From positions 133,869 to 197,868 of the forward strand of contig JACRFK010000004.1 of assembly GCA_016217925.1 (NCBI GenBank): a stretch of DNA of 64,000 nucleotides, given 5' to 3'. A model generated the notes under the pieces. That model was not told the origin of the DNA, did not search any database, and saw only the letters and a list, made by a program, of their open reading frames with translations. Shown here one piece after another: positions 1 to 64,000 of the stretch. Position numbers and translations under genes: made by a program. Positions within the stretch are counted from its first letter, which is position 1. The number at the start of each line of letters is the position of its first letter. This DNA is from Candidatus Kaiserbacteria bacterium. Its GTDB lineage: Bacteria; Patescibacteriota; Minisyncoccia; Phycocordibacterales; UBA2100.

Positions 1-2
1 CC

Positions 3-185
3 AAGACCCTCGACGAGCTGCCGTACCTCGAACACGGCGCGCACTACGCGATTTTCGGCTTGGCCCTCGCGATGCTTCTCGGTATTTTCGTCCACGTCCC
101 CGAAGCAATCACCGGCCTCATCGGCTTGGTGATAATTATCTTCGCCTACATTTCTTCTCGCAGAGAGATTCGAAAGGATGCTTAA
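3..185 (+). CDS. C-terminal fragment of a membrane protein (5' end lies outside the window)
   Basis: open frame from the window edge to TAA at 183-185; hydrophobic TM-like stretch ...AIFGLALAMLLGIFV...GLVIIIFAYI; no family recognised. Confidence 0.3.
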   Translation, partial: KTLDELPYLEHGAHYAIFGLALAMLLGIFVHVPEAITGLIGLVIIIFAYISSRREIRKDA

Positions 186-230
186 AGGTCCATGTGTTCC
201 TTATTCTTGCGACCGCGCGAATAAGGAATA

Positions 231-998
231 TCACTTGCTCGATAGTTTCCACAGGGATTCGAAGAAATCGCGGTAGCCGTCGGCGACCTCTTTGCTTGAT
301 AGGGTGAAACAGAGAATCTCGTCGCCATACACGACGAACGAAACAGATTCGGGGAATATTTCAATGCCTATAATCCCGACACCAAGCCCGGGAAGGATTT
401 TGTATGTCCAGTTGAACCAGTTTTTTTCACGTTCTGATAAATCTACTCTTCGTGATTCGACGCCGAGGTAGCGAATGGTGATATTTTTTTCTCTTCGCAA
501 CGTATCAAGTTCTTCAAGGAAGCCGAGGTTCTCAACGACCTGTCGATACCTGTCGGCAGCACTTGCGATCGCACACCAAACTGTGTTGTTCGGCATGTTT
601 CGGAGGATGTTCATTTGGTGCGACATGAATGCGACGTCACCTTGATATACTTCAAAATCCTGTTCGTGTTTCCCGGCGAAGCGATCTTGCAACTCCCTAA
701 CGATCGACTGCGTTGTGAGCCTTTTTTCTTCTACCAGACTCAAAAGCCGATTTGGAGTGTTCGCACTGAATTTCTTACGGCCGTTTTTTATAACGTGTCT
801 CGCAAGTCCCAACTCCTCAAGCCGCGTGAGCGCATTGTAGACAAACTGCCCATGCAATCCTGTGGCGCGTATCAATTTTGAAGAGCCGATGTCGCGATAT
901 GGAAGGAGAGACAAGTAGACCTTCGATTCTTTTTCGCTCAAACCGAGACCCTCAAGTTTTTTTGTGAGCTGCAGACTATCATCAAACTTTTTTGACAT
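231..998 (-). CDS. TrmB-family winged-HTH transcriptional regulator (paralog 1 of 4 in this window)
   Basis: 255 aa; N-terminal L..LGLSEKESKVYLSLL motif typical of the TrmB HTH. Confidence 0.75.
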   Translation of the reverse strand: MSKKFDDSLQLTKKLEGLGLSEKESKVYLSLLPYRDIGSSKLIRATGLHGQFVYNALTRLEELGLARHVIKNGRKKFSANTPNRLLSLVEEKRLTTQSIVRELQDRFAGKHEQDFEVYQGDVAFMSHQMNILRNMPNNTVWCAIASAADRYRQVVENLGFLEELDTLRREKNITIRYLGVESRRVDLSEREKNWFNWTYKILPGLGVGIIGIEIFPESVSFVVYGDEILCFTLSSKEVADGYRDFFESLWKLSSK

Positions 999-1057
999 AT
1001 AGCAACAAAACGCCTTGTTTCATTGCTATTTTATCACAATAATATCATCAACAAAGA

Positions 1058-1085
1058 TTGACAATATAATACGACGTGGTATGAT
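1058..1085 (+). promoter_or_regulatory. sigma70-like promoter TTGACA-16bp-TATGAT upstream of the 1205 operon
   Basis: TTGACA at 1058-1063, TATGAT at 1080-1085; followed by the 7-bp-stem hairpin GGTGGGGaggtacaCCCCACC in the 5' UTR. Confidence 0.4.
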
Positions 1086-1204
1086 TCGTGGGAAGTTCTT
1101 TGAAAATCTTGGGAAGTGGTCATAGCGCAGGTGGGGAGGTACACCCCACCTATGCTGTGACTACTATCTAACTCAACCCCGCTACAACGCAGAAGGAGTA
1201 AATC

Positions 1205-1543
1205 ATGTCGATTGCTTGGGATGTGTTACATGAGCATGCCGCTGAGGCATTGAGCAAAGGAGAACGCCCTACCTTTACCGTCGATGAGGGCAGCGTTTTC
1301 CGAGTGTTTGACGAAGTCTTCACGTTCAAGGAATCCCCTGTCGATGCCGATTGGTTCCGACGATTTCAGTCGCGAATCTCGGAACTTAGCGGAGGTCGGG
1401 TCACACTGACCCTTGGCGACGTTCGGCAATTCAAAAGCCGCGTGAGAGGGCCTGCGGAATATCTCCTTCTTACCGTCAATGGAATTGCTCACCGTGTGAT
1501 CTTCGGTCCATACGGTACGCCGTTCTCTTTCGACAGCGATTAG
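1205..1543 (+). CDS. hypothetical protein (first of three small co-oriented genes)
   Basis: 112 aa ORF; strong SD GAAGGAG 8 nt upstream of the ATG; no homolog recognised. Confidence 0.55.
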   Translation: MSIAWDVLHEHAAEALSKGERPTFTVDEGSVFRVFDEVFTFKESPVDADWFRRFQSRISELSGGRVTLTLGDVRQFKSRVRGPAEYLLLTVNGIAHRVIFGPYGTPFSFDSD

Positions 1544-1613
1544 GTGACGGACTTCATGAGTACGTCGGGATTCAACGCAGATCAAACCGCGCTTCGGCGC
1601 AAAGGAGGGACTC

Positions 1614-1952
1614 ATGGGCTGGAGAATGTCGTTCGGTACGTTCGCTTCGGGTGACGCGATGCTTCACCACTTCAGAATGCTGGAACGTAACAGGCCAGAG
1701 GCACTCAAGCGGATTGATGAGCTTGTGGTCGAGGCTAAAATCATCAACCATCCTCTCTTCAGGCGGGTGGTCAAGAAGATAAGACAGGCCCGCGATGCAG
1801 GCGAGTTCTATATCTACAGTGGGGACTGGTGGTTCGGTGTTTATGCGGAGTCCGAGGTCCACATACTGCGCTGCTGCCTCAAGCCTCTCAAGGTGATTCA
1901 CTGCGACCAAAACTGGACAACCGGATACGGACACATCGCGGTGGAGTGGTGA
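1614..1952 (+). CDS. hypothetical protein
   Basis: 112 aa; SD AAAGGAGGG upstream; no homolog recognised. Confidence 0.55.
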   Translation: MGWRMSFGTFASGDAMLHHFRMLERNRPEALKRIDELVVEAKIINHPLFRRVVKKIRQARDAGEFYIYSGDWWFGVYAESEVHILRCCLKPLKVIHCDQNWTTGYGHIAVEW

Positions 1953-2121
1953 CAGGCTAAAAGCTCTGAACCTGGGAGGTTAAAACTCCCCTCTTTTGAG
2001 CCCACGACTCATTCGCGGTCTCATCGAGAAAGTGTTCTTTGAAAAATGATAGTTGCAGCGGAGAGATGCGTTGAGAGTACGCGTTTGTCGGCTGTGACTA
2101 TCAACCAAGAGGAGCCGTCTA

Positions 2122-2508
2122 ATGACCAAGCTGAGCAAAATCCCGACGCTAATCAATCTACCTGAAATCGTGGGAGGCCATTTCTTCAAGGCGGAGTTTC
2201 CAAAATATATTGTCGCGAAAATCTCACTAGGGTCGGAGTCAAAATACGTTCTGTACGTCAATCCAGGCAGTGAAGATGACCACTTGACGCTGGAAGAGGA
2301 GCTGAAGGGCCTGGTCGCGAATCAAGTGAGCGGCGCTGTCATCGAGTGTGTCGGCGGTGGCAGAATCGCATACGCCCCTGGTGCCAGTGATTCGTGCATT
2401 ATCGGCATCACGGGAAAGAGTTCGTTATTCGGAACCGAAAACAAAGACAACACCGTAGCGATGCTCAAGGCTGCGTTCCCACATGCCGAGAAGATCGTTG
2501 CATTCTGA
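2122..2508 (+). CDS. hypothetical protein
   Basis: 128 aa; SD AAGAGGAG upstream; followed by a rho-independent terminator. Confidence 0.55.
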   Translation: MTKLSKIPTLINLPEIVGGHFFKAEFPKYIVAKISLGSESKYVLYVNPGSEDDHLTLEEELKGLVANQVSGAVIECVGGGRIAYAPGASDSCIIGITGKSSLFGTENKDNTVAMLKAAFPHAEKIVAF

Positions 2509-2523
2509 CGTGTCTTTAGATAA

Positions 2524-2557
2524 ACGGCCGACTGAAAAGTCGGCCGTATTCTTTTTC
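2524..2557 (+). terminator. rho-independent terminator
   Basis: hairpin CGGCCGACTgaaaAGTCGGCCG followed by TATTCTTTTT. Confidence 0.7.
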
Positions 2558-2565
2558 CGATTTTT

Positions 2566-3240
2566 TTATTCCACCCCCGTTATTTTTCCCGCTTCGGCGG
2601 CGCCTTCGGCTGCCTGTTCGGCTATCGAGTCGTCGGGTGCAGAGACCTGGATGTCGCGACCTGCGGGCCTGGTGGCCGGTCCACGGACGTTACGTCCGCT
2701 GCCGCGTACGGGGCGGTAGTTCAAGAGGTAGCGGCGCGGGTCTTCGTCTAGGTCGAGGAAGTTGTCGGTCGCTTCGCGGAGTTTGCCCGAGGTCGAGCGG
2801 CCGAAGGAGACGACCTCCACCTGGCAGCCGGCGTGCATTTGTAAGTACTGAACGAGCGGGACGAAGTCGCCGTCGCCTGTGATGAGGATGACTGCGTCGA
2901 GGTTTGGTGATGCGGTGATGGCATCTACCGCCATACCGACGTCCCAATCCGCTTTTTTGGCACCGCCGTAGAAGACCTGGAGCTCTTTGGTCTTTGGTTC
3001 GATGCCGACTTTCGTAAGCGCTTCGATGAAGGCCGTCTCTTCACCGCTCTCGGTGGTCACCATGTAGGCGCGTGCGCGGATGAGGCGACGGCCGGCGACT
3101 GAATCCTTGAGGACGTTGCCGAAATTCACGCGCGCATGATAGATATTTTTCGCGCTGTGGTAGAGATTTTGCGTATCGATAAATACACCGACGCGCTGTT
3201 CTGAGTGTTTGATTATGGCCATATGATTTTGCGAAATCAT
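2566..3240 (-). CDS. NYN-domain (LabA/DUF88-like, PIN-fold) protein
   Basis: motifs VGVFIDTQN and ILITGDGDF typical of the NYN domain; the track ORF starts at a TTG, first ATG is at 3240. Confidence 0.6.
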   Translation of the reverse strand: MISQNHMAIIKHSEQRVGVFIDTQNLYHSAKNIYHARVNFGNVLKDSVAGRRLIRARAYMVTTESGEETAFIEALTKVGIEPKTKELQVFYGGAKKADWDVGMAVDAITASPNLDAVILITGDGDFVPLVQYLQMHAGCQVEVVSFGRSTSGKLREATDNFLDLDEDPRRYLLNYRPVRGSGRNVRGPATRPAGRDIQVSAPDDSIAEQAAEGAAEAGKITGVE

Positions 3241-3282
3241 GTCGCGTCCCGTCAATTGTTACGCGACCCGCTTTCTGTTAAT

Positions 3283-3306
3283 AGCCACTAGGGATTAGCC
3301 ACTAGT
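3283..3306 (+). promoter_or_regulatory. tandem TAGCCACTAG-GGAT-TAGCCACTAG motif (copy 1 of a recurrent motif)
   Basis: near-identical double motif also at 39214-39240 and 58884-58907, single copy at about 62337. Confidence 0.4.
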
Positions 3307-3383
3307 GAAATTTATTAAAATATCCGCTAATCGGAGTATAGCTTACAAAACGAAGGGTTTGTATGAAGAAAACCGATGGAGGT

Positions 3384-3650
3384 TTACTTCTTGAGACCGA
3401 GCTTCTTCACCAAAGTGCCGTACGAACGCTTGTTGGTCGCTTCCAAGTACTTCAAATGCTTGCGACGGTCGGCGACAAGACCCAAAAGCCCGCGGCGACT
3501 GTGCTTATCCTTGCGATTTTTATCCAAATGGACCGAGAGTTCCTCGATTCTACGCGTCAACACAGCCACTTGGACCTCCGGAGAGCCCGTATCAGTGTCG
3601 TGGCGGCGCGCTTTACCGATCTCGTTTTGCTTCTTACGCTTCGTAAGCAT
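3384..3650 (-). CDS. rpsO: 30S ribosomal protein S15
   Basis: 88 aa; HDTDTGSPEVQVAVLTRRIEELSVHL...HSRRGLL matches the S15 signature. Confidence 0.9.
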   Translation of the reverse strand: MLTKRKKQNEIGKARRHDTDTGSPEVQVAVLTRRIEELSVHLDKNRKDKHSRRGLLGLVADRRKHLKYLEATNKRSYGTLVKKLGLKK

Positions 3651-3743
3651 CGCGGAATCGTATCATATTCCTCGCCATTTAGCAAGAGGGCGGCCCGTAT
3701 TCATCAACAGGGGCCGCCTCTCTTCCGTGGCTTGTTTGCGGGT

Positions 3744-4271
3744 TTATTGGGTCGCCGCCGGGGCCTGTGTGGTAGCGGGCGTCGAGGTGCCGGGCTGTAC
3801 CTTCACGAGCTGAACCTGGAAAATAAGCGTCGAATTGGCTGGAATTATGACTTTTCCGGAAGCTGGGTCTTTCACGTCCTGATCCCCGTAGGCAAGGCTC
3901 GGGGGAATCGCGAGGAGACGCTCTCCACCTTCTTTCATGGTGTTGATACCGATCTGGAAGCCGGGAATAAGGCCCTGAGAACCGAGTACGAAGGTAAGCG
4001 GCTTGTTGTCGTGAGCAGCGGAACTGTCAAAGACGGTACCATCGGTAAATTTACCTACGTAGAGGACGGAGACGGTGTCTCCGGGCTTTGCTTCAAGGCC
4101 CGTGCCCACCTTCACGTCTTGGCCCTGTACCTGATTAGCCTGATCTGGAGTCGTGGTTGCAGTTTGTTGCGCAGGCGCTGCCGGAAATATCTTTGACTTG
4201 TAAACGAAATAACCACCAATAAGGATTACAATAATAACGACGAACGCGATAACCATTGCTTTTGTATTCAT
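3744..4271 (-). CDS. FKBP-type peptidyl-prolyl cis-trans isomerase, membrane-anchored
   Basis: N-terminal TM helix; GDTVSVLYVGKFTDGTVFDSS...LIPGFQ...GGERLLAIPPSLAYG FKBP motifs. Confidence 0.8.
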   Translation of the reverse strand: MNTKAMVIAFVVIIVILIGGYFVYKSKIFPAAPAQQTATTTPDQANQVQGQDVKVGTGLEAKPGDTVSVLYVGKFTDGTVFDSSAAHDNKPLTFVLGSQGLIPGFQIGINTMKEGGERLLAIPPSLAYGDQDVKDPASGKVIIPANSTLIFQVQLVKVQPGTSTPATTQAPAATQ

Positions 4272-4315
4272 AGCTTGTACAGGATAACTCTTCAGAAGAA
4301 TCGTGCAAGGGTTGC

Positions 4316-5569
4316 ATGAGACGGGTAGAGCGTATACTGGGAATTATGGAACCGCTCGCGTCAAAGATACGACCGAAAACGCTCGACGAGTTCGTCGGTC
4401 AGGAGCACTTGACGGGCGCGGGCAAGCCTCTGCGCGTGGCCATCGGGAAGAAAGAGCTTTTCTCATTTATTTTGTGGGGGCCGCCGGGGAGCGGCAAGAC
4501 GACACTCGCGCGCATCTACGCAAATGCGGTCGGCGCGGATTTCTATGAGCTCTCAGCGGTCGATTCGGGCAAAGAAGATATAAAAAAAGTGGTCCGCCTT
4601 CGCCAAGGCTTCGGCGGACAAGTCGGCTTGCCTCTAAAAGAAAAACCGCGCGTGCTGTTTGTCGACGAGATACATCGCTTCAACAAAGCTCAACAAGATT
4701 TCTTACTTCCCTTCGTCGAGCGCGGCGACATCACGCTCATCGGTGCGACCACGGAGAATCCCAGCTTCGAGATTATTTCGCCGCTGCTTTCCCGTTGCCG
4801 CGTCTTCGTATTGAACGAGCACTCAGAAGGAGAAATGAGGTTGATTATTGACCGTGCATATGCGGCGGTACAGAAAAACGCCCGCCCCGTCAGAGATAAG
4901 AACGCAAAGCGTTCTGGCGACGCAAGTCGCATCTCTAACGGGGCAAGCGAGTGGCTCGTGCGGATGGCAAACGGCGATGCCCGCCAAGCGATAACCACAC
5001 TCGAAACGACGCAGGCGCTCTATGGAAAGATTTCACTTGAGAATCTCAAAGAAGCCATTCAATCAAAACATCTTCGCTACGACAAAAAGGGCGAAGAGCA
5101 CTACAACACCATATCCGCGTTCATTAAGAGCATGCGCGCTTCACAGCCGGATGCTGCGCTCTACTACCTCGCGCGCATGGTGGATGCGGGCGAAGACCCC
5201 AAATTCATTGCGCGGCGCATGGTGATATTCGCAAGCGAAGATATCGGGCTCGCACAACCGACCGCGCTGGTCGTCGCCAATGCGGTGTTTGAGGCAGTCA
5301 ACAAAATAGGATATCCCGAGGCGACGATAAACCTTGCGCACGGCGTCGCATACCTCGCCCAGTGCAAAAAAGACCGCCGCTCATACGATGCGGTCTTTGA
5401 AGCGCTCGATGATGTAAAAAGATTCGGCAATCTCCCCATCCCGCTTCACATCCGCAACGCACCGACGAAGCTCATGAAAGAATTGAAGTATGGAAAAGGC
5501 TACAAGCAATACGACAAAGAATCCTATCTGCCGGAAAAACTAAAAAAGAAAAAGTATTTGAAAGGTTGA
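4316..5569 (+). CDS. rarA: replication-associated recombination protein A (AAA+ ATPase RarA/MgsA)
   Basis: Walker A GPPGSGKTTLA, FVDEIHRFNK, sensor motifs; a second in-frame ATG at 4346 is also a possible start. Confidence 0.85.
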   Translation: MRRVERILGIMEPLASKIRPKTLDEFVGQEHLTGAGKPLRVAIGKKELFSFILWGPPGSGKTTLARIYANAVGADFYELSAVDSGKEDIKKVVRLRQGFGGQVGLPLKEKPRVLFVDEIHRFNKAQQDFLLPFVERGDITLIGATTENPSFEIISPLLSRCRVFVLNEHSEGEMRLIIDRAYAAVQKNARPVRDKNAKRSGDASRISNGASEWLVRMANGDARQAITTLETTQALYGKISLENLKEAIQSKHLRYDKKGEEHYNTISAFIKSMRASQPDAALYYLARMVDAGEDPKFIARRMVIFASEDIGLAQPTALVVANAVFEAVNKIGYPEATINLAHGVAYLAQCKKDRRSYDAVFEALDDVKRFGNLPIPLHIRNAPTKLMKELKYGKGYKQYDKESYLPEKLKKKKYLKG

Positions 5570-5570
5570 A

Positions 5571-5605
5571 AATAAAAAAGGCGGCCGCGCTGGCCGCCTT
5601 TTACT
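5571..5605. terminator. bidirectional rho-independent terminator
   Basis: A-run, hairpin GGCGGCCGCGCTGGCCGCC, T-run; serves rarA (+) and the small gene on the minus strand. Confidence 0.7.
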
Positions 5606-5624
5606 CTCCGTTCCCCTCTGTGGA

Positions 5625-5798
5625 TTACGGGTTGTGTCGCCGGCGGTCTTCCGGGGGGACTACGATGAGCGTCGTCCCGGTACGTTCGTCGCTCGAACGC
5701 TCCGTAACGCGGGTGCCCACTGGTCGCTCGGTTTCGAACGCTTGACGACGACGATCGGTAGCTGCCATCTGGTCGATATGACCATGGTCGGTAGCCAT
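5625..5798 (-). CDS. small hypothetical protein (57 aa)
   Basis: ATG preceded by perfect SD AAGGAGGTG; upstream TTGATA-18-TAATAT promoter-like pair; terminator immediately downstream; no homolog recognised. Confidence 0.4.
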   Translation of the reverse strand: MATDHGHIDQMAATDRRRQAFETERPVGTRVTERSSDERTGTTLIVVPPEDRRRHNP

Positions 5799-5880
5799 GC
5801 CCACCTCCTTCATGCAAAGAGTCATCTTTGCGTTCTTATATTATGCCACTGGTTCGGCAATTATCAAGCTCTCCAAGACC

Positions 5881-6807
5881 TCAATCCATCAGGGGCTTTT
5901 TCACGTCCACGTTGGTCGTCTGATACACCCAGTTTATCCAGTTGGAATAGAAGACCTGGCCGTTCGCCCCCCAATTTTTGAGCGGCGTTTTCCGGGGGTC
6001 ATCGCCCGGGAAGTAATTCTTCGGAAAGTCTATCGGCAGGCCTAGCGATTTGTCCCTGAGATATTCGCCTGCTATATCATCGCGATCATATTCAGGATGT
6101 CCTTGTATGTAGATTTCTCGCCCTTTTCGTCCGGAAATCAAGTGCAATCCTGCGTCTTTGCTCTTAATGAGAATCTCGAAGCCGCGGAGGCCCAACAGAT
6201 CTTCTTCCCTGATTCCCCGTTGTCGCGCGTGGGGTACTAATATCTCGTCGTCCATTCCTTCTACGAACGGCGAACCCGAAGCGTGGTTGACCTGATGCCT
6301 GAAGACGCCGAACTTTTTCCTCTTATATGCATGTGGGCGGATGCCGTGACGGTGATACAGCATGGCGTGGGCGGCCCAGCAGCAGTAGACGGTCGATGTC
6401 ACTTGCTCGCGTGCCCAGTCGAAAAGGTCGGTGAGTTCTTTCCAAAAGAAGATTTCCTCGAATACGTGGTGCTCGAGATTTCCTCCGGTGACTATGAGTC
6501 CATCGAGGCCGCTCTTTTTTACGTCACGTAGCGACTTATAGAATGCATCGAAGTGGTCCTGTTTGGACGCCGATTTATGTTCATCGAAACGAATGAACGT
6601 CGGTTTTATCTGAAGAGGTGTATTTGCAAGGGGACGTAAGAACTGCACCTCTGTCCGCTCGAGGGTGGCGCTAGGCATGAGATTCAAGATCCCGATTTCC
6701 AGCGGACGAATGTCTTGCTTCTCTGCGCGCTCGGTAGATATCTCGGCCACCTGCTCGCGCTTGAGGTATGCGAATGCCGGGAGTTTCTTGTTGATGATGA
6801 GTGCCAT
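5881..6807 (-). CDS. metA: homoserine O-acyltransferase (MetA/HTS family)
   Basis: LPAFAYLKREQV...IRPLEIGILNLMP...GLIVTGG aligns with the MetA N-terminus; start refined to MALIINKK. Confidence 0.8.
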   Translation of the reverse strand: MALIINKKLPAFAYLKREQVAEISTERAEKQDIRPLEIGILNLMPSATLERTEVQFLRPLANTPLQIKPTFIRFDEHKSASKQDHFDAFYKSLRDVKKSGLDGLIVTGGNLEHHVFEEIFFWKELTDLFDWAREQVTSTVYCCWAAHAMLYHRHGIRPHAYKRKKFGVFRHQVNHASGSPFVEGMDDEILVPHARQRGIREEDLLGLRGFEILIKSKDAGLHLISGRKGREIYIQGHPEYDRDDIAGEYLRDKSLGLPIDFPKNYFPGDDPRKTPLKNWGANGQVFYSNWINWVYQTTNVDVKKPLMD

Positions 6808-6939
6808 AGCGAATCCTAAAAATACCATCTACGCCGCCAGAAGCAAAAAAAGAAGAAAGTTTAAGGCAAGTTGTGTTTACAAATGAATAGCTATAGAGTT
6901 GGCTCAGTCCTAGGTGCCACATCGTGATTGGAGGCGTCG

Positions 6940-7281
6940 ATGATCCCATTCCCGTTCCAAAAAGGGATGCCGTTCAGAGAAATGATCTGCAAGGAGAAGG
7001 ACCAGATGGACCGGCTCATCATCTTTCTCTGTCGCAACGGGCTTGATCCCTTTAAGGCAGCCAAAAAGATCAATACTGCGGTCGGCCGCACGATCTGCGA
7101 AGTGCATACTGGGAGCCTCGTTGAGTACGAGGATGTCGGTTCCCCGAAGCACGTCAACGTCAACGGCATTCATAAGTTTGCCCTGGTTAAGATTGTAGTC
7201 GTACGGGTCAAGTATGCGGACGGCTACGAAGGCTACACTTGGCGAACTCAAACCGAGGTGCAACCGAACCGAAAACAGTAA
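6940..7281 (+). CDS. hypothetical protein
   Basis: ATG with GGAGG 5 nt upstream; terminator hairpin directly after the stop; an antisense ORF of equal length was rejected. Confidence 0.45.
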   Translation: MIPFPFQKGMPFREMICKEKDQMDRLIIFLCRNGLDPFKAAKKINTAVGRTICEVHTGSLVEYEDVGSPKHVNVNGIHKFALVKIVVVRVKYADGYEGYTWRTQTEVQPNRKQ

Positions 7282-7294
7282 TTGATCGTTTCAA

Positions 7295-7321
7295 GTGCGC
7301 CCTCACGGGGGCGCATTTTGA
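7295..7321 (+). terminator. rho-independent terminator
   Basis: TGCGCCCtcacGGGGCGCA followed by TTTTG. Confidence 0.55.
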
Positions 7322-7331
7322 TTCGGTGCAT

Positions 7332-7415
7332 ATGTTGCACAACGCAGATTATCCAACACAAGGTGTCGGATAATCTCAAAATATTGTGCAACGTAAATAC
7401 GTCGCACAATATTTT
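7332..7415. promoter_or_regulatory. cluster of TTGTGCAAC motifs plus a 13-bp inverted repeat upstream of the xer gene (candidate operator or dif-like site)
   Basis: GTTGCACAA 7334-7342 (rev), TTGTGCAAC 7384-7392, TCGCACAAT 7402-7410 (rev); inverted repeat GATTATCCAACAC-aagg-TGTCGGATAATC 7347-7375. Confidence 0.35.
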
Positions 7416-7431
7416 CTGATACAATTCAGTG

Positions 7432-7512
7432 ATGGCGGCAGATTTGAAGGGGCTTAAGACGCAATTTCTCCCCGCCGGAGGCGGGTCCTCCTCCGGAGGA
7501 GAATACTTATGA
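7432..7512 (+). CDS. upstream ORF (26 aa) mimicking the Xer N-terminus; its TGA stop overlaps the xer ATG (ATGA)
   Basis: [26 protein letters not shown]; residues [10 protein letters not shown] match Xer residues 3-12 (9/10) with 8 of 10 codons synonymously different. Confidence 0.4.
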
Positions 7513-9686
7513 AAGACTTAAAGGGTTTGAAAACCGAGTTTCTGGAGTATATAGAAATTGAAAAAGGGCGGAGCGTGAAGACGGTCGAGAATTATGACCG
7601 CTATCTCATGCGGTTCCTCAATTTTGCAAAGGTGAAGTCCCCTGCCCAGATAACCGAGCAGATGGTGCGTGAATTCCGTATCACACTCAATCGTTCCGCA
7701 GGGGTTACAGGCACGATGAAGAAGAATACACAAAATTATCACCTCATCGCGCTGCGCGCGTTCCTCAAGTTCCTCCGCAAGCGTGATATCGAATCGCTCA
7801 ATCCCGAGCGTATCGAACTTGCCAAGGTCGGTGGACGCGATTTGGATCTCATTACCGCCGATGAGCTCAACAGGATCATGCGTGCGCCCACGGGTGACGA
7901 GCTAGGGGGTCTGCGCGACCGCGCGATCCTCGAACTTTTGTTTTCTACCGGTTTGCGCGTCTCGGAACTCTGCAATTTGAATCAGGATATTGACCTCTCT
8001 CGCGATGAGTTCTCGGTGCGCGGCAAAGGAGAAAAGGTGCGCGTGGTATTTCTCTCGGCGTCCGCGAAAAAAGCGGTGGCCGAATATTTGAAAAAGCGCG
8101 GTGATATGAGCAAGGCGTTGTTCGTCAGTTACGGCAAAGGCGGCACGAGCAAGGGAAAAGATTTACCGCGCATCACTCCGCGCTCCGTCGAGCGATTGGT
8201 AAAACAGTACGCGATAAAAGCGGGCATCACGCGCAAAGTGACGCCGCATGTCATTCGTCACTGTCTCCACGCGGAAACGCGAATAATGGGAAACCCTTCG
8301 CTCACAACGGCGAAGGAGTTGTTCGCATCCGAAAAGCAAAAGAAGGTCCTTGGATTTGATTGGAAAAACAATCGTCTCATGCGGGCCTCGATTAAGAGAC
8401 GTGAAACACATTCCACACAACGCCTGATTTCTTTATGGGCGGACGGCCGGGAAATTTGCTGCACCCCGTACCACAGCTTTTTCACCCCGAGCGTTAACGG
8501 TATTGTGCCGATACAAGCACAAGACCTGAAAGTTGGGGATTATGTAGCGGGAGTTCGCAGTGTTCAATGGTCCCAGGGAAGTAGACCCGAAAGCGAATCC
8601 ACGGACTTTTGGAGATTGCTTGGATATATTCTTGGTGATGGAACGCTTAGTGAGGCACGGCGAGGTATTATCATAAATGATAAAGAACGTCGCCACATTG
8701 ACCTATACAACGAAATTGTTTTTCGTGTGACGGGCAGGTGCGGAACCGTCACTAAATTGTCAGGCGGCAATGGGTACGCGCTCAATATCTACAATGTTGG
8801 TTTTCTGAAAAAGGTACGAGCTCTTGGAATTACACAGCGTTCAAAAGAACGGCGTGTCCCCGCGGGCCTGTTTCAGGAGTCCGAGACCGCGATCCGAGCC
8901 TTTCTTGCAGGCTATTACGATGCCGAAGGAAATAACGGCAGGATTAAGATGTTCTCCGCAAGTAAGGAACTTCTGAAAGACATACAAATGTTGCTGCTCC
9001 GGTTGTCTATCGAGAGCATACTGCTCCGCCGAGAGCGGCGAGTGAAACTTCCCCAAGGTCGGGTCATTGACCACGTCATATACATACTGCATGTGACGTA
9101 TCCACCAAGCGAGAATCGCTTTGTGGAACTCATACCAACATTCAAACAACGCATACGACCGAAAAAAGAGTGGCAGCGACTCGATATTGCATTACCTACG
9201 CAACCACTGATTCGAGGACTCTACCCCCTTTTGCTTGCCAAGAGGGGTTTCATCCATTGGCTCGGTAACCGTTATGGCATACGGTACCTGAAACGTTATA
9301 CAAGAATATGTACAACACCGCTGCTGCTCTCTGTGTTTCTTAAGGCCTGCAAAGAAAAAAGAATTCGAAATCCATTTATCAAGCAACTCGAGGTTCTCAA
9401 CCGACTCGATTCGATTCGATGGCTCCGAGTGAAGAAGCTGGAGATGGTCGGCGGTGTATCGAAAGTTTACGATTTCACGATAGAACCAACGCACAATTTC
9501 ATCACAGATGGTTTTATCTCGCACAACTCATTCGCGACTGACCTACTCGAAAATGGTGCCGATCTGCGTAGCGTGCAAGCGCTCCTCGGCCACGCCAACA
9601 TCGCAACGACCCAAGTCTACACGCACGTGACCGACAAACACCTCCGCGAAGTCCATCAGGCATTTCACGGCAAACGCCGCAAATAA
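7509..9686 (+). CDS. XerC/XerD-family tyrosine recombinase containing an in-frame intein
   Basis: N-terminal SAM-like domain; ...TPHVIRH then a 422-aa insertion then [34 protein letters not shown] (R-H box and catalytic Tyr region). Confidence 0.85.
8262..9527 (+). mobile_element. intein with LAGLIDADG homing-endonuclease domain inside the xer gene
   Basis: starts with Cys right after HVIRH; ends with His-Asn before Ser+1 (SFAT); block B TPYH; LAGLIDADG motifs [11 protein letters not shown] and [11 protein letters not shown]; C-terminal blocks [12 protein letters not shown]...ISHN. Confidence 0.8.
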
Positions 9687-9689
9687 CCT

Positions 9690-10427
9690 ATGAACGAGAA
9701 AATCGAAAATAATGAGACGAACACTATTCGCGGACCCGAACCGCTGCACGAGCAGAATATTTCCGTCATCGGCATGGGGCGTTTGGGCACCAAGCTCGTA
9801 GAGCGCTTGCAGGAAATAACGCCCCAGAACACGCATATCCGGCCGGTCGGAAATCGCGAGGAGAATAAACTCGCCGCATCGGTCTCCGACCTCGTTATTC
9901 TCACGGTGCGGCACGAACAAGTATCGGACACACTATCGGATATCGGACTGAAGCTCAGTATAGACGCGCAAGTACTTTCGTTTGCGACGCATGTTCCCGT
10001 AACGCTCCTCGAGCGCATCGGTGGCAAACCCTCCGCACGTTTTCTGTGCGATCCGTGGTTCCAAATGGGCGCGTACGTGCTCGGCGAGGGCTTTTCCACG
10101 AAGGGAATCGAGTTTATCTTCGATAATTTGACGGCAGTGAAGCCGGTACGCCTGCGCTCTGACGAGGAGCTGGAACAATACACGCACGAAATCTGCCATC
10201 TCTATGCGACGCTCTTTCTCAAAGCGCTCGGCGAGTTTCCGAACGCTGACGCACACCTGCAATTCCTCGCCGGCAAAATGAACGTGCGAGTTGAAGATCT
10301 ATTGAGTATTAATACAGGAGAGACTCCGCAGCAGGCGATAGCGCTTTTTGCCACACCAGGTGGCGTGACCGAGGCGATGATGAAGAAGTTACGCGAGAAT
10401 CCGGACATCGCACCTTCGGAGCTCTAA
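9690..10427 (+). CDS. pyrroline-5-carboxylate reductase-like NAD(P)-binding protein
   Basis: Rossmann ISVIGMGRLG at the N-terminus; C-terminal TPGGVTEAMMKKL resembles the ProC SPGGTT motif. Confidence 0.45.
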   Translation: MNEKIENNETNTIRGPEPLHEQNISVIGMGRLGTKLVERLQEITPQNTHIRPVGNREENKLAASVSDLVILTVRHEQVSDTLSDIGLKLSIDAQVLSFATHVPVTLLERIGGKPSARFLCDPWFQMGAYVLGEGFSTKGIEFIFDNLTAVKPVRLRSDEELEQYTHEICHLYATLFLKALGEFPNADAHLQFLAGKMNVRVEDLLSINTGETPQQAIALFATPGGVTEAMMKKLRENPDIAPSEL

Positions 10428-10436
10428 TTACCGAGA

Positions 10437-10465
10437 TTGACAAACGGCGCGGAATGATTTATAAT
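10437..10465 (+). promoter_or_regulatory. consensus sigma70-like promoter TTGACA-17bp-TATAAT
   Basis: perfect hexamers with a 17-bp spacer; a TTGTGCAAC motif lies 16 nt downstream (10481-10489). Confidence 0.55.
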
Positions 10466-10514
10466 TACGAACTGTTCTCATTGTGCAACCCGTGTTAAGG
10501 CACGAGAAAGGTCG

Positions 10515-11342
10515 TTGAAAATGTTCAAACGTCTAGTCGCGATGCTGCTCGCGGTTTCCCTGTGTATGCCCCATGTGGCGTTCGCAGACCCGCTTGGCGG
10601 TATGAGCGCTTCGTATAAGGCGCTCTTCAGCAAGTACATCACTCCCGACTTCGTCCGCGGTGTCTACATCGACAAGTCACTGTCGGTCGACAGTTGGTGC
10701 ATGCGCGACCAGTGGGTCAACCCACAAACCGGCAAGCGCTGTCGGGACGGGACCGAAAGGCCGCTCTACAAGTTCGTGATTCCGCAAATCGTCTACCAAT
10801 CACAAGGCGGCACGAACTCTACGGCGGCTGCGGTGCGGAATCGCCGCTCTGCGTCGCCTCTCGGCGCCGGTCAAGAAATCGGCGTCGAAGAGCTTGAGCC
10901 GAGCTACTATCCGGCCGAGTTCTACCTGCGCGGTCCGCCTCGTGAGAAGAACGCCTACGGAGTGTTTCCGTGGACGTCATTCATCGAGCGGGTCGTCGTG
11001 GAGGCGGGCTCGTTCGTCCCCAACAAGGCGCCGGCGCTCGTTGCATTCGATGTCGCGGGTCGTGCGTATGATTCCGACATCAAACGAGCGTTGCCAGCAC
11101 ATCACGAGTTCGGTGAGAGCGAAGTATGCTGGGTCATAGCCCAGCTTTCGAGCGCACAGCGCAACGGTGAGACCGGTGCACTCGTCGCTAATGGCCACGC
11201 GAACGTGTTCTACACCGCCTCCCATGCCGTACTTCTGATTTGGTGCGGCGCGAAGATCGGGTGGGGCATCGGAGCGTGGCAAAGCGGGAATAACCGGTGG
11301 GAAACCGGTGACCGGGTCTTCATTCCGAAACCGGCGACCTGA
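10515..11342 (+). CDS. secreted hypothetical protein with signal peptide
   Basis: 275 aa; N-terminal MKMFKRLVAMLLAVSLCMPHVAFA signal peptide; no domain recognised. Confidence 0.55.
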   Translation: MKMFKRLVAMLLAVSLCMPHVAFADPLGGMSASYKALFSKYITPDFVRGVYIDKSLSVDSWCMRDQWVNPQTGKRCRDGTERPLYKFVIPQIVYQSQGGTNSTAAAVRNRRSASPLGAGQEIGVEELEPSYYPAEFYLRGPPREKNAYGVFPWTSFIERVVVEAGSFVPNKAPALVAFDVAGRAYDSDIKRALPAHHEFGESEVCWVIAQLSSAQRNGETGALVANGHANVFYTASHAVLLIWCGAKIGWGIGAWQSGNNRWETGDRVFIPKPAT

Positions 11343-11380
11343 TCGCGTCGTTTTGAGAACGCGACGCGACACCAAACTGA

Positions 11381-11416
11381 GAAACGGCGGGCCTTGTGTC
11401 CGCCGTTTTGTTTTTC
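11381..11416. terminator. bidirectional rho-independent terminator
   Basis: AAACGGCGGGCCttgtgtCCGCCGTTTTGTTTTT. Confidence 0.7.
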
Positions 11417-11421
11417 CTCCG

Positions 11422-12141
11422 CTAGCTTTGTCCGAGAAAGACACGATGCAGCGCCTCGCTGTCTATCGAATCGGGCGAGCCTTCAAGCACCACAGAACCC
11501 CGCGAGAGTACAAACACGCGTGTCGCTATTGCAAGCACCGATTTTATAGAATGTTCGACCACGACGACGGCGATGCAGCGCTCGCGATGAATTTCGGCTA
11601 TTTTTTCGAACACTTCTTTCACGACCTTCGGTGCAAGTCCGAGGGAAGGCTCGTCGAGGAGCAGTATCTTTGGGTCTGCAACAAGGCCGCGTGCGATGGT
11701 CAGCATTTGCTGCTGCCCGCCCGAAAGGAGCCCCGCTTTGTGCGAGAGTTTCTCTCGAAGCGATGGAAAGAGATGAAGCACTGATTCGATATTTGCTTTT
11801 GTAGCGGAACGGTTGTTGAGGGTGTAGCCGCCGAGCTCCAGATTCTCCAGCACGGTGAGGCTCTTGAACACCTGCCTGCCCTGCGGCACGTATGCGATTC
11901 CGCGCGCGACCATTTCATGGGTCTTCGGTTTTATCGCAACACCGTGCCAACGAACCTGCCCGCGTGAAAGTGGTGCAAGGCCAATGAGCGCTTTGAGCAC
12001 GGTCGATTTGCCCGCGCCATTTGGGCCCATGAGCGCGATGAGCTCATGTTCATCGACCTTAAGCGTCACATTGTCAATCGCCCGTACACCACCATAGTGG
12101 ACCGATGCGTTCTCGAGCGAAAGTAGTGTTTCCTTTGCCAT
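11422..12141 (-). CDS. livF: branched-chain amino-acid ABC transporter ATP-binding protein
   Basis: Walker A GPNGAGKST, LSGGQQQML signature, LLLDEPSLGLAP. Confidence 0.85.
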   Translation of the reverse strand: MAKETLLSLENASVHYGGVRAIDNVTLKVDEHELIALMGPNGAGKSTVLKALIGLAPLSRGQVRWHGVAIKPKTHEMVARGIAYVPQGRQVFKSLTVLENLELGGYTLNNRSATKANIESVLHLFPSLREKLSHKAGLLSGGQQQMLTIARGLVADPKILLLDEPSLGLAPKVVKEVFEKIAEIHRERCIAVVVVEHSIKSVLAIATRVFVLSRGSVVLEGSPDSIDSEALHRVFLGQS

Positions 12142-12143
12142 AG

Positions 12144-12875
12144 TTATTTTCCGAGATATGCCTCAATGACGTGTGGCTCTTTGAGCACCTGCTCGGGAGT
12201 CCCCTCGGCGATGACCTTTCCGCTGTCGAGCACATAGCAGAAATCGGCGAGATCGCGGATAAGGTCCATATCATGCTCGACGAGCACGACCGCAGCACCG
12301 CCCGCGCGCAGTTCGCGGAGGATTTCTGCGACCACCTTGCGCATTTCGGGGAAGAGACCCGCGAACGGTTCGTCGAAAAAGTATATGCGCGAACGCATAG
12401 AGAGCGCGCGTGCTATCTCGAGGAGTTTCCGCTGCCCGTACGAAAGTTCTTCGGCGTTCGCGTGCCGTTTCTCGGAGAGCCCGACGCGTCGCAATACCGC
12501 CTCTGCGGCGTCGAGGTGAGATTGCCCTTGCCGCTCAAATAGAGCCCTCCACACCGAACGCTCCGTCAGCGCGAGGAGGATGTTGTCGAGCACGCTCATC
12601 TGACCTATGAGCCGTGTGTTTTGAAATGTGCGCGCGATGCCGAGCCCTGCCGCGTCGGTAGGCCGCACGCGCGTAAGTGTCCGCTCCCCTACGCGGATCT
12701 CGCCGCCGTCCATCGGAAGGATGCCTGTGATGGTGTTGATAAGCGTTGTTTTTCCGGAGCCGTTGGGACCGACGAGTGCGGTAATAGAGCCGTCCTTACA
12801 TGCAATGTCGACGTGATCGACCGCGTGGACTCCGAGAAAACGCTTCTCTAATTTTCGTGTGACAAGAGCGGTCAT
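12144..12875 (-). CDS. livG: branched-chain amino-acid ABC transporter ATP-binding protein
   Basis: GPNGSGKTT, LSYGQRKLLEIARAL, FFDEPFAGL. Confidence 0.85.
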   Translation of the reverse strand: MTALVTRKLEKRFLGVHAVDHVDIACKDGSITALVGPNGSGKTTLINTITGILPMDGGEIRVGERTLTRVRPTDAAGLGIARTFQNTRLIGQMSVLDNILLALTERSVWRALFERQGQSHLDAAEAVLRRVGLSEKRHANAEELSYGQRKLLEIARALSMRSRIYFFDEPFAGLFPEMRKVVAEILRELRAGGAAVVLVEHDMDLIRDLADFCYVLDSGKVIAEGTPEQVLKEPHVIEAYLGK

Positions 12876-12878
12876 ATA

Positions 12879-13745
12879 TCAAATGCGGAATTTTCCAAAA
12901 AGCCCGCGCGGCAGATAGAGCATGAAAAGAATGAGGATCAATCCATAGAATACCTGGCGCATGTCGCCGGCAATGCTCGCGGGGAATCCGATGAATCGCA
13001 ATGCCTCGAACGCGCCGACGAGCATACAGGTGCCGACAATCGCCCCGTACGCGGAACCCAATCCGCCGAGGATGACGATTGCGAGGATGAAAATCGAGTC
13101 GTTCACCGTGAATGCGGACGGATTGATATAGGAGAGGTAGGTCGCGTAGAGCGATCCGGAGAATGCGACGAGCGCAGCGGAGATTACGAAGATGACGATC
13201 TTATACACCTCGGTTTTGTAGCCGAGGACGGCGATGGCCTCTTCGTCTTCACGCACCGCATGCAGGACGCGTCCGAAGTTCGATTTCATGATGGCATAAT
13301 GCGCGGCGAAAACGGCGAGGAGAACGACGGCGCAGAGAATAAGAAAGGCCGTGTTATCCGCAAACGATATGCCGAGTACCTCGGGTCGGGTAATGCCGGG
13401 GATGCCAAGCGGTCCGCGGGTGAGGCTGTCCCAATTTAGGAGAATCGCCCAGACGATCATATTGAGGCCGACCGTACCGAACACGTAGTACACCTCCCGA
13501 AGAGACAGGAATATCGCGCCGATGATGAGCGCGATCGCGCCCGCAATGAGCGCGGAGAAGAGTGCCGCCGCGAGAAATGGGATGCCCGCGTGGAGCATGA
13601 GGAGTGTCATGCCGTAAGCGCCGATGCCGGCAAAAGCGGCTTGGGCGACGGAGACGAGGCCCGTTTCGCCGATAAGGAGGTTGAGCGAGACGGCCGCGAT
13701 GCCGGTAATCGCAATCATGGTGAGAATGTGTACCGCGTAGTCCAT
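12879..13745 (-). CDS. livM: branched-chain amino-acid ABC transporter permease
   Basis: polytopic membrane protein; start set to the ATG at 13745, 1 nt after the livH stop (the track ORF extends further). Confidence 0.75.
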   Translation of the reverse strand: MDYAVHILTMIAITGIAAVSLNLLIGETGLVSVAQAAFAGIGAYGMTLLMLHAGIPFLAAALFSALIAGAIALIIGAIFLSLREVYYVFGTVGLNMIVWAILLNWDSLTRGPLGIPGITRPEVLGISFADNTAFLILCAVVLLAVFAAHYAIMKSNFGRVLHAVREDEEAIAVLGYKTEVYKIVIFVISAALVAFSGSLYATYLSYINPSAFTVNDSIFILAIVILGGLGSAYGAIVGTCMLVGAFEALRFIGFPASIAGDMRQVFYGLILILFMLYLPRGLFGKFRI

Positions 13746-13746
13746 A

Positions 13747-14658
13747 CTACTTGGGCAAGATTCCCTGCGGGCGGTAGAGCAAGAAGAGGATGAGGACAGC
13801 GAACGCAAAGGCGAATTTCCATTCGCCACCGAATTGCCACGCGCCGATATTTTCTACGAGCGCGAGAAGAAATCCGCCGAGCACCGACCCGTACATGTTG
13901 CCGATGCCGCCCACGACGGCGGCGATTACCGCCTCGAGGAGGATTGTCATTCCGAGCGGTTGCAGACCCATATCGAAGCCGACTGCAATGCCTGCAATGC
14001 CTCCTACGGCGGCACCGATGAAATAGACGGCGCCGATTACGCGCTCGCTGTCGATCCCGACGGTCTGCGCCACTTCTTCATCGTCGGCAATCGCGCGCAC
14101 CGCTCTGCCGAACTTCGTATAGCGCCATACGACGACAAGGATCCCCATCACGGCGAAAGCCGCCGTAAGTATGAGAAGCTGCGTCGCTGTGATGACGCCG
14201 CTTTCGATGCTGAACAAGCGCTGTGAAGCGATATCCCGCGAGAGCGACTGGAACTGGCTCGAGAAGAAAATCGCGAGCGCCGCTTGCCCGAGCGTGAAGA
14301 CACCGAGCGATGCGATGAGGAGGACCGTGTTCGATGCGCGCCGCGCGCGCAATGCGCGATACACGATTTTTTCCGTCAGAAAACCGGTGAGGCCCGCAAT
14401 GAGGACGCCGAGCAACAGTGACAGCTCAAGATTGATCCCGACCCATTTGTACAAACAGAGCACTGCATATCCGCCGACGAGCGCGTATGCACCGTAACCG
14501 AGATCGAAAAAGCGCGTGGTACTGTAGAGTACGTTGAATCCGAGCGCCGCAAGACTGTAGATTCCACCCGCGATCACAATGTTGAGGACAATTTGCGGCA
14601 CTGCGTCCATAGGGTCTTCGGCAAAAGCCACGAGAGGTATTCGGGGCTTTTGCCGCAA
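13747..14658 (-). CDS. livH: branched-chain amino-acid ABC transporter permease
   Basis: polytopic membrane protein with LivH-like signature; alternative start at 14610. Confidence 0.75.
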   Translation of the reverse strand: MRQKPRIPLVAFAEDPMDAVPQIVLNIVIAGGIYSLAALGFNVLYSTTRFFDLGYGAYALVGGYAVLCLYKWVGINLELSLLLGVLIAGLTGFLTEKIVYRALRARRASNTVLLIASLGVFTLGQAALAIFFSSQFQSLSRDIASQRLFSIESGVITATQLLILTAAFAVMGILVVVWRYTKFGRAVRAIADDEEVAQTVGIDSERVIGAVYFIGAAVGGIAGIAVGFDMGLQPLGMTILLEAVIAAVVGGIGNMYGSVLGGFLLALVENIGAWQFGGEWKFAFAFAVLILFLLYRPQGILPK

Positions 14659-14664
14659 TTCTCG

Positions 14665-15786
14665 CTACTGCACGACCGTAGCCGTGCCGTTTGCCATGCG
14701 CTTCACAACGTAGTCCGCCACGGTGAGGTCGCCGTTTTGGTCGAACTCGATGTGCCCTGAAACGCCATCATATTTCGTAGCGCGGATCGTGTCGGCGAGT
14801 TTGTCCGGATCGGTTCCGGCACTCTTCATTGCGTTCGCGAGGATGTACACCGCGTCATACGCCTGCGGAGCGCCAACCGGCACATCCGGGCTCTTCGTCT
14901 TCTGCTGGAGCTTTTGCTTGAATGCGTCGGTCGTCCCCGTTTTCCCCGTAGTGTAGAGGATGTCGAGGCCGAGATTTTTCGCATCTTTCGCGAGCTGCGG
15001 GTCGTCCCACCCGTCGGCCCCGAGGATTTTCGCCTTGATGCCTAGCTCGCTCGCTTGCTTCATGAGCGCGGTGTCGCCCTGCGGATACATGGGCGTGTAG
15101 ATGTAATCGGGGTTCGCAGCCTTCGCTTTCGTGAGGTCCGTGCGGTAATCGGTCGCGGTCTGCGGTTCTCCGCTCTCCGAGACTATCTCTCCGCCGAGCT
15201 CCTTGAAGCGCGTCTCGAAGACGTTCTTAATGCCGGTGCCCCAGTCGCTTATATGGTAGATGACAGCGACCTTGCGCGCGCCGAGGGTGTTGTACGCGTA
15301 TTCCGCAGCGAATTTGCCTTGGAACGCATCAGACGGGTAATCGCGGAAGAAGTATTTGCCGGTCTGGCTAAGATTCGGCGCAGATGATGCAGGTGAGATG
15401 ACAACGACTTTCTTCTGCATTGCCGCCGGCGCGAATGTCGCCGTTTCGGTCGAACACAATCCGCCGATAATCGCGATTACGTTGTCGGCATTCATAAGCT
15501 TGTTCGCCGCGTTCGATGCCGCCGTCGATGCGCACTGCCCGTCTTCATATATCATTTCGAGTTGGCGACCGTTCACGCCGCCTGCCGCGTTGATCTCCGC
15601 GACGGCAATCTCTACTGCCGCTCGGTCGATCGTACCAATCGACGCGGCGTCTCCGGTAAGCGGAAGCACCGAGCCGATCTTGATGGGCCCTGTCCCGCTC
15701 TGGGCGGAATTGCCTGAGAAGCCAATCGCCCACCAGCCGAGACCCACGATGATAATGACTATCAGTGCCCAGATCCACTTGTTCAT
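14665..15786 (-). CDS. periplasmic amino-acid-binding protein of the Liv ABC system
   Basis: signal anchor then IKIGSVLPLTGDAASIG...AAVEIAVAEINAAGGVNGRQLEM typical of LivJ/LivK-type binding proteins. Confidence 0.8.
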   Translation of the reverse strand: MNKWIWALIVIIIVGLGWWAIGFSGNSAQSGTGPIKIGSVLPLTGDAASIGTIDRAAVEIAVAEINAAGGVNGRQLEMIYEDGQCASTAASNAANKLMNADNVIAIIGGLCSTETATFAPAAMQKKVVVISPASSAPNLSQTGKYFFRDYPSDAFQGKFAAEYAYNTLGARKVAVIYHISDWGTGIKNVFETRFKELGGEIVSESGEPQTATDYRTDLTKAKAANPDYIYTPMYPQGDTALMKQASELGIKAKILGADGWDDPQLAKDAKNLGLDILYTTGKTGTTDAFKQKLQQKTKSPDVPVGAPQAYDAVYILANAMKSAGTDPDKLADTIRATKYDGVSGHIEFDQNGDLTVADYVVKRMANGTATVVQ

Positions 15787-15852
15787 AGTTAGATTGCTAC
15801 GTTAGGTATAACGCGCGCATCATGGCTTCTTTTTTAGAAAGTTGTCAATCGG

Positions 15853-16647
15853 TCATTTCTTTTCGTGTCCGATTTCGCCGACAGTGGAACTATGATCGCG
15901 CATGAAATCGAACATCATGCGCAGCGTATGTGCTATCGTCGCGTCTTCGATAAGTACTGCGATCGGTCTCTCTTGTGCAAAAGAAAATATTGCTACCGTT
16001 TCTCCGTATATCGCGAATTCAGTGTCCATCGCGTAGCGCGCAGGAATGAACGAGGCTGTACGGCGGAATTTCTTGTCGTGTTTCGCCGCTTCGCGCGCCA
16101 CAGCCGAGTCAGGCGTTACATAGGCAACGTCTATACCGAGCCTTGTGCGTTTGCGCATGTAGTGTTCGATAAATCCCGGACGCAATTTCGTAAACACAGA
16201 TTCGAAGCCAGTGATCTCATATATCCGCTTCTGCGGATTGTTCTCCAGGGTGTCCTCAAAGGCCTTCTCTACGCCCTCAGGTCCTTCAAAGTAGCGTATC
16301 TTGGGAAGTGCGCGTCCCCTCTCCCGCAAGAGTCGCAGCTGTGGCAGCGTATCCGCCACCTCGTCTTTTGCGTCGAGGAGCTCTTTGCCGCGCCGCTCGA
16401 TATAAGAAGGAAGCAGGCCCGGATCGATTGACCGGAACATCGCTACTCCCTGGCGCCGTTCTTCAAAAGCGAGCCCCTTCCGCTTCAGCTCTTCAAGAAT
16501 CCCGTACGTCGTGGTGCGGTTCAGTCGCGCCTCCCGGGCGATCGCCGAAGCGTAGAGCGGGCCACTCGGAAGAAGCGCAAGCATCACACGCGATTCTTTC
16601 TCGGAGAGACCGATGCTCGTGAGGGCTTTTCTGATGGCAGGGGGCAC
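15853..16647 (-). CDS. TrmB-family transcriptional regulator (paralog 2)
   Basis: LTSIGLSEKESRVMLALL N-terminal HTH. Confidence 0.7.
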   Translation of the reverse strand: MPPAIRKALTSIGLSEKESRVMLALLPSGPLYASAIAREARLNRTTTYGILEELKRKGLAFEERRQGVAMFRSIDPGLLPSYIERRGKELLDAKDEVADTLPQLRLLRERGRALPKIRYFEGPEGVEKAFEDTLENNPQKRIYEITGFESVFTKLRPGFIEHYMRKRTRLGIDVAYVTPDSAVAREAAKHDKKFRRTASFIPARYAMDTEFAIYGETVAIFSFAQERPIAVLIEDATIAHTLRMMFDFMRDHSSTVGEIGHEKK

Positions 16648-16761
16648 GACACCAGTGTAACAATTTGTCGGGAATTCTCAACAGTATTTTTGTATACGCC
16701 AATTTCATCCAATTTAGGGGGATATTTCCCGTCAATTCATTCAGACACCGTTGGCATCACA

Positions 16762-16788
16762 CACGAGCCGCCGGCGGGGCCGGCGGCT
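16762..16788. promoter_or_regulatory. perfect palindrome GAGCCGCCGGC-GGGG-CCGGCGGCTCG upstream of xth
   Basis: 11-bp arms with a 4-nt loop and no flanking T-run, so more likely an operator than a terminator. Confidence 0.25.
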
Positions 16789-16844
16789 CGTGCTCTCAGA
16801 GGGCCTGATATTCCCGTGAAGCGGCTTGTGGTATCGTTCTTCGT

Positions 16845-17642
16845 ATGAAACTGATCTCATGGAATGTAAACGGTATCCGGAGCGTCCATCGCAAAGGTGT
16901 GCTCGCGCCATTTCTCGACAAGGTGAAACCGGATATTGTGTGCCTGCAAGAGACCAAAGCAGAGGAGCATCAGTCCGAGGTGGACTTGCCAGAATATGAA
17001 GAATATTGGAATTCTTCAAAAGGGCGCAAAGGCTATGCCGGCACGGCCATCTTCTCAAAAACCAAGCCGTTGAGCCTTATTTTCGGATTTCCGGAGGATA
17101 TTCTCAAGAGATACAAGCTGAAGGACGGCTACGGCGACCCGAATGAGGAGGGGCGGGTGGTCACGGCTGAATACGAGGATTTTTATGTTGTGAATGTGTA
17201 CACCCCTAATTCGAAGCCCGATTTGAGCAGGCTTGCGCTGCGCCATAAACACTGGGACCCGGCATTTCTCGCCTTCTGCAAGCAATTGGAGAAGAAAAAG
17301 CCTGTTATCTTCTGCGGCGACTTGAATGTAGCGCATACGCCGGACGATTTGGCCAATCCCAAAGCAAACGAGGGCGAACATGGTTTTACAAAGGAGGAGC
17401 GGGAGGGGATCGATACGATCATCAAGGTCGGATTCGTCGATACGTTTAGGATGTTCACGAAAGGCAACGGGAACTACAGCTGGTGGGCCCACTTCGCCAA
17501 TGCACGAGAGCGCAACGTGGGCTGGAGGATAGATTATTTCTTTGTGAGCAAGGCCTTAGCGCCCAAAGTGCGCTCGGCGAAGATTCACGCCGACGTTATG
17601 GGTTCAGACCACTGCCCCATCTCGATAGAGCTAGATATATAG
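16845..17642 (+). CDS. xth: exodeoxyribonuclease III (AP endonuclease)
   Basis: MKLISWNVNGIR...CLQETK...GDLNVAH...IDY...SDHCPI matches ExoIII along its full length. Confidence 0.9.
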   Translation: MKLISWNVNGIRSVHRKGVLAPFLDKVKPDIVCLQETKAEEHQSEVDLPEYEEYWNSSKGRKGYAGTAIFSKTKPLSLIFGFPEDILKRYKLKDGYGDPNEEGRVVTAEYEDFYVVNVYTPNSKPDLSRLALRHKHWDPAFLAFCKQLEKKKPVIFCGDLNVAHTPDDLANPKANEGEHGFTKEEREGIDTIIKVGFVDTFRMFTKGNGNYSWWAHFANARERNVGWRIDYFFVSKALAPKVRSAKIHADVMGSDHCPISIELDI

Positions 17643-17644
17643 CG

Positions 17645-17699
17645 CCGACGTAAAGTCGGCGTCCCGACCGAAGCGTCGGGACCATATTTTAAGCCATAT
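17645..17699 (+). terminator. tandem hairpins and T-run after xth
   Basis: GCCGACgtaaagTCGGCG and TCCCGACcgaagcgTCGGGA followed by ccatatttt. Confidence 0.5.
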
Positions 17700-18138
17700 C
17701 TTGGCTTGTCCGATAGAGGACAGGGTTTATCCCCATGTATGTCCTTTACTCTGTCCTATAGGGGGCTACTATTCACCTTGGCCGCTCTTTCTGTCTCTCG
17801 TAACTCTAATCAGTTAACGAGTACATACATTACAAAGTACTCTCGCTACTAAATTAAACGGCACCTCTGTGTCGATTGGATGCAAAGGTACTTCGTGTAT
17901 AAACTCAAGTTCTTTTGGAGGAACGGAGATAACGCTAAAAGCCGCTTCACGGCGGCGACAGGTTAAAAGAGAAAGAAACCCGTCGCCAGGTGAGGCGGCT
18001 TTTTCTATTCCGGTTCGCTAGCTGCCTGTATCCCCTCAGAGCACGGACTTTTCTACTGAAAAGTCCTCAATCCTCGCCTCATCGGCTGCGGGGGCTCTTC
18101 GAGGACACAAGCAGCTCTCGAACGGCCCTCTTTTGTTG
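17700..18138 (+). other. 440-bp low-GC, highly structured non-coding region (candidate ncRNA locus)
   Basis: no ORF of 60 aa or more; extended stem-loop at 17941-18005 flanked by A-run and T-run; perfect 9-bp hairpin 18043-18070; hairpin plus T-run at 18090-18135. Confidence 0.25.
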
Positions 18139-19608
18139 TTATGAAACGTGATGCTTCTCCCTCAATTTCTGTATGGCCGCTTCGTCCTCCTCTTCGCGGC
18201 GGTCTTTGCCTGCTTCGCCAAGCTTGCGCAGTTCGGCATCCTCAATTTTCATAAGTTCAGAGGCTTTCTTTTCCAGGTATTCCTCGGTGTTTTTGGCGGG
18301 CTCGTCGAGCACTTCTTCGAGGAGCGCGTGCAATATCCAACCGATGCGGGGGCCGGGCTTCTCGCCGAGTTCGATGAGTTTTGTGCCGTCGATCTTGAGC
18401 ATGCCGACGGAAACTGGATCGCGCATTGCTTCGTCCACCATCGACATGTATTTACGCAAACGGAACGGGTGCGCCTTGGGACGGCCGGTACCGATGCGAT
18501 CGCAGACACGCAGATTGAGAAGGTCGTTAATATTTTCCTTGCCCACACGCGCTATCACCCGGCGCACTGCCGAGAGTGTGACGACTTCCGGGTCCGAGAA
18601 AAACATATGCGTGCGTACGAGTGTCGCCACATTATGTGTCGTCTCTTTTGGAAACCTGAGCTCATTAAGTATCTTCTTGGTCATACGTGCCGAGACGACG
18701 TCGTGACCGTGAAATGTCCAATCTTTCTTCTCGTCCGACCATACACGGGTCGCCGGCTTGCCCACGTCGTGCAAGAGTGCGGCAAGGCGCACGTCGAGCG
18801 GCCAGTCCTTGTCTGCGGCGTGTTGGAGGCTTCGCATCAGGTGTTCGAATACATCGAATGAATGCGCCTGGTTTTGCGCACAACCGATACCCTCTTCTAA
18901 TTCCGGAATAACGTATTTGAGAATGCCGAGCTTTTGAGCCACATACAGAGCTTGCAGCGGGCGGGGACTTAATACGATGCGCACGAGCTCGTCGCGCACG
19001 CGCTCACGCGAGATTTTCGCAAGCTGTGCCGCTTGTGCATTGATACCTTCGGCCGTCTGCGCATCAATAACGAAATCGAGCTCGGCGGCGATGCGCACTG
19101 CGCGCAGCATACGCAACGCGTCTTCTTCAAATCGCTCGTGCGGATTTCCGACGGTCTTGATGCGTTTCGCCGAGAGATCTTCACGGCCGCCGTGCTCGTC
19201 GACGAACTCCCCCGTTGAGGCGTCATAAGCGATAGCGTTGATTGTGAAGTCGCGCCGCTTCAAATCTTCCGACAACGTATCGCTGAAGGTGACTTCGTCC
19301 GGATGGCGGGCGTTTGAGTACTTCCCTTCCGTGCGATACGGCGTCACCTCGATGACCTTGAGCCGCGGGTCTTCGGATTTTGTGACGACGCCGACGGTGC
19401 CGTACTCATTCTCATAAAAAGTGTCTTCGAAAAGTCCCTGGATTTTCTCCGGCGTCGCATCTGTCGTGATGTCCCAATCCTTCGGCTCGCGGCCGATGAC
19501 AAGATCGCGCACGCATCCGCCGACGAGGTACGCTTGGAATCCGGCAGTCTGCAGGGCGTCGGAAACGGACTGTACTTCTTTGGGGATGGCCAGCTTTACG
19601 GACTTCAT
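18139..19608 (-). CDS. cca: CCA-adding tRNA nucleotidyltransferase with HD domain
   Basis: GGCVRDLVIGREPKDWDITT, RRDFTINAIAYD, HD-domain LLHDVGKP; start set to MKSVKL because the upstream in-frame ATG overlaps tRNA-Arg. Confidence 0.85.
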   Translation of the reverse strand: MKSVKLAIPKEVQSVSDALQTAGFQAYLVGGCVRDLVIGREPKDWDITTDATPEKIQGLFEDTFYENEYGTVGVVTKSEDPRLKVIEVTPYRTEGKYSNARHPDEVTFSDTLSEDLKRRDFTINAIAYDASTGEFVDEHGGREDLSAKRIKTVGNPHERFEEDALRMLRAVRIAAELDFVIDAQTAEGINAQAAQLAKISRERVRDELVRIVLSPRPLQALYVAQKLGILKYVIPELEEGIGCAQNQAHSFDVFEHLMRSLQHAADKDWPLDVRLAALLHDVGKPATRVWSDEKKDWTFHGHDVVSARMTKKILNELRFPKETTHNVATLVRTHMFFSDPEVVTLSAVRRVIARVGKENINDLLNLRVCDRIGTGRPKAHPFRLRKYMSMVDEAMRDPVSVGMLKIDGTKLIELGEKPGPRIGWILHALLEEVLDEPAKNTEEYLEKKASELMKIEDAELRKLGEAGKDRREEEDEAAIQKLREKHHVS

Positions 19609-19634
19609 TTTGGTATTGTAACTCACAAGTGTGT

Positions 19635-19709
19635 TGGTGCTCCCGCCAGGATTCGAACCTGGAACGTCAGTTCCGAAGACTGATGTGATATCCATTTCAC
19701 CACGGGAGC
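19635..19709 (-). tRNA. tRNA-Arg (anticodon TCG), CCA encoded
   Basis: hand-folded cloverleaf: acceptor GCTCCCG/CGGGAGC, anticodon loop CTTCGGA, T-loop TTCGAAT, 3' ACCA. Confidence 0.8.
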
Positions 19710-19825
19710 TAGCGAGGGGCAAAATGAAAGCTTGCTTTCACTTTTCCCGAGCGACGATTCCGTATGCTCCAGACCTACGGGAGCGTTCACGCATAATACG
19801 CGGGCATGCCCCTGAATACAATCTG

Positions 19826-19896
19826 TGCGGATACGGGGAATCGAACCCCGATCTGTACCTTGGCAAGGTACCGTTCTACCACTAAACCATATCCGC
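19826..19896 (-). tRNA. tRNA-Gly (anticodon GCC)
   Basis: acceptor GCGGATA/TATCCGC, anticodon arm GTACC-TTGCCAA-GGTAC, T-loop TTCGATT; CCA not encoded. Confidence 0.8.
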
Positions 19897-19903
19897 GAGC
19901 GTC

Positions 19904-20584
19904 TCACATACTCGCATAATACTTCCGGTCCATCAACTCTTTTGGCAAGAGACTCATCCATTCGAGTATTTTCGTCTTAAAGTAACTGCTCGAAACCACA
20001 ATTATGCAAACGCCGTTCGGAAGTCGCTTCGTCTTGTGTCGTCCGGAAATCCTAATGCATTTCGTAAAGCTGTTCTTGTCGAGCGCGGAGTTTCTGGACC
20101 AATAAGTAAGGCACTCAGCGGCATTCAAGTCAGGATAAACGAGAACAGATGCCTTTATCTGTTTGCGCGGTATACGACATGCACGTGTCAGGAAAAATAC
20201 GAAGAGCCGTATCATCTCAGGATCAGTGTTCGTAAGGCGTGTATTATGCCGCGTAACCTTATCCCCCTCGCCCCAGTACAACATGAGTCCTGCTATAAAA
20301 AGAGGGTTGTATTTCAATTCTATGAACTCCTCCCGTGCTTCCCTCCGCGCCTCGTCGTAGGCGTTTTTTAGGTTGTTGCCGCGTATTTGATTAAGCTCGC
20401 GTAGCCTCTCTGTGCTCAACGTTGTGGCGGTCTTTGCGAGCCTCTTCCGGACACCTTGGGACCAATTCGCTTTACCAAACCAGCCCGAAAGGGTGGCTTT
20501 CGGAATCTTGAGAGCCTTGAGTATCTCGGAATAACTTTTCCCTTCACGGCGCATCGTGGTCGCAGCTTTCTTGTCGGCCCGCAT
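19904..20584 (-). CDS. HTH-domain protein with a single LAGLIDADG-like motif (possible homing-endonuclease-like mobile gene)
   Basis: N-terminal HTH-like GKSYSEILKALKIPKATLSGWF; motif GLMLYWGEGDKV; start set after the terminator hairpin at 20641-20668. Confidence 0.3.
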   Translation of the reverse strand: MRADKKAATTMRREGKSYSEILKALKIPKATLSGWFGKANWSQGVRKRLAKTATTLSTERLRELNQIRGNNLKNAYDEARREAREEFIELKYNPLFIAGLMLYWGEGDKVTRHNTRLTNTDPEMIRLFVFFLTRACRIPRKQIKASVLVYPDLNAAECLTYWSRNSALDKNSFTKCIRISGRHKTKRLPNGVCIIVVSSSYFKTKILEWMSLLPKELMDRKYYASM

Positions 20585-20595
20585 ATATACAGGAT

Positions 20596-20628
20596 AACAC
20601 GGGAGTTCGATTCTCCTCGCTCGCTCTA
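20596..20628 (+). other. tRNA 3'-half-like fragment (T-arm plus acceptor 3' strand without a 5' partner)
   Basis: ACGGGAGTTCGATTCTCCTCGCTCGCTCTA; no complementary acceptor 5' strand found within 700 bp upstream. Confidence 0.3.
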
Positions 20629-20640
20629 AGAACCAACGAA

Positions 20641-20668
20641 GAAAAACGCCGGGCATCCAGCGTTTTTC
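20641..20668. terminator. bidirectional terminator
   Basis: AAAAACGCcgggcatccaGCGTTTTTC. Confidence 0.5.
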
Positions 20669-20690
20669 TTTGTGCAGAAGCTAATAAATC

Positions 20691-21683
20691 TTACTTCTTT
20701 GGCGGCGGAGTGATGATCGTTGCGGAAGTCGTTTTTGTCTCTTGGATGAGGAGCAGTTGGGTTACGCGCGGATGATTCCAGAACGCTGCAAGTAAGCCCA
20801 ATACGGCGATAAGGAATGCGGCGAGAGGCATCCAGAGAGCTGCTCTGCACGAGATAGAGAAGTACCAGAACGCGAGAAGAAGGAGCAGAAGACCAAGGAT
20901 TATGGTCGCAATTCGCTCAGGAGTGCGGGCCCATGTCGCAGCCATCGGGAATTCAGCCCAGAGGGCAGCGCCAACGATAAGCGTGTACAGCACGAGTAAG
21001 ACGAGCCACAGACGGTATGCACCCACGTCCGTCGAGCATATGTTGCGCAAAGGATTGGACACGGTCTTCACGACAGGGGCCGGAGCGACGTTTGTAATGG
21101 CGGGAGCTTGGGTCGCGGCTGTCGTAGAAGGAGCCACGGTTGGTTTGACAGCCGGGTTCACGACAGTGGTTATAGGTGCGACCGATGGCGCAGCAGTTAC
21201 GGTGCTTACTGGCTGGCTCGGAATCACCACGGGCCCTGAGCCCACGCTCATGGATACGACGGTCATACATACCGGGCTGCCAGTGCGCGCCGAGAGCAAG
21301 GTGACCGAGAGCGGAAGTGTGCCTACTATGGGCGTCGTCCCGATGTCAACGTGAACGCGGAGCATTCCCGAAGCGTCTACGCGGCGGGTCATAAGGTTGA
21401 AGGATATTGACGTGTTCCCTACTGAACCGAGAAGAGCAACATAAGAAGGATCAGAGACGGTGAATTCAAATGAATGAAGAGCCCCATCGTACATGTACGG
21501 AGTAAAGTTTGACACTGATATCGGCGCACAGGAATTACCGCCGACGGGCAATACCTGCGCCGTTTGCGCGGCGACCTCAAGTGCCGAGGCGTTCGTCGGG
21601 AAGGCCGTGAGAAAGAAGGTAAGAGCAGTCGAAGCAAGAGCAAGAACGAACAATTGATAAGTTGTAACTCCGACCTGTTTCAT
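20691..21683 (-). CDS. hypothetical secreted/membrane protein with Pro/Thr/Val-rich linker
   Basis: signal peptide, low-complexity PTVAPSTTAATQAPA linker, C-terminal TM helices. Confidence 0.55.
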   Translation of the reverse strand: MKQVGVTTYQLFVLALASTALTFFLTAFPTNASALEVAAQTAQVLPVGGNSCAPISVSNFTPYMYDGALHSFEFTVSDPSYVALLGSVGNTSISFNLMTRRVDASGMLRVHVDIGTTPIVGTLPLSVTLLSARTGSPVCMTVVSMSVGSGPVVIPSQPVSTVTAAPSVAPITTVVNPAVKPTVAPSTTAATQAPAITNVAPAPVVKTVSNPLRNICSTDVGAYRLWLVLLVLYTLIVGAALWAEFPMAATWARTPERIATIILGLLLLLLAFWYFSISCRAALWMPLAAFLIAVLGLLAAFWNHPRVTQLLLIQETKTTSATIITPPPKK

Positions 21684-21869
21684 ATGAGCGAAACGTAGTA
21701 TACGAGTGGCATTGGCGTCAAGGAGAAATCGTGTTGTAAATGGACGTTTTTACCGCTCTTCTGAGCCAAGAATTCTAAAGGACAAACGTTAATTATGCAC
21801 TTCAATCACGTGGTGTTTCTTGTTGGGCAAGAAAAGCGAGCAACGACAGAGATATTTTGTGCATGAAAC

Positions 21870-22070
21870 TGTGGACAACTCTGTGGACATGTGGATAACG
21901 GACAGAGCTCTTTGCGTTGATGTCCGTTCTATGTGCAATATATCCATATAAGAAGCCATATATCTGGAAGAGCAGCTATCGGGCATAAAAGACAAATAAT
22001 GTTACTTAAGAAACACAATAGAGATGTTTCGCGTGAAATCCTCTTCATAATATGGCGTATACTGTGGATA
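21870..22070. promoter_or_regulatory. cluster of DnaA-box-like 9-mers in a low-GC intergenic region
   Basis: TGTGGACAA 21870-21878, TGTGGACAT 21882-21890, perfect TGTGGATAA 21890-21898, TGTGGATAT 22062-22070, with AT-rich sequence between. Confidence 0.4.
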
Positions 22071-22071
22071 T

Positions 22072-22464
22072 ATGGTTGGTGACGCAGCGAGAAAAGAAGT
22101 TGGTCGCCTCGGGGAAGACATCGCCGCTCAGTTTCTTCTAAGGAAGGGTTTCAGTATCCTTGCCAGGAATTATCGGAAGCCGTGGGGCGAGATCGACATC
22201 ATTGCGGAAAAGGACGGGATTGTGCGGTTCGTGGAGGTAAAGGCAGTTTCACGTGAACCTCTGTCGAGTATTTCGGATGAGATATCCAACTACAGGCCTG
22301 AAGAGCAGGTGCATCCCACGAAGCTCAAGAAGATCTGCCGGACAGCTGAGCTCTACATGGCTAATAACAAAGACGAAAGGGAATTTCAGGTTGATGTAGT
22401 AGGCGTATTTCTGGACATGAGGGGCCGCAAGGCCCGCTGCCGGCTCCTGGAGCAAGTCCTGTAG
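22072..22464 (+). CDS. UPF0102/YraN-family endonuclease-like protein
   Basis: GEDIAAQFLLRKGFSILARNYR...GEIDIIA...RFVEVKA matches the YraN family. Confidence 0.7.
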   Translation: MVGDAARKEVGRLGEDIAAQFLLRKGFSILARNYRKPWGEIDIIAEKDGIVRFVEVKAVSREPLSSISDEISNYRPEEQVHPTKLKKICRTAELYMANNKDEREFQVDVVGVFLDMRGRKARCRLLEQVL

Positions 22465-22512
22465 CCCCACAGCGATAAAGGACACACTGTCCGATAGGAT
22501 GTCCCTTAGAAG

Positions 22513-23247
22513 CTAGACGGCCTTCCACATGAGTGAATGCATATTCCTGAATAAATCAGCAATATCTTTGTTCTCGATAACGACCGCAGAGAGATCCCGC
22601 AAGCTAATGAGGGCAACCTTTTCACTATAAATAAGCACGTCCACATTACTGTCGAACCAATCCGGGAGTTTTTTAGAGACCTTGTTTGAGGGCCCGTTCT
22701 TTTTACGTATCTCCTGTAGCGTTTTGTAGTGTTTGTCTGCGACGAACAGGTCGCGGCTCGCTATCGCGTATTGGGTTATAGATTTGTCAAAATCGTCGTA
22801 GTCTTGTTCGGTGAAATTCTCGAAGAATGTCGTAGGTGGGAAAATCGAATACACTACCCCGACTGTCTTGAAGAGATCCTCGTAGATGAGTTTCAGTTGC
22901 CGTTTCCCCTCGAAATACGTCACTCGCGGCCTATTTACGGCATACTCGTGAATAGTACCCATTTCAAGGATTGCGCCCTCTATATTGGCCATATTTCTAC
23001 GAAAGGTGGTGAAAACTCTCTGGGGGGCCACGGCGGAGTAATAGGTGCGTTTACCGGAGGGTTCACGTGTAACGTAGTCTTTTGCGAGCAGTTGGTCTAT
23101 GTACTCATAGCAAGATGCCCGTTTTATGCTGGTTTCTCGGGAGATCTGAGAAACGGTCATCCGTGGTCGTTTCAGTAGGGCGAGATATATATTTGCCTCT
23201 TTTTCATCCAGACCCATTGTCCGGAGTGCCTCCAGTGAGCGCTGCAT
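22513..23247 (-). CDS. TrmB-family transcriptional regulator (paralog 3)
   Basis: LRTMGLDEKEANIYLALL N-terminal HTH. Confidence 0.7.
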   Translation of the reverse strand: MQRSLEALRTMGLDEKEANIYLALLKRPRMTVSQISRETSIKRASCYEYIDQLLAKDYVTREPSGKRTYYSAVAPQRVFTTFRRNMANIEGAILEMGTIHEYAVNRPRVTYFEGKRQLKLIYEDLFKTVGVVYSIFPPTTFFENFTEQDYDDFDKSITQYAIASRDLFVADKHYKTLQEIRKKNGPSNKVSKKLPDWFDSNVDVLIYSEKVALISLRDLSAVVIENKDIADLFRNMHSLMWKAV

Positions 23248-23441
23248 GAGGGCAGTATCTCAGATACACAGAATATGTCAATAAATCCGACACATTTGTG
23301 CTAATAAGTATTCAGGAAGGGCTTAGAGTATAGATTTGATAGTCTATGATGTCGCATATTACAGCATATTATCTGAACTTCGTCCATAATGCTGCCAACT
23401 GGAGAAGGGCTCCAGAGTTCATTGAAAGGGAGACAAAGGCT

Positions 23442-23657
23442 ATGCGCAAGATTATTGGATGGTTGCTCATCGTCATTCTGCTCATTGGAGCAGGATATCT
23501 GGTTGTGAATCCCCCGAAAGCTGCCTGCTTTATAGGGTCGGGCCACTACACGAATCGTTGGAGAGGGCCACTTGAGGGCCGCGAACAGTGGATAGCTGAT
23601 CGTATGTCCAACGCGGCAGTTCGTGACGGTTGCTACGGCTGGGGGAGGGATCCATGA
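23442..23657 (+). CDS. small membrane protein (71 aa)
   Basis: ATG preceded by AAGGGAGA; TM helix IIGWLLIVILLIGAGYLVV. Confidence 0.4.
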   Translation: MRKIIGWLLIVILLIGAGYLVVNPPKAACFIGSGHYTNRWRGPLEGREQWIADRMSNAAVRDGCYGWGRDP

Positions 23658-24136
23658 TCACTAATGCTTGCCACTTCAAAACCAAGTTCGGAATGTTCGA
23701 TCTAACGCTCCATAAGCGGTTCTGGTGGAGTAAAGGTTATCTAGCGCTCACCTACGGCGATACTGCAAGCGGCATACCTATAATCCGCCTGCAGTCAACT
23801 TGTCTCTTCGGAACGGCACTTCACTCGATTGAGTGTGATTGCAAACGCCAACTCAATGATGCGTTCAGGCAAATCAAGAAACATGGTCGAGGAGTCGTTG
23901 TGTATGCGCTCGAAGAAGAGGGAAAGGGGAACGGACTTGAAGACAAAATTGACTCGATGCTAGACAAATGCGGTCATCCTTACCTCGATAGTCTGTACGT
24001 TCTGGTGGATAAACGTAGGTATTCGGGTGCCGCGCGTGTTCTTACAGAACTTTCTGTTAGTAAACGCATCCACGTGCTTACCCAGAACGAAGAAAAGTGT
24101 GAAGCCCTTCGGAAAGCGGGTTTCGTTATTCTCTGA
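23654..24136 (+). CDS. GTP cyclohydrolase II (RibA)-like protein, short form
   Basis: zinc-site pattern C..(9)..CDC and GRGVVVYALEEEGKGNGLEDKI resemble RibA; start ATG preceded by GGGGGAGGG. Confidence 0.5.
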   Translation: MITNACHFKTKFGMFDLTLHKRFWWSKGYLALTYGDTASGIPIIRLQSTCLFGTALHSIECDCKRQLNDAFRQIKKHGRGVVVYALEEEGKGNGLEDKIDSMLDKCGHPYLDSLYVLVDKRRYSGAARVLTELSVSKRIHVLTQNEEKCEALRKAGFVIL

Positions 24137-24152
24137 AAGATGAGTTGTTCTC

Positions 24153-24187
24153 AGCCTCCGGTTTGACCCGGAGGCTTTTCTTTTGTC
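24153..24187 (+). terminator. rho-independent terminator
   Basis: AGCCTCCGGtttgacCCGGAGGCT followed by TTTCTTTTG. Confidence 0.75.
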
Positions 24188-24212
24188 TTGTGGTAGCATG
24201 CGCAACGAAGGA

Positions 24213-24283
24213 CGGGGCGTAGTATACCGGTAGTACGTCTGCTTTGGGAGCAGATAGACCGAGTTCGATTCTCGGCGCCCCGA
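24213..24283 (+). tRNA. tRNA-Pro (anticodon TGG)
   Basis: acceptor CGGGGCG/CGCCCCG with C1-G72, anticodon arm TCTGC-TTTGGGA-GCAGA, T-loop TTCGATT. Confidence 0.8.
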
Positions 24284-24421
24284 ATGCAATGAGGAAGAAC
24301 AGGCAAACTGCTTTGCCTGTGTCCGGAATCGAAAGGCGGAGCGCTGCCGCTTTGCGGCCGCGAGCCCGGGCCGGCGGTACTTATGAACAAAGCGAATTAG
24401 TAACCGTGGCCGATTCTCGGC
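24267..24421 (+). repeat. 20-21 bp direct repeat of the tRNA-Pro 3' end flanking a ~115 bp GC-rich palindromic segment (att-like)
   Basis: GATTCTCGGCGCCCCGAATG at 24267-24286 (inside the tRNA) and again at 24402-24421. Confidence 0.6.
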
Positions 24422-24449
24422 GCCCCGAATGTTGTGCGCAGCCGCAGTC

Positions 24450-25694
24450 CTACTTTCCGAGCTGCGCTACGTAGAGGTCTATCAATCTTGGCGCGGTGTG
24501 TGTATTAAAATCGAGTGCTTCAGCGACGATATCACCGCCGAGCGTGGTCGCGATGTCGAATTGTGTTTGGGTTGCGAGATCGCGATTGATGTAACTTAGA
24601 GTAACGGCGCGGAGGTCGCGCGTGGCGGTGGTTTCGCCCTCGCTCGTCGTTGATATGAGGGCGATGAGCCTGCCCCAGGCATTCACGACGGCGCCGCCCG
24701 AAGAGCCACCTTGCGCCTCGATGATGCCGCCGAGGGAGATGAGGTCGACCGTTTTTGTGGCGAATGTCATGAGCGCTCCTATCGTGGTCACCGAGGATGC
24801 TGGATACATATTGAATTGTGCCGCCGCCGCAAGGAATTCTGCGGGATAGGTGGCCACCAAGACCTGGTCGTCCTTGAAGCCGATGGCCTCTCGCGTGTCC
24901 ACGGGGAGATGGGGGAAGTAGCTCGGGAGCGGCGTACTGTCGACCGTGCCAGTTATGCGCAGTAGGGCGTAGTCGTGTTCACCGGTGCCGACCGGATTCT
25001 TCATCTCAATCTCGGGGGCGTGGACCTCGACCCATACGGGCGGGATGTAGAGGATCTCGGCGTGCCACCGTGGGGTCGCCGGTGCCCCCGTGCGAATAAC
25101 ACAAGATAGGTTAATGCGCGAGCTCTGAGAGAGGAGCACGTATTGCGCGACGTGTGCATTGGTGAGTATGACTCCTCGCGGGTCAATGATTACTCCGGAA
25201 CCGGAAATAGGGGATAGAGACGCCGCGCCGCGCGGCGTGCAAAGGATATTTACAAGTGCGGGTCGCGTAATCGCATTTATGGATTCAAATGAAACTGGCG
25301 CGAAGGAATAGGGGTTCTTGATACGCAAGGCCTGGTTGTCGGGCGGCCTCTGTTGTGCGACCGGCTGTTTTACCGTCACTTTTTTTACAACGGTTTTCGC
25401 TGAGGTAGTTGCCTTGGTCTGCTCGGTAGTTGAGGTCGCCAGGGGGAGGGGTGCGTCGGTCCCGATATTCACCGCTGCTGCCTGTGCCTCGCCCGTCGGT
25501 CTCGCCCCGCCGCCCGCGGGGCTCGTCTCGGGCTCTGCGACTATCGGAGTTATCGTAGGTGTCGGCCATTGGTAGAGAACGAGAAAGAAACCGCTCGCGA
25601 TCAGGGCGAGTGCCGCTATGTTGACTAAAAGTGAGGAGAGGCCGGATTTCATTTGCTTGAATATACGCTGTCTGGGTAGTTTTCGCAAAATCAC
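24450..25694 (-). CDS. membrane-anchored trypsin-like serine protease (HtrA/S1 family)
   Basis: TM anchor; His-site GSGVIIDPRGVILTNAHV; Ser-site GGSSGGAV. Confidence 0.7.
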   Translation of the reverse strand: MILRKLPRQRIFKQMKSGLSSLLVNIAALALIASGFFLVLYQWPTPTITPIVAEPETSPAGGGARPTGEAQAAAVNIGTDAPLPLATSTTEQTKATTSAKTVVKKVTVKQPVAQQRPPDNQALRIKNPYSFAPVSFESINAITRPALVNILCTPRGAASLSPISGSGVIIDPRGVILTNAHVAQYVLLSQSSRINLSCVIRTGAPATPRWHAEILYIPPVWVEVHAPEIEMKNPVGTGEHDYALLRITGTVDSTPLPSYFPHLPVDTREAIGFKDDQVLVATYPAEFLAAAAQFNMYPASSVTTIGALMTFATKTVDLISLGGIIEAQGGSSGGAVVNAWGRLIALISTTSEGETTATRDLRAVTLSYINRDLATQTQFDIATTLGGDIVAEALDFNTHTAPRLIDLYVAQLGK

Positions 25695-25719
25695 GAATTC
25701 AGTGTATTCTTCTCTAAAA

Positions 25720-25790
25720 GCGGGATTAGTTTAGTGGTAAAACGTCAGTTTTCCAAACTGAAGTTGGGAGTTCGATTCCCCCATCCCGCA
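25720..25790 (+). tRNA. tRNA-Gly (anticodon TCC)
   Basis: acceptor GCGGGAT/ATCCCGC, D-arm GTTT-AGTGGTA-AAAC, anticodon arm TCAGT-TTTCCAA-ACTGA, T-loop TTCGATT (one A-C mismatch in the T-stem). Confidence 0.7.
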
Positions 25791-25961
25791 TTAAAACTGC
25801 CGACGCCACAGCGACGCTGTGGCGTCGTGCTGGTTTTTGCGGGTGGGTGATGAGAAAGACGGAGGCGGGGCCCCCGCGAGCTCGCGGGGAGCCGAGTCGG
25901 GGTCGCGGAAATTCGCGAGCGGCGGCGAACGAATTACCGTGACCGATTCCCCCATCCCGCA
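25773..25961 (+). repeat. 18-bp direct repeat of the tRNA-Gly 3' end flanking a ~150 bp GC-rich segment (att-like)
   Basis: CGATTCCCCCATCCCGCA at 25773-25790 and 25944-25961; the second copy is preceded by CGAATTAccgtgaCCGATTC, as in the tRNA-Pro island. Confidence 0.6.
25801..25838 (+). terminator. rho-independent terminator after tRNA-Gly
   Basis: CGACGCCACAGcgacgCTGTGGCGTCG followed by tgcTGGTTTTT. Confidence 0.65.
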
Positions 25962-26060
25962 CATTTCGACAGGTTCGACGAGCTCACCGCAAGCAAGTTC
26001 AGTGCAAGCGAAACAAAATCCCGCCACTACGGCGGGATTTTGTGTAGAAATGCTAAAAAG

Positions 26061-26336
26061 CTATTTCACCGCATCCTTCAAAGTCTTGGAAGCGCGGAAC
26101 TTCGGCACCCGCATCGCCTTAATCTGAATGGTAGCGCCCGTGCGTGGGTTTCTACCCGTGCGGCCCGCTCGTACCTTCGCCTGGAAGATACCCAAACCTG
26201 CTATCGAGACCTCCTGACCGGCCTTGAGCGTATTGGTAATCATGTCAATGATCGCCTCTACTGCGCGCTCACCGTCGGCCTTCGTGCAGCCGATTGTTGC
26301 TGCCACTTTCTCAACCAAATCCATTTTATTTGCCAT
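26061..26336 (-). CDS. hup: DNA-binding protein HU
   Basis: 91 aa; MANKMDLVEKVA...GLGIFQAKVRAGRTGRNPRTGATIQIKA is the canonical HU/IHF fold. Confidence 0.9.
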   Translation of the reverse strand: MANKMDLVEKVAATIGCTKADGERAVEAIIDMITNTLKAGQEVSIAGLGIFQAKVRAGRTGRNPRTGATIQIKAMRVPKFRASKTLKDAVK

Positions 26337-26497
26337 ATATTTTTGTTATACGTCTATTAAATAATAACCGTCATGCGCACTCGACCTCCCTCCAGACCAT
26401 TTTGAGCCGTATTTTCGGCGTGTCAATTGACAAAAGCCCATTTTCCACAGCTTTTGAGCCGCGGAATAACTACCGAAAATATGGCTCAACAGAAGCC

Positions 26498-27238
26498 TCA
26501 GACTCCCTTCTCCCACACGATATTGAATATCTGCCGCATCGCCTCAGCCGTCTGCTTATCGTCGATTATGGTCGTTTGAAGCTCGCGTTCATTGGTAATA
26601 CGGATGAAATTCTCGGCTATTTCAATCGATTGCGTCGGCGGGTAGGTGTAGTCCTTCAGGTATTTGACTTTTATATCATCGTTATTCTTTGCCAATTTGA
26701 CCATGTCATTCTCAGTGTTACCTTTCTCCACGATAACCTTGAAAGATATTCCGTCGGCAACAGCTTTCCTGTCCCATCTTTCGTACAGATGAAGGACCTT
26801 CTCGTCAACCCCCTTAAGATTGCTATAGAAGCAGCACAGCGTTTTACCGAGAAGTTCCCGATACTTGTAATCGCATGCCTGCGCGACACCGCTCATGCCG
26901 CTAAAGTACAGCACATCGGGTCTCCGGCCACCGAGCGAGTGCAACTGTGGCACTATAGCTCGCACCGATTTGAGCCGCGATTCCTGTTCGGTGAGGAATT
27001 CATTGATATCTCGTGCCGAAAAAAGGGCTTTTTTCGCATGTGGGACCTTGAGCACCAACCCTTTCTTGCGTAAATCTTCCAAAGTCACATACACAGTAGG
27101 TTTTTTAACGTCGCATGTTTCCGCGATACGGTATGCAGTACCCGTACCAAGCGATAAGAGAGCAAGGTATACGACGGACTCTTTTTCGGTAAGCCCGATT
27201 TCCTCCAACTCCCGAACAAAACCCGATTCTTTAACCAT
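26498..27238 (-). CDS. TrmB-family transcriptional regulator (paralog 4), divergent from the transporter gene
   Basis: LEEIGLTEKESVVYLALLSLG N-terminal HTH. Confidence 0.7.
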   Translation of the reverse strand: MVKESGFVRELEEIGLTEKESVVYLALLSLGTGTAYRIAETCDVKKPTVYVTLEDLRKKGLVLKVPHAKKALFSARDINEFLTEQESRLKSVRAIVPQLHSLGGRRPDVLYFSGMSGVAQACDYKYRELLGKTLCCFYSNLKGVDEKVLHLYERWDRKAVADGISFKVIVEKGNTENDMVKLAKNNDDIKVKYLKDYTYPPTQSIEIAENFIRITNERELQTTIIDDKQTAEAMRQIFNIVWEKGV

Positions 27239-27374
27239 GAACGCATCCTAGTCCAATTCTTAGAAAAGTCAATTTTTCTGACTAATATTTAGTGATACAT
27301 AAATACTCCAATCTTTAGAACATATTATCAAGTTTTATATAGTAGAACAGGTCAGGATTTTTATCTTTCTTTGA

Positions 27375-28808
27375 TTGAGTGCTCAAATCATGGCACTTAT
27401 GAGAATAGAGATTCTTCTGGCCGCTTCGGTTGCCTTGCCGATTCTTCTCTCGATCGGACTAACTTTATTACGGAAGTACCAAAGTCATAGCGCCAACCAA
27501 TTTTTTTATGCTGGCGGCACTTTGAACGCTAGATGGGGAGCCGAACTCTTTATCTCAACATCACTTGCGCTCGGAAACGCAGTCGTTTATTTCGCGTACC
27601 TCGGCTACATTGCAGGCGCAAGCGGGATTTGGTTTCAAATTGCCTGGTGCGCTGGGTTTGTTTTCATCGCCTTTTTTGCAGAACGCATTGCCGCGCGCGT
27701 AAGAAACAGGACCATCCACAGTGTGCTAGGAGAAGCATTCGGTACCCGAGCGGCACAAGTTGCCGCGCTTGCAACTGTGACGGGCTTTACCCTCAACCTC
27801 GGCTGGGAGTTGGTTGCGGGTTTTTCAATTTTCTCGGTACTCAACCTCTCTCCTTGGGTAAGCGTTGTCTGCATTCTACTTCTCGCGGGCGGTGCTGCGT
27901 TTTATACGGCGCATGGCGGGATGCGGGGTAATTTGCTCCCCAATCGGGCGTTCAATATCATGTCCTATGTTTCACTCGTTTTACTCGTTATTTTTCTTGC
28001 GCTCCAAAACAGCGCACAAACGGGTCAACTTGTTTCGTTCTTTTACCCGTCACTCAACAGCCTTGTCGTTGCTGTGGGGCTCGGCGGGGTTTTGACGAAC
28101 ATCCTCTTCAGTATTCTTTGGCAGTTCGTTGATATGTCTGGATGGCAAAACCTCGCCGCGACGACCACCGAACACAAAGCACCTGTTAGATCACTCCTGT
28201 GGTCGTCGCTTGTACTTCTATTTATTCCTGGAGTCGCCGGCATTTCGATTGGTATGCTTTTGAGGAATATCTCCGGCGTGACGGCAGATAACCTATTGCC
28301 GTCGGTTGTTACATTATTGTCTGCCCACCCGATTTTATTTGTCGTCATTATCTCTGGTCTAATCGCGGCAATGCTCTCAACAATAGACGGGTTTCTTCTT
28401 GCGTCGGCAAACACTATCGTTCAAGATATTTTTGGCCTGTCTGAACAGGAATCTGAGAAAGGTCTCAAAATTGCGCGCACCTCAATCGTTCTTTTGGCGC
28501 TTTTAGGTGCCACAATAGTTTTTTTCCTCAATACCTATGCAAAAATCAACCTCTACAATCTTGTATACGTCACATACTCCGCGCAGCTCGCACTTTTTCC
28601 AGCCGTTATGGCGATTCTTCTCGGAAAAAAGATTCATGCCGGTGTTGGAGCAACCGCGCTCATCGCCGGCATTTTCGGGGGTCTTGGTGTCGCGCTTTAT
28701 GCCTCATTCACCGGTCTTTCTGATTTACTAACATGGGCGCCACTGATCGGCCTCGCGATTTCCGGGCTGTTGGTTGTAGCGGGTTGGTTCAAAGCAAGAA
28801 CCACGTAA
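27375..28808 (+). CDS. sodium:solute symporter (SSS) family transporter
   Basis: about 13 TM helices; FYTAHGGMRGN and AAMLSTIDGFLLASANTIV resemble SSS-family signatures. Confidence 0.55.
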   Translation: MSAQIMALMRIEILLAASVALPILLSIGLTLLRKYQSHSANQFFYAGGTLNARWGAELFISTSLALGNAVVYFAYLGYIAGASGIWFQIAWCAGFVFIAFFAERIAARVRNRTIHSVLGEAFGTRAAQVAALATVTGFTLNLGWELVAGFSIFSVLNLSPWVSVVCILLLAGGAAFYTAHGGMRGNLLPNRAFNIMSYVSLVLLVIFLALQNSAQTGQLVSFFYPSLNSLVVAVGLGGVLTNILFSILWQFVDMSGWQNLAATTTEHKAPVRSLLWSSLVLLFIPGVAGISIGMLLRNISGVTADNLLPSVVTLLSAHPILFVVIISGLIAAMLSTIDGFLLASANTIVQDIFGLSEQESEKGLKIARTSIVLLALLGATIVFFLNTYAKINLYNLVYVTYSAQLALFPAVMAILLGKKIHAGVGATALIAGIFGGLGVALYASFTGLSDLLTWAPLIGLAISGLLVVAGWFKARTT

Positions 28809-28811
28809 ATT

Positions 28812-30341
28812 CTATCTCGCGTACTCGATGACCCTCGTTTCTCTTATCACGCTGATCTTTATCTCTCCGGGATACTGCATGTCTTTCTCTATCTTGTCCG
28901 CGATGTCGCGCGCGAGTTTGCGGGCTTCGAGGTCCGAAATTGCATCAGGCTTCACGATAACGCGCACTTCGCGGCCGGCGGCGATGGCGTAGCTCTTCTC
29001 GACGCCCGGTTGGCCGTTGGCGATGGCTTCCAATTCGGTGAGGCGTTTGATGTAGTTCTCTACAGAGTCGCGGCGAGCACCCGGGCGGGCACCGGAAATG
29101 GCGTCGGCGACCTGGACTATCATCGATTCGGGGGTTTCGTACGGGTATTCCTCGTGGTGCGCCTGCATCGCCTTGACCACCTCCTCGCTCACACCGAATT
29201 TCTGCAAGATACGGCGGCCGATCTCAACGTGCGTACCAGGGACCTCGTGGTCCACCGCCTTGCCGATGTCGTGGAAAAGGGCTCCCGCGCGAGCGACTCC
29301 TTCGTCGGCGCCGAGTTCGGCGGCCAACATCCCTGCCAAATGCGCGACTTCGACAGAGTGGTCGAGCACGTTCTGGCCGTAGCTCGAGCGGAAGTAAAGC
29401 CGCCCGAGGATCATGATGAGTTTGGGGTCGAGATTCGGGACTTTCGCCTCAAATGCGGCTTCTGCGCCCTTCTTTTTGATGATGGTATTTATTTCCTGCT
29501 CGGCTTTTTGCACGGACTCCTCAATCTTTGCAGGTTGGATGCGACCGTCGAGAATGAGATTCTCAAGTGCGATGCGCGCGATCTGGCGCCGTATCGGATC
29601 GTAGGAAGAGAGGGTAATCGTGCCGGGGGTGTCGTCCACAATGACGTCGACGCCGGTCGCGCGCTCGAAGGCGCGGATGTTGCGGCCTTCCTTGCCGATT
29701 ATTTTGCCTTTTATTTCGTCGTTGGGAAGTGAAATGGTCGTCGCCAAGACGTCGGAGACGACGGAATTGCCGAGGCGGTGCACCGCGGTCACGAGTATTT
29801 CGTTGGCGCGGTGCTCGAGCTTCTCATTGCCGGTTATTTCGAGCTTACGCATACGGCTCTCGATGTCGCTCTCGTTCTGTTGCTCGACGGATTTCAGGAG
29901 GTCAACCTTCGCTTCTTCCGCGGTAAGGCCGGCGATTTTCTCCAGTTTTACTTGCTCCGCTCGGCTGAGCTCATCGAGCTTCGCCTTGGCGACGATGATC
30001 TCCTCGCCTTTCTTCGCAAGATTTTCCTGTTCGAGATCGAGGTTGGTCTGACGCTTGTCCAGGAGCTCTTCCTTGCGCACCAAACGCTCCTCGACCTGTT
30101 TCAAATCGAGTGCGCGCACTTTCAGCTCGTCGGTGACGCGGCCTTCGGTCGCTTTTGCGCGGGCCTCGGCTTCTTCGGTGATTCTCTTCGCGCGCTCTTC
30201 GGCGTCGAGCTTCATTTTGCGAATCTCGAGTTCCATCGAGCCGCGCTTACCCAACGAAATAATAAGTCGGAGGAAATATCCGATGGCAATACCTGCTGCA
30301 CCCGAAAGGCCGAGCAGGAGGAGGATGATTTTTAATGACAT
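28812..30341 (-). CDS. rny: ribonuclease Y
   Basis: N-terminal TM, coiled-coil, KH domain (GKIIGKEGRNIRAFE), HD domain (LFHDIGKAVDHE). Confidence 0.9.
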   Translation of the reverse strand: MSLKIILLLLGLSGAAGIAIGYFLRLIISLGKRGSMELEIRKMKLDAEERAKRITEEAEARAKATEGRVTDELKVRALDLKQVEERLVRKEELLDKRQTNLDLEQENLAKKGEEIIVAKAKLDELSRAEQVKLEKIAGLTAEEAKVDLLKSVEQQNESDIESRMRKLEITGNEKLEHRANEILVTAVHRLGNSVVSDVLATTISLPNDEIKGKIIGKEGRNIRAFERATGVDVIVDDTPGTITLSSYDPIRRQIARIALENLILDGRIQPAKIEESVQKAEQEINTIIKKKGAEAAFEAKVPNLDPKLIMILGRLYFRSSYGQNVLDHSVEVAHLAGMLAAELGADEGVARAGALFHDIGKAVDHEVPGTHVEIGRRILQKFGVSEEVVKAMQAHHEEYPYETPESMIVQVADAISGARPGARRDSVENYIKRLTELEAIANGQPGVEKSYAIAAGREVRVIVKPDAISDLEARKLARDIADKIEKDMQYPGEIKISVIRETRVIEYAR

Positions 30342-30552
30342 ACGCGGTGGCTTCAGCCGCGTGAGTGTTATGTGCGCGTCAAACTGACTTCGATTGAGAA
30401 ATCACGAATAAGTGCTTGGAGCGCATCCATTGGCTCACTGGTCGAAACAAAATTGAATTTCTTGAACATACTAATAGGTACAGGGGCACTATACCACGGG
30501 CACAGAAAAAGGAAATATGAAGGGCTGGACCTGCCTTGTTGATCATCTATAG

Positions 30553-30786
30553 ATGTGTTGTAATGCCTTCTCGCAGAGAGAGGGTGTGACCGTGGTCTTT
30601 TGGACGATTTTGCTCACATGTCTTATGGGGGCCGTCTCACTGGGGGCTCTCATACTAGGGATGCGTCTTGTTTGGCGGTTGTGGCGTCTCAGCCGTATAC
30701 CAAATCTTGCCGACTTGCCGGTTGTGTGTAGGCTTGTAGCGCGATACGAAGTTGAGCGGCTTATGCGCCAAACTCACATAAAATAA
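30553..30786 (+). CDS. small hypothetical membrane protein
   Basis: TM helix WTILLTCLMGAVSLGALILG; hairpin plus T-run terminator directly downstream (30787-30828). Confidence 0.3.
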   Translation: MCCNAFSQREGVTVVFWTILLTCLMGAVSLGALILGMRLVWRLWRLSRIPNLADLPVVCRLVARYEVERLMRQTHIK

Positions 30787-30828
30787 CCACCGGACGACGC
30801 GAATCGTTGCCCGGTGGCCCGCTTTTTC
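30787..30828 (+). terminator. rho-independent terminator
   Basis: CCACCGGacgacgcgaatcgttgCCCGGTGG followed by cccgCTTTTTc. Confidence 0.5.
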
Positions 30829-30941
30829 AGACGGGTACCTTGCCGATAACGTCGCTCAAGGGGATTTAATCGCTGAACCTTGCCGAAGCATAAAGGCCAT
30901 GCTACGACTACGGCTGGCAAATCTTATAGGGGAAGACACAC

Positions 30942-31316
30942 ATGGCAAACGCCAAACAGCCTATCGCTCGCTTGCGCGGACTGTTCGCCGAATCTGCGTA
31001 CTACGCCCTTCCCATTGCGAAGCGGTTTCGCATCAGGACGGGAGACTTCGTACTCGTGCCCAAGAGCCGAGCTCTGCTCCCGACCCCGTTCCTCGTGGTC
31101 CGGGCAAGGTCTCACGGCGCGATCGAAGTCAGGCCGTTCGGCATTCCGGGCGTGCACCAGGTCGCTCAGGAGATTATCGAGCGTGCCCGGACACATCACC
31201 ATATCTCGGTTGTGTGGAATCCGAAGTCGTTCTGGCCGCAGCGCAGGAACCTTCGCCTTGAGCACGTCCTCGCACCTGAAGGGCAAAAAGAGCTCCGAGG
31301 ACTCGGCGAACCATGA
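30942..31316 (+). CDS. hypothetical protein
   Basis: 124 aa; GGGGAAGA 6 nt upstream of the ATG; several overlapping ORFs in this GC-rich stretch make the call uncertain. Confidence 0.3.
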   Translation: MANAKQPIARLRGLFAESAYYALPIAKRFRIRTGDFVLVPKSRALLPTPFLVVRARSHGAIEVRPFGIPGVHQVAQEIIERARTHHHISVVWNPKSFWPQRRNLRLEHVLAPEGQKELRGLGEP

Positions 31317-31424
31317 AGCAGCCCCGACCGAAAGGCCGGGGTTGCACTCTACGCAGACTAGTCATCTGCTGGCGTATTTTCAAGATTAGATTTGACTCGG
31401 CCTCCTCGAGGCCATCACCCTATG

Positions 31425-32039
31425 TTACACCAACACCTTGTCGACGATGCCGTATTTGACGGCCTCTTCGGCTGTCATGAAGAAGTCGCGGTCCACGTCG
31501 GCGGCGATTTTCTCGATCTTCTGACCTGTATTTTTTGCGAGTATCTTATTGAGGCGCTCGCGGAGTTTTAATATTTGTTTTGCGGTTATCTCGATGTCCG
31601 CCGCCATACCTTCGGCGCCGCCGCTCGGCTGGTGGATCATCACCTCCGCATTCGGAAGCGCGAAACGTTTTCCCTTCTGTCCGGCAGAGAGCAGTACGGC
31701 ACCCATCGAGGCCGCCATACCGACACAGACAGTGGAGACATTCGGCTGGATGTGATTCATCGTGTCGAGGACAGCAAGGCCGGCCGAGACGTGTCCGCCC
31801 GGGGAGTTGATGTAGAAAGAGATATCCTTTTTCGGATCTTCGGATGCGAGGAAGAGGAGTTGGGCAACGACGAGATTTGCCACGTCGCTATCAATAGGCC
31901 CACCGAGAAAGACGATACGCTCTTTGAGAAGGCGCGAATAAATATCGTATGCTCGCTCGCCCATCGAGGTCTTCTCGATGACCATAGGCACGAGCATTTG
32001 CGAACGTGATGCGCCAGATTGCGATTTTGGAGTGTTCAT
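31425..32039 (-). CDS. clpP: ATP-dependent Clp protease proteolytic subunit
   Basis: [11 protein letters not shown], active-site regions [11 protein letters not shown] and HQPSGG. Confidence 0.9.
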
Positions 32040-32092
32040 AAGGGAGAGTGTACCCCAGTAGCAATTTTTCTCAAAATGTACGGTCTCTGTTG

Positions 32093-33127
32093 TTAGAATT
32101 TGCGGCCGGACTTGTCCTCATCTGAGTCGTTCGAATCGGAAATAAGGTCCTCTATCTCTGTCGCGGACTCGAGGGCTGAATCGAAATGCGAGGACGCCTC
32201 CTCTTTTTTGCCGTGTGCGACATCGTCATCTCCGGAAGAAAATGACTCTGTAGCTTCCTTGAGGCGTTCCTGTGCCTTCTCACGCGCCTCAATTTTCAGA
32301 TCTCGGGAACGTTCGAGGAATTTCTTCGTTGCCTCGATCCGCACTTTTGCGGCCGTTCGATGACCTCGCGCCACGGTCTCCGGCTCATCAGAGACTTGCG
32401 GGCTTTCCTGCGTCAATTGGACGAGAGCCTCCGTCGTCGAGCTCGTTGCGGTGGTGTCGGCGGCGGCTTTTGCCTGTAGCGCCGCCACAACGACACGTGC
32501 CCCTCTGCGCGTGCCGTCAAGAATGTTCCTGCGTGCAACGCGTACCGCGCCGATATTCTTCTCGATCTCAGATGCGTCCGATGAGTCGCTGTCGTTCTCA
32601 AGCTGTGTACGGTTTTCATCCGCGCGCTGCATGTGCTCGTCGAAGTTGGCATCGAGTGCCGTGCGCGTAGCATCGTCGAGTCTCCCTGCAAGTGCGAGCA
32701 TGGCGGCTTCCTCAAGGCGGCGTTCTGCACGCGCGACAGCCCAATCGGCTCGCGCTTTTGGAGTGGTCGCGATCGAGGCCCGTATTTCTTCGGTGATATG
32801 CACTTTCACGGGATAGAGTGTGTCGCCGGGAAGCGAGGTTTCCGCAGCGGCAACCGTGCCGCCGCTCACTGCGACAATGAGCACCGCCGTGAGGACAGGT
32901 ATTGGGCGTATGTGCGCAGTGAGGTTTGCTAAGAATCCATAATAGTGGGACGCCGACGTTCGAGAAACGCGCCCCGCGTGCATCGGCCGGAGTTGGGTGT
33001 ATTCAAAAAGGTGCGCGCGCATGCGCTCGCGCGAATCCTTGTCCATAGAGATGTTCGTAGCGGCTTTGATCTGCGCCGCGACATCATCCTGGTCGTTATT
33101 TCGTTTAAATATGTCGGTGAATTTCAT
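32093..33127 (-). CDS. anti-sigma-factor-like single-pass membrane protein (DUF5667-like)
   Basis: immediately downstream of the ECF sigma gene; one TM helix [15 protein letters not shown]; charged coiled-coil C-terminal region. Confidence 0.45.
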
Positions 33128-33132
33128 ATATT

Positions 33133-33660
33133 TTATGTTGCGCTTGGCCCGAGCAGTGTCCGGAGTTTTTCAACGCCGCGATGAATGCGCACCGACACGA
33201 CATTTTCCGAGAGTCCTGTTATACGCGCGATCTCTTTGGGCGGCAAGTCCTCGGTGAACCTAAGGAGGATAATATCTCGGTAGGTCAGGTCAAGCTTGTC
33301 TATCGCCTTGCGCACTCGCGACACCTCGGCCTGTTCGACCGTGCTCCTTTCCCCCACGCTATTATCCGTCATCGCAAACCCGTCATCCTCCAGAAGCGCG
33401 TCGAGAGAGACGGATTTCTTTTTTCGATAGACATCAACGACCAAATTGTAGGCTGTGCGATAGAGGAACGGCCGCCACTCGCGAATTTCTCCGCCCTCAA
33501 CGCAAAAATCCCACGCGCGAGTGAACGTCTCTTGCGTAAGGTCTCTCGCTGTCTCCCGGTCGGCTATCTTCATAGAGAGAAAACGGAAAATTGCATCGCC
33601 GAATTCGTCATATGCGGCAAGGAACTCTTTTTCCCTCTCTTGCTCTGACGTTTTATCCAT
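33133..33660 (-). CDS. RNA polymerase sigma-70 factor, ECF subfamily
   Basis: region 2 ARDLTQETFTRAW; region 4 DIILLRFTEDLPPKEIARITGLSENVVSVRIHRG; start set to MDKTSEQ. Confidence 0.8.
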   Translation of the reverse strand: MDKTSEQEREKEFLAAYDEFGDAIFRFLSMKIADRETARDLTQETFTRAWDFCVEGGEIREWRPFLYRTAYNLVVDVYRKKKSVSLDALLEDDGFAMTDNSVGERSTVEQAEVSRVRKAIDKLDLTYRDIILLRFTEDLPPKEIARITGLSENVVSVRIHRGVEKLRTLLGPSAT

Positions 33661-33879
33661 AGGTTTCTTACTGGCGACGTAGGACGAGTGAAATGCGTCT
33701 GCTCCCAGATGCATCTCCGAGTCGAGGAGCCAGAAACTGGCCGGACGCCAGTTTACCCACCATACCATAATTGAGGCAGTACATAACTGGGGGCCAATGT
33801 AAGACATTCCGCCCCGGTTCGTCATACGAACACGGGGAGAGCAATCCGCCCCATTATCATCTAATACAGAATAATCATC

Positions 33880-34668
33880 ATGAAACTAGCAACGCAATTC
33901 GGCATAGGCGCCGCATCAGTCGCGGTAGCTTCTGCCCTCGCATTCCTACCGATCATCGCGGCTGCGGATGAAGGTCGCGGCACGAGGGACATCCGTGATA
34001 CCCGCCCGCTTGCACAGCGCGTGGAGATTGCCATCACCGACTCGGGCAATGTCTTAGTGCGCGGCGCGAAAGTGACCGGCATCACCGGCAGTACGCTCAC
34101 TGTGACGACGACCGCAGGGTCCTCGACACTCTCGTGGGCGGTCACGACAAACAGCTCGACCGTGTTCGTCACATCGACCGGCTCGGGATCTTCCCTCGGT
34201 GCGATCTCGGTGGGCGACACCGTGAGCTTTGTCGGCGTGCTCTCGGGCAATGGGCTGAGCGTGAACGCAACGGCAGTCAAAGATTGGACGCTCGGTGTGA
34301 GGGAGCGCTCTATCACCGGGCCGGTGCAAAACATAAACAGCACCAGTACGTCGCTCATACTCGGCAACGGGACTGGAAAGGACAATGACAACGACAAGGA
34401 CAACAAAACCCGCGCGACCGTCCAATTCACCGGCAGCACAGTCATCATGCTAAACGGCGCGACGACGACCTTCGCCTCCATCCAGATAGGCGACAAGATA
34501 AAGGCGACGGGCACCATGAATGAGAGCGGCACAGTATTGACGGCGACTTCGGTCTCGGTCACTCGTCCCACCGTGCGGCTCGATACCGACGAGTTCAGAA
34601 AGAAAGTGAGAGAGTGGTTCTCGGGCCACGGCTTCAGCGTCTTCGGTAAAAGCGGAAAGGGGAACTAA
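33880..34668 (+). CDS. secreted beta-rich repeat protein (possibly DUF5666-like, sigma/anti-sigma associated)
   Basis: signal peptide; three internally repeated units (VLVRGAKVTGITGSTLTV / VSFVGVLSGNGLSVNATAV / DKIKATGTMNESGTVLTATSV). Confidence 0.5.
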   Translation: MKLATQFGIGAASVAVASALAFLPIIAAADEGRGTRDIRDTRPLAQRVEIAITDSGNVLVRGAKVTGITGSTLTVTTTAGSSTLSWAVTTNSSTVFVTSTGSGSSLGAISVGDTVSFVGVLSGNGLSVNATAVKDWTLGVRERSITGPVQNINSTSTSLILGNGTGKDNDNDKDNKTRATVQFTGSTVIMLNGATTTFASIQIGDKIKATGTMNESGTVLTATSVSVTRPTVRLDTDEFRKKVREWFSGHGFSVFGKSGKGN

Positions 34669-34685
34669 CGTAAGTCCTAGAGGAA

Positions 34686-34720
34686 CAAAAACGGCACGTT
34701 TGACGTGCCGTTTTTGTTCG
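34686..34720. terminator. bidirectional rho-independent terminator
   Basis: AAAAACGGCACGtttgaCGTGCCGTTTTTG. Confidence 0.75.
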
Positions 34721-34800
34721 GGACGGTGTACTTCAAAGTTAAATGCGTCTCGTTTCCCATGGACTTTTTACGCGTATTATGGTACTGTATCGGGCAGTAA

Positions 34801-34840
34801 AGTTGCGTTTTGTTGCGTCGTGTTGCGTATGCGTGCGTTG
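34801..34840 (+). promoter_or_regulatory. helically phased direct repeats TTGCGT x3 (plus one degenerate) at exact 10-bp spacing
   Basis: TTGCGT at 34803, 34813, 34823 and TGCGTT at 34834; resembles response-regulator-type direct-repeat sites. Confidence 0.3.
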
Positions 34841-34875
34841 TCGAAAACACCTATAACCAAGAGGCTTCGCACATC

Positions 34876-35166
34876 ATGCAAATCGATGAAAATAACTTAA
34901 CCGCGAGGTTAAGTCTTGCTGCAGAGCACGTCGTCAGCCGCCATCCAAAGCTCGACGCCGTCCCGCTCGCAGTTTGGCGGGAAGCAGCTAGCGTTGGCGA
35001 ACTTCCTGAAGTGAAAGATGAGCACAGTCCGTTGGCGCTGGCGATCCACAGCTTCGCGGTCGAGCTCATCATCCGTCGTCTCGGTAAGAGGCCGAGTCGG
35101 CGTCTGGTGCAAGCCCAGCAGCGTCTTTTCTCTGCTGCGCACCAGCATGTCTGCGCGGCTGCGTAA
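34876..35166 (+). CDS. hypothetical protein
   Basis: ATG with AAGAGG upstream; terminator-like hairpin downstream; no homolog recognised. Confidence 0.3.
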   Translation: MQIDENNLTARLSLAAEHVVSRHPKLDAVPLAVWREAASVGELPEVKDEHSPLALAIHSFAVELIIRRLGKRPSRRLVQAQQRLFSAAHQHVCAAA

Positions 35167-35224
35167 CGCGTTTGTTCGCTACACGTTAATTTCGAGGGCG
35201 CCCCGGTCGGGCGTCCTCTTCGTT

Positions 35225-36331
35225 TTAATGCTCGTGGTCGTGTCCCGTATGGGCGACGGGCGCGGCATTTCCTTCCAAGAAACGCAGCGTCGCGTCGTTG
35301 CGCATCGCATGCGAGATGTGTGCGCGCAGCGCGATGGGGTCAGCTTGCGGGTAATGCTTCTTTGCATGTTCAAGCTCGTGCTCGAGCGACTTTTCATCCG
35401 GTTCAATATGTTCCTTACGCGCTATTTCGGTCAGTATCAGGCGTACCTTTGCGCGCTTGTCGGCGGTGTCTTTCCAATCGGCACGGACCTGCTCACGCGT
35501 TTTCTTGGTCTGTGTGAAATACGATTCGAGCGTCTGGCCGATGCGCGAGAGGTCGTCCTTGAGGCGCGCCTCCATGTCGTCGAGCTCGTATTCGCGCAGT
35601 GCCGAGGGGTACGAAATCTTCGATTCTTTGACGAGCTCGTCGAGGATAAGGGCGCGGCGCTTCTCGGCAGCCTGCATTTCTTTTTCGGTCTTGATGTTTA
35701 CGCGAAGTGCTTCGGTGAATTTCTCCGCACTTTCGTACCCGAGTGATTGCACAAATGCGTCGTCGAGCTCAGGCAGGTCCTTCAATTCGGCGGCGCGCGA
35801 TTCCTCCGCCGCCTTTTGTGCATCGGTGCCGCCTTCAATTTTATCAATACGTGCCCGCTCACGGCGCAGATGTGTAAGCGCCTGTGTATGCTCCTCGTCG
35901 GACACGGAGATTTCTTCTTTTTTGTCGGTATGCTTCTTGGCGATTTTCTTGTAATCCGGCAGTTCCACGGAAGGAGCAAGCGCGGCGCGTGCGGTAAATT
36001 TGACGGGCTTGCCCAATTCCGGCGTATCGGTCGTCACGCGCGGGGACTCGATAATAAGAAGCTTTTCTGCCGCAAAAAGCTCGGGAAGCTCATGCTGTAT
36101 CGCCATTTGCACGGCCTCACGCAAAATCGCGCCTTCTCCGTATACGCGTACAATTTCTTCTTCCGGCGCTTTGCCCGGACGGAAACCGTCGAGCTTTGCG
36201 GTCTTCGTTATTTCTTTCAACGCTTCAGCCCGGTAGTGGGCAAGCGCTTCTGCGGTAATCTGCGCTTGTACTTCGGCTTCCCACGCCGTCTCGTCGCGCG
36301 AGGTTTTTACGTCCGTAAGATAATTTGACAT
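35225..36331 (-). CDS. tig: trigger factor, apparently lacking the central PPIase domain
   Basis: ribosome-binding signature KLDGFRPGKAP in the N domain; acidic C-terminal chaperone domain; 368 aa versus about 430 for full-length Tig. Confidence 0.65.
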   Translation of the reverse strand: MSNYLTDVKTSRDETAWEAEVQAQITAEALAHYRAEALKEITKTAKLDGFRPGKAPEEEIVRVYGEGAILREAVQMAIQHELPELFAAEKLLIIESPRVTTDTPELGKPVKFTARAALAPSVELPDYKKIAKKHTDKKEEISVSDEEHTQALTHLRRERARIDKIEGGTDAQKAAEESRAAELKDLPELDDAFVQSLGYESAEKFTEALRVNIKTEKEMQAAEKRRALILDELVKESKISYPSALREYELDDMEARLKDDLSRIGQTLESYFTQTKKTREQVRADWKDTADKRAKVRLILTEIARKEHIEPDEKSLEHELEHAKKHYPQADPIALRAHISHAMRNDATLRFLEGNAAPVAHTGHDHEH

Positions 36332-36376
36332 TGGGCGAGTGTAACAGAAAAAGATCCAGGACCCAAGATTGGACTT

Positions 36377-36592
36377 TTACTGCGACACCGCCGACCCGTC
36401 TCCTGGAATAAGTGGCAGCTGGTCTTCCGGGTCTTGCGCATTCAGATGTGCGCCCCAGAAATATAATGCACCGATGACGAGCAGTATCACGATGATGATG
36501 ATGCCGACGACCGGCCCCATTGAAGACTTCGGTGCCGGCGGAAGCAGATGGTCGGCCGGATTGAATGGTACGGGGTTGGAAGGGGGAGGCAT
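36377..36592 (-). CDS. small Pro-rich membrane protein (hypothetical)
   Basis: 71 aa; TM helix VVGIIIIVILLVIGALYFW; no clear SD. Confidence 0.25.
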   Translation of the reverse strand: MPPPSNPVPFNPADHLLPPAPKSSMGPVVGIIIIVILLVIGALYFWGAHLNAQDPEDQLPLIPGDGSAVSQ

Positions 36593-36661
36593 GACATTAG
36601 TATAGCTGGAAGCAGCCAGCCCGCGGCCACCCTAAAAGGGGACAACTGATGAGGCACGCGC

Positions 36662-37198
36662 CTAGCCCTCCTGACTCTTCTTGTACATCGCTACCGATTT
36701 CTTGACGGCCTCGATGGCCTCTTTGCGACCCTTGATGCCGCCGATGGAGACGGGCGACGGCTTGCCTTTGAGCGCTTTGTACGTTTCGAAGAAGTGCGTG
36801 TACTCCTTGAGCGCGTGTTTGTTGAGGTCATGCAGATCCTTCACATCGTCCCAACGCTTGTCGTCAACGGGTACTGCGAGGATTTTGTAATCGCTCTCGC
36901 CGCTGTCTATCATTTCCATAACCGCGATCGGCCGCACAGCGACGAGAATGCCGGGGTGCAGCGGATAGCTCGTTAGTACGACGACATCAAGCGGGTCGTT
37001 GTCGTCCCAGAGCGTCTGCGGTGCAAAGCCGTAATCAAAGGGGTACGGTGCTGCGGAATAATTCACGCGGTCGAGTTTGATGAGTCCGGTCGCCTTGTCT
37101 ATCTCATATTTATTCGGCGAGCCTTTCGGTATCTCGATGATGACGTTTATCTCGTCGGGCGCATTTTCGCCGAGCGGTATGTCGTGCCAAAGGTTCAT
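36662..37198 (-). CDS. ppa: inorganic pyrophosphatase (family I)
   Basis: NVIIEIPKGS.NKYE, DPLDVVVL, DYKILAV; start set to MNLWHDIP. Confidence 0.9.
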   Translation of the reverse strand: MNLWHDIPLGENAPDEINVIIEIPKGSPNKYEIDKATGLIKLDRVNYSAAPYPFDYGFAPQTLWDDNDPLDVVVLTSYPLHPGILVAVRPIAVMEMIDSGESDYKILAVPVDDKRWDDVKDLHDLNKHALKEYTHFFETYKALKGKPSPVSIGGIKGRKEAIEAVKKSVAMYKKSQEG

Positions 37199-37236
37199 GG
37201 GAAAGAGTGTAGCAAATTGACAGGAGCAGCGGAAGG

Positions 37237-37713
37237 GTGTTAGCTGTCGCGCAGTGGGCATCCCGCCCCGGAGTACATGCCATGAACCTTAAGCAGGCGT
37301 ATCGAGTGGACGGCTGCGGTCGCCCATTCGTGATCACAATCCCTGCACACGCGAATACGTCGTCGGAGGATCTTCTGCGCAATGCAGAAGATGCGGTTCG
37401 ACCGCTACGCAGGCCGACACAGATTGCGCTCCGTCCCGCCGTCGGATATGCCGGTGAGCCGGGCGCCTCTGCCCCCAGTATTATTTTCACTGGCCAGATT
37501 CAAGCGGGGCAGAATCACGAACTCTACAATAATCCAGGTGCTGCGATGCAGGCACTGGTCAAGATTGCAGAGGAGGTCGCGCAATACTTGCCGGCGCATC
37601 TGTCGGTCGACGGGAAAAAGCGACCGTCGATTCGAATCCAGTATGACGATCAAGACGTCTATCTCGATCGCGATGGTGCGGTCACGAAGGCGCACCAGGC
37701 GGTGGAAGCCTAA
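37237..37713 (+). CDS. hypothetical protein
   Basis: 158 aa; GC-rich hairpin downstream; no homolog recognised; alternative start at 37282. Confidence 0.35.
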   Translation: MLAVAQWASRPGVHAMNLKQAYRVDGCGRPFVITIPAHANTSSEDLLRNAEDAVRPLRRPTQIALRPAVGYAGEPGASAPSIIFTGQIQAGQNHELYNNPGAAMQALVKIAEEVAQYLPAHLSVDGKKRPSIRIQYDDQDVYLDRDGAVTKAHQAVEA

Positions 37714-37861
37714 GGCAGTTGTTCGGACTTGCGCATTAACAAGCGGGGCGGCCAATCGGCCGCCCCGCGAAGAATTTATGACAGGCGCTTACTCAGCGTC
37801 TTTTTCTCCCGACGCTCTGAAGGAGGTCGGGACCCCGACCACTCCGTGCGTCGGGGTTTAT

Positions 37862-39202
37862 CTATTCAGCGTCCTTCTCCTTGTCTGTTGCAACTTCCTC
37901 CTGCTGCTCTTCGACCTTTTCTGATGCGATGTCACGGTCCTGGGCGACGGGGTCGATATTCTTCTCGCCGATGTCGGCCGGCTCTTCACCCGCAGTCATC
38001 TCCTTCTCGGTTTCTTCGAATGCACTTTCTTTTTGCGTGATGTCTTCCACTTGTGTGTCCTGGATTTTGGGAGCCTCAGTGCCGTCAGTCGCGGCGATTT
38101 GTTCACCGCCTGTCGAGCGGATATCTATCTTCCAGCCTGTGAGGCGTGCGGCGAGGCGGACGTTCTGCCCACCGCGGCCGATGGCGAGCGATTGCTGATC
38201 TTCGGCGACTTGGACAGTCGCGCGATTCTCTTCTTCGTTGAGTTCAATCGACAGTACTTGCGCGGGCTTCAGCGATTCCTTGACGAAGTCTTCCGGTTTC
38301 TCGGACCATTCCACGACGTCGATTTTCTCACCACCCAATTCGGAAGTAACGACTGCGACGCGCACACCGCGCTGGCCGACGAGTGCGCCGACCGGATCGA
38401 TGTGATCATCTTTGGAAAATACCGCAATCTTGGCACGGCTACCCGGTTCGCGGACGATGCCTTTGACCTCGACGATGCCACTGGCCATTTCCGGTACTTC
38501 GGCCTCAAACAATTTCGTGAGGAATCTAGGGTGCGAGCGCGAAAGGCGGATGAAGGTACCGCGCACGCCCTCGTCGACGCGCAAGAGAAGCGCACGCACG
38601 CGCTCGCCTTGTCGGTAGCGCTCGCCAGGGATCTGTTCGTCGTAGGGAAGTATGGCGGTCGCGCGGCCAAGGTCGACAAAAAGGTTGCCGCGCTCAAAAC
38701 GCTGCACGTGGCCCGTAACGATGTCGCCTTCTCGCTCCCCGTATTCTTGGATGATGCTCGCGCGCTCCGCTTCGCGCACTTTCTGCATGATTACCTGTTT
38801 AGCGGCTTGCGCGGCGATACGCCCGAAATCCTCGCGCGTCTCGAGCGGGAAGGAAATTTCCTCGTCGAGCTGTGAATCTTTCTTGATGCGGCGCGCGTCG
38901 GCGATCATGATGTGCTGCTCCGGATTGAAGCGCGAGCGGTGGTCGTCGTCACCCGTCGATTCTTCGCCCTCTTCGCGTACGAGCGTCTTGTCCACGACTA
39001 TTTTCGCCTGACGGAATTCCATGTCGCCTGTCGCGGGATTAAAGGTGGCGCGGATTATTTGTCCGCGCTTGCCGTATTCGCGGCGGTATGCGGCAGCAAG
39101 CGCTGTTGCAAGGGCATCGACAACAGATTCGCGTGAAATACCGCGCTCCTGCTGGAGCTCGTCGAGGGCTGAGTTGAGGGATTTGAGGTCAAATAGAGCC
39201 AT
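37862..39202 (-). CDS. nusA: transcription termination/antitermination factor NusA
   Basis: N-terminal domain, S1 domain (GDIVTGHVQRFERGNLFVDLG), KH domains (LAIGRGGQNVRLAARLTGWKIDI), acidic tail. Confidence 0.9.
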   Translation of the reverse strand: MALFDLKSLNSALDELQQERGISRESVVDALATALAAAYRREYGKRGQIIRATFNPATGDMEFRQAKIVVDKTLVREEGEESTGDDDHRSRFNPEQHIMIADARRIKKDSQLDEEISFPLETREDFGRIAAQAAKQVIMQKVREAERASIIQEYGEREGDIVTGHVQRFERGNLFVDLGRATAILPYDEQIPGERYRQGERVRALLLRVDEGVRGTFIRLSRSHPRFLTKLFEAEVPEMASGIVEVKGIVREPGSRAKIAVFSKDDHIDPVGALVGQRGVRVAVVTSELGGEKIDVVEWSEKPEDFVKESLKPAQVLSIELNEEENRATVQVAEDQQSLAIGRGGQNVRLAARLTGWKIDIRSTGGEQIAATDGTEAPKIQDTQVEDITQKESAFEETEKEMTAGEEPADIGEKNIDPVAQDRDIASEKVEEQQEEVATDKEKDAE

Positions 39203-39213
39203 AGGAATAGTAG

Positions 39214-39240
39214 TTAGCCACTAGGATTTAGCCATTAGTA
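39214..39240 (+). promoter_or_regulatory. tandem TAGCCACTAG motif (copy 2), 12 nt upstream of the nusA start codon
   Basis: TTAGCCACTAGGATTTAGCCATTAG; in gene orientation the nusA leader ...CTAGTGGCTAACTACTATTCCTATG matches the rpsG leader. Confidence 0.4.
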
Positions 39241-39304
39241 AGGTCTTTTAAAAAAAGCGTCCGCCAGAGGCGGAACGAATGAGAAGAGTTTAGCAGATGT
39301 TACG

Positions 39305-39673
39305 ATGATGTCAATGATAGATAATTCAGATGAAGTGTTCGAAAAATACGATAAACCCTTGCTTGCCTATGAAGAATTCGTACAGCGTTGCAGCAATTTT
39401 GCGAGTTTTTTTGCTCCCATAGGCAGCATGGTTGGTGACATGAATAGAAGCAAGCCTGTTTACCAAAGCTGCCTTGCGGACCATCCAGAACTCGCGGCGT
39501 TGGCAGCAGAACTTCAGGCGTATGATTTTTACAAATTTGATATAGATGAAAAAACGGGAAGGCCGATTATTAAGCCGCCCGACCCTCAAAGGCCCGTGAT
39601 GCTACGCAAGTTATATGATGCATACCTTTTAATAAGACCTTACGCAAAGAAAAAACAGGATTTGCCTATCTGA
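39305..39673 (+). CDS. hypothetical protein
   Basis: 122 aa; lower GC than its surroundings; immediately upstream of pilB. Confidence 0.4.
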   Translation: MMSMIDNSDEVFEKYDKPLLAYEEFVQRCSNFASFFAPIGSMVGDMNRSKPVYQSCLADHPELAALAAELQAYDFYKFDIDEKTGRPIIKPPDPQRPVMLRKLYDAYLLIRPYAKKKQDLPI

Positions 39674-39701
39674 ACTTTCGTGGGCGCGCTATAATTGACG
39701 C

Positions 39702-41444
39702 ATGTACATCTCCGACACACATTTGAAATCATTTCTCGCCGATGCGGGGCTTGTCTCGGCAAAAGATTTTGATACCGCAGAAGTGGAGGCCAAGCAGACC
39801 GGGCAATCGGTCGGCGACATCCTAAAAGCGAAGAGCGCCATCGGGGAGGACGAACTGCGCCGCACCTATGCGTACATCCTCGGCATTCCATTTGTATCGC
39901 TTGTGGGGACCACCATCCAGTACGACGTGCTCTCTCTTCTTCCCGAACCCGTTGCGCGCCGCAACAACATCATCGCCTACAACCATCGCGGCGAAGAGTT
40001 GGAGGTCGCGATGCTCGATACTGATGACCTGGCGGCGATAGATTTCATCAAGAAGAAGACGCATCTCAAGGTCTTGCCGCGGCTCACCGATGTCGCATCT
40101 ATCAAAGCAGCACTCAAACAGTACCAACAGGGGCTCAAAGATAATCTCGGTGACGTCATCGGCCGTGAGACCGCCGCGCTCGAAAAGACCGCTCTCGGAG
40201 AGGGAAAAGAAACAGACCTCAAAGAGATCGCGGAAGGGACACCCACAGTACGCATCGTCGATACGCTTATAAGGCACGCCAATGCCCAGAACGCATCCGA
40301 CATCCACATCGAACCGCTCGAGCAGGCTCTCCTCATCCGCTACCGCATAGACGGTATTTTGCACGACGCGATGGAATTGCCGAAGCATGCCGCGGCCGCC
40401 ATTACCGCGCGCATTAAGGTGCTCGCCAACATGCGCCTCGACGAGCATCGTTTGCCGCAAGATGGACGGTTTGGCGCGGAGAGCGGAGGCGAGAAGATAT
40501 CGTTCCGTGTTTCTATTTTGCCGACCTACTACGGCGAGAAGATCGTTATGCGTCTTTTGCGTGACTCGATATCGGGATTCACTCTCGAGAGTATCGGATT
40601 CCATGGCGTAGGACTCGAGCGCATGCACGAAGCAATGCGCAAGACGACCGGCATGATCCTCTCCTGCGGCCCGACGGGTGCCGGAAAATCAACGACGCTC
40701 TATACATTGCTCGATATCGTGAATACTCCGGATGTGAATATCTCGACCATCGAAGACCCGATAGAGTATCAGATGCCGCGCATCAATCAGACCCAAGTGC
40801 GGCCCGATATCGGATTTACTTTTGCCAACGGCCTCCGCAGCCTCGTGCGTCAGGATCCGGATATCGTGATGGTGGGTGAAATACGCGACAAAGAGACAGC
40901 CTCGCTCGCGGTGAACGCCGCCCTCACGGGCCACCTAGTACTCTCGACACTGCACACGAATTCGGCGGCGGGTGCCGTCGCGCGATTACTCGACATGGGC
41001 ATCGAGCCGTTCCTTCTCGTTTCCACGCTGCGCGTCATCATCGGTCAGCGCTTGGTGCGCAAACTCGCTCCCGATAAAGAAAAGTACGAACTTTCACGCG
41101 ATGAGCAGGCACAGCTTGAGCATGTGGTAGACCAAGGCGTCGTCCTGAAAGCACTCAAAGACGAAAAAGCCCTTCCTCCCGAAGCGACGTGGAAGAATAT
41201 GTCTTTCTTCAAACCAAAAGAAAACGGAAAGACTCCCTCTGGCTATTCCGGACGCGTCGGTATTTACGAGGTCTTACCGGTAACTTCAACCATCAAAGAG
41301 CTCGTGATGAAAAATGATACCGGCGATGCGATAGAGCATCAGGCGCGGAGCGAAGGAATGCTCACGATGAGCGAGGACGGCATTTTTAAATCGGTGCAAG
41401 GCGTCACGACAATAGAAGAAGTACTCCGAGTCATTACGGAGTAG
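39702..41444 (+). CDS. pilB: type IV pilus assembly ATPase (GspE/PilB family)
   Basis: N-terminal GSPII_E domain; Walker A GPTGAGKST; Asp box and His box regions. Confidence 0.9.
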   Translation: MYISDTHLKSFLADAGLVSAKDFDTAEVEAKQTGQSVGDILKAKSAIGEDELRRTYAYILGIPFVSLVGTTIQYDVLSLLPEPVARRNNIIAYNHRGEELEVAMLDTDDLAAIDFIKKKTHLKVLPRLTDVASIKAALKQYQQGLKDNLGDVIGRETAALEKTALGEGKETDLKEIAEGTPTVRIVDTLIRHANAQNASDIHIEPLEQALLIRYRIDGILHDAMELPKHAAAAITARIKVLANMRLDEHRLPQDGRFGAESGGEKISFRVSILPTYYGEKIVMRLLRDSISGFTLESIGFHGVGLERMHEAMRKTTGMILSCGPTGAGKSTTLYTLLDIVNTPDVNISTIEDPIEYQMPRINQTQVRPDIGFTFANGLRSLVRQDPDIVMVGEIRDKETASLAVNAALTGHLVLSTLHTNSAAGAVARLLDMGIEPFLLVSTLRVIIGQRLVRKLAPDKEKYELSRDEQAQLEHVVDQGVVLKALKDEKALPPEATWKNMSFFKPKENGKTPSGYSGRVGIYEVLPVTSTIKELVMKNDTGDAIEHQARSEGMLTMSEDGIFKSVQGVTTIEEVLRVITE

Positions 41445-41489
41445 GGGAAAAGAGAAAAAGTATTCGTTCCGCACGCTATACTTACGTGA

Positions 41490-42707
41490 ATGGTGAAGTT
41501 TACCTACACCGCTGAAAAGAGCGATGGCGAAGTATACAAGGGTGTCGCCGAGACGGCCGACCGTTTCGAACTCTACGGCATCGTGCGGCAAGAGGGCGGC
41601 AGGATTATTTCGATGGAAGAAACGGGCGGAAGCGGCTGGCTCTCGATGAGTTACTGGAACGCGAAAATGTCGCGCATTACCGAATACGAAAGGATACTCC
41701 TTGCGCGCAACTTGGGCGCCATGTTGGGCGCAGGATTGGCACTTGCGCGCGCTTTGGCCGTAATAGAACGGCAGACCAAAAATCCGAAAATGTCGTCGGT
41801 AATATCGCAAATATCTTCGGATGTGCGCCGCGGAGATACCCTGCATGATTCACTTGCAAAATATCCAAGCGTGTTCTCCAAGTTGTTCGTCGCGATGGTA
41901 CGCGCCGGCGAAGAGGGTGGAGATCTCGCGGCATCCTTGCAGGTCATATCGGATCAGATGGAGCGAATGTACTCCTTGAAAAAAAAGATACGCGGCGCAC
42001 TCATCTATCCGTGCATCATCCTCATCGCAATATTCGGTATCGGCATACTCATGATGATAGAGGTGGTGCCGACGCTCGCGCAAACATTCGAAGAAATGAA
42101 TGCAGAGCTCCCAGCATCAACGCAATTCGTCATCAGCGTCAGCAACTTCCTCGTGGAGTACACATTCTTGGCGCTCGGGGGTCTCGTCGGCTTCGGCGTC
42201 CTTATCTATGTTGCCGCGCATACAAAAGTGGGAAAGCGCGGATTGGATTTTTTCTTCCTGCACTTGCCGCTCATCGGACCGATGGTGCGCGAAGTAAATG
42301 CTGCGCGTACGGCTCGTACGCTTGCGTCGCTCCTATCATCGGGTGTTGATGTCATCACCTCGCTCGATATCGTGGGCGAAGTCGTCCAGAATTCCTATTT
42401 CCGTGCTGTCGTCAAGGATGCCGCACTCGGTGTGAGCGGAGGGCAATCGCTCGCGGCCGCATTCGTGCGGCGAGAGGACTTGTATCCCGCCTTCGTTGGC
42501 GAAATGATGGCGGTCGGCGAAGAGACCGGTCAAGTTTCCGAAATGCTGAAACGTCTCGCGGTGTTCTATGAGGACGAAGTGGACCGCAAGACCAAGGACA
42601 TGTCCACCATCATCGAGCCGTTCCTCATGCTTCTCATCGGGGGCGCCGTCGGATTCTTTGCAGTCTCGATGATAAGCCCGATCTATTCGCTTTCTCAAAA
42701 TATCTGA
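41490..42707 (+). CDS. pilC: type IV pilus inner-membrane platform protein (GspF/PilC family)
   Basis: duplicated T2SS-F domains with 3 TM helices; 405 aa. Confidence 0.85.
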   Translation: MVKFTYTAEKSDGEVYKGVAETADRFELYGIVRQEGGRIISMEETGGSGWLSMSYWNAKMSRITEYERILLARNLGAMLGAGLALARALAVIERQTKNPKMSSVISQISSDVRRGDTLHDSLAKYPSVFSKLFVAMVRAGEEGGDLAASLQVISDQMERMYSLKKKIRGALIYPCIILIAIFGIGILMMIEVVPTLAQTFEEMNAELPASTQFVISVSNFLVEYTFLALGGLVGFGVLIYVAAHTKVGKRGLDFFFLHLPLIGPMVREVNAARTARTLASLLSSGVDVITSLDIVGEVVQNSYFRAVVKDAALGVSGGQSLAAAFVRREDLYPAFVGEMMAVGEETGQVSEMLKRLAVFYEDEVDRKTKDMSTIIEPFLMLLIGGAVGFFAVSMISPIYSLSQNI

Positions 42708-42713
42708 TACGGA

Positions 42714-42741
42714 AGTATGGAGTATGAAGTATGGAGTATGG
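42714..42741 (+). repeat. heptanucleotide tandem repeat AGTATGG x4 (one copy AGTATGA) spanning the pilin-1 start codon
   Basis: 28 bp; each unit contains an ATG; it is the reverse complement of the CTCCATA repeat in pilin-3. Confidence 0.7.
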
Positions 42742-44534
42742 CGGAAAAGAAAATCTTAGATTCCCCTCTCCACACACGATACGCTATAGGCTATACACGC
42801 CGCGCTTCGCGCGGCGTCACGCTCATGGACACAGTCGTTGGTACTGCCCTCATGCTCGTGATATTCCTAGGTATATGGGCAGCATTCCAACTTTCCATCG
42901 ATGTCGTAACAAATAACAAAGCGCGCGGAAGCGCTATTGCGCTTGGGAATGAACGCATGGAATATATCCGGAGCATCACCTATGCCTCGATCGGGACCTC
43001 GGGCGGGATTCCCTCCGGGTCGATAGCGCAGTCAGAGTCCACCACGCTCAATGGTGTCACATTTACACGCCGCACCGTGATCGAATATGCCGATGATCCC
43101 AAAGATGGGACCGGCGGAGCTGATACAAATGGCATCACGTCCGATTACAAGGTCGCAAAAGTTGACGTCTCATGGACTTCACGCACGGGGGTGCGGCACA
43201 TCATACTTGTCTCTCGATTCGAGCCGCCTGCCGGCATGGAGATCGCATGTACCCCGCCGTGCGGCACGCTTACCGTGGATGTCGTCAACGCGAATTCACA
43301 GCTGCTCTCCGGCGCGTCTGTCTCCATCGTGAATTCTTCGACCGTGCCGACGATTTCCATCAACACGTTTACCAACGCGAGCGGCACGGCCTCGTTCATC
43401 GGAGCGCCAGCCGCTTCCGGCTACCAGATAGTGACAACGAAAAGCGGCTATTCGACCGCACAGACATACAGCGTCACGGCGCAAAACACGAATCCGGACC
43501 CCGGGCATCTGACCGTTTCGAATAATCAGACGACCACGGGGACCTTCGCGATAGATGTCCTTTCTTCTCTCGCCGTCAGTACGTACTCACGTTCGACGAA
43601 CACCTGGTCGGACTCTTTCTCGGATGAGAGTAAAATAGGCGCTTCGACGGACAACATTGAAGTGAGCGGCAACCGTGCGCGCTTTGAGGGTATCCAGCCG
43701 TGGACCGCACCCGCCAATCTCTATTCGCAGACGATTACCCCCATCGCACTTTCGCGCTGGGGGACTTTTTCTTGGAATGATACACAGCCTTCCGAGACGA
43801 CCATCACCTACCACGTCTACTATCCGTCGGGCGGTGGACTCACGCTCGTCCCCGATTCGGTCCTTTCGGGCAACAGTACGGGTTTTTCGTCCAGCACGTC
43901 TCTCGACGTAAGCGGCATACCCGCAGATACCTACCCGAGCCTCGTTCTTCACGCGTATCTCGTCGCTCAAAATCCCAACGCCCCTTCGCCCTCTATCGAG
44001 GAATGGAGCCTGACGTATGAAAGCGGACAGGGGATAGCGATCCCGTTCACCATGCGAGGGGCAAAGGTGATCGGCTCGGGACCGAGCGGAACCGTCTACA
44101 AATACGACCAGTTACTCACGACGAATTCTTCGGGGGCGTTGACGATCTCGAATCTCGAGTGGGACGCATATACGCTCTCCGTCGCAGCTTCCACCGGATA
44201 TGACATTGCGTCGTCATGCGCACCGCAGCCGATAGTGATCGCGCCGAACACGTCCCGCTCCGTCCAGCTCTTTCTTGCCGCACAAACGGCCAATTCTCTT
44301 CTCGTGGACGTGAAGAATAACTCCGGCACGACGATCTCGGGAGGATCGGTACGCCTCACGAAAGGCGGGTCATACGACGCGACGGTAACAACCGACGCAT
44401 GCGGGCAAGCGTTCTTCGGCGGCCTCACGAACGGCAACTATTCTGTCTCCGCTTCGTCGACCGGATATCAAACGTACTCTGCGGATGGGATTGATGTCAC
44501 CGGCACCACCCGATTCTCTATAGTACTCAACTAA
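42717..44534 (+). CDS. large type IV pilin-like protein with prepilin-type N-terminal domain
   Basis: leader ...YTRRASRG followed by the hydrophobic VTLMDTVVGTALMLVIFLGIWAAF class-III signal; 605 aa Thr/Ser-rich body. Confidence 0.7.
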   Translation: MEYEVWSMAEKKILDSPLHTRYAIGYTRRASRGVTLMDTVVGTALMLVIFLGIWAAFQLSIDVVTNNKARGSAIALGNERMEYIRSITYASIGTSGGIPSGSIAQSESTTLNGVTFTRRTVIEYADDPKDGTGGADTNGITSDYKVAKVDVSWTSRTGVRHIILVSRFEPPAGMEIACTPPCGTLTVDVVNANSQLLSGASVSIVNSSTVPTISINTFTNASGTASFIGAPAASGYQIVTTKSGYSTAQTYSVTAQNTNPDPGHLTVSNNQTTTGTFAIDVLSSLAVSTYSRSTNTWSDSFSDESKIGASTDNIEVSGNRARFEGIQPWTAPANLYSQTITPIALSRWGTFSWNDTQPSETTITYHVYYPSGGGLTLVPDSVLSGNSTGFSSSTSLDVSGIPADTYPSLVLHAYLVAQNPNAPSPSIEEWSLTYESGQGIAIPFTMRGAKVIGSGPSGTVYKYDQLLTTNSSGALTISNLEWDAYTLSVAASTGYDIASSCAPQPIVIAPNTSRSVQLFLAAQTANSLLVDVKNNSGTTISGGSVRLTKGGSYDATVTTDACGQAFFGGLTNGNYSVSASSTGYQTYSADGIDVTGTTRFSIVLN

Positions 44535-44535
44535 T

Positions 44536-45135
44536 ATGGAACGCTCATCACCTTCTAGCGGCATGGGTCTCCTCGAGGCAGTGGTATGGGTCGCGGTCTT
44601 CACTTCAGCGATGCTCGCTCTCACGTCTTCCGTCCTCTATTTCTATCGCACAAGCAATTATGCGATACAGCAAGGGTCAGCGACCGCTTCAGCGCAACGC
44701 GGCATTGACCTTATGATCCGCACTATCCGCGAGGCCTCGTATGCAAGCAACGGCGCGTATCCGATCGTCTCTATGGGAAACAACGACCTGAAATTTTATT
44801 CAGAAATTGACGGCGATCCTGCAATCGAGCGGGTGCACTACTATTTCTCCGGTACGGCGCTTGTGAAGGGAGTCATCGATCCGACGGGGGATCCGGCCGT
44901 CTACAGTGGAGTCGAAACGATCTCGACCACATCTGAGGACGTGAGGAACGTTGCTCAGGGCACATCACTTTTTTCCTACTATGATAAGAATGGCGCGCTC
45001 CTGAGCGATCTAACGAAGATCGGTGACGTGAGATACATCTCGGCGACCTTGCTCGTCGATGTCGACCCCGTCCGCTCTCCGACGCCGCTTTCGCTCCGCT
45101 CTTCCGCCGCGATGCGCAACTTAATAGGGAAATAG
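44536..45135 (+). CDS. pseudopilin / minor pilin
   Basis: short leader MERSSPSSG then MGLLEAVVWVAVF with Glu at +5. Confidence 0.7.
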   Translation: MERSSPSSGMGLLEAVVWVAVFTSAMLALTSSVLYFYRTSNYAIQQGSATASAQRGIDLMIRTIREASYASNGAYPIVSMGNNDLKFYSEIDGDPAIERVHYYFSGTALVKGVIDPTGDPAVYSGVETISTTSEDVRNVAQGTSLFSYYDKNGALLSDLTKIGDVRYISATLLVDVDPVRSPTPLSLRSSAAMRNLIGK

Positions 45136-45136
45136 T

Positions 45137-46642
45137 ATGGCGTATAGCGTATCGCGTATGGCGGGAGAAAGAAAAAGAGCAGATGCACGCTCTCTCCATA
45201 CTCCATACTCCATACTCCATACGCGCGCGCAGCGCGGCGTGACGACGATGCTCGTCATCGCGTTTATGGGGATTTTCCTCCTCATCATGGGCACTATCAC
45301 AAGCTACATATTCGAACAGGCGAAGTATGGGCGTGCTCTCTACAGTCGTGAACAGGCCCTGAGCATCGCCGAGGCGGGGCTCGAATATTATCGATGGTTC
45401 CTCGCGCACAATCCCAACAATCTGACCAATGGCACTGGTCTACCTGGTCCGTATACCTATACGGTGAGCGACCCCGAAGGTGGCACGCTGGGCTCGGCAT
45501 CAATATCGGTGGCGGGCAACTCGCAGTGCGGCGTCATCCAATCAATAGATATAACCTCGCAAGGCGCCTCGGACAGCAATACAACCTTCAAACGAACGCT
45601 TCTCGGGCGATACATGCGCAGATCTGTCGCTGCGTATTCGTATTTGTTGAATAGCAACGTATGGGCGGGAGCGGACCGCGCGATTACAGGCCAGTATTTT
45701 TCCAATGGCGGTATCCGTATGGACGGCAGTAACAACTCAGATGTCTCAAGTGCTCTTACCACCTGGAACTGCACGTCGAGTTACGGTTGTTCTCCTGCCG
45801 TGAATCCCGCAGCGGGGGTACTCGGGAGCGGGTCGGGGTCGGCGCTCTGGCACAATTCGGCCGCATCGATAGATTTTGCCGGTATCGCGACCAGCCTTAC
45901 GAACCTGAAGACCTACGCGCAAACAGGCGGCGGATTGTATTTCGCACCCTCTACCGGATCGGTCAATAGTCGCGGGTACCACATGATCTTCAAGTCGAAC
46001 GGGACGGTCGACGTGTACCGCGTGACGGGAACGACGGGCATAACAGGCTATCCGGATGGCAGCACAGCCACGACCGAATACAATATCATCGCAACGCAGA
46101 ATTTGCTCGGCAACTACACGGTACCTTCGGGCTGCCGCTTGATATTCGTCGAGGATCGCGTGTGGGTCGAAGGTGTCGTAAGCGGCAAGGTTACCATCGT
46201 CGCTGCGACACCGAGTGACACAGGCACGACTCCGTATGTGATCCTCCCCAACAACCTTACGTATGCGACCAATGATGGAACCGCTGGCTTTACCGCCATT
46301 TCGGAATCGGATGTGCTCATACCGCTCAACTCACCGAACGTGATGGAGATCCACGGTATCTTCGTCGCGCATAATGGCCGATACGGTCGCAATCATTACA
46401 CGACCTCGAGCCTGATTTCGCAATGGGACCCGTACGTCCTACGCTCGCAGCTGACAACCGTCGGCACAATTGTTTCCAGTGGCCGCACCGGTACGAAGTG
46501 GATTAATACTTCCACAGGAGTTACCACGTCGGGCTACCAAACACGCATTGATGCATACGACCAATTGCAGGCGACCGATCCGCCGCCGTTTACCCCTTCT
46601 GCCTCTACCGACTACAGTTATGTGCTGTGGAGAGAACAATGA
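45137..46642 (+). CDS. large type IV pilin-like protein with prepilin-type N-terminal domain
   Basis: leader ...HTRAQRG followed by VTTMLVIAFMGIFLLIMG; the leader is paralogous to pilin-1 (LHT.Y.I..TR.A.RGVT). Confidence 0.65.
   Translation: MAYSVSRMAGERKRADARSLHTPYSILHTRAQRGVTTMLVIAFMGIFLLIMGTITSYIFEQAKYGRALYSREQALSIAEAGLEYYRWFLAHNPNNLTNGTGLPGPYTYTVSDPEGGTLGSASISVAGNSQCGVIQSIDITSQGASDSNTTFKRTLLGRYMRRSVAAYSYLLNSNVWAGADRAITGQYFSNGGIRMDGSNNSDVSSALTTWNCTSSYGCSPAVNPAAGVLGSGSGSALWHNSAASIDFAGIATSLTNLKTYAQTGGGLYFAPSTGSVNSRGYHMIFKSNGTVDVYRVTGTTGITGYPDGSTATTEYNIIATQNLLGNYTVPSGCRLIFVEDRVWVEGVVSGKVTIVAATPSDTGTTPYVILPNNLTYATNDGTAGFTAISESDVLIPLNSPNVMEIHGIFVAHNGRYGRNHYTTSSLISQWDPYVLRSQLTTVGTIVSSGRTGTKWINTSTGVTTSGYQTRIDAYDQLQATDPPPFTPSASTDYSYVLWREQ
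45194..45221 (+). repeat. perfect heptanucleotide tandem repeat CTCCATA x4 inside the pilin-3 leader coding region
   Basis: 28 bp encoding LHTPYSILHT; not a multiple of three per unit. Confidence 0.75.
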
Positions 46643-46656
46643 TACAATCCGTCAAT

Positions 46657-46722
46657 GAATCCCGCCCTTTCTCGTTTCTCACGTTGCGCGCAACCGATTA
46701 TTCAGATAGAAAGAGCGGGATG
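46657..46722 (+). promoter_or_regulatory. hairpin element pairing the tpiA putative RBS (AAAGAG) and start codon
   Basis: GAATCCCGCCCTTTCTC ...(35 nt)... GAAAGAGCGGGATG: the arms are complementary (1 mismatch); the same element occurs at pgk. Confidence 0.5.
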
Positions 46723-47475
46723 AAATCGATTGTCGTTGCCAATTGGAAGATGAATCCGGGGACGATGCGCGAAGCAAAGAAGCTTTTTGATGCAACGAGA
46801 GAGGCGGCCGAGTCCGCGAAGCATGTATCGGTCATTGTGGCACCTCCCGCGATCTTTTTGCGCGAGTTGCGAGCGCGGTACAAAGGAAAGCGCCTTGGGT
46901 TTGCGATACAACAAGCAAGTGCGGAGGGAAGCGGTGCGTACACCGGAGATATTTCTTTGCCGCAAGCAAAGGACGCGGGTGCGCAGTACGTGATAGTGGG
47001 CCACTCCGAGCGGCGCGCCAAAGGCGAGTCGAATGAAGATGCCGGGAAGGTCGTCGCTGCCGCGCTCGAAAGCGACATGACCCCCATCCTGTGTGTCGGA
47101 GAAAAGGCGCGCTCACACGAAGGTGAACATTTCAATGTAGTAAAGGAACAGTTGCGTACGGGATTTTCCGGTGTGGAGCCGGGGAAGATCTCGAAAGTAC
47201 TCGTCGCATACGAGCCTGTGTGGGCAATCGGCGGTGAGAAAGCCATGAGCCCGCGCGATATGCACGAAATGGCGATATTTATTCGCAAGACGATAATCGA
47301 ACTTCACGGCGAAAAAGGAATGGGCGTCCGAATCATTTATGGCGGCGCAGCGACCGAGTCGAATGCGGCAGAGATGTTGCGCGATGGTGATGTCATCGGG
47401 CTTCTCGTGGGACACGTGAGTATCAACGAGGCGCGTTTTGCTGCACTCTTACAAGCATTAGAGAACGCACGATGA
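46720..47475 (+). CDS. tpiA: triosephosphate isomerase
   Basis: VVANWKMN, IVGHSERR, AYEPVWAIGG, GGA signature; start set to MKSIVV. Confidence 0.9.
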   Translation: MKSIVVANWKMNPGTMREAKKLFDATREAAESAKHVSVIVAPPAIFLRELRARYKGKRLGFAIQQASAEGSGAYTGDISLPQAKDAGAQYVIVGHSERRAKGESNEDAGKVVAAALESDMTPILCVGEKARSHEGEHFNVVKEQLRTGFSGVEPGKISKVLVAYEPVWAIGGEKAMSPRDMHEMAIFIRKTIIELHGEKGMGVRIIYGGAATESNAAEMLRDGDVIGLLVGHVSINEARFAALLQALENAR

Positions 47476-47536
47476 ATCCCGCCCTTTCGCACCCAAGATA
47501 CTCATTCAGGTTTATTAGCATAGAAAGAGCGGGATG
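47474..47536 (+). promoter_or_regulatory. second copy of the start-codon-pairing hairpin element, upstream of pgk
   Basis: GAATCCCGCCCTTTCGC ...(31 nt)... ATAGAAAGAGCGGGATGAAAT; the left arm overlaps the tpiA stop codon. Confidence 0.5.
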
Positions 47537-48658
47537 AAATGCATCGATGAGGTACCGGCAAGCGAATTAAAAGGGAAGCGCGTACTTCTGCGTCTCGATA
47601 TCAACTTGCCCATTGGAGATGATGGCGAGGCTTCCGACGTTTTTCGTATCGAACAAGCGTGGAAGACCATACGCTATCTTGCCGAACGCGGTGCCCGTGT
47701 GATCATCGTTTCCCACTTTGGACGCGAAGGCGATTCCATCGAGCCGGTTGCGCGCGCTATGAAAAAATTCGGTGCCGCCGTATTTATTCCCGACCTTGTT
47801 GGCCCCATTGCCCGTGGTGCCGCGAAGTCCATGAAAGACGGCGAAATTGCACTCCTTGAGAATGTCCGCCGTGATGTGCGCGAGACCGAAAACGACGAAG
47901 GGTTTGCAAAAGAACTTGCCGCGCTTGCAGATATATACGTTGACGACGCGTTTGCCGCCGCGCACCGTGCTCACGCATCTATCGTCGGGGTGCCGAAATT
48001 CCTTCCTTCATACGCGGGATTGTTGATGCGGAACGAGGTAAGAGAGATTGATGCCGCCCGCGCGCCCGGGCACCCGTCACTCGCCATTCTTGGTGGTGCG
48101 AAATTCGAGACGAAAGCACCGCTCATTAAATTATTGCTCGAAAAATATGACCACGTGTTTATCACGGGCGCGCTTGCCAACGATGTCTTCAAGGCACGCG
48201 GACTTCCGGTCGGCCGCTCGCTCATTTCAAAGGAGCAGCCTGGTGAGGATATACTTTCGAATCCGCATTTCCTTGCTCCCGTCGATGTGACGACAGAAGC
48301 ATCCGACGGGCAGGCACGTGTAAAGAAACCGCAGGACGTGCAGCCTGACGATAAGATAGTAGACATCGGCCCCAGTACCGTCGCCATGCTCGCTCCGCAC
48401 ATTGCGGGTGCAAAATTCATTCTCTGGGCCGGCCCGACGGGCATGTACGAGAACGGTTACATCCACTATACACAAGCAATTGCGGAGCTCATTTCAAAAA
48501 ACGAAGGGAAAAAAGTCATCGGGGGCGGTGACACCATCGCCGCCATCGAAGCGACCGGCGTATCGCAAAAAGACCTCGGCTTCCTTTCGACCGGCGGCGG
48601 CGCCATGCTCGAATACTTGCTAAAGGGAACATTACCGGGAGTCGAGGCTCTTGGCTAG
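47534..48658 (+). CDS. pgk: phosphoglycerate kinase
   Basis: RVLLRLDINLP, VIIVSHFGR, GGGA..EYL C-terminal motifs. Confidence 0.9.
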   Translation: MKCIDEVPASELKGKRVLLRLDINLPIGDDGEASDVFRIEQAWKTIRYLAERGARVIIVSHFGREGDSIEPVARAMKKFGAAVFIPDLVGPIARGAAKSMKDGEIALLENVRRDVRETENDEGFAKELAALADIYVDDAFAAAHRAHASIVGVPKFLPSYAGLLMRNEVREIDAARAPGHPSLAILGGAKFETKAPLIKLLLEKYDHVFITGALANDVFKARGLPVGRSLISKEQPGEDILSNPHFLAPVDVTTEASDGQARVKKPQDVQPDDKIVDIGPSTVAMLAPHIAGAKFILWAGPTGMYENGYIHYTQAIAELISKNEGKKVIGGGDTIAAIEATGVSQKDLGFLSTGGGAMLEYLLKGTLPGVEALG

Positions 48659-49071
48659 TGCAAAACTGCGCGGATTTTTTCTCCCGTTGCTTCGAATTCT
48701 CCCTCGGCATACGGCTTGCCGGGCCAGAGTGAGTGCGGGTCGCCCTTGAATCGCGGCATCACATGCACATGCGCGTGGAATATCACTTGCCCCGCGCCGG
48801 CGCGGTTGTTCATACCGAGATTAATGCCGTCAGTTTTCAGCGCTTTCTCCAGAGCATGCGCGACGATGCGCGATGTGCGCATGACGGCTACCCAATCAAG
48901 GTCGTCGATCTCAAAGACGTCGGTCGAGTGTTTTTTTGGAATGACAAGCGTATGACCGGGATTCACCGGGTTGATATCGAGAAATGCGAGCGTCTCATCG
49001 TCTTCATAGACGATCTGCGCGGGAAGTTCCCGTGCAACGATTTTGCAAAAAAGGCAATCTGCAGCACTCAT
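48655..49071 (-). CDS. HIT-family (histidine triad) protein
   Basis: CLFCKI..., NPGHTLVIPKKH, HAHVHVMPR triad. Confidence 0.85.
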   Translation of the reverse strand: MSAADCLFCKIVARELPAQIVYEDDETLAFLDINPVNPGHTLVIPKKHSTDVFEIDDLDWVAVMRTSRIVAHALEKALKTDGINLGMNNRAGAGQVIFHAHVHVMPRFKGDPHSLWPGKPYAEGEFEATGEKIRAVLH

Positions 49072-49157
49072 GTATCCAGTATACCCTGTGAGGTATGGAC
49101 TTTCACATGTCGCACAGGCCCGAACATCTTATCGCATGGGGTATACAATAGGACATC

Positions 49158-50861
49158 ATGCATGACCTTGTTGTAAGACTTCTTGCAAAACGGGGGATTA
49201 CCGAAGCCGCTGCGGTCGCGGCGTTTTTGAATCCGGATTATGAGCTGCACACGCACTCGCCTTTTTTGTTACGGGGAATGGATGTTGCCGTCGCCCGCGT
49301 GTTTGACGCGATGGAGAAAAACGAACGGGTTGCGGTGTATGCAGACTTTGATTGCGACGGGATTCCCGGTGCGGCCCTCCTTTCAGACCTTTTCAACAAA
49401 ATAGAGTACAAGAACTTCGAAGTGTATCTGCCACATCGCGACAGGGAAGGATACGGGTTTCATACGGAAGCAATTGAAACGCTTGCGGGGCAGGGAGTAA
49501 AACTCATCATCACCGTCGACGTCGGCACGACCGCATTTGACGCGGTCGCGTTCGCCAAGGAAAAAGGAGTTGATGTCATTGTGACCGACCACCACGAGCC
49601 CATTAGAGAGCCTTCGGCCTCTAACGGGCCAGGAATACCCGGGGCACTACCGGGTGCAGTTGCGATGCTTAATCCAAAACTGGCACCGTACCCCTTTCCG
49701 CATTTGTGTGGCGCGGCGGTCGCCTTCAAGCTCGCACAAGCAATTCTTGCGGAGGGCCACAAGAGGGAATTGAAACAATTCGAAGCAATTCCCCAGGGCT
49801 GGGAAAAATGGCTCCTCGATATGGTCGCGATCGCGACTGTTGCAGATATGGTCCCGCTCGTCGGAGAAAATCGTGCACTCACACACTGGGGCTTGCAAGT
49901 CTTGCGCAAATCACCGCGGCCGGGGATACAAGCGCTTTGTGCAAAATTGCGATTACGTCAGTCAGAACTTTCCGAAAGTGATATCGGCTTCTCTATCGCT
50001 CCGCGCGTGAACGCCGCATCCCGGATGGATGAGCCCGACTTGGCACTACAGCTTCTCATCACGCGCGACGTTGCCGAAGCCGAGCATCTGGCGGCGCAAC
50101 TTGAAAAATTGAATACACGCAGGAAAAGCGTGGTCGCAAGTTTGGTAAAACAGGCGCGCACACATGTGAAAGAGCGGTACAAAGATGATGAACGTGTCGT
50201 CGTCGTGGGCAATCCCGAATGGAAACCGGCGCTCCTCGGCCTTGCCGCCAACTCCGTCATGTCGGACAGAGGCGGCGTCGTGTGCATGTGGGGACGCGAT
50301 GTGAACGGAAAATTGAAAGGCTCGTGCCGCTCGGACGGCGACGTTTCGGTTCTCGAACTTTTTGAGAATGCCGGAGATGTGTTCGAGGAATACGGAGGAC
50401 ATGCTGCATCCTGTGGCTTCACCGTTTCACACGAGCGCGTGCATCAATTGGGGGAGGCGCTTGCGCGTGCCGCAGAAAAATTGCCGCCTCGCGTAGATGG
50501 AGTCGCACTCGAACACGACGTGTCCGTCACCCTTTCCGATATTTCGTCGGCGTTCTTTAAAGAGGTTTCGAAGCTTGCCCCATTCGGCATCGGCAATCCG
50601 AAACCCATCTTTCTTTTGAACAACACGACCATCGTCGGGGTGAAACGTTTCGGCAAGGAAAATAATCACGTAGAGGTTATGCTCGAATGCCGCGCGAGCG
50701 GGAACTCCGCTCGCGCGTTCGAATTTTTCAAATCACCCGGCGATTTTTCTCTTGAGCCAGCTCCGGGACAATTTGCGAGCCTCCTTGCGACCATCGAGCG
50801 CGACTCCTACCGCGGTGGGCTTGCGCTCAGGATTGTTGATATCGTTCCCGTGTCGGTATAA
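49158..50861 (+). CDS. recJ: single-stranded-DNA-specific exonuclease RecJ
   Basis: DHH motifs VYADFDCDG and VIVTDHH; DHHA1 domain; 567 aa. Confidence 0.85.
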   Translation: MHDLVVRLLAKRGITEAAAVAAFLNPDYELHTHSPFLLRGMDVAVARVFDAMEKNERVAVYADFDCDGIPGAALLSDLFNKIEYKNFEVYLPHRDREGYGFHTEAIETLAGQGVKLIITVDVGTTAFDAVAFAKEKGVDVIVTDHHEPIREPSASNGPGIPGALPGAVAMLNPKLAPYPFPHLCGAAVAFKLAQAILAEGHKRELKQFEAIPQGWEKWLLDMVAIATVADMVPLVGENRALTHWGLQVLRKSPRPGIQALCAKLRLRQSELSESDIGFSIAPRVNAASRMDEPDLALQLLITRDVAEAEHLAAQLEKLNTRRKSVVASLVKQARTHVKERYKDDERVVVVGNPEWKPALLGLAANSVMSDRGGVVCMWGRDVNGKLKGSCRSDGDVSVLELFENAGDVFEEYGGHAASCGFTVSHERVHQLGEALARAAEKLPPRVDGVALEHDVSVTLSDISSAFFKEVSKLAPFGIGNPKPIFLLNNTTIVGVKRFGKENNHVEVMLECRASGNSARAFEFFKSPGDFSLEPAPGQFASLLATIERDSYRGGLALRIVDIVPVSV

Positions 50862-50870
50862 TGCGGACTC

Positions 50871-51281
50871 ATGGCTAAACAAGTCGTTATCTACACTGAT
50901 GGAGGTGCCCGAAATAATCCGGGGCCCGCGGGTGCCGGCGTCGTCATCATTGATGAAAAGAAGAAAGTCACACTGAAAAAATATCTCGGAAGTCAGACCA
51001 ATAATTGGGCAGAGTACGAGGCCGTAGTACTCGCGCTTTCAGAGGCGAAGAGGCTCGGGCTCGGCGGGCGCCCTCTAGAAGTGCGTATGGATAGCAAGCT
51101 CGTCGTTGAGCAAATTCTCGGCAATTGGAAAATAAAAGAACCGACGCTCAAGCCACAGGCTGCGAAAGTTCGCGCGCTGCTCGCGGCAGATTTTCCAAAA
51201 TATCATTTCGTACACATTCCGCGCGAGGAAAACGCCGAGGCGGATGCGCTCGTCAATGAGGTGCTAGATTCATCCCGTTAG
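50871..51281 (+). CDS. rnhA: ribonuclease HI
   Basis: VVIYTDGGARNNPGPAG, TNNWAEYEAV, C-terminal EENAEADALVN. Confidence 0.85.
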   Translation: MAKQVVIYTDGGARNNPGPAGAGVVIIDEKKKVTLKKYLGSQTNNWAEYEAVVLALSEAKRLGLGGRPLEVRMDSKLVVEQILGNWKIKEPTLKPQAAKVRALLAADFPKYHFVHIPREENAEADALVNEVLDSSR

Positions 51282-51282
51282 A

Positions 51283-51345
51283 AATAGCGCGCCCCAAAGG
51301 CCCGTCGGGCGTGCAAGCACGGGCGCGATTTCTAACGGGACGGGG
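51283..51345 (+). terminator. long GC-rich hairpin after rnhA (terminator-like)
   Basis: GAAATAGCGCGCCC ... GGGCGCGATTTC outer stem enclosing inner hairpins. Confidence 0.4.
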
Positions 51346-51369
51346 TGGTGTATTTTTCTTGATAATCTC

Positions 51370-52866
51370 ATGAACATGTCTGTCAATGTCTTATGGGCAC
51401 TCGTCGGAGGATTCTTGGTGGGAGTCTTTGCGCGCTCATTCTTTTTGGTGCCGTGGCCATTTGCGGCTTTTTTATTCTTACTTTCCCTCGGCGCGCTCGC
51501 CCTCGCATACTTCGAAAGGTCAAAATGGCAGCAGTTGGTAGTCGTTTCGGTCGCGCTCACCGCATGTGCCGCAGGGATTTTTCGCATGGATCTGGCCTCG
51601 TTGCGCGGTGCTCCGGAACTCACCTCGCATCTCGGGGAGACGGTGACCGTCGAAGGTTTGGTCGTTGACGAGCCGGATGTTCGCGAAAGCAACATGCGGC
51701 TGCACATACGCGTTGGGGAAACCGGCGTACTCGCCACGGTGCCGCCGCATACGGAAGTGCACTACGGCGACATCGTCCGCGCTAAAGGCAAGCTCGGATT
51801 GCCGGAGAATTTCGACACAACTCTCGGTAGGCAATTTAATTATCCGATGTATCTCGCCAAAGACGGGATCGTATACACGCTCTCGTTTGCGCAAGCCGAT
51901 ACGGTAGCGAAAGGGCACAGCAACTTCCTGAGAACGGCGGCGATTTGGACAAAGCAGCAGTATCTGAAAGGGTTGCAAGTAGTTTTGCCGGAGCCGGAAT
52001 CGGGACTTGCCGGTGGCATTACGGTGGGAGACAAGCGCGGAGTGGGAAAGGAGTACTCGGACATTTTTATTGTCGTCGGGCTTGTGCACATCATCGTGCT
52101 TTCCGGATACAACATAACCGTCGTGATGAACTTGGTCGGGAAGTTGCTCGCGGGCGCATCGCGCGTGGTACAACTCTCGACGAGCGTACTCATCGTTGTG
52201 TTCATTGTGCTCATGACGGGCATGGCGCCAAGTGCGACACGTGCCGGCGCGATGGCGCTCCTCCCGCTCGTCGCGCGCATGACGGGGCGCATGTATCTGG
52301 CGCTCCGCGCGCTTGGGGTCGTCGCACTCGTGATGGTGCTTTGGAATCCGTATATCCTCGCGTTTGACCCGGGATTCCAATTATCCGTACTCGCAACACT
52401 CGGACTCGTGCTTTTCTCGCCCGTATTTGCGCAGTGGCTGTATTGGATACCGGAAAAATTCGCACTGCGCGAGATCGCCGCCTCGACACTCGGTACGCAA
52501 ATGACGGTATTGCCACTCTTGTTGTATCAAAATGGGCTTCTCTCGCTCGTCGCATTGCCCGCGAACCTCCTTGCGCTCATCGTGGTGCCGCTCGCGATGG
52601 CACTCTCTGTCATCTCCGCGATGGCGGGGATATTGTTCGGCTTGCCCGCCCTGAGCGCAGTCGAAGGGTTTGGGACGTTCATCGCATTTCCTGCATATGT
52701 ATTGCTCGCGTATATCATCAAAGTTGCTGAACTTTTCGCCGCGTTGCCATTTTCCGCGGTATCGGTCGCCGCGTTCAGCGCGTGGTGGATGTTTGGAGCG
52801 TACGCGCTCATGTTCGGCGGGTTGTGGTCCATGAAAAAAGGCACGACCGATGGTCGCGCCTTTTAA
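51370..52866 (+). CDS. comEC: ComEC/Rec2-family DNA-internalisation channel protein (membrane domains only)
   Basis: DUF4131-like N-terminal region plus competence domain GITVGDKRG...IVVGLVHIIVLSGYNIT; no C-terminal MBL domain (encoded separately at 55500). Confidence 0.8.
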   Translation: MNMSVNVLWALVGGFLVGVFARSFFLVPWPFAAFLFLLSLGALALAYFERSKWQQLVVVSVALTACAAGIFRMDLASLRGAPELTSHLGETVTVEGLVVDEPDVRESNMRLHIRVGETGVLATVPPHTEVHYGDIVRAKGKLGLPENFDTTLGRQFNYPMYLAKDGIVYTLSFAQADTVAKGHSNFLRTAAIWTKQQYLKGLQVVLPEPESGLAGGITVGDKRGVGKEYSDIFIVVGLVHIIVLSGYNITVVMNLVGKLLAGASRVVQLSTSVLIVVFIVLMTGMAPSATRAGAMALLPLVARMTGRMYLALRALGVVALVMVLWNPYILAFDPGFQLSVLATLGLVLFSPVFAQWLYWIPEKFALREIAASTLGTQMTVLPLLLYQNGLLSLVALPANLLALIVVPLAMALSVISAMAGILFGLPALSAVEGFGTFIAFPAYVLLAYIIKVAELFAALPFSAVSVAAFSAWWMFGAYALMFGGLWSMKKGTTDGRAF

Positions 52867-52939
52867 CGTTAGCTTTTAGAGACGATTACCCAGTAGGCGA
52901 ATCAGCTGATTCGTGGCTAGGCCATAACCTTGTACTCAA

Positions 52940-53365
52940 TCACATCGAGGACCCCTTCGGTTGCATGTACCAACCCAAGGCTGCTGCGGGAATTATCCAG
53001 TAGCCGGCCAAGACGAGGGTGGACCAATTAGCGAGGAATGGCCAGAAGTTGGGGAGTACCCCCGCGACCGCCGAGAGCGAGCCCGTTTGTGCCAAAACTC
53101 CTGCGACGCCGGTAATGAAGGCGGCTGCAATCGTGACGACAAACCCTGTAGCACCGAAAATGGCACCACTCTTTAGATCGCGTGCGCCGTACCACCAGGT
53201 AAGGAGCCCCACGAGGACAGCCGAGAGGACGACGAACGTTATGTATTGAGGAGTGAGCATTCCTCCGCTTGCCGATGCCGGAACGAGCGCGACCAAGGCC
53301 GCAATGACCGTATTTATCAAATAATTGCCCAAAAACGCCACTAAAATCGCTCTATCAACGTTCAT
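52940..53365 (-). CDS. hypothetical integral membrane protein (4 TM)
   Basis: 141 aa, uniformly hydrophobic helices. Confidence 0.45.
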   Translation of the reverse strand: MNVDRAILVAFLGNYLINTVIAALVALVPASASGGMLTPQYITFVVLSAVLVGLLTWWYGARDLKSGAIFGATGFVVTIAAAFITGVAGVLAQTGSLSAVAGVLPNFWPFLANWSTLVLAGYWIIPAAALGWYMQPKGSSM

Positions 53366-53553
53366 AATGTATATATGATTATCCTAATGTCCTAAGGATA
53401 CCATGTATCCAGGGGCGCAAGCCCCTTCTCCACACAGGCAAAAAACGGGCCGGCGTCGCCGCCGGCCCGATGGATTCGCGACTGATGACATCGCCGCGTC
53501 GTATTTTGTGGGCTCCGCCTGCCCATTGCTGTCTGACTCATCGGCCGCTCAGG

Positions 53554-53958
53554 TCAAGCAATCGGCAGTACTTCGGCCTTGGAATTGCCGATGCCGGAGT
53601 CGTCCATCGGTGGGCTGCCGCCGACCTCGTCCGGTTTCTTCGGCGGCCAAACGTCCTCAACCGTGTAGGACTTCTTCGGTTCAGCGTTGCGCTTTTGCTC
53701 CGACGCGACCCACGTGAGCGCGGCTTGAACATCTGCCTCGTTGCCGAGTCCAATCAGATCGGCACTGACGACGATGCTCTTGGCGAAGGCCTCGTGCTCC
53801 TTCGGAACAGCCGTCCCTTTTAGCAGCTTGCAGGCGCCGCGAAACTCATCCTGCACGGTCTGCAAATTATTGCCGCCGTTGTACTGGGCGGCGATATCCT
53901 CGAACACGTCGCTGCGTTCGTGCAACGGCGGAGGCTTCGTCTGATTGGTTTCGGCCAT
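53554..53958 (-). CDS. hypothetical protein
   Basis: start set to MAETNQ; no homolog recognised. Confidence 0.3.
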   Translation of the reverse strand: MAETNQTKPPPLHERSDVFEDIAAQYNGGNNLQTVQDEFRGACKLLKGTAVPKEHEAFAKSIVVSADLIGLGNEADVQAALTWVASEQKRNAEPKKSYTVEDVWPPKKPDEVGGSPPMDDSGIGNSKAEVLPIA

Positions 53959-54055
53959 GGCCGTATCCTCTCTAGCTAGCGAGAACAACCCATGTCGACA
54001 TGGGGCTTCACAGGATGCGAAGCCCAAAGACTATATGCCCGCGGCAACCGACTGT

Positions 54056-54646
54056 CTATTTCTGCGCTTCATCGAACCGTTTTTCTATCACGCTCCAATT
54101 GAGGTTTTTGAAGAACGCGTCTATATATTTGCCCTTGCCCGTCGCACCGTAATCGAGGAGAAATGCGTGTTCCCATACGTCGAGCGCAAGGAGTATGGGA
54201 AGCGTCACGAAATGTCCCTGGTGCTGCTCGCCGGAAAATCCCGAGAGGAGCTCGTCTCCTTTTTTGTCGTAGTACAAAATCGCCCAGCCGGGCCCGCGCA
54301 TGTTGCCAATCTTCGTCATGACCTCGACGACGTCTTTCGGTTTGTATGTCTTTTGGAGCGCCTTCCCGAGCGCGCCACCCGCCGCAAGCTCTTTGGCGCC
54401 ACCCTCAAACTGCTCGAAGTAGTGCTCATGCAGCCGCATGCCGTCGAATTCAAATGAACGGCGGCGGATGAGCTCGGCGACGGGATGCATATTTTTCTCC
54501 CAATCTTCCATAGCGAGTTCCGCAATCTGTTTGGATATCGCATTAAAATTCTTTACATAGCCTTCGTAGAGCCCGATGTGCTGCTTCACGGATTCATCCG
54601 AAATGCCTTCGAGCGAGGGGAGAGTAAACTTTTTTGCTTCGTACAT
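54056..54646 (-). CDS. Fe/Mn superoxide dismutase
   Basis: metal ligands in HH..YV and DVWEHAF motifs; 196 aa. Confidence 0.85.
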   Translation of the reverse strand: MYEAKKFTLPSLEGISDESVKQHIGLYEGYVKNFNAISKQIAELAMEDWEKNMHPVAELIRRRSFEFDGMRLHEHYFEQFEGGAKELAAGGALGKALQKTYKPKDVVEVMTKIGNMRGPGWAILYYDKKGDELLSGFSGEQHQGHFVTLPILLALDVWEHAFLLDYGATGKGKYIDAFFKNLNWSVIEKRFDEAQK

Positions 54647-54719
54647 ATACGGCTAGTATATCATCGCGGTCCGTGAAGGCACGCTGAAAAAGAAGAAACC
54701 CGGGGCGGCCGGCCGGGTT

Positions 54720-55451
54720 TCAAGCAGAAAGGATCATTTTTTGAAGTTTTCCATTCTCCGCACCGAGGTCGAACGGCTTTTCGACCCGATACGGCTCATG
54801 TCCGAAGTAGACGGTCATCCGGCGCCCGCGTTTTGCGAAGAGGTGGAAAATACTTCCCCAGAAATGGAGTTTCCGTTCCACTCCCGGCACGTCGATCCAC
54901 ACAGGAAGCACAAGCGCCCCGCCCAGCGAAGCAAGCAACGGTAGGCCGGTTTCCCTCACCGGCCGCATACGACGCCCGTTCATTTCGACGAACACAACTT
55001 CTGAATTGTCGTCGTCGAACGTTCGCGTGCCTTCCGCAAATATGAGAATGTTGCCACCCGCTTTCAACACGCGGGCAGCCGCAGCGGCAGCGTGCACCTT
55101 CTTCACCGTGCTATCGCGGTCGACTTGGATACATCGCAGTCTCCTACGAAGCAGTGCCGTCGGGACAAGTCTTTCCCGGGGCATGTTCCAGACGAAGAAG
55201 CGCGGGTTCACGAAATAGTGACGATGAAATATCGCTGACATCAGGAAGGGACTGAGCCCCTCCGGATGGTTGGCTGCGATAATGACGCCACCTTCACGCA
55301 GCGCCCGCACAGCAGGTCCGTATCCTTCGACGCGCACCTTGCCGCAGGCGCGCAACAGGATGTATCCAATGGCCAGAAACAAGCCGAACGTCCACGCAAT
55401 CGCGTAGCCGTTCAGCCAATCGGGGCCGAGTAGCTTTTTCATGCGAAGCAT
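54720..55451 (-). CDS. lysophospholipid (1-acylglycerol-3-phosphate) acyltransferase family protein
   Basis: N-terminal TM; NHPEG and FAEGTRT acyltransferase motifs. Confidence 0.55.
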   Translation of the reverse strand: MLRMKKLLGPDWLNGYAIAWTFGLFLAIGYILLRACGKVRVEGYGPAVRALREGGVIIAANHPEGLSPFLMSAIFHRHYFVNPRFFVWNMPRERLVPTALLRRRLRCIQVDRDSTVKKVHAAAAAARVLKAGGNILIFAEGTRTFDDDNSEVVFVEMNGRRMRPVRETGLPLLASLGGALVLPVWIDVPGVERKLHFWGSIFHLFAKRGRRMTVYFGHEPYRVEKPFDLGAENGKLQKMILSA

Positions 55452-55499
55452 GACGTTCTCCTAAGACCTCTATGGTCCGACGGGCATAGTAGCAACCAG

Positions 55500-56393
55500 A
55501 TGTCGACGGTCAACGATAGTGCGGGCTATACTTTGGCCATGCGAAAAAGCGTGCGGATAAAAGGGGCGGCGATAGTTGTACTTCTCCTTGCCACGCTCTG
55601 CATCTGGTACGCGGCAATACAGGAAGACCACCGCGGCTTTCTCGCTGTTTCTTTCCTTGATATCGGCCAGGGCGATTCCATTTTCATCCAAGTGCCTTCA
55701 GGCAGGCAGGTCCTTGTCGACGGCGGCGCGAACACAAGCGTGTTGCGCCAGCTTTCGCGTGTGATGCCTTGGTACGACCGTTCAATTGATGTCGTTATTT
55801 CTACTCACCCGGATGCCGACCACATCGGCGGACTCATAGATGTGCTCGCGCGGTATAAAGTGGATACCGTCGTTCACTCAAGCGTCGAAGGGGATACGAA
55901 AACATTCGCCGCCTTCAACCGCGCGATGGTGGACGAGCACGCACAAGAGGTTGTCGCTATCCGCGGACAAATTGTTGACCTCGGTAGAGGGGCGTACCTC
56001 CAAATACTTTCTCCCGACCGGCCCGTGCCACATGAAGATACCAACGATGGTTGCGTCGTGGCGCGGCTCGTCTACGGAACGACCGCATTCATGCTTTCGT
56101 GCGACGCGCCGCAATCTATTGAAAATTATCTCGTAGCCCTCGGCACGTCTACCCTCAAATCAAATGTCTTGAAAGCCGGACACCACGGCTCTAAGACTTC
56201 TTCGTCACCGCTTTTCCTCGGATATGTCGCGCCTGAGTACGGCGTATTCTCCCGCGGCTGCGACAACAGCTACGGGCACCCCGCGCCGGAAATCGTCGCG
56301 CGCTTCGCGCAATTCGGCATCCCGACATTCGATACCTGCAAAGACGGCACGGTTACATTCGTGTCCGATGGAAAGACCGTGAGGAGGAATTAG
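55500..56393 (+). CDS. standalone metallo-beta-lactamase-fold hydrolase of the ComEC C-terminal-domain type
   Basis: LDIGQGDSIFIQ...VLVDGG...HPDADHIGG...GHHGS motifs; N-terminal TM. Confidence 0.7.
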   Translation: MSTVNDSAGYTLAMRKSVRIKGAAIVVLLLATLCIWYAAIQEDHRGFLAVSFLDIGQGDSIFIQVPSGRQVLVDGGANTSVLRQLSRVMPWYDRSIDVVISTHPDADHIGGLIDVLARYKVDTVVHSSVEGDTKTFAAFNRAMVDEHAQEVVAIRGQIVDLGRGAYLQILSPDRPVPHEDTNDGCVVARLVYGTTAFMLSCDAPQSIENYLVALGTSTLKSNVLKAGHHGSKTSSSPLFLGYVAPEYGVFSRGCDNSYGHPAPEIVARFAQFGIPTFDTCKDGTVTFVSDGKTVRRN

Positions 56394-56632
56394 ACGAGGC
56401 CGGCTTTCTTTAAGGTCTGGAAGGCGCCGCGCTTCTGCATCGTCTTCAGGCCTTTGGCCGAGACGCGCACGGTGATTTTCTTTCCGAGTTCGGGGATAAA
56501 AAGCGTTTTTGTCTGAAAATTGACCTGGCGGCGGCGTTTGCCCGTCGGGTTGAATTTGGTCGCGCGGACGCGGTTGGAATACCCGCCTCCCACTTGAGAC
56601 TTTTTGCCTGTTATGTCGCAGACGCGTGCCAT
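56390..56632 (-). CDS. rpmB: 50S ribosomal protein L28
   Basis: MARVCDITGKK...VRVSAKGLKT matches L28; start set to MARVC. Confidence 0.85.
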   Translation of the reverse strand: MARVCDITGKKSQVGGGYSNRVRATKFNPTGKRRRQVNFQTKTLFIPELGKKITVRVSAKGLKTMQKRGAFQTLKKAGLV

Positions 56633-56672
56633 AAGAAGACGCATGCTAGCATGGGGAAGCTAAAACGCAAAA

Positions 56673-56712
56673 TAATTTACAATTTTGCAATTTACAATTT
56701 TCAATCAATTTC
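56673..56712 (+). repeat. left AT-rich inverted repeat flanking the four-helix-bundle gene
   Basis: AATTTACAATTTTGCAATTTACAATTTTCAATCAATTTCC; partner at 57102-57130. Confidence 0.5.
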
Positions 56713-56714
56713 CA

Positions 56715-57092
56715 ATGGAACAAGCTTCAAACAAGAAGCAATACGACCTCGAGGAGCGGACGGCCGTTTTTGGTGAATCTGTCATCGGTCTGTGCAAACA
56801 GGTGCGACATGATGCGGTTACGAAGCCGATCGTTAATCAGTTGATCAGGTCCGGTACCAGTATCGGGGCAAACTACATGGAAGCCAACGGTGCCAGCTCA
56901 AAGCGGGACTTCATCAACAAAATCTTTATCTGCAAAAAAGAAGCTCAAGAAACGAAACACTGGCTCCGCATGCTTGCGAGTTGTTTGCCGGAAAAGGGCG
57001 TGGCGATACGTACTCTGTGGAAAGAGTGTCAGGAGCTCACCCTCATTTTTCAGAAAATTGCCGCTTCCTCGCGTTTGAAAATTGAGCCTTGA
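56715..57092 (+). CDS. four-helix-bundle protein (23S rRNA intervening-sequence protein family)
   Basis: GTSIGANYMEANGASSKRDFINKIFICKKEAQETKHWLRML is the family signature. Confidence 0.8.
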   Translation: MEQASNKKQYDLEERTAVFGESVIGLCKQVRHDAVTKPIVNQLIRSGTSIGANYMEANGASSKRDFINKIFICKKEAQETKHWLRMLASCLPEKGVAIRTLWKECQELTLIFQKIAASSRLKIEP

Positions 57093-57101
57093 GCCTTCAA
57101 T

Positions 57102-57130
57102 GAAAATTGTGAATTGTAAATTGAAAATTA
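57102..57130 (+). repeat. right AT-rich inverted repeat flanking the four-helix-bundle gene
   Basis: GAAAATTGTGAATTGTAAATTGAAAATTA, about 80% complementary to the left repeat. Confidence 0.5.
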
Positions 57131-57143
57131 ATATTCTGGTATA

Positions 57144-57773
57144 GTGTCTGTCATGGGCTTGGATACTATTTTTCTCGTCGCCGTTATCATGTTCTCCGCG
57201 ATCATCCATGAGGTGATGCACGGTGTCGCGGCCGACAAGCTCGGAGATCCGACGGCGCGCTATGCGGGGAGGCTCACGCTCAACCCCATTCCGCACCTTG
57301 ATATGTTCGGCTCTATCATCTTGCCGCTCGTGCTCGCGCTTTCGCAGTCACCGTTCTTCTTCGGCTGGGCAAAGCCGGTGCCGTACAACCCGTACAACCT
57401 TCGTCCCGGCCGTTTCTCAGAAGCCATCGTCGCCGGTGCCGGGCCTGCATCCAATCTCGTCATCGCTCTCATCGGGGGCCTCATCATTCGCTCGGGGCTT
57501 CTCTCTGCGGGGAACGACATCGTATTTCTCATCGTTGTCGTCAACGTCATGCTCTGCTTCTTCAACCTCATTCCCGTGCCGCCGCTCGACGGCTCGAAGG
57601 TACTCGCGGCGCTTTTGCCCAGGCCCTTGTCGCATGGCTACGAGGGGTGGCGGACGCGCATGGAGATGAACCCGTTCATTGGCATAGGCGTCGTTCTACT
57701 AATCGTATTCCTGCTCGGAGGGGCATTCAGCACCTTTATCTATTCAATTGCGCAGGCCATTGCGGGGGTATAA
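57144..57773 (+). CDS. site-2 protease (peptidase M50) family membrane metalloprotease
   Basis: HEVMHG zinc motif and NLIPVPPLDG second motif. Confidence 0.75.
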   Translation: MSVMGLDTIFLVAVIMFSAIIHEVMHGVAADKLGDPTARYAGRLTLNPIPHLDMFGSIILPLVLALSQSPFFFGWAKPVPYNPYNLRPGRFSEAIVAGAGPASNLVIALIGGLIIRSGLLSAGNDIVFLIVVVNVMLCFFNLIPVPPLDGSKVLAALLPRPLSHGYEGWRTRMEMNPFIGIGVVLLIVFLLGGAFSTFIYSIAQAIAGV

Positions 57774-57780
57774 TACCGCT

Positions 57781-58287
57781 ATGAGTGAAATAGATAACGA
57801 GAAGAACTTCACCAGGCGAGGGCTGTTTGCAGCGGGTGCCGCGGGCGTTGCTGCGGGCGTTCTCGGTACAAGAGCAGTTGACGCCGTGCAAAACGCAACG
57901 TCGGGGTCAACCATCCAAGAGATTCCGCAAGCGATAGGCTCGCGCGAGGAGATCGAAGGTGAGTGGATAAACGAGAAGGTCTTCATGCAGAAAGGTGTGC
58001 GGGAATTGATCGCAGCGCAACCCGAACGGATACGTTTTAATGAAGCGACAGGAGAGATACACCTCAAGGGTGATGATGGATACGAATTCGAACTGCTCCC
58101 CAAGAGTGAACTTAAGCAAGTGCGTGTCACCATGCCCGATTCCTCGACAGTTGAGTTTGCGCATGTAGACAGGAAAGGGGATGCTGAAACGGTGAGTATT
58201 CGCAGGATTTTTGATGGTACGTTCACATCGGAATCGGGCGGTTGGATGAATCGTTTTGAAGACGAAACTCTCCAAGAGAAGACTTAA
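57781..58287 (+). CDS. Tat-signal secreted hypothetical protein
   Basis: twin-arginine motif TRRGLFAAGAAGVAAGVLG; start ATG at 57781. Confidence 0.5.
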   Translation: MSEIDNEKNFTRRGLFAAGAAGVAAGVLGTRAVDAVQNATSGSTIQEIPQAIGSREEIEGEWINEKVFMQKGVRELIAAQPERIRFNEATGEIHLKGDDGYEFELLPKSELKQVRVTMPDSSTVEFAHVDRKGDAETVSIRRIFDGTFTSESGGWMNRFEDETLQEKT

Positions 58288-58469
58288 GACAAAGAGCCGC
58301 CGCCCAGTTTTCTTTCTCGAGCCATCCCTAGTACACCCCGTGAGATAAGCTAACGCGTGTTATGACGTACGTTTGAAAATACAGAATCTTTTTGAGTGCC
58401 CACAAAAACTGGACTTTTTTATCTCATGGGGTACACTCCTCGGACTCCCTTCGGGGATTTTTAATTGTC

Positions 58470-58886
58470 ATGTCGACCATAAATCAACTTACGCGTAAGG
58501 GCCGGGCAAAAAAGACCTGGCGCACGAAGACCATCGCGCTTTCGCGCGGTTTCAACACGCTCGAAAATCGCCCTTCTTTCTACTCCGCACCCTTCAAACG
58601 CGGTGTTTGCACCCGTGTGACGACTAAGACTCCCCGCAAACCGAACTCCGCTATCCGCAAAATCGCGCGCGTACGCCTCACCAACGGTATGGAAGTCACG
58701 GCCTACATTCCGGGCGAGGGCCACACTCTGCAAGAACACTCGGTCGTTCTTATCCGCGGTGGACGCGTGAAAGACATCGGTGTGCGCTACACGATAGTGC
58801 GCGGCAAATTAGATGCGACAGGCGTCGAGAAGCGTCGTCGCGGCCGCTCTAACTATGGTGCCAAGAAGCCCAAGGCTAGTAAATAG
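58470..58886 (+). CDS. rpsL: 30S ribosomal protein S12, with an ~10-aa insertion near the N-terminus
   Basis: [12 protein letters not shown] ... [58 protein letters not shown]. Confidence 0.9.
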
Positions 58887-58907
58887 CCACTAGGGACTAG
58901 CCACTAG
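58884..58907 (+). promoter_or_regulatory. tandem TAGCCACTAG-GGAC-TAGCCACTAG motif (copy 3) between rpsL and rpsG
   Basis: begins at the rpsL TAG stop codon; inverted-complementary CTATTGGCTA lies at 58946-58955 just upstream of rpsG. Confidence 0.4.
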
Positions 58908-58968
58908 AAAATACATTCAAATTCAGAATTCACTAATCACTAACCACTATTGGCTAACTACTATTCCC

Positions 58969-59430
58969 ATGCGACGCCCCACAAAAAACAGAAAACAGCC
59001 GCAGCCGGACGAAGTGTACGGTTCGTTCAAAGTCGCGAAGCTCATCAACTACGTAATGGAACGCGGCAAGAAAGACACCGCCCGCAAAATCGTATACAAG
59101 GTGATGGAAGAATTGAAGAAAGAAGGCGATCCCGTAACTGTTCTTGAAGATGCGCTTGAGAAGGCCTCGCCATCGGTAGAGGTGCGCTCTCGCCGCGTCG
59201 GCGGTGCCAACTATCAGGTACCTCGCGAGGTGAATCCCGCCCGCAGAATGGCGCTCGGTATGCGCTGGATAGTGGAGGCCGCCGAAGGCACTAAGGGCAA
59301 GCCGATGAACGAATCTCTTCTCGCCGAAATCCTCGCCGCACACAAAGGAGAAGGCGCCGCCGTCACCAAAAAAGAGACGACGCACCGCATGGCCGAGGCC
59401 AACAAAGCCTTCGCCCACTTCGCTTGGTAA
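58969..59430 (+). CDS. rpsG: 30S ribosomal protein S7
   Basis: KFVNYVMERGKK..., VEVRSRRVGGANYQVP. Confidence 0.9.
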   Translation: MRRPTKNRKQPQPDEVYGSFKVAKLINYVMERGKKDTARKIVYKVMEELKKEGDPVTVLEDALEKASPSVEVRSRRVGGANYQVPREVNPARRMALGMRWIVEAAEGTKGKPMNESLLAEILAAHKGEGAAVTKKETTHRMAEANKAFAHFAW

Positions 59431-59436
59431 TTTTCC

Positions 59437-59946
59437 ATGCATGTTACGCGTGAGGATGCGCAGATTCTCGCCGGCAAACTGAAAGAGGCAAGTCCTCATA
59501 TTCACCATATTGAATTGTTTGGAAGCGTGCTGCGGAATGGTTTGGGGAATGATGCCGACCTTGTTCTCATCGTCGACGAAGGCATTGCACGACGGTGGTG
59601 GAATGAGATGGGGGACGAGCTGCGTGTCCGTATGGGTACGCGCTGGCTTCCTCTCAGGCGATTCATAAAAACGTACCTCACGTGGCTCGACACGATGAGC
59701 ATTCGGGGGAGGAAACATCGCCGCATCGCACGCGCGTCGGAATTACTCGGCGTCAACATCGAGAAATTGGTCACTGAGTACAAGCCCGGCGCGATGGTCG
59801 ATATCTTCCTTTTCCCTGAAACGTGGCGTACCGAAAAAACACCAAATATGTCGGTTCTATGCTCGCTTGCCGGCGTCATCCGGGACCACAAGGAAACTCG
59901 GCTTTTTTTGGAACGTACCGCGCACAGTGCTATTCGGCTCAATTAA
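59437..59946 (+). CDS. minimal nucleotidyltransferase-domain protein inserted between rpsG and fusA
   Basis: ELFGSVLRNGLGNDADLVLIVD is the GS..D.D nucleotidyltransferase signature; 169 aa. Confidence 0.55.
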   Translation: MHVTREDAQILAGKLKEASPHIHHIELFGSVLRNGLGNDADLVLIVDEGIARRWWNEMGDELRVRMGTRWLPLRRFIKTYLTWLDTMSIRGRKHRRIARASELLGVNIEKLVTEYKPGAMVDIFLFPETWRTEKTPNMSVLCSLAGVIRDHKETRLFLERTAHSAIRLN

Positions 59947-60013
59947 TCTTGCATTTCTTCGAATTTCCGTTACATTACTGAGACGCGCACAGCGCGTTTT
60001 TGTTTAAATCACT

Positions 60014-60118
60014 ATGGCACGGGATTACCCACTCGAAAAAGTCCGCAACCCCGCAGGAAAGCGCTATGCACTTCCGACGGGGCATGCTTCGGTAGCTAAC
60101 TTCGCATTAAATATATGA
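60014..60118 (+). CDS. upstream ORF (34 aa) mimicking the EF-G N-terminus; its TGA overlaps the fusA ATG (ATGA)
   Basis: [34 protein letters not shown]; 11 of its first 12 residues are identical to EF-G, with all nine compared codons synonymously different. Confidence 0.4.
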
Positions 60119-62256
60119 GTAGAGATTACCCGTTAGAGAAGGTGAGAAATTTTGGGATAGTAGCGCACGTGGATGCTGGCAAGACGACCACATCCGAGCG
60201 TATTTTGTATTACACGGGCGAGAGCCACAAAATCGGCGAAGTACACGAGGGCAACACGGTGACCGACTGGATGGAACAGGAGCGCGAGCGCGGCATCACC
60301 ATCACCGCCGCCGCCATTACTTGTTTCTGGAATCCTTCGTACATGGGCACCGACCTCTCGGCGAAAGTGCGCTTCAACATTATTGATACCCCCGGACACA
60401 TCGACTTCACTTCCGAAGTGAAGCGTTCCATGCGTGTGCTCGATGGCGCGGTCGTCGTCTTCGACGGCGTCGCCGGTGTCGAGCCGCAATCGGAGACCAA
60501 TTGGCGCTATGCCGAAGAAGCCAACGTGCCGCGCATCTGCTACATCAACAAACTCGACCGCACGGGCGCGTCATTCGAAAAGTCATACGCCTCTATTCTC
60601 GACCGCCTTTCCACGAAAGCCGTGCGATTCCAAATCCCCATCGGACTCGAAGAAAAATTCGAGGGCATCATTGATTTGCTTTCCATGAAGGCGTATCACT
60701 TCGAAGGCGAAATGGGAAAGAACGTCGTCGCCGGAGACATCCCCGCAAACATGATGGACGAGGCCAAGAAATATCGTCACGAACTCGTCGAACGCATCGT
60801 TGAAAATGACGATGCGGTCATGGCGGACTTCTTGGACGGCAAAGAAATTCCGCTCGACGTCCTGAAGTCGACGCTCCGCAAGGGCGTTATCGCGAATAAG
60901 ATTTTTCCCGTACTCACGGGCAGCTCTCTCAAGAACAAAGGCGTGCAGCTCGTCCTCGACGCGGTTGTCGATTATCTCCCGTCACCGAAAGACATGCCGG
61001 AATCAAAAGGAGTCAACACAGATACAGGCGCGGAGGAAACGCGTCCCGCATCCGATGAAGCACCATTTGCTGCGCTCGTTTTCAAAATTCAGACAGACCC
61101 GTTCGTCGGACAGCTCTCGTTCTTCCGCGTCTATTCGGGTACCTTTACCGCGGGCGACACAGTCTACAATTCCGCCAACAATAAGAAAGAGCGCGTCGGA
61201 CGCATCGTGCGCTTGCAGGCGGATAAGCGCGAGGACGTGAAAGAGGTCTACGCAGGCGAAATCGCCGCCGCGGTCGGCATGAAAGAAGTGAAAATCGGAC
61301 ACACACTCTGTGATGTAGCGCACCCCATCGCGCTCGAATCCATCGTCTTCCCGGAGCCCGTCGTCTCGATGCGCATTGAGCCCAACACAAAAGCCGACCA
61401 GGAAAAAATGGGTATGGCGCTTTCAAAGCTTTCTGACGAAGACCCGACCTTCCGCATCAAGTCGGACCCCGAGACGATGGAAACTATCGTATCGGGAATG
61501 GGTGAGCTCCACTTGGAAATTATCGTCGACCGCATGAAGCGCGAATTCGGCGTGCAGGCGACGACCGGCAAGCCGCAAGTCGCATACCGCGAGACCATTC
61601 AGGGTACAGCGGATGTTGAATACAAACACATCAAGCAGACGGGCGGTCGCGGTCAGTATGGCCATGTGAAAATCCGCGTGAAGCCGCTTGAGCCGGTAGA
61701 AGAAGGCAAGAAGGTCAAGAACAATGTAGAGCGCGACGACCATTTCGAGTTCATCAACAACATCAAAGGAGGCGTCATCCCGCAGGAATACATCCAGCCG
61801 GTGAAGAAGGGTCTCATCGAGGCGATGGAGCGCGGCATTCAAGCAGGATTCCCCGTTGTCGATATTTCCGTCGAGCTCTACGACGGCTCGTACCACGATG
61901 TGGACTCATCCGAAATTGCGTTCAAGCTCGCCGCCATCAACGCAATGCAGGAGGCGATGCAGAAGGCGAAGCCCGTCATCCTCGAACCGATAATGAAATT
62001 GGAGGTCGTCGTCCCGGAGAAATTCATGGGCGACGTGACGGGTATGATAAACAGCAAACGTGGCGCCATCGAGGCGATGGGCGAGCGCGGTCAGGCGCGC
62101 GTCATCACCGCGAAAGTTCCGCTTTCAGAGCTTTTCGGCTTTACCACTCAGCTCCGAAGTTTGACGGAGGGAAGAGGAGTACCGAACTTGGAGTTCTCGC
62201 ACTACGCAGTCGTACCGAAGACCGCAGCAGACGCTGTCATCGCAAGCAGGAAGTAA
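60115..62256 (+). CDS. fusA: translation elongation factor G
   Basis: G domain [21 protein letters not shown]; domains II-V; 713 aa. Confidence 0.95.
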
Positions 62257-62356
62257 CCGCCCATTTTCTTAACAAAACCCGACATGTGCACACGCCGCGT
62301 TTTGTGCATCGGTAGGGGTGTAAGATATAGGTATTACCACTAGGGGCTAATTCTCT

Positions 62357-64000
62357 ATGCTTAAAAAAATCGCGTTCACTGCAGCCGGCATCGCGTTACT
62401 CGCTTCTCCCCTCATCACGTCGGCCGACACGCTCTCCGACGTGCAAGAAAAGATCGCAGCGCTTCTTCGACAAGTCGCGCAACTCCAAGATCAACTAAGG
62501 TCGCTCAAAAGGGCGGATCCGATACCATTTGCCCGCCCCTGCCCGCAAATCCTCCGTACGCTCGACCAGGGAATCTCTGGTTCTGATGTAAAAGAATTGC
62601 AAGCGTACCTCGGCGTCTCGGAGACGGGCTACTTTGGGCCCATGACCGCCCGTGCGGTTGCCGCATTCCAAGCCGAAGAAGGACTCACGCAGGCCGGCAT
62701 CGTTGGCCCCATGACACGCGCTGCCTTCGCGCGCCGCTGCGGATGGGGCAACCGGACGTTCACCGCCTCGCCGACTTCCGGCGCGGCACCGCTTACGGTT
62801 ACATTCTCGGCGCGTGGCGGAAAGGATGCTCCTATCGACTTCGGTGACGGCTCAACGGGAACGATGACTGTGACGGGTCCGATGATGGGGTGCCCGAACG
62901 ATCAGACAGATCAGAATAATTCCGCGTGCGGCACATACGGACTTTCGGCGACGCACATCTACGCGACGGCCGGCACGTATACGGCAAAACTTAGAAAGAT
63001 TGTTGGGGTCAAGGAACTGTTCGGAGGGGGAGATCCAAATATCTACGAAGTCGTCAGCACCGTGACGATCCGGGTCGGCGGAACGGATACGTGGCCGGAG
63101 TTCTCGGTCTCGCCGACATCCGGCGTCGTCCCCCTTACTGTTACGGCAACGTTTTCACTCGGCTCGTCGTGCTCGCCGTTTACCCTCACATGGGGGGACG
63201 GTTCGAATAGCAACTATGCCGGCCCGCCGGCCGGCATGACGTGTGCGGCCGTAGTCGTATCCGGGGTTCAAAAATCGCACACCTATACAGCAGCCGGCAC
63301 ATACACCGTTACGTATCAGACGGGAGGTTCTACAGCAAAAACCGCGACGGTTACCGTCGGTCCTCGAACGGCATGTCCGGGTGCCGGATGTCCAGACCTT
63401 CCCCCAAACACACCGGGAGCTCCGGTCGTAAACGGTATTGACGGTCCGGCATCGCTCGGGGCAGGTGCGACGGGCCTATGGACCGTACGCGCGTCCGTAC
63501 CGAACAACACGAATACACAGCTTCGATACTCAGTCATCTGGGGCGACGAAGGTGTCCTCGACCAGATACGAGCATTCGGTAACGCCGCCGCGGGCGTGCT
63601 CCAGACGACAGGCACGTTCACACATGCATACGCGCGGGCGGGTACGTTCCGTCCGACATTTACAGTCTCCAACACCTTCGGCAGCGTGCAGACGGGCATG
63701 AGCGTCGTTGTTGGAGGCGATGGCGATGGCATCTGCGAACATGCAGCACCTCCCGCAGGATGCTACTGGAAGAGTGGGAATACGTGCAGTCTGGATACGC
63801 TGGTATGCGACGGCGACAACTCAACATTCTCTGCCTCGCCGACTTCAGGCGCGGCACCCCTCACCGTTATTTTCCGGTCAAGCATTGTCAACGGACTGGA
63901 AGCGTACTCGATTAATTTCGGTGACGGGGCAAGCGGCACATTCCAGAATAACTGTGCGTTCGGACTCGGCGGCTGCGGCATGCCAACCGCCATGCACACC
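62357..64000 (+). CDS. large secreted protein with peptidoglycan-binding domain and multiple PKD-like repeats (3' end outside the window)
   Basis: hand-translated: signal peptide MLKKIAFTAAGIALLASPLITSA; PG_binding_1-like LQAYLGVSETGYFGPMTARAVAAFQ; four or more repeats beginning SPTSGAAPLTV.F with DFGDG; not in the ORF track because it has no stop in the window. Confidence 0.6.
   Translation, partial: MLKKIAFTAAGIALLASPLITSADTLSDVQEKIAALLRQVAQLQDQLRSLKRADPIPFARPCPQILRTLDQGISGSDVKELQAYLGVSETGYFGPMTARAVAAFQAEEGLTQAGIVGPMTRAAFARRCGWGNRTFTASPTSGAAPLTVTFSARGGKDAPIDFGDGSTGTMTVTGPMMGCPNDQTDQNNSACGTYGLSATHIYATAGTYTAKLRKIVGVKELFGGGDPNIYEVVSTVTIRVGGTDTWPEFSVSPTSGVVPLTVTATFSLGSSCSPFTLTWGDGSNSNYAGPPAGMTCAAVVVSGVQKSHTYTAAGTYTVTYQTGGSTAKTATVTVGPRTACPGAGCPDLPPNTPGAPVVNGIDGPASLGAGATGLWTVRASVPNNTNTQLRYSVIWGDEGVLDQIRAFGNAAAGVLQTTGTFTHAYARAGTFRPTFTVSNTFGSVQTGMSVVVGGDGDGICEHAAPPAGCYWKSGNTCSLDTLVCDGDNSTFSASPTSGAAPLTVIFRSSIVNGLEAYSINFGDGASGTFQNNCAFGLGGCGMPTAMHT

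Follow-up and report, generated by a model that had tools for sequence, protein, structure and literature searches.

The stretch of DNA analysed here (the window, 64,000 nucleotides) belongs to the Candidatus Kaiserbacteria (CPR) and carries rpsL, rpsG and fusA in the same direction. An initial annotation had placed a nucleotidyltransferase (NTase) gene between rpsG and fusA, and this placement is confirmed: the gene occupies positions 59437-59946, begins 6 nt past rpsG and lies upstream of fusA, with an rpsG-fusA distance of 684 nt. The features of the locus are as follows.

58437-58457: hairpin and U-run leader upstream of rpsL
58470..58886, + strand: rpsL, the leading gene of the unit, for ribosomal protein S12 (Pfam Ribosom_S12_S23, E 4.4e-34)
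58969..59430, + strand: rpsG (ribosomal protein S7; Pfam Ribosomal_S7, E 1.4e-50)
Last ~36-58 nt of rpsG (...AEANKAFAHFAW and the stop): 3' end, the sequence that is repeated in relatives L001 and L005
59431..59436, + strand: 6-nt spacer (ttttcc) from the rpsG stop to the NTase ATG, read from the sequence
59437..59946, + strand: NTase ORF, 169 aa, ATG start, Pol-beta-superfamily nucleotidyltransferase
59949..59976, + strand: predicted fusA promoter (consensus match and conservation)
59983..60005, + strand: conserved leader hairpin, ACGCGC-ACA-GCGCGT, then a U-run
60014..60049, + strand: first third of the uORF; codons 1-12 of a putative ancestral fusA start, since displaced
60014..60118, + strand: uORF of 34 codons, unique to the window genome among the loci examined
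60050..60114, + strand: unique 65-nt spacer within a putatively inserted 101-bp segment
60115..62256, + strand: fusA (EF-G, 713 aa; Pfam EF-G domains, E 1e-60)

Inspection of the 59431..59436 spacer reveals no promoter, terminator or Shine-Dalgarno sequence.

Homologues of the NTase form 11 clusters at 90% identity and are 49-100% identical to it. The gene has a dN/dS of 0.08 relative to its closest relative, indicative of purifying selection, and its AlphaFold model is confident (pLDDT 87, pTM 0.81). Based on the homologues, the dN/dS value and the model, the ORF at 59437-59946 is a real gene and not a chance ORF. All compared sequences are metagenome assemblies; a metagenome search with the NTase alignment returned three loci, two of them already among those compared, and the exact window protein is recorded from one contig only. 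The GS...D.D motif noted in the initial annotation is borne out as LFGS(29-30)...GND(39)AD(41)L, and it corresponds to the superfamily motif hG[GS] followed by [DE]h[DE]h (F28-G29-S30 and D39-A-D41-L). Across 32 family members, residues G29, S30, G37, D39, D41, P127 and W130 are invariant, and the third catalytic carboxylate, D122, is an Asp or Glu in nearly all of them. The modelled strands (residues 24-28, 39-46 and 120-127) follow the order β1, GS, β2 with the DxD motif, and then the strand that carries D122, in line with the alpha-beta-alpha-beta-alpha-beta core of the superfamily. The C-terminal helices carry a family motif, FLxPxxWR. Against the Pfam NTP_transf_2 model, the window protein scores an E value of 0.096 and 13.5 bits, which is under the curated cut-off of 21. 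Its close homologues match Polbeta in 10 of 11 cases (best E 1.9e-5) and NTP_transf_2 in 9 of 11 (best E 6.1e-5); in the wider family, the corresponding counts are 20 of 32 (E down to 4.9e-7) and 16 of 32. The top Foldseek matches in the PDB are MNT-type and other nucleotidyltransferases, with similarity beyond the ~50-residue core being weak (best E 0.03, TM 0.3-0.4). The NTase is a divergent subfamily of the Pol-beta-like nucleotidyltransferases, with membership at the superfamily level.

Residues 63-118, which separate the DxD strand from the third catalytic strand, form a basic helical insertion with a pI of 11.7, compared to 9.8 for the whole protein. Family members linked to the str locus mostly have a pI of 9-10.3. 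Distant members are acidic instead and do not have the insertion; one of them, P0172, is confirmed to lie away from the str locus. This clade-specific insertion probably binds nucleic acid. Overall, the protein is an active-looking, fast-evolving minimal enzyme of the Pol-beta superfamily, and our best guess for its target is RNA or something ribosome-associated; a HEPN toxin or an antibiotic seems less likely.

The HEPN alternative would make the protein an orphan MNT antitoxin of the HEPN-MNT (type VII) class, which AMPylates a HEPN RNase encoded elsewhere and persists as an addictive or defence element. The NTase shares with MntA antitoxins a minimal Pol-beta core with GS...DxD, a small size, fast evolution and a patchy distribution. 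Its best matches by sequence and by fold are of the MntA type, namely 5yep_A in a profile search of the PDB (E 0.58, 42 residues) and 7ae2_B, 8xeh_E and 8xeo in Foldseek (prob 0.8-0.9; E 0.03, TM 0.32-0.40), there are weak matches to PADLOC PDC-S09, and RelE/ParE-like toxin-antitoxin genes lie in the same gap of L089 and L011. Strict co-localisation of HEPN with MNT genes is reported (PMC3710099), yet no HEPN domain is adjacent to the NTase in about eight contexts, and none is encoded by ten small or otherwise relevant window ORFs that were scanned. The Rx4-6H motif is not conserved in the NTase, and its 169-aa length and 55-residue basic insertion are atypical relative to MNTs of about 100-145 aa. 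Unlike the MntA antitoxins, it also resides in a ribosomal protein transcription unit. The only HEPN-like partner candidate, a four-helix 23S_rRNA_IVP ORF at 56685-57092, was rejected, as it is absent from every NTase-bearing relative. The antitoxin reading is thus regarded as doubtful. The wider suggestion of a selfish or toxin-antitoxin-like element is likewise not upheld: beyond the missing HEPN partner, no recombinase accompanies the gene, searches of PHROGs, plasmids and phages found no relatives, and the GC and GC3 contents are native. The window contains no paralogue of the NTase.

Small antibiotic-modifying enzymes offer a second comparison. ANT(2'')-Ia and Lnu(A) resemble the window NTase in size and in having an NTase core with a helical C-terminus, a layout that, at about 160-180 aa, also describes ANT(9). 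An ANT- or Lnu-like resistance enzyme would here be co-expressed with the ribosomal targets that it protects. Two of the 32 family members weakly match the NCBIfam ANT(9) model (E about 1e-3), LinB, AadA and ANT(9) are among the Foldseek matches, and the NTase co-occurs with FAD-dependent oxidoreductases in L006 and L097 and with a glyoxalase/VOC gene in L006, classes that include resistance enzymes. In contrast, the window NTase has no significant similarity to these enzymes: it matches no NCBIfam family, so there is no curated ANT or Lnu match, and the fold matches span only the ~50-60-residue core with E>0.2. The FAD enzymes of L006 and L097 are not homologous to one another. Enzymes that bind cationic aminoglycosides are acidic, whereas the NTase, and above all its insertion, is basic. 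A resistance function is considered very unlikely.

The NTase is found in seven distinct, related gene contexts, in most of which it directly follows rpsG, and it is always co-directional with that gene. It starts 6-9 nt past rpsG in five of them (the window, the L001 type, L005, L006 and L104) and about 60 nt past rpsG in two (L007 and L101). The gene is missing from three close Kaiserbacteria relatives, L089, L090 and L092 (S7 90-91% identical), which have other cargo in the gap. In a neighbour-joining marker tree (about 530 aa), these three interleave with NTase-positive relatives. Moreover, divergence of the NTase does not track that of the host markers: the S7 protein of L101 is 88% identical and its NTase only 31%, whereas the values for L007 are 57% and about 51%. 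The copy in L007/L008 is frameshifted. These observations support the earlier description of the gene as accessory. Universal presence in the lineage with no sign of mobility, which would speak against that description, is not what was found, because the NTase is absent from three close relatives and bracketed by rpsG-3' repeats in two others. The composition of the gene, for which a contrast with its neighbours had been envisaged, is native: its GC content of 0.531 and GC3 of 0.60 compare with 0.551±0.035 and 0.64±0.059 for the window. This composition and the tight rpsG-NTase junction equally fit a long vertical residence.

The gap itself is unusual. In most of the unrelated bacteria sampled, rpsG and fusA are separated by 17-200 nt (a baseline built on contigs from an S7 search, which are distant bacteria and include no Kaiserbacteria). 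In Kaiserbacteria-type loci, the gap spans 684-3286 nt. Comparison of these intergenic regions among relatives reveals variable cargo and a patchy NTase, and different loci have cargo genes in common, in varying combinations. The NTase does lie in the gap, but its description as wedged into a conserved operon needs revision, since the gap of this clade is a general cargo hotspot and not the site of a one-off invasion. A predicted fusA promoter motif is present in all ten Kaiserbacteria-type loci (variants TTGCTT/TTCACT, 16-17 nt, TACATT/TATATT/TATTCT). In the window, this element begins 3 nt past the NTase stop and consists of a −35 TTGCAT (59949-59954), a 16-nt spacer and a −10 TACATT (59971-59976). 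The leader hairpin is kept in all relatives as ACGCC-loop-GGCGT with a T-run and is part of the minimum free energy fold of the window sequence. Candidate roles for this hairpin are those of a stem-loop in the 5'-UTR, of an attenuator, or of a terminator for read-through from rpsL-rpsG-NTase. Judged from these conserved motifs, fusA appears to be driven by its own promoter and leader in Kaiserbacteria.

In two relatives, direct repeats of the rpsG 3' end bracket the NTase. There are three copies in L001, at spacings of 555 and 1170 nt (nhmmer E 1.9e-11 and 1.7e-12), and two in L005, 546 nt apart (E 1.9e-4). The triple repeat is found in two independent assemblies, L001 and L094, on which this count rests; L002-L004 represent the same locus type with an equal gap length. 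A repeat scan of the window finds no rpsG-3' repeat past the NTase, and no repeats are detectable in L006, L097 or L104. Similarly, the enlarged gaps of other Paceibacterota (L010, L011, L012, L014 and others) contain neither rpsG-3' nor fusA-5' relics. The gene-end copies differ mainly at synonymous positions, more so than random substitution would give (P<5e-6, 0.004 and 0.02), and the copies would therefore derive from other functional alleles, of which they look like fragments.

These repeats bear on the possibility that the NTase has been inherited vertically as a str operon gene particular to this lineage, with a role related to translation (modification of rRNA, tRNA, S7 or EF-G), its patchiness due to loss only and the repeats due to other cargo. 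In agreement with such a history, the gene keeps its direction and close spacing behind rpsG, has kept its place in the gap where its identity is down to 31-52% (L101, L097), combines native composition with purifying selection and, in str-linked members, carries the RNA-binding-like basic insertion. If the ancestor was compact like the window, selection would force illegitimate joints to directly past the NTase stop, and a repeat at that position may mark the left end of imported neighbour cargo instead of mobility of the NTase. The L001 repeat is identical to the rpsG end of its own locus at 35 of 36 positions, whereas the L001 and L005 rpsG ends differ at 5 of 36; the bracket is therefore young relative to the spread of the NTase. 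Purely vertical inheritance additionally needs at least three losses among close relatives and does not account for the decoupling of NTase and host divergence seen in L101 and L007. It is viewed as a possible reading, of lower probability than exchange of cargo at a recombination hotspot.

A different scar is observed on the fusA side of the window. The uORF that mimics the fusA N-terminus, described in the initial annotation, is real: it spans 60014-60118, and 11 of 12 residues match fusA codons 1-12. Its TGA stop (60116-60118) overlaps the fusA ATG (60115-60117) as ATGA. The two fusA-5' copies lie 101 nt apart (nhmmer E 2.8e-4). The upstream start is 37 nt from the −10 element, compared to 35-43 nt for the fusA ATG in relatives, and it matches the fusA starts of relatives at 23-32 of 36 nt, versus 19-26 of 36 for the present start. 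The window EF-G has 97% amino acid identity to that of L001; the first ~60 nt of fusA are more divergent than the remainder, the first 12 codons being the second and more atypical copy. Codon GC3 was discarded as a sign of a foreign fusA start, because the fusA starts of relatives are AT-rich too, and identity to relatives was used instead. From these comparisons, the uORF appears to start where fusA itself once did, with the native promoter in front; a 101-bp segment with a second set of codons 1-12 would have displaced this start. No relative has a second fusA-start copy, and a tblastn search of L001-L008 with the uORF recovers the genuine fusA start alone. The uORF arrangement is seen in one assembly only, and conservation as a regulatory leader peptide, tested across related genomes, was not found. 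As no NTase-bearing relative has the uORF, it did not result from the NTase insertion and represents a separate scar. The suggestion that it preserves fusA expression is plausible, given that the native promoter, leader and start are kept and that the TGA and ATG overlap. For the 65-nt spacer, a structured RNA or repeat element was considered and rejected: neither the window nor any of the fetched loci contains another copy, the fold is not significant (z −0.19), Rfam gives no match, and homology to the long leaders that precede fusA in L001 and L092 is not convincing.

Because the exact NTase protein comes from a single contig and the uORF from a single locus, an assembly artefact was considered, in which strain variants were joined chimerically at the duplicated fusA 5' end and possibly also where the NTase closely adjoins the promoter. 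The two fusA-5' copies are only 61% identical in DNA, which is too low for collapsed strain variants, and 65 nt of unique sequence lie between them. The reading frames are precisely arranged at the ATGA, and analogous rpsG-3' repeats recur in independent assemblies. An artefact is judged highly improbable.

Taken together, the locus is probably best explained by an accessory NTase residing in a recombination hotspot at the rpsG-fusA junction of Kaiserbacteria, where cargo is swapped in and out through the gene ends and scars are left behind. The NTase would be a promoterless, first-position accessory gene, and because it has no promoter and sits 6 nt behind rpsG, it would be expressed from the rpsL-rpsG transcript, with translation probably by termination-reinitiation after rpsG. 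The conserved rpsG 3' end and fusA 5' end would serve as recombination anchors for gain, loss and reshuffling of cargo, and extra gene-end copies from other functional alleles would be the scars. DNA could be imported from related strains and integrated by Campbell-type or homology-facilitated illegitimate recombination. As no recombinase, transposase or inverted repeats are present in any gap examined, this route is read from the scars. In the window, a 101-bp segment (65 nt plus foreign-looking codons 1-12) would have been joined past resident codon 12, which turned the original fusA start into the 34-codon uORF. Since the uORF ends in the ATGA overlap, ribosomes from the native leader could reinitiate on fusA.

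Several known systems share parts of this arrangement. At tRNA-gene islands and SCC elements at rlmH/orfX, integration occurs at the 3' end of a gene, direct repeats restore that end, and tandem composite arrays arise. Likewise, segments in the relatives are bounded by rpsG-3' repeats, with one three-copy tandem, the target gene is intact and presence varies. Unlike these islands, no gap encodes an integrase or Ccr-type recombinase, the units are only 546-1170 nt, the repeats are allele-like, a mirror-image scar lies at the fusA 5' end, and the window has no rpsG repeat. The single recombinase noted in the window is an Xer-type gene with an intein (7509-9686), 50 kb away. Integron cassettes provide a second parallel, as the L001 and L005 units are a promoterless single ORF of ~550 nt, tightly packed, with an upstream promoter and a short trailing repeat; they differ in that their repeat corresponds to the terminal part of a ribosomal protein gene. 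IntI was not found among the window ORFs scanned. In an integron-like alternative, the rpsG 3' end, and perhaps the fusA 5' end, would be the attachment site in Kaiserbacteria/Paceibacterota of cassettes of ~550-1200 bp that end in rpsG-end repeats and stand in tandem behind the ribosomal-protein promoter, with no recombinase in the array and with the NTase as a recurrent first cassette that possibly acts on RNA or the ribosome. This alternative is considered unlikely.

The ATGA stop-start overlap couples translation in many bacterial operons, and the uORF and fusA are arranged in the same way, although here the upstream cistron would be a displaced fusA fragment, not a separate functional gene, and is not conserved. 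Homology-facilitated illegitimate recombination during natural transformation is described in one report (PMC3240628). One conserved-gene anchor and one illegitimate joint would give partial rpsG-3' or fusA-5' duplicates such as those seen here, where the mechanism is deduced from scars only. The window contains ComEC competence genes, which fits natural transformation. To our knowledge, this type of recombination has never been shown in CPR bacteria. Literature searches returned no description of an rpsG-NTase-fusA arrangement.

The genomes of CPR bacteria are tiny, and the ways in which they acquire accessory genes are poorly known. The present locus suggests that even a junction that almost all bacteria keep tight, such as rpsG-fusA, can turn into a hotspot for cargo when fusA comes under its own promoter, and that the flanking gene ends, being so extremely conserved, can themselves supply the homology for gene exchange between lineages. 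The allele-like gene-end scars, one of which may now be a coupled uORF before an essential gene, would form a readable record that can be searched systematically. The NTase defines a so far uncharacterised subfamily, marked by the basic insertion and linked to a ribosomal protein gene. Were it merely an orphan MNT-like gene, the finding would be ordinary; an action on RNA or the ribosome would make it a new translation-associated activity in CPR bacteria.

The 169-aa nucleotidyltransferase (NTase) ORF lies between rpsG (S7) and fusA (EF-G) and is followed by a short ORF (uORF) that mimics the fusA start, and on all these points the initial annotation was right. The genes are arranged as follows:

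58470-58886, + strand, rpsL
58969-59430, + strand, rpsG
59437-59946, + strand, NTase ORF (169 aa)
60014-60118, uORF (34 codons), between the NTase ORF and fusA
60115-62256, + strand, fusA

Minus-strand ORFs at 58954-59718 and 59502-59942 are shadows of rpsG and the NTase gene. Every inference here is based on metagenome assemblies and sequence comparison. The NTase ORF is a real gene. The identical database record is a hypothetical protein of Candidatus Kaiserbacteria bacterium, which places the window in a CPR/Paceibacterota genome; homologues form 11 clusters (49-100% identity), and dN/dS relative to the closest relative is 0.08. Searched with a profile, 1.8 billion representatives yielded 178 proteins at E ≤ 0.001, approximately 20 of which are full-length relatives.

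The product is a divergent, accessory Pol-beta-type nucleotidyltransferase. The Pfam NTP_transf_2 profile matches it at an E value of only 0.096; Polbeta or NTP_transf_2 is matched by 10 of 11 close homologues and by 20 of 32 wider family members (best E 4.9e-7). The confident AlphaFold model (pLDDT 87.4, pTM 0.81) contains a minimal nucleotidyltransferase core, in which strand 24-28 leads into Gly29-Ser30, strand 39-46 carries Asp39 and Asp41, and a later strand (120-127) carries Asp122. Gly29, Ser30, Gly37, Asp39, Asp41, Pro127, and Trp130 are invariant in the 32 family members, which share the signature D-x-FL-x-P-x-x-WR. Intact catalytic residues and purifying selection on the gene make it probable that the enzyme is active. 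Residues 63-118 form a helical insertion that separates the second catalytic strand from the third and has 14 Lys/Arg residues and a pI of 11.7 (whole protein, 9.8; str-linked members, mostly 9-10.3). The insertion is missing from distant members, which are acidic; one of these (P0172) is confirmed to lie outside the str locus. Weak Foldseek matches in the PDB (E ≥ 0.03, TM 0.3-0.4) comprise MNT antitoxins, a putative nucleotidyltransferase of Sulfolobus, LinB, and AadA, none of them extending beyond the ~50-residue core, and the family profile retrieved MntA alone from PDB sequences (E 0.58). No relatives were found in NCBIfam, PHROGs, plasmids, or phages. Identity as the MNT half of a HEPN-MNT module, defined by an adjoining HEPN gene, fails on that point: the cognate HEPN partner that the initial annotation had proposed to seek adjoins the NTase in none of ~8 contexts and is absent among the window ORFs tested. 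An antibiotic nucleotidyltransferase lacks a significant match and is at odds with the basic charge. The basic insertion in rpsG-linked members, together with an expression that would be obligatorily common with S12 and S7, gives a weak pointer to a substrate that is RNA or is associated with the ribosome.

Comparison of rpsG-fusA regions among relatives, as had been proposed, revealed that the NTase is variably present, with different cargo in each lineage. Seven further distinct gene contexts were recovered, along with three close relatives without the NTase.

NTase contexts in the rpsG-fusA interval (locus; identity to the window NTase; position)
Window; 100%; 6 nt past rpsG stop
L001 type (also L002-L004, L094); 80%; 7 nt past rpsG stop
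L005; 72%; 6 nt past rpsG stop
L104; 64%; 7 nt past rpsG stop
L006; 49%; 9 nt past rpsG stop
L007; 51%, frameshifted; ~60 nt past rpsG
L101; 31%; ~60 nt past rpsG
L097; about 52%; third in the gap, 4-nt overlap with FAD enzyme gene

The three NTase-negative Kaiserbacteria loci (L089, L090, and L092) encode S7 proteins 90-91% identical to that of the window, and a neighbour-joining tree built from S12, S7, and the EF-G N-terminus interleaves them with the NTase-positive ones. In L101, S7 is 88% identical to that of the window, yet the NTase only 31%; in L007, S7 is 57% identical, yet the NTase about 51%. NTase divergence is, by these comparisons, decoupled from host divergence. By the interleaving and the decoupling, the NTase is accessory, yet strongly tied to the rpsG-fusA site. 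In the more distant lineage of L007 (4001-4508) and L008, a frameshift splits the homologue into ORFs 4001-4366 and 4314-4508; two assemblies record the 121-aa product, and this looks like a decaying copy. Outside this position, more distant relatives (32-35% identity) are found in L099 and L102. On the short L102 contig, a LAGLIDADG homing-endonuclease-like ORF (228-908) upstream of the acidic relative suggests an rRNA-intron neighbourhood.

Upstream of fusA, all 10 Kaiserbacteria-type loci contain a consensus-matching sigma-70-like promoter (TTGCTT/TTGCAT/TTCACT, 16-17 nt, TACATT/TATATT/TATTCT), followed by a conserved GC hairpin (ACGCC-loop-GGCGT) and U-run; a general promoter scan under stricter rules found none. 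The fusA ATG lies 35-43 nt past the -10 element (78 and 105 nt in two longer-leader loci), and several loci have a terminator hairpin just before the promoter. In the window, the predicted promoter (59949-59976) begins 3 nt past the NTase stop, and the ATG that follows its -10 element by 37 nt is that of the uORF, not the present fusA one. Given this conserved predicted promoter, fusA is read as its own transcription unit, and the "operon" around the NTase as already split in the clade. Short intrinsic-terminator-like GC hairpins with U-runs stand 10-20 nt before the ATG of both rpsL (58437-58457) and fusA (59983-60005), the fusA one recurring in all Kaiserbacteria loci; candidate roles are 5' stabiliser, attenuator, or read-through terminator.

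In most of ~70 unrelated bacteria sampled, rpsG and fusA are 17-200 nt apart. Here, each lineage has its own content between NTase and fusA (for example, a minus-strand ORF of 349 aa; a 202-aa ORF; FAD oxidoreductase, glyoxalase, and SHOCT genes; a DoxX-like gene and SHOCT), and some cargo genes reappear in differing combinations. The NTase-negative gaps hold a secreted 167-aa protein and an RHH/RelE-like pair (L089), five genes including FabA-like and UDG (L090), and two small proteins (L092). Enlarged gaps also occur in several other Paceibacterota, including L011 (Taylorbacteria; RelE/ParE-like toxin gene, 7518-7826) and L014 (glmM-like gene). The gap is best described as a lineage-specific recombination hotspot. 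The initial reading of a selfish or accessory insertion into the conserved operon is partly supported: the accessory character stands, with three close relatives lacking the NTase; a selfish toxin-antitoxin element in an intact operon does not, and fusA has its own predicted promoter and leader in 10/10 loci. In L089, the RelE/ParE-like toxin gene spans 5127-5608, with the RHH-like gene upstream. The FAD-dependent oxidoreductase genes adjoining the NTase in L006 (4540-5793) and L097 (2850-4004) are mutually non-homologous; the L006 gap additionally holds the glyoxalase/VOC and SHOCT genes. Elsewhere in the window, a 135-aa 23S_rRNA_IVP four-helix-bundle protein (56685-57092, +; E 1.5e-13), of a family grouped with HEPN-like domains, is encoded between rpmB and an M50 peptidase gene; no relative has it in the syntenic region, which makes it another strain-specific insertion. 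An NYN-domain RNase-like protein (2566-3255, -) and a UPF0102 (YraN-like) endonuclease-family protein (22072-22464, +) are also encoded.

In some loci, the gap carries extra copies of gene ends. In L001, the final 36 nt of the locus's own rpsG recur (35/36 identical, ...EANKAFAHFAW*) 2 nt past the NTase stop, and a longer, more diverged third copy (...EEANKAFAHLAW*) follows the 349-aa ORF (spacings 555 and 1170 nt; nhmmer E 1.9e-11 and 1.7e-12). Among assemblies of this locus type (L001-L004 and L094), the repeat scan covered L001 and L094, which are independent, and both show the triple repeat. L005 has a 26-29-nt copy (22/26 identical) beginning at the NTase stop (spacing 546 nt, E 1.9e-4). 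Scans of L006, L097, L104, the NTase-negative loci, other Paceibacterota, and the window itself detected no rpsG-end relic. In L095, a 1-kb contig lacking an S7 ORF, ...GAPFAW* (~200-221), faintly like the S7 C-terminus (AHFAW*), lies ~40 nt upstream of a 50%-identical NTase homologue and may be another relic. In the window, fusA codons 1-12 are duplicated (spacing 101 nt, nhmmer E 2.8e-4), the equivalent feature at the opposite border.

Differences between gene-end copies (nucleotide differences; amino-acid changes; P under random substitution)
Window, fusA 5' copies; 14; 1; <5e-6
L001, rpsG 3' copy 3; 5; 1, stop kept; 0.004
L005, rpsG 3' copy 2; 4; 1, stop kept; 0.02

In all three duplicates the differences fall mainly at synonymous positions, which argues that the extra copies diverged under coding constraint. 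They are best read as recombination-borne pieces of other functional rpsG/fusA alleles and not as decayed local duplicates.

The uORF retains the native promoter, hairpin, and start spacing, and its start matches relatives' fusA starts at 23-32 of 36 nt, whereas the current fusA start matches at 19-26. The 65 nt after the start copy are unique and unstructured, and divergence from L001 is higher over the first ~60 nt of the current fusA than over the remaining gene, which fits a crossover shortly downstream. The uORF is absent from every relative examined, all NTase-bearing ones included, so it is neither a consequence of the NTase nor a conserved regulator and is judged a recent scar. Its TGA (60116-60118) overlaps the fusA ATG (60115-60117); through this ATGA arrangement, ribosomes that load at the old start could plausibly reinitiate on fusA.

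The rpsG 3' end and fusA 5' end, among the most conserved DNA of these genomes, could serve as portable homology, and two routes would both fit the data. In the first, small circles of a cargo segment plus a gene-end copy would enter by single crossover, yielding arrays of gene end, cargo, and gene end. The NTase would be the newest unit in L001, which fits its 35/36-identical repeat and the older third copy. In the second, linear DNA of a related strain would be homology-anchored in one flanking gene with an illegitimate joint at the other end, as outlined for homology-facilitated illegitimate recombination (PMC3240628), leaving a donor gene-end fragment at the joint. From a compact, window-like ancestor, only joints directly past the NTase stop would keep the NTase intact. 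The moving part may be either the NTase or the neighbouring cargo. Direct repeats would also permit precise loss, which fits the patchy NTase distribution. No recombinase was found in any gap examined. The only one seen in the window is a 725-aa XerC/D-type tyrosine recombinase gene (7509-9686, +) interrupted by a LAGLIDADG homing-endonuclease intein (Phage_integrase E 2.8e-37, Intein_splicing E 1.3e-19, LAGLIDADG_3 E 1.9e-11). ComEC is apparently split, with DUF4131 and Competence domains in one gene (51370-52866, +) and a separate metallo-beta-lactamase gene (55500-56393, +) 2.6 kb downstream; these competence genes bear on DNA uptake by transformation. Of these findings, the allele-like duplicates of gene ends, with the coupled uORF before fusA among them, hold the most interest.

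Follow-up and report, generated by a model that had tools for sequence, protein, structure and literature searches.

A doubled fusA start around a covarying hairpin in a Kaiserbacteria genome, and a candidate palindromic module at gene ends of Patescibacteria

In the window, by which we mean the whole 64-kb stretch of Candidatus Kaiserbacteria DNA that was analysed, the gene for elongation factor G (fusA) begins twice. An outer copy of its first 12 codons opens a short upstream ORF (uORF), a hairpin and a linker follow, and the uORF closes at the ATG of an inner copy, with which the annotated gene begins (Table 1). The two copies differ almost only synonymously, hairpins of the same family recur at both ends of genes and inside genes, and the distribution of these units among relatives is patchy. 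The reading that we favour, and consider reasonably likely, is that a hairpin insert displaced the original fusA 5' end, which is now the uORF, and supplied a synonymously re-coded replacement. The family to which this hairpin belongs would be a small palindromic module, probably moving horizontally, by which a replacement gene end is brought in or created. Since inserts of this family stand at either end of fusA and of other genes in many uncultured CPR bacteria, they resemble a miniature mobile element able to enter essential genes without breaking them.

The doubled fusA start and its translation

The original prediction had described a uORF whose first 12 residues mimic the EF-G N-terminus and whose stop codon overlaps the fusA start, and we found both to be real, as 11 of the 12 residues are equal and the TGA overlaps the fusA ATG in the form ATGA. 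The further statement that every compared codon is synonymously different went too far, since three of the 12 codons are identical (ATG, GAT and TAC), eight differ synonymously and one differs non-synonymously, which leaves 22 of 36 nucleotides identical. A degenerate pattern for such a double fusA 5' end had no match in 100 shuffles of the window. A diversity-generating retroelement was rejected on inspection of the codon table, in which the differences between the copies are not adenine-specific.

Table 1. Features of the fusA and xer units and of further hairpins of the family in the window
Feature	Position	Strand	Remarks
In-frame hairpin insert in rarA, encodes RPVRDKNAKRSGDASRISNGAS	4883..4945		
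xer outer copy	7432..7470	+	N-terminus of most relatives; contiguous with native leader
xer spacer, two hairpins, then GAATACTT	7471..7508	+	folding -19.3 kcal/mol, z = -2.1
xer spacer hairpin 1, CCCGCC GGA GGCGGG	7471-7485	+	
xer spacer hairpin 2, TCCTCC TCC GGAGGA	7486-7500	+	
xer, tyrosine recombinase with LAGLIDADG intein	7509..9686	+	
xer inner copy, codons 1-12	7509-7544	+	
In-frame hairpin in recJ, encodes EPIREPSASNGP after the DHH motif	49597..49631	+	
Long hairpin with the same foot, 3' end of RNase H-like gene	51272..51342	+	
Native fusA leader	59949..60013	+	precedes outer ATG
Weak -35/-10-like hexamers in fusA leader	TTGCAT 59949-59954; TACATT 59971-59976	+	
Leader hairpin with T-run (ACGCGC ACA GCGCGT TTTT)	59983-60001	+	then AU-rich stretch up to outer ATG
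uORF: outer copy, read-through of hairpin and linker, TGA over fusA ATG	60014..60118	+	
Outer copy, putative displaced original fusA codons 1-12	60014..60049	+	genome-typical codons
Hairpin module, class A (ACCCC GCAGGAAAGCGC UAU GCACUUCCGAC GGGGCA)	60048..60084	+	covariance model R1, 51.1 bits
Linker TGCTTCGG (part of ACGGGGCATGCTTCGG block), then AU-rich stretch before the real start	60085..60114	+	
Inner copy, working fusA codons 1-12	60115..60150	+	rare AT-rich codons (AGT, AGA twice, TTA)
fusA (EF-G, 713 aa)	60115..62256	+	

The outer copy is written in the preferred codons CGC, CTC, GTC and AAC, and the leader in front of it stands directly 5' of fusA in the non-carrier L001 and 5' of the outer copy in the carriers L084-L086 and L088. 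Judging from its hexamers, this leader may serve as the fusA promoter; a consensus promoter scan of it called none. Beyond the inner copy, AT-rich codons continue up to about 60162 (TTT GGG ATA GTA). Over codons 3-12, the outer copy shares 25 of 30 nucleotides with fusA of L001 and the inner copy 20 of 30, and all four six-fold codons within fusA codons 1-12 have changed codon family when set against that gene; elsewhere, 12 of 104 have done so. Six codon-family switches relative to L001 were seen in the last 32 codons of the window's fusA, and a 3' unit was sought behind this gene and is not present there.

In each of the 12 units, the stop codon of the uORF frame falls between -12 and +8 nt relative to the inner ATG, whereas 2 of 24 other frames end in this interval, and the ATGA overlap occurs in 5 of 12 distinct fusA units and in every xer unit described below. 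This placement points to termination-reinitiation at the uORF stop and the fusA ATG, and fusA translation would then be coupled to that of the uORF. Shine-Dalgarno (SD) motifs were found at 6 of 47 genes against a background of 11% and are thus not used in this genome, so the real fusA ATG could also be recognised independently. The suggestion of a translational-coupling leader family therefore survives in part: because the uORF stop lies at the new ATG in every unit, coupling is supported as a property of 5' units, but as a unifying explanation it falls short, because the hairpin and duplicated, synonymously diverged ends also occur beyond the fusA stop elsewhere.

The hairpin family and its distribution

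Covariation supports the hairpin. RNAalifold predicted 12 pairs, eight of them with compensatory changes, and pairing extends to 91.6% of the cells in the hairpin alignment and drops to 31-51% when the register is slid. Changes are compensatory in eight of the nine variable pairs, and the covariation score was reached by none of 500 shuffles. There is no G-U pair in 119 cells, which suggests a DNA-level hairpin. Folding of whole units was no better than that of shuffles (z = 0.0, +0.6 and +0.8), and no alternative structures were found. Rfam searches returned no family, neither for the whole window at gathering thresholds nor for the surroundings of the unit at E<=10.

A single EF-G clade of 83-96% identity contains three hairpin classes. 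Among the six class-A units, the ACGGGGCATGCTTCGG block is the same in five and differs by one base in L083, and the EF-G proteins of the hosts that share it are only about 76-78% identical between lineages. The CCC at the hairpin foot is the sole constant part of the stretch that follows the mimic among relatives; the Pro-Ala-Gly continuation, which had been proposed as a shared peptide, reads PIR, PEG, PIV, TPV or PAQ in them. A simple tandem duplication, in which the spacer would be a diverged leader copy, was rejected, since local alignments were no better than shuffles with 12 tests allowed for, and a blastn-short comparison of the spacer with the regions upstream of relatives' fusA found nothing. 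A viral or plasmid parent element was likewise rejected, as the six 16-mer matches on viral contigs all lack the hairpin and the class-B pattern had no matches there.

The window holds four copies of the family, scoring 51, 19, 17.5 and 13 bits, and three of the four lie in or at ORFs and share one reading frame. In rarA, recJ and the fusA uORF the encoded peptide follows P-[IVA]-R/G ... S/T-N/T-G. At the RNase H-like gene, the stop codon falls within the 5' arm of the hairpin and a T-run follows it. Of 18 close orthologs of rarA, 7 have the insert and 11 do not. The window's RarA is 85-90% identical to non-carriers and 78-82% identical to most carriers, and the carriers have a distinct flank in common. 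The presence of the rarA insert is thus independent of overall ortholog similarity, and the insert travels with this flank. These mid-gene insertions have no flanking duplication.

The same family is found in inverted orientation at the other end of fusA. Model R1 detected an inverted hairpin just past the fusA stop in L030 (twice), in L008 and weakly in L031, where it stands at the gene end between duplicated gene ends. Peptide scans recovered duplicated fusA 3' ends in L008, L030, L031, L037 and L068, with no control matches, and the duplicated 3' end of another gene in L087. Between the outer and inner copies of the 3' units there are 45 synonymous codon changes, Ser AGC/TCT switches included, and one non-synonymous change. 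Larger versions carry cargo genes (3.2 kb in L002, surrounded by a 123-nt repeat, and 1.3 kb in L081), and no nuclease or recombinase domains were found in the cargo ORFs.

Further cases in relatives, for which the original prediction had proposed a scan, do exist. A doubled fusA 5' end is also present in 14 other contigs, which belong to several Patescibacteria lineages. L031 is the only carrier within the 80 nearest species, and a metagenome pattern scan yielded 13 more contigs from several projects; this pattern required both copies to be intact, with decayed relics outside its reach. A scan for N-terminus mimics in 787 kb of related sequence returned as convincing cases fusA, xer and one in L031 only; the remaining matches lay in low-complexity sequence or spurious frames and were about as frequent as in a control with reversed peptides (17 matches vs 8). 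The fusA carriers fall into at least five lineages, and their nearest relatives are non-carriers. A search for near-identical strains with or without the unit gave no record for EF-G or S7, and for S12 one short contig ending inside rpsG.

The xer uORF of the same layout, which had also been predicted, proved to be real as well (7429/7432-7512; ATGA overlap with xer at 7509; 9 of 10 residues and 20 of 30 nucleotides shared), and it is here that the direction of replacement can be read best. Most xer relatives start with MA[ATS]DLKxLKTQFL, which corresponds to the outer copy of the window, while the inner-type start is a minority type that occurs exactly in the other carriers. The layout was found in three other assemblies, and for P0032 and P0102, which have the inner-type start, a unit was predicted and then found in both; one of them has an identical spacer, the other a spacer with compensatory changes. 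The window's spacer recurs unchanged in L101 and L102, and both hairpins are retained in L103 through compensatory changes. Between the window and L101 the outer copies show five synonymous and no non-synonymous changes, with 38 of 38 spacer positions identical. The non-carrier L104 is collinear with the window's xer leader and outer copy, and over 10 codons it shares 28 of 30 nucleotides with the outer copy and 21 of 30 with the inner one. Sequestration of an SD sequence by the xer hairpin was also considered; its logic is weakened because the genome lacks SD use and because L103 keeps the pairing despite a change of GGAGGA to GGCGGA.

Two neighbours had been proposed as partners of the units, and neither association persists. 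The ORF upstream of the fusA unit (59437-59946), taken for a nucleotidyltransferase, has no Pfam match at E<=0.01 and no homolog at any other carrier; in L089 the unit directly follows rpsG, its outer copy coming after that gene with a GAGGAG. As for the xer intein, protein length indicates its absence from most xer relatives, the carriers P0032 and P0102 among them. By eye, the upstream ORF shows a GS..DxD-like motif.

Proposed origin and competing explanations

According to the replacement reading, a compact module, in which a hairpin (about 37 nt; foot CCCC...ACGGGG) and a linker (about 30 nt) precede synonymously diverged fusA codons 1-12, would have been inserted after codon 12 of native fusA. 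EF-G would then be produced from the second ATG, and ribosomes loading at the native initiation region would translate the 12 relic codons, continue through the hairpin in the only frame that is open there and terminate at the ATGA, where they would reinitiate or at least not run over the real start. More generally, palindromic elements of Patescibacteria would insert in frame inside genes, and those landing 30-45 nt inside a gene end (5' or 3', in either orientation) would supply a replacement end and leave the native end outside as a relic. We infer horizontal movement with a co-converted flank, the inner copy being the incoming one. As a general rule, native-like outer and foreign inner copies are not supported, since the identities of the two copies to the nearest non-carrier, summed over eleven 5' units, amount to a tie (248 vs 240); because of this tie, the view that the inner copy is imported rests on xer and, moderately, on the window's fusA.

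Several points count against this reading. The units and their immediate surroundings yielded no nuclease, transposase or recombinase, and viral contigs did not contain the hairpin. Given that the mid-gene insertions came without duplication, a mechanism linking hairpin insertion to end duplication is also lacking. The homing-type element with a replacement 5' end that had been proposed earlier thus gains support for its replacement-end footprint (an outer copy contiguous with the native leader, an xer outer copy with the usual N-terminus, a patchy distribution and a mitochondrial analogue), though not for strict homing, as no nuclease was found.

A more specific proposal, which we regard as possible and put forward tentatively, is that the hairpin is the recognition site of a putative trans-acting enzyme and that the units are ORF-less 'home-and-rescue' elements, which spread between CPR lineages by converting unoccupied alleles. 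Such elements would settle within the 10-15 terminal codons, 5' or 3', of genes that are essential and highly conserved, and the synonymously re-coded end would keep them harmless and would also destroy or immunise the target site. The outer copies look protein-constrained, which is unexpected for a dead relic; in a stronger variant of the proposal the relic end would still be used via reversible excision, and its protein-level conservation would thereby be explained.

Horizontal transfer would be unnecessary if a palindrome had landed near a gene end, been followed by local duplication, and the copies had diverged in place under purifying selection, an account that we think unlikely. Positions that vary between lineages do agree within a unit, K or R at residue 9 being concordant between both copies in 12 of 12 units; the nearest non-carrier resembles both copies to about the same degree; and in L068 copy homology seems, by eye, to run a few bases past the stop. 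Nevertheless, purifying selection in place would hardly leave the untranslated 3' outer copies with almost only synonymous differences, the serine switches among them. The xer inner copies have the derived residues K/R2 and E10 in common in carriers that are not each other's closest relatives, the inner fusA copies carry the codon signature AGA GAY TAT ... GAG AAG GTR AGR AAT in distant hosts, and the rarA insert and its flank are incongruent with the remaining protein, all of which speak against a local origin.

It also appears improbable that the units are dedicated cis-regulatory leaders, in which a uORF and hairpin arisen by partial tandem duplication would exert translational control of fusA and xer, for example by sensing elongation or translocation through the hairpin, with N-terminal mimicry selected per se. 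The inverted hairpins with duplicated ends past the fusA stop have no uORF logic, and neither in-frame copies inside rarA and recJ nor a patchy distribution would be expected of such a leader. The universal placement of the uORF stop at the ATG, the covariation of the hairpin, the synonymous-only variation of the outer copies and the block shared by five of six class-A units despite divergent EF-G would suit this explanation. The absence of G-U pairs, a spacer that is not a leader copy, and whole-unit folding at shuffle level without alternative structures run counter to it. Set beside attenuator-type leaders, the units have no structure beyond chance and no 5'-side specificity.

Under recoding, the full-length protein would stem from the outer copy: translation would bypass the hairpin and land on the matching inner codon, or else everything from the hairpin to the inner copy would be removed from the RNA or the DNA. 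Both copies would then be under protein-level selection, and we consider this explanation very improbable. Protein-constrained outer copies would fit, as would a stable hairpin immediately after the would-be take-off codon, and the last outer fusA codon and its inner counterpart would be read by the same tRNA under standard wobble rules (AAC/AAT; GGC/GGT). The corresponding xer codons are unmatched (CTC vs CTG or TTG), however, and the take-off codon is not followed by a stop codon. Bypass needs neither a uORF open to the ATG nor an inner ATG and codons 1-11 conserved as coding, and because the 3' units are reverse-complemented, no single RNA-level mechanism can serve both ends. Finally, an assembly chimera, conceivable because the window stems from a metagenome-assembled genome (its closest protein match is in a Candidatus Kaiserbacteria MAG at NCBI), or two coincidental partial duplications, the outcome that was to refute the original prediction, can be dismissed, given that about 20 independent contigs, obtained in different projects and with different assemblers, have the same architecture, that the hairpins show compensatory changes and that shuffles gave no match.

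If the replacement reading is true, it would reveal a route by which small selfish DNA enters fusA and xer of minimal CPR genomes without loss of function. Gene ends that are duplicated with synonymous-only differences and a hairpin in between provide a search signature. In annotation, the units generate spurious small ORFs and can mislead start-codon calls, and in evolution they add in-frame peptides and mosaic gene ends to conserved proteins, a point of relevance to marker phylogenies. The 5' units also offer a natural experiment on termination-reinitiation in organisms without Shine-Dalgarno use. A dedicated enzyme recognising the hairpin would represent a new site-directed DNA-handling activity, and the 'home-and-rescue' proposal, if correct, would give recoded-rescue synthetic gene drives a natural miniature counterpart and precedent.

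Comparison with known systems

Several known systems share parts of this architecture. Translational bypass in T4 gene 60 and byp differs in that the units have matching codons in fusA and not in xer, and no stop after the take-off codon. REP/RAYT and IS200/IS605-type elements are GC-rich imperfect palindromes, REPs having a GTAG head, and they make no long target duplications. The reverse strand of many units reads as CCCC-GTAG-palindrome, a REP-like feature that we take as a lead only; unlike in those systems, no Y1/HUH transposase gene was seen and the copy number is low. In termination-reinitiation coupling, the stop and start codons overlap (ATGA), and all 12 fusA units have the upstream stop on or beside the downstream start, but the upstream ORF would be a relic of the same gene instead of a separate cistron or an evolved leader.

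Integrative elements at the ends of tRNA and protein genes supply a replacement end, for example phage 21 or e14 in icd. As in the units, the insert is bordered by a direct repeat of the gene end, and the gene is restored by the supplied end with mostly synonymous differences; L002, with its repeat and cargo, looks like this type. The hairpin units, by contrast, lack an identical core and an integrase, and the 'element' is below 80 nt.

Rickettsia palindromic elements (RPEs) are MITE-like repeats that lie in frame inside protein-coding genes (PMC10969869). The hairpin family resembles them in being short palindromes with in-frame, translated insertions and a recognisable peptide, in having a structure-conserved palindrome, and in the presence and absence of an in-frame copy among orthologs (rarA). 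The hairpin elements are about 35-65 nt long, unlike the RPEs of about 150 bp, and number four copies in 64 kb. To our knowledge, duplicated and re-coded gene ends have not been described for RPEs.

With the RPEs, the closest analogues are the gene hybrids created by mitochondrial mobile endonuclease ORFs (mORFs), in which an inserted, diverged gene end is the working copy and the native end is a relic, as in Glomus atp6, atp9, cox2 and nad3 with a foreign replacement C-terminus (PMC3630166); a hybrid in Allomyces macrogynus atp6 is cited there (Paquin, Laforest and Lang 1994, as cited in PMC3630166). The units described here occur in bacteria instead of organelles and at 5' as well as 3' ends, contain no endonuclease ORF and only 37-75 nt of hairpin and linker, and have as their 5' relic a uORF whose stop abuts the new start. 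In both cases the insertion point falls within the gene, close to its end, and the two copies are near-identical as protein and distant as DNA. In the mORF hybrids, identity to a relative is 91-98% for the native copy and 64-81% for the inserted one (PMC3630166), and the corresponding native and inserted figures in the window are 25/30 vs 20/30 for fusA and 28/30 vs 21/30 for xer.

Doubled gene starts at fusA and xer

The uORF before fusA (the EF-G gene) is present as the original prediction described it, its TGA overlapping the fusA ATG at 60115, and 11 of its first 12 residues equal those of EF-G. The claim that every codon differs between the two copies is partly right: eight codons differ synonymously, but three are identical and one differs non-synonymously, with a nucleotide identity of 22/36 over the 12 codons of the outer (uORF) and inner (fusA) copies. 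The upstream copy uses the genome-preferred codons CGC, CTC, GTC and AAC, and the working copy downstream uses rare, AT-rich ones (AGA twice, TTA and AGT). The uORF of the tyrosine recombinase gene xer is also real, with an ATGA on the xer start at 7509. The Pro-Ala-Gly continuation that follows both mimics is not kept as a peptide in relatives (PIR, PEG, PIV, TPV), and the constant part is the CCC foot only. The genome is of the Patescibacteria, Kaiserbacteria type, and one window protein has, over 98% of its length, a counterpart with 100% identity on a 217-kb NCBI contig of Candidatus Kaiserbacteria.

Of the 80 species-representative fusA loci nearest to the window's, L031 alone was found to have an additional EF-G N-terminus upstream; L031 is a Lloydbacteria MAG whose EF-G is 67% identical to that of the window. 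The closest relative, L001 (89%), has none upstream of fusA. A check of 787 kb for an N-terminus repeated just upstream, at any gene, gave convincing examples at the window fusA, the window xer and the L031 fusA only. Matching on a degenerate pattern, with two fusA 5' ends spaced by 45-75 nt, gave nothing in shuffles, picked up the two known cases and no others in the local sequences, and found 13 further contigs in public metagenomes. As both copies had to be intact and the upstream one had to contain a TAC codon, this is an under-count blind to decayed copies. Carriers of the fusA unit (outer copy, hairpin, linker and inner copy) occur in at least five lineages, and the nearest relatives of each are non-carriers. 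All three hairpin classes, together with the empty L001, fall in one clade (window, L085, L086, L087, L084, L081 and L092) with EF-G proteins 83-96% identical; within it the linker and working copy are homologous and the hairpin varies.

Several observations bear on which copy is original. The window outer copy adjoins a leader made up of TTTCC-GTTACATTACTGA followed by a hairpin plus T-run; this leader lies directly before fusA in the non-carrier L001, and other carriers have it ahead of their upstream copy. The L089 upstream copy comes after rpsG, with GAGGAG. Over 30 nt, 25 positions of the upstream copy match L001 versus 20 of the working copy, and six-fold-degenerate codons have switched family relative to L001 in 4/4 cases within fusA codons 1-12 and in 12/104 elsewhere. 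Across genomes, upstream copies are alike among themselves, as are working copies (GAG AAG GTR AGR AAT). Over all eleven 5' units, however, the two copies are nearly level in identities to the nearest non-carrier (248 versus 240), and these relatives have diverged too far at synonymous sites for the comparison to tell the copies apart.

Close relatives of Xer, at 83-92% identity, nearly always start with MA[ATS]DLKxLKTQFLEY, as does the window's upstream copy, and the working start of the window xer is a minority type common to the related proteins P0032 and P0102; the xer unit, predicted for both from these inner-type starts, was found in both. The xer loci L101 and L102 have a 38-nt spacer identical to the window's and the ATGA overlap, and L103 keeps both hairpins through compensatory changes (CCGGCC CAA GGCCGG; TCCGCC TCG GGCGGA). 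L104, an ordinary relative, lines up collinearly with the window xer leader and upstream copy, matching the upstream copy at 28/30 nt and the working copy at 21/30 nt. A comparison of the window with L101 gives five synonymous and zero non-synonymous changes for the upstream copies, six and two for the working copies, and none for the spacers. L104, a non-carrier, also keeps the inverted repeats of the xer leader, which may belong to an operator or promoter. Xer relatives have short in-frame inserts (GPSSAKASEGKD, PSFAKASAGKKG and KSAQGRPASGGD).

Neither of two neighbouring features once suspected of involvement is tied to the units. The window xer is interrupted after ..VTPHVIRH by an intein in which Pfam identifies a LAGLIDADG domain, and nearly all close Xer relatives are proteins of 302-305 aa without it; judged by length, most of the Xer relatives have no intein, the carriers P0032 and P0102 among them. 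The upstream ORF, taken for a nucleotidyltransferase gene, has no homolog in about 100 related loci, and the unit of L089 directly follows rpsG. As the rpsG-fusA gap measures 0.4-4.4 kb in 25/93 related loci, it looks like an insertion hot spot.

The hairpin and the relic reading frame

The oriented fusA 5' spacers sort into three classes. In class A, codon 12 is followed by CCC, a stem-loop and then ACGGGGCATGCTTCGG; in class B, codon 14 plus 1 nt is followed by CCCCGGTA, a stem-loop and GCTACGGGGC; class C is a perfect palindrome, CCTGCCTGCC/GGCAGGCAGG. RNAalifold on classes A and B combined gave a 12-pair hairpin with compensatory changes in eight pairs. Of the cells, 91.6% were paired, versus 31-51% in slid registers, and 0/500 shuffles reached the covariation score. 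G-U pairs were found in 0/119 cells, so selection leans toward the DNA rather than the RNA level. No Rfam family matches the hairpin.

In all 12 distinct 5' units, the relic ORF is open across the hairpin and linker and stops -12 to +8 nt from the working ATG, with an ATGA overlap in five; the other two frames end likewise in 2/24 cases (Fisher p ~7e-8, a significance over-estimated as the units are related). Because spacer lengths fall into all three residue classes modulo 3, the stop placement is upheld case by case. Shine-Dalgarno cores precede 6/47 long ORFs in the window versus an 11% background, so that the organism apparently does not depend on SD-led initiation and the missing SD at fusA says little. 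We infer termination-reinitiation, or at least a halting of native-site ribosomes: those still loading at the native initiation region would be stopped before overrunning the real fusA start.

Units at 3' ends and dispersed hairpins

A search of 866 kb with the hairpin covariance model gave new minus-strand matches immediately beyond the fusA stop codon in L008 and, twice, in L030. The 3' unit mirrors the 5' unit: after the gene body come the working 3' end and its stop, the linker, the hairpin in inverted orientation, and a repeat of the final 10-15 codons that ends in a stop codon of its own. L030 has three such 3' end copies (VPENVAKEIIETRK*) with two hairpin units between them at a period of ~114 nt, the outermost with two amino-acid changes, as if they had arisen from successive invasions. 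A scan for repeated 3'-end peptides found fusA of L008, L030, L031, L037 and L068 and one other gene in L087, with 0 control matches; L031 has units at both fusA ends. Copy versus copy, the six 3' cases show 45 synonymous codon differences, including Ser AGC/TCT, and one non-synonymous difference. Drift in place could not have preserved so nearly synonymous a pattern in copies past a stop codon, so both copies diverged as working genes. There is no 3' unit at the window fusA end; a cluster of codon-family switches there may be the trace of an earlier replacement of the 3' end.

Widening the scan to 4.5 kb revealed larger gene-end insertions, with ordinary cargo genes between the copies. The flanking repeats in L002 and L081 are the host gene's 3' end; in L002, ~96 nt of the repeat are nearly identical and the remainder divergent, and the cargo encodes a secreted protein of 827 aa that has a peptidoglycan-binding domain. 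The cargo of neither locus showed nuclease or recombinase domains.

Coordinates of features in the window and in related loci
Locus	Feature	Coordinates	Details
Window	Inverted repeats of xer leader	7320-7420	two, e.g. 7380-7395 with 7398-7413, 94% complementary
Window	xer uORF	7429/7432-7512	
Window	xer	7509-9686 (+)	
Window	Hairpin in rarA	4883-4945	in frame, gene-internal
Window	Hairpin in recJ	49597-49631	in frame, just after DHH motif
Window	Hairpin at 3' end of RNase H-like gene 50871-51281	51272-51342	overlaps stop codon, T-run next
Window	ORF between rpsG and fusA	59437-59946	169 aa, no Pfam match
Window	fusA uORF	60014-60118 (+)	
Window	fusA	60115-62256	
Window	Codon-switch cluster	62161-62256	last 32 fusA codons, six clustered switches (Ser, Leu, Arg) vs 89%-identical L001
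L030	Triple fusA 3' end	~6095-6370	
L031	Inverted hairpins	2238-2388 and 4460-4600	bracket fusA, relic ends outside them
L002	Larger insertion	6037-6159 and 9260-9382	123-nt repeat flanking 3.2-kb segment
L081	Larger insertion	670-748 and 2039-2117	79-nt repeat flanking 353-aa ORF, no Pfam match

Searching the window exhaustively with the model added three hairpins, in rarA, in recJ and at the end of an RNase H-like gene, with the common foot CCC(C)rTnAGA...TCTnAC(G)GGG; the last, with its T-run, resembles a terminator. The rarA and recJ hairpins are read in the same frame as the fusA uORF's (Pro ... Ser/Thr-Asn/Thr-Gly), and neither mid-gene hairpin has a flanking duplication. The 22-residue RarA segment is present in 7/18 and absent in 11/18 close orthologs. 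The window RarA is 85-90% identical to non-carriers and 78-82% to most carriers, and carriers have their own upstream flank in common (DRAYAAV-QKNA against RRTKLKI-PKDA). The insert and flank thus move independently of the rest of rarA, which indicates spread through recombination. Among the RarA orthologs P0122-P0216, extra indel hot spots lie at the N-terminus after Met-Glu (MEHPKG...RDGNREPLAS), at alignment columns ~135-155 and near the C-terminus (PEKSRGDHGAG); these and the in-frame Xer inserts may be more members of the same kind of element. No enzyme for hairpin movement was found, and viral contigs likewise gave nothing.

A palindromic module and its closest known counterparts

The unifying object of all units is a small palindromic module. 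Lying 30-45 nt inside a gene end, it comes with a replacement copy of that end, and the fusA uORF is probably the native start, displaced. The apparent protein-level constraint on the relics could stem from repeated invasions in recent times, from renewal by empty alleles, or from a relic that is really used.

Our literature searches found no paper on in-frame palindromic mobile insertions in Patescibacteria and nothing relevant to CPR on mobile elements with a hairpin and fusA duplication. In Rickettsia, palindromic insertions that are in frame and translated have been described (PMC10969869). Nearest among the described systems are the mitochondrial mobile endonuclease ORFs, which insert near a gene's 3' end and bring a foreign replacement C-terminus, the native one staying downstream of the inserted ORF (PMC3630166); the contrast between DNA and protein identity is common to both. 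The CPR units differ from known systems in being ORF-less, tiny, bacterial and located at both gene ends, and their 5' units differ further in that the relic seems to have been turned into a coupled uORF.
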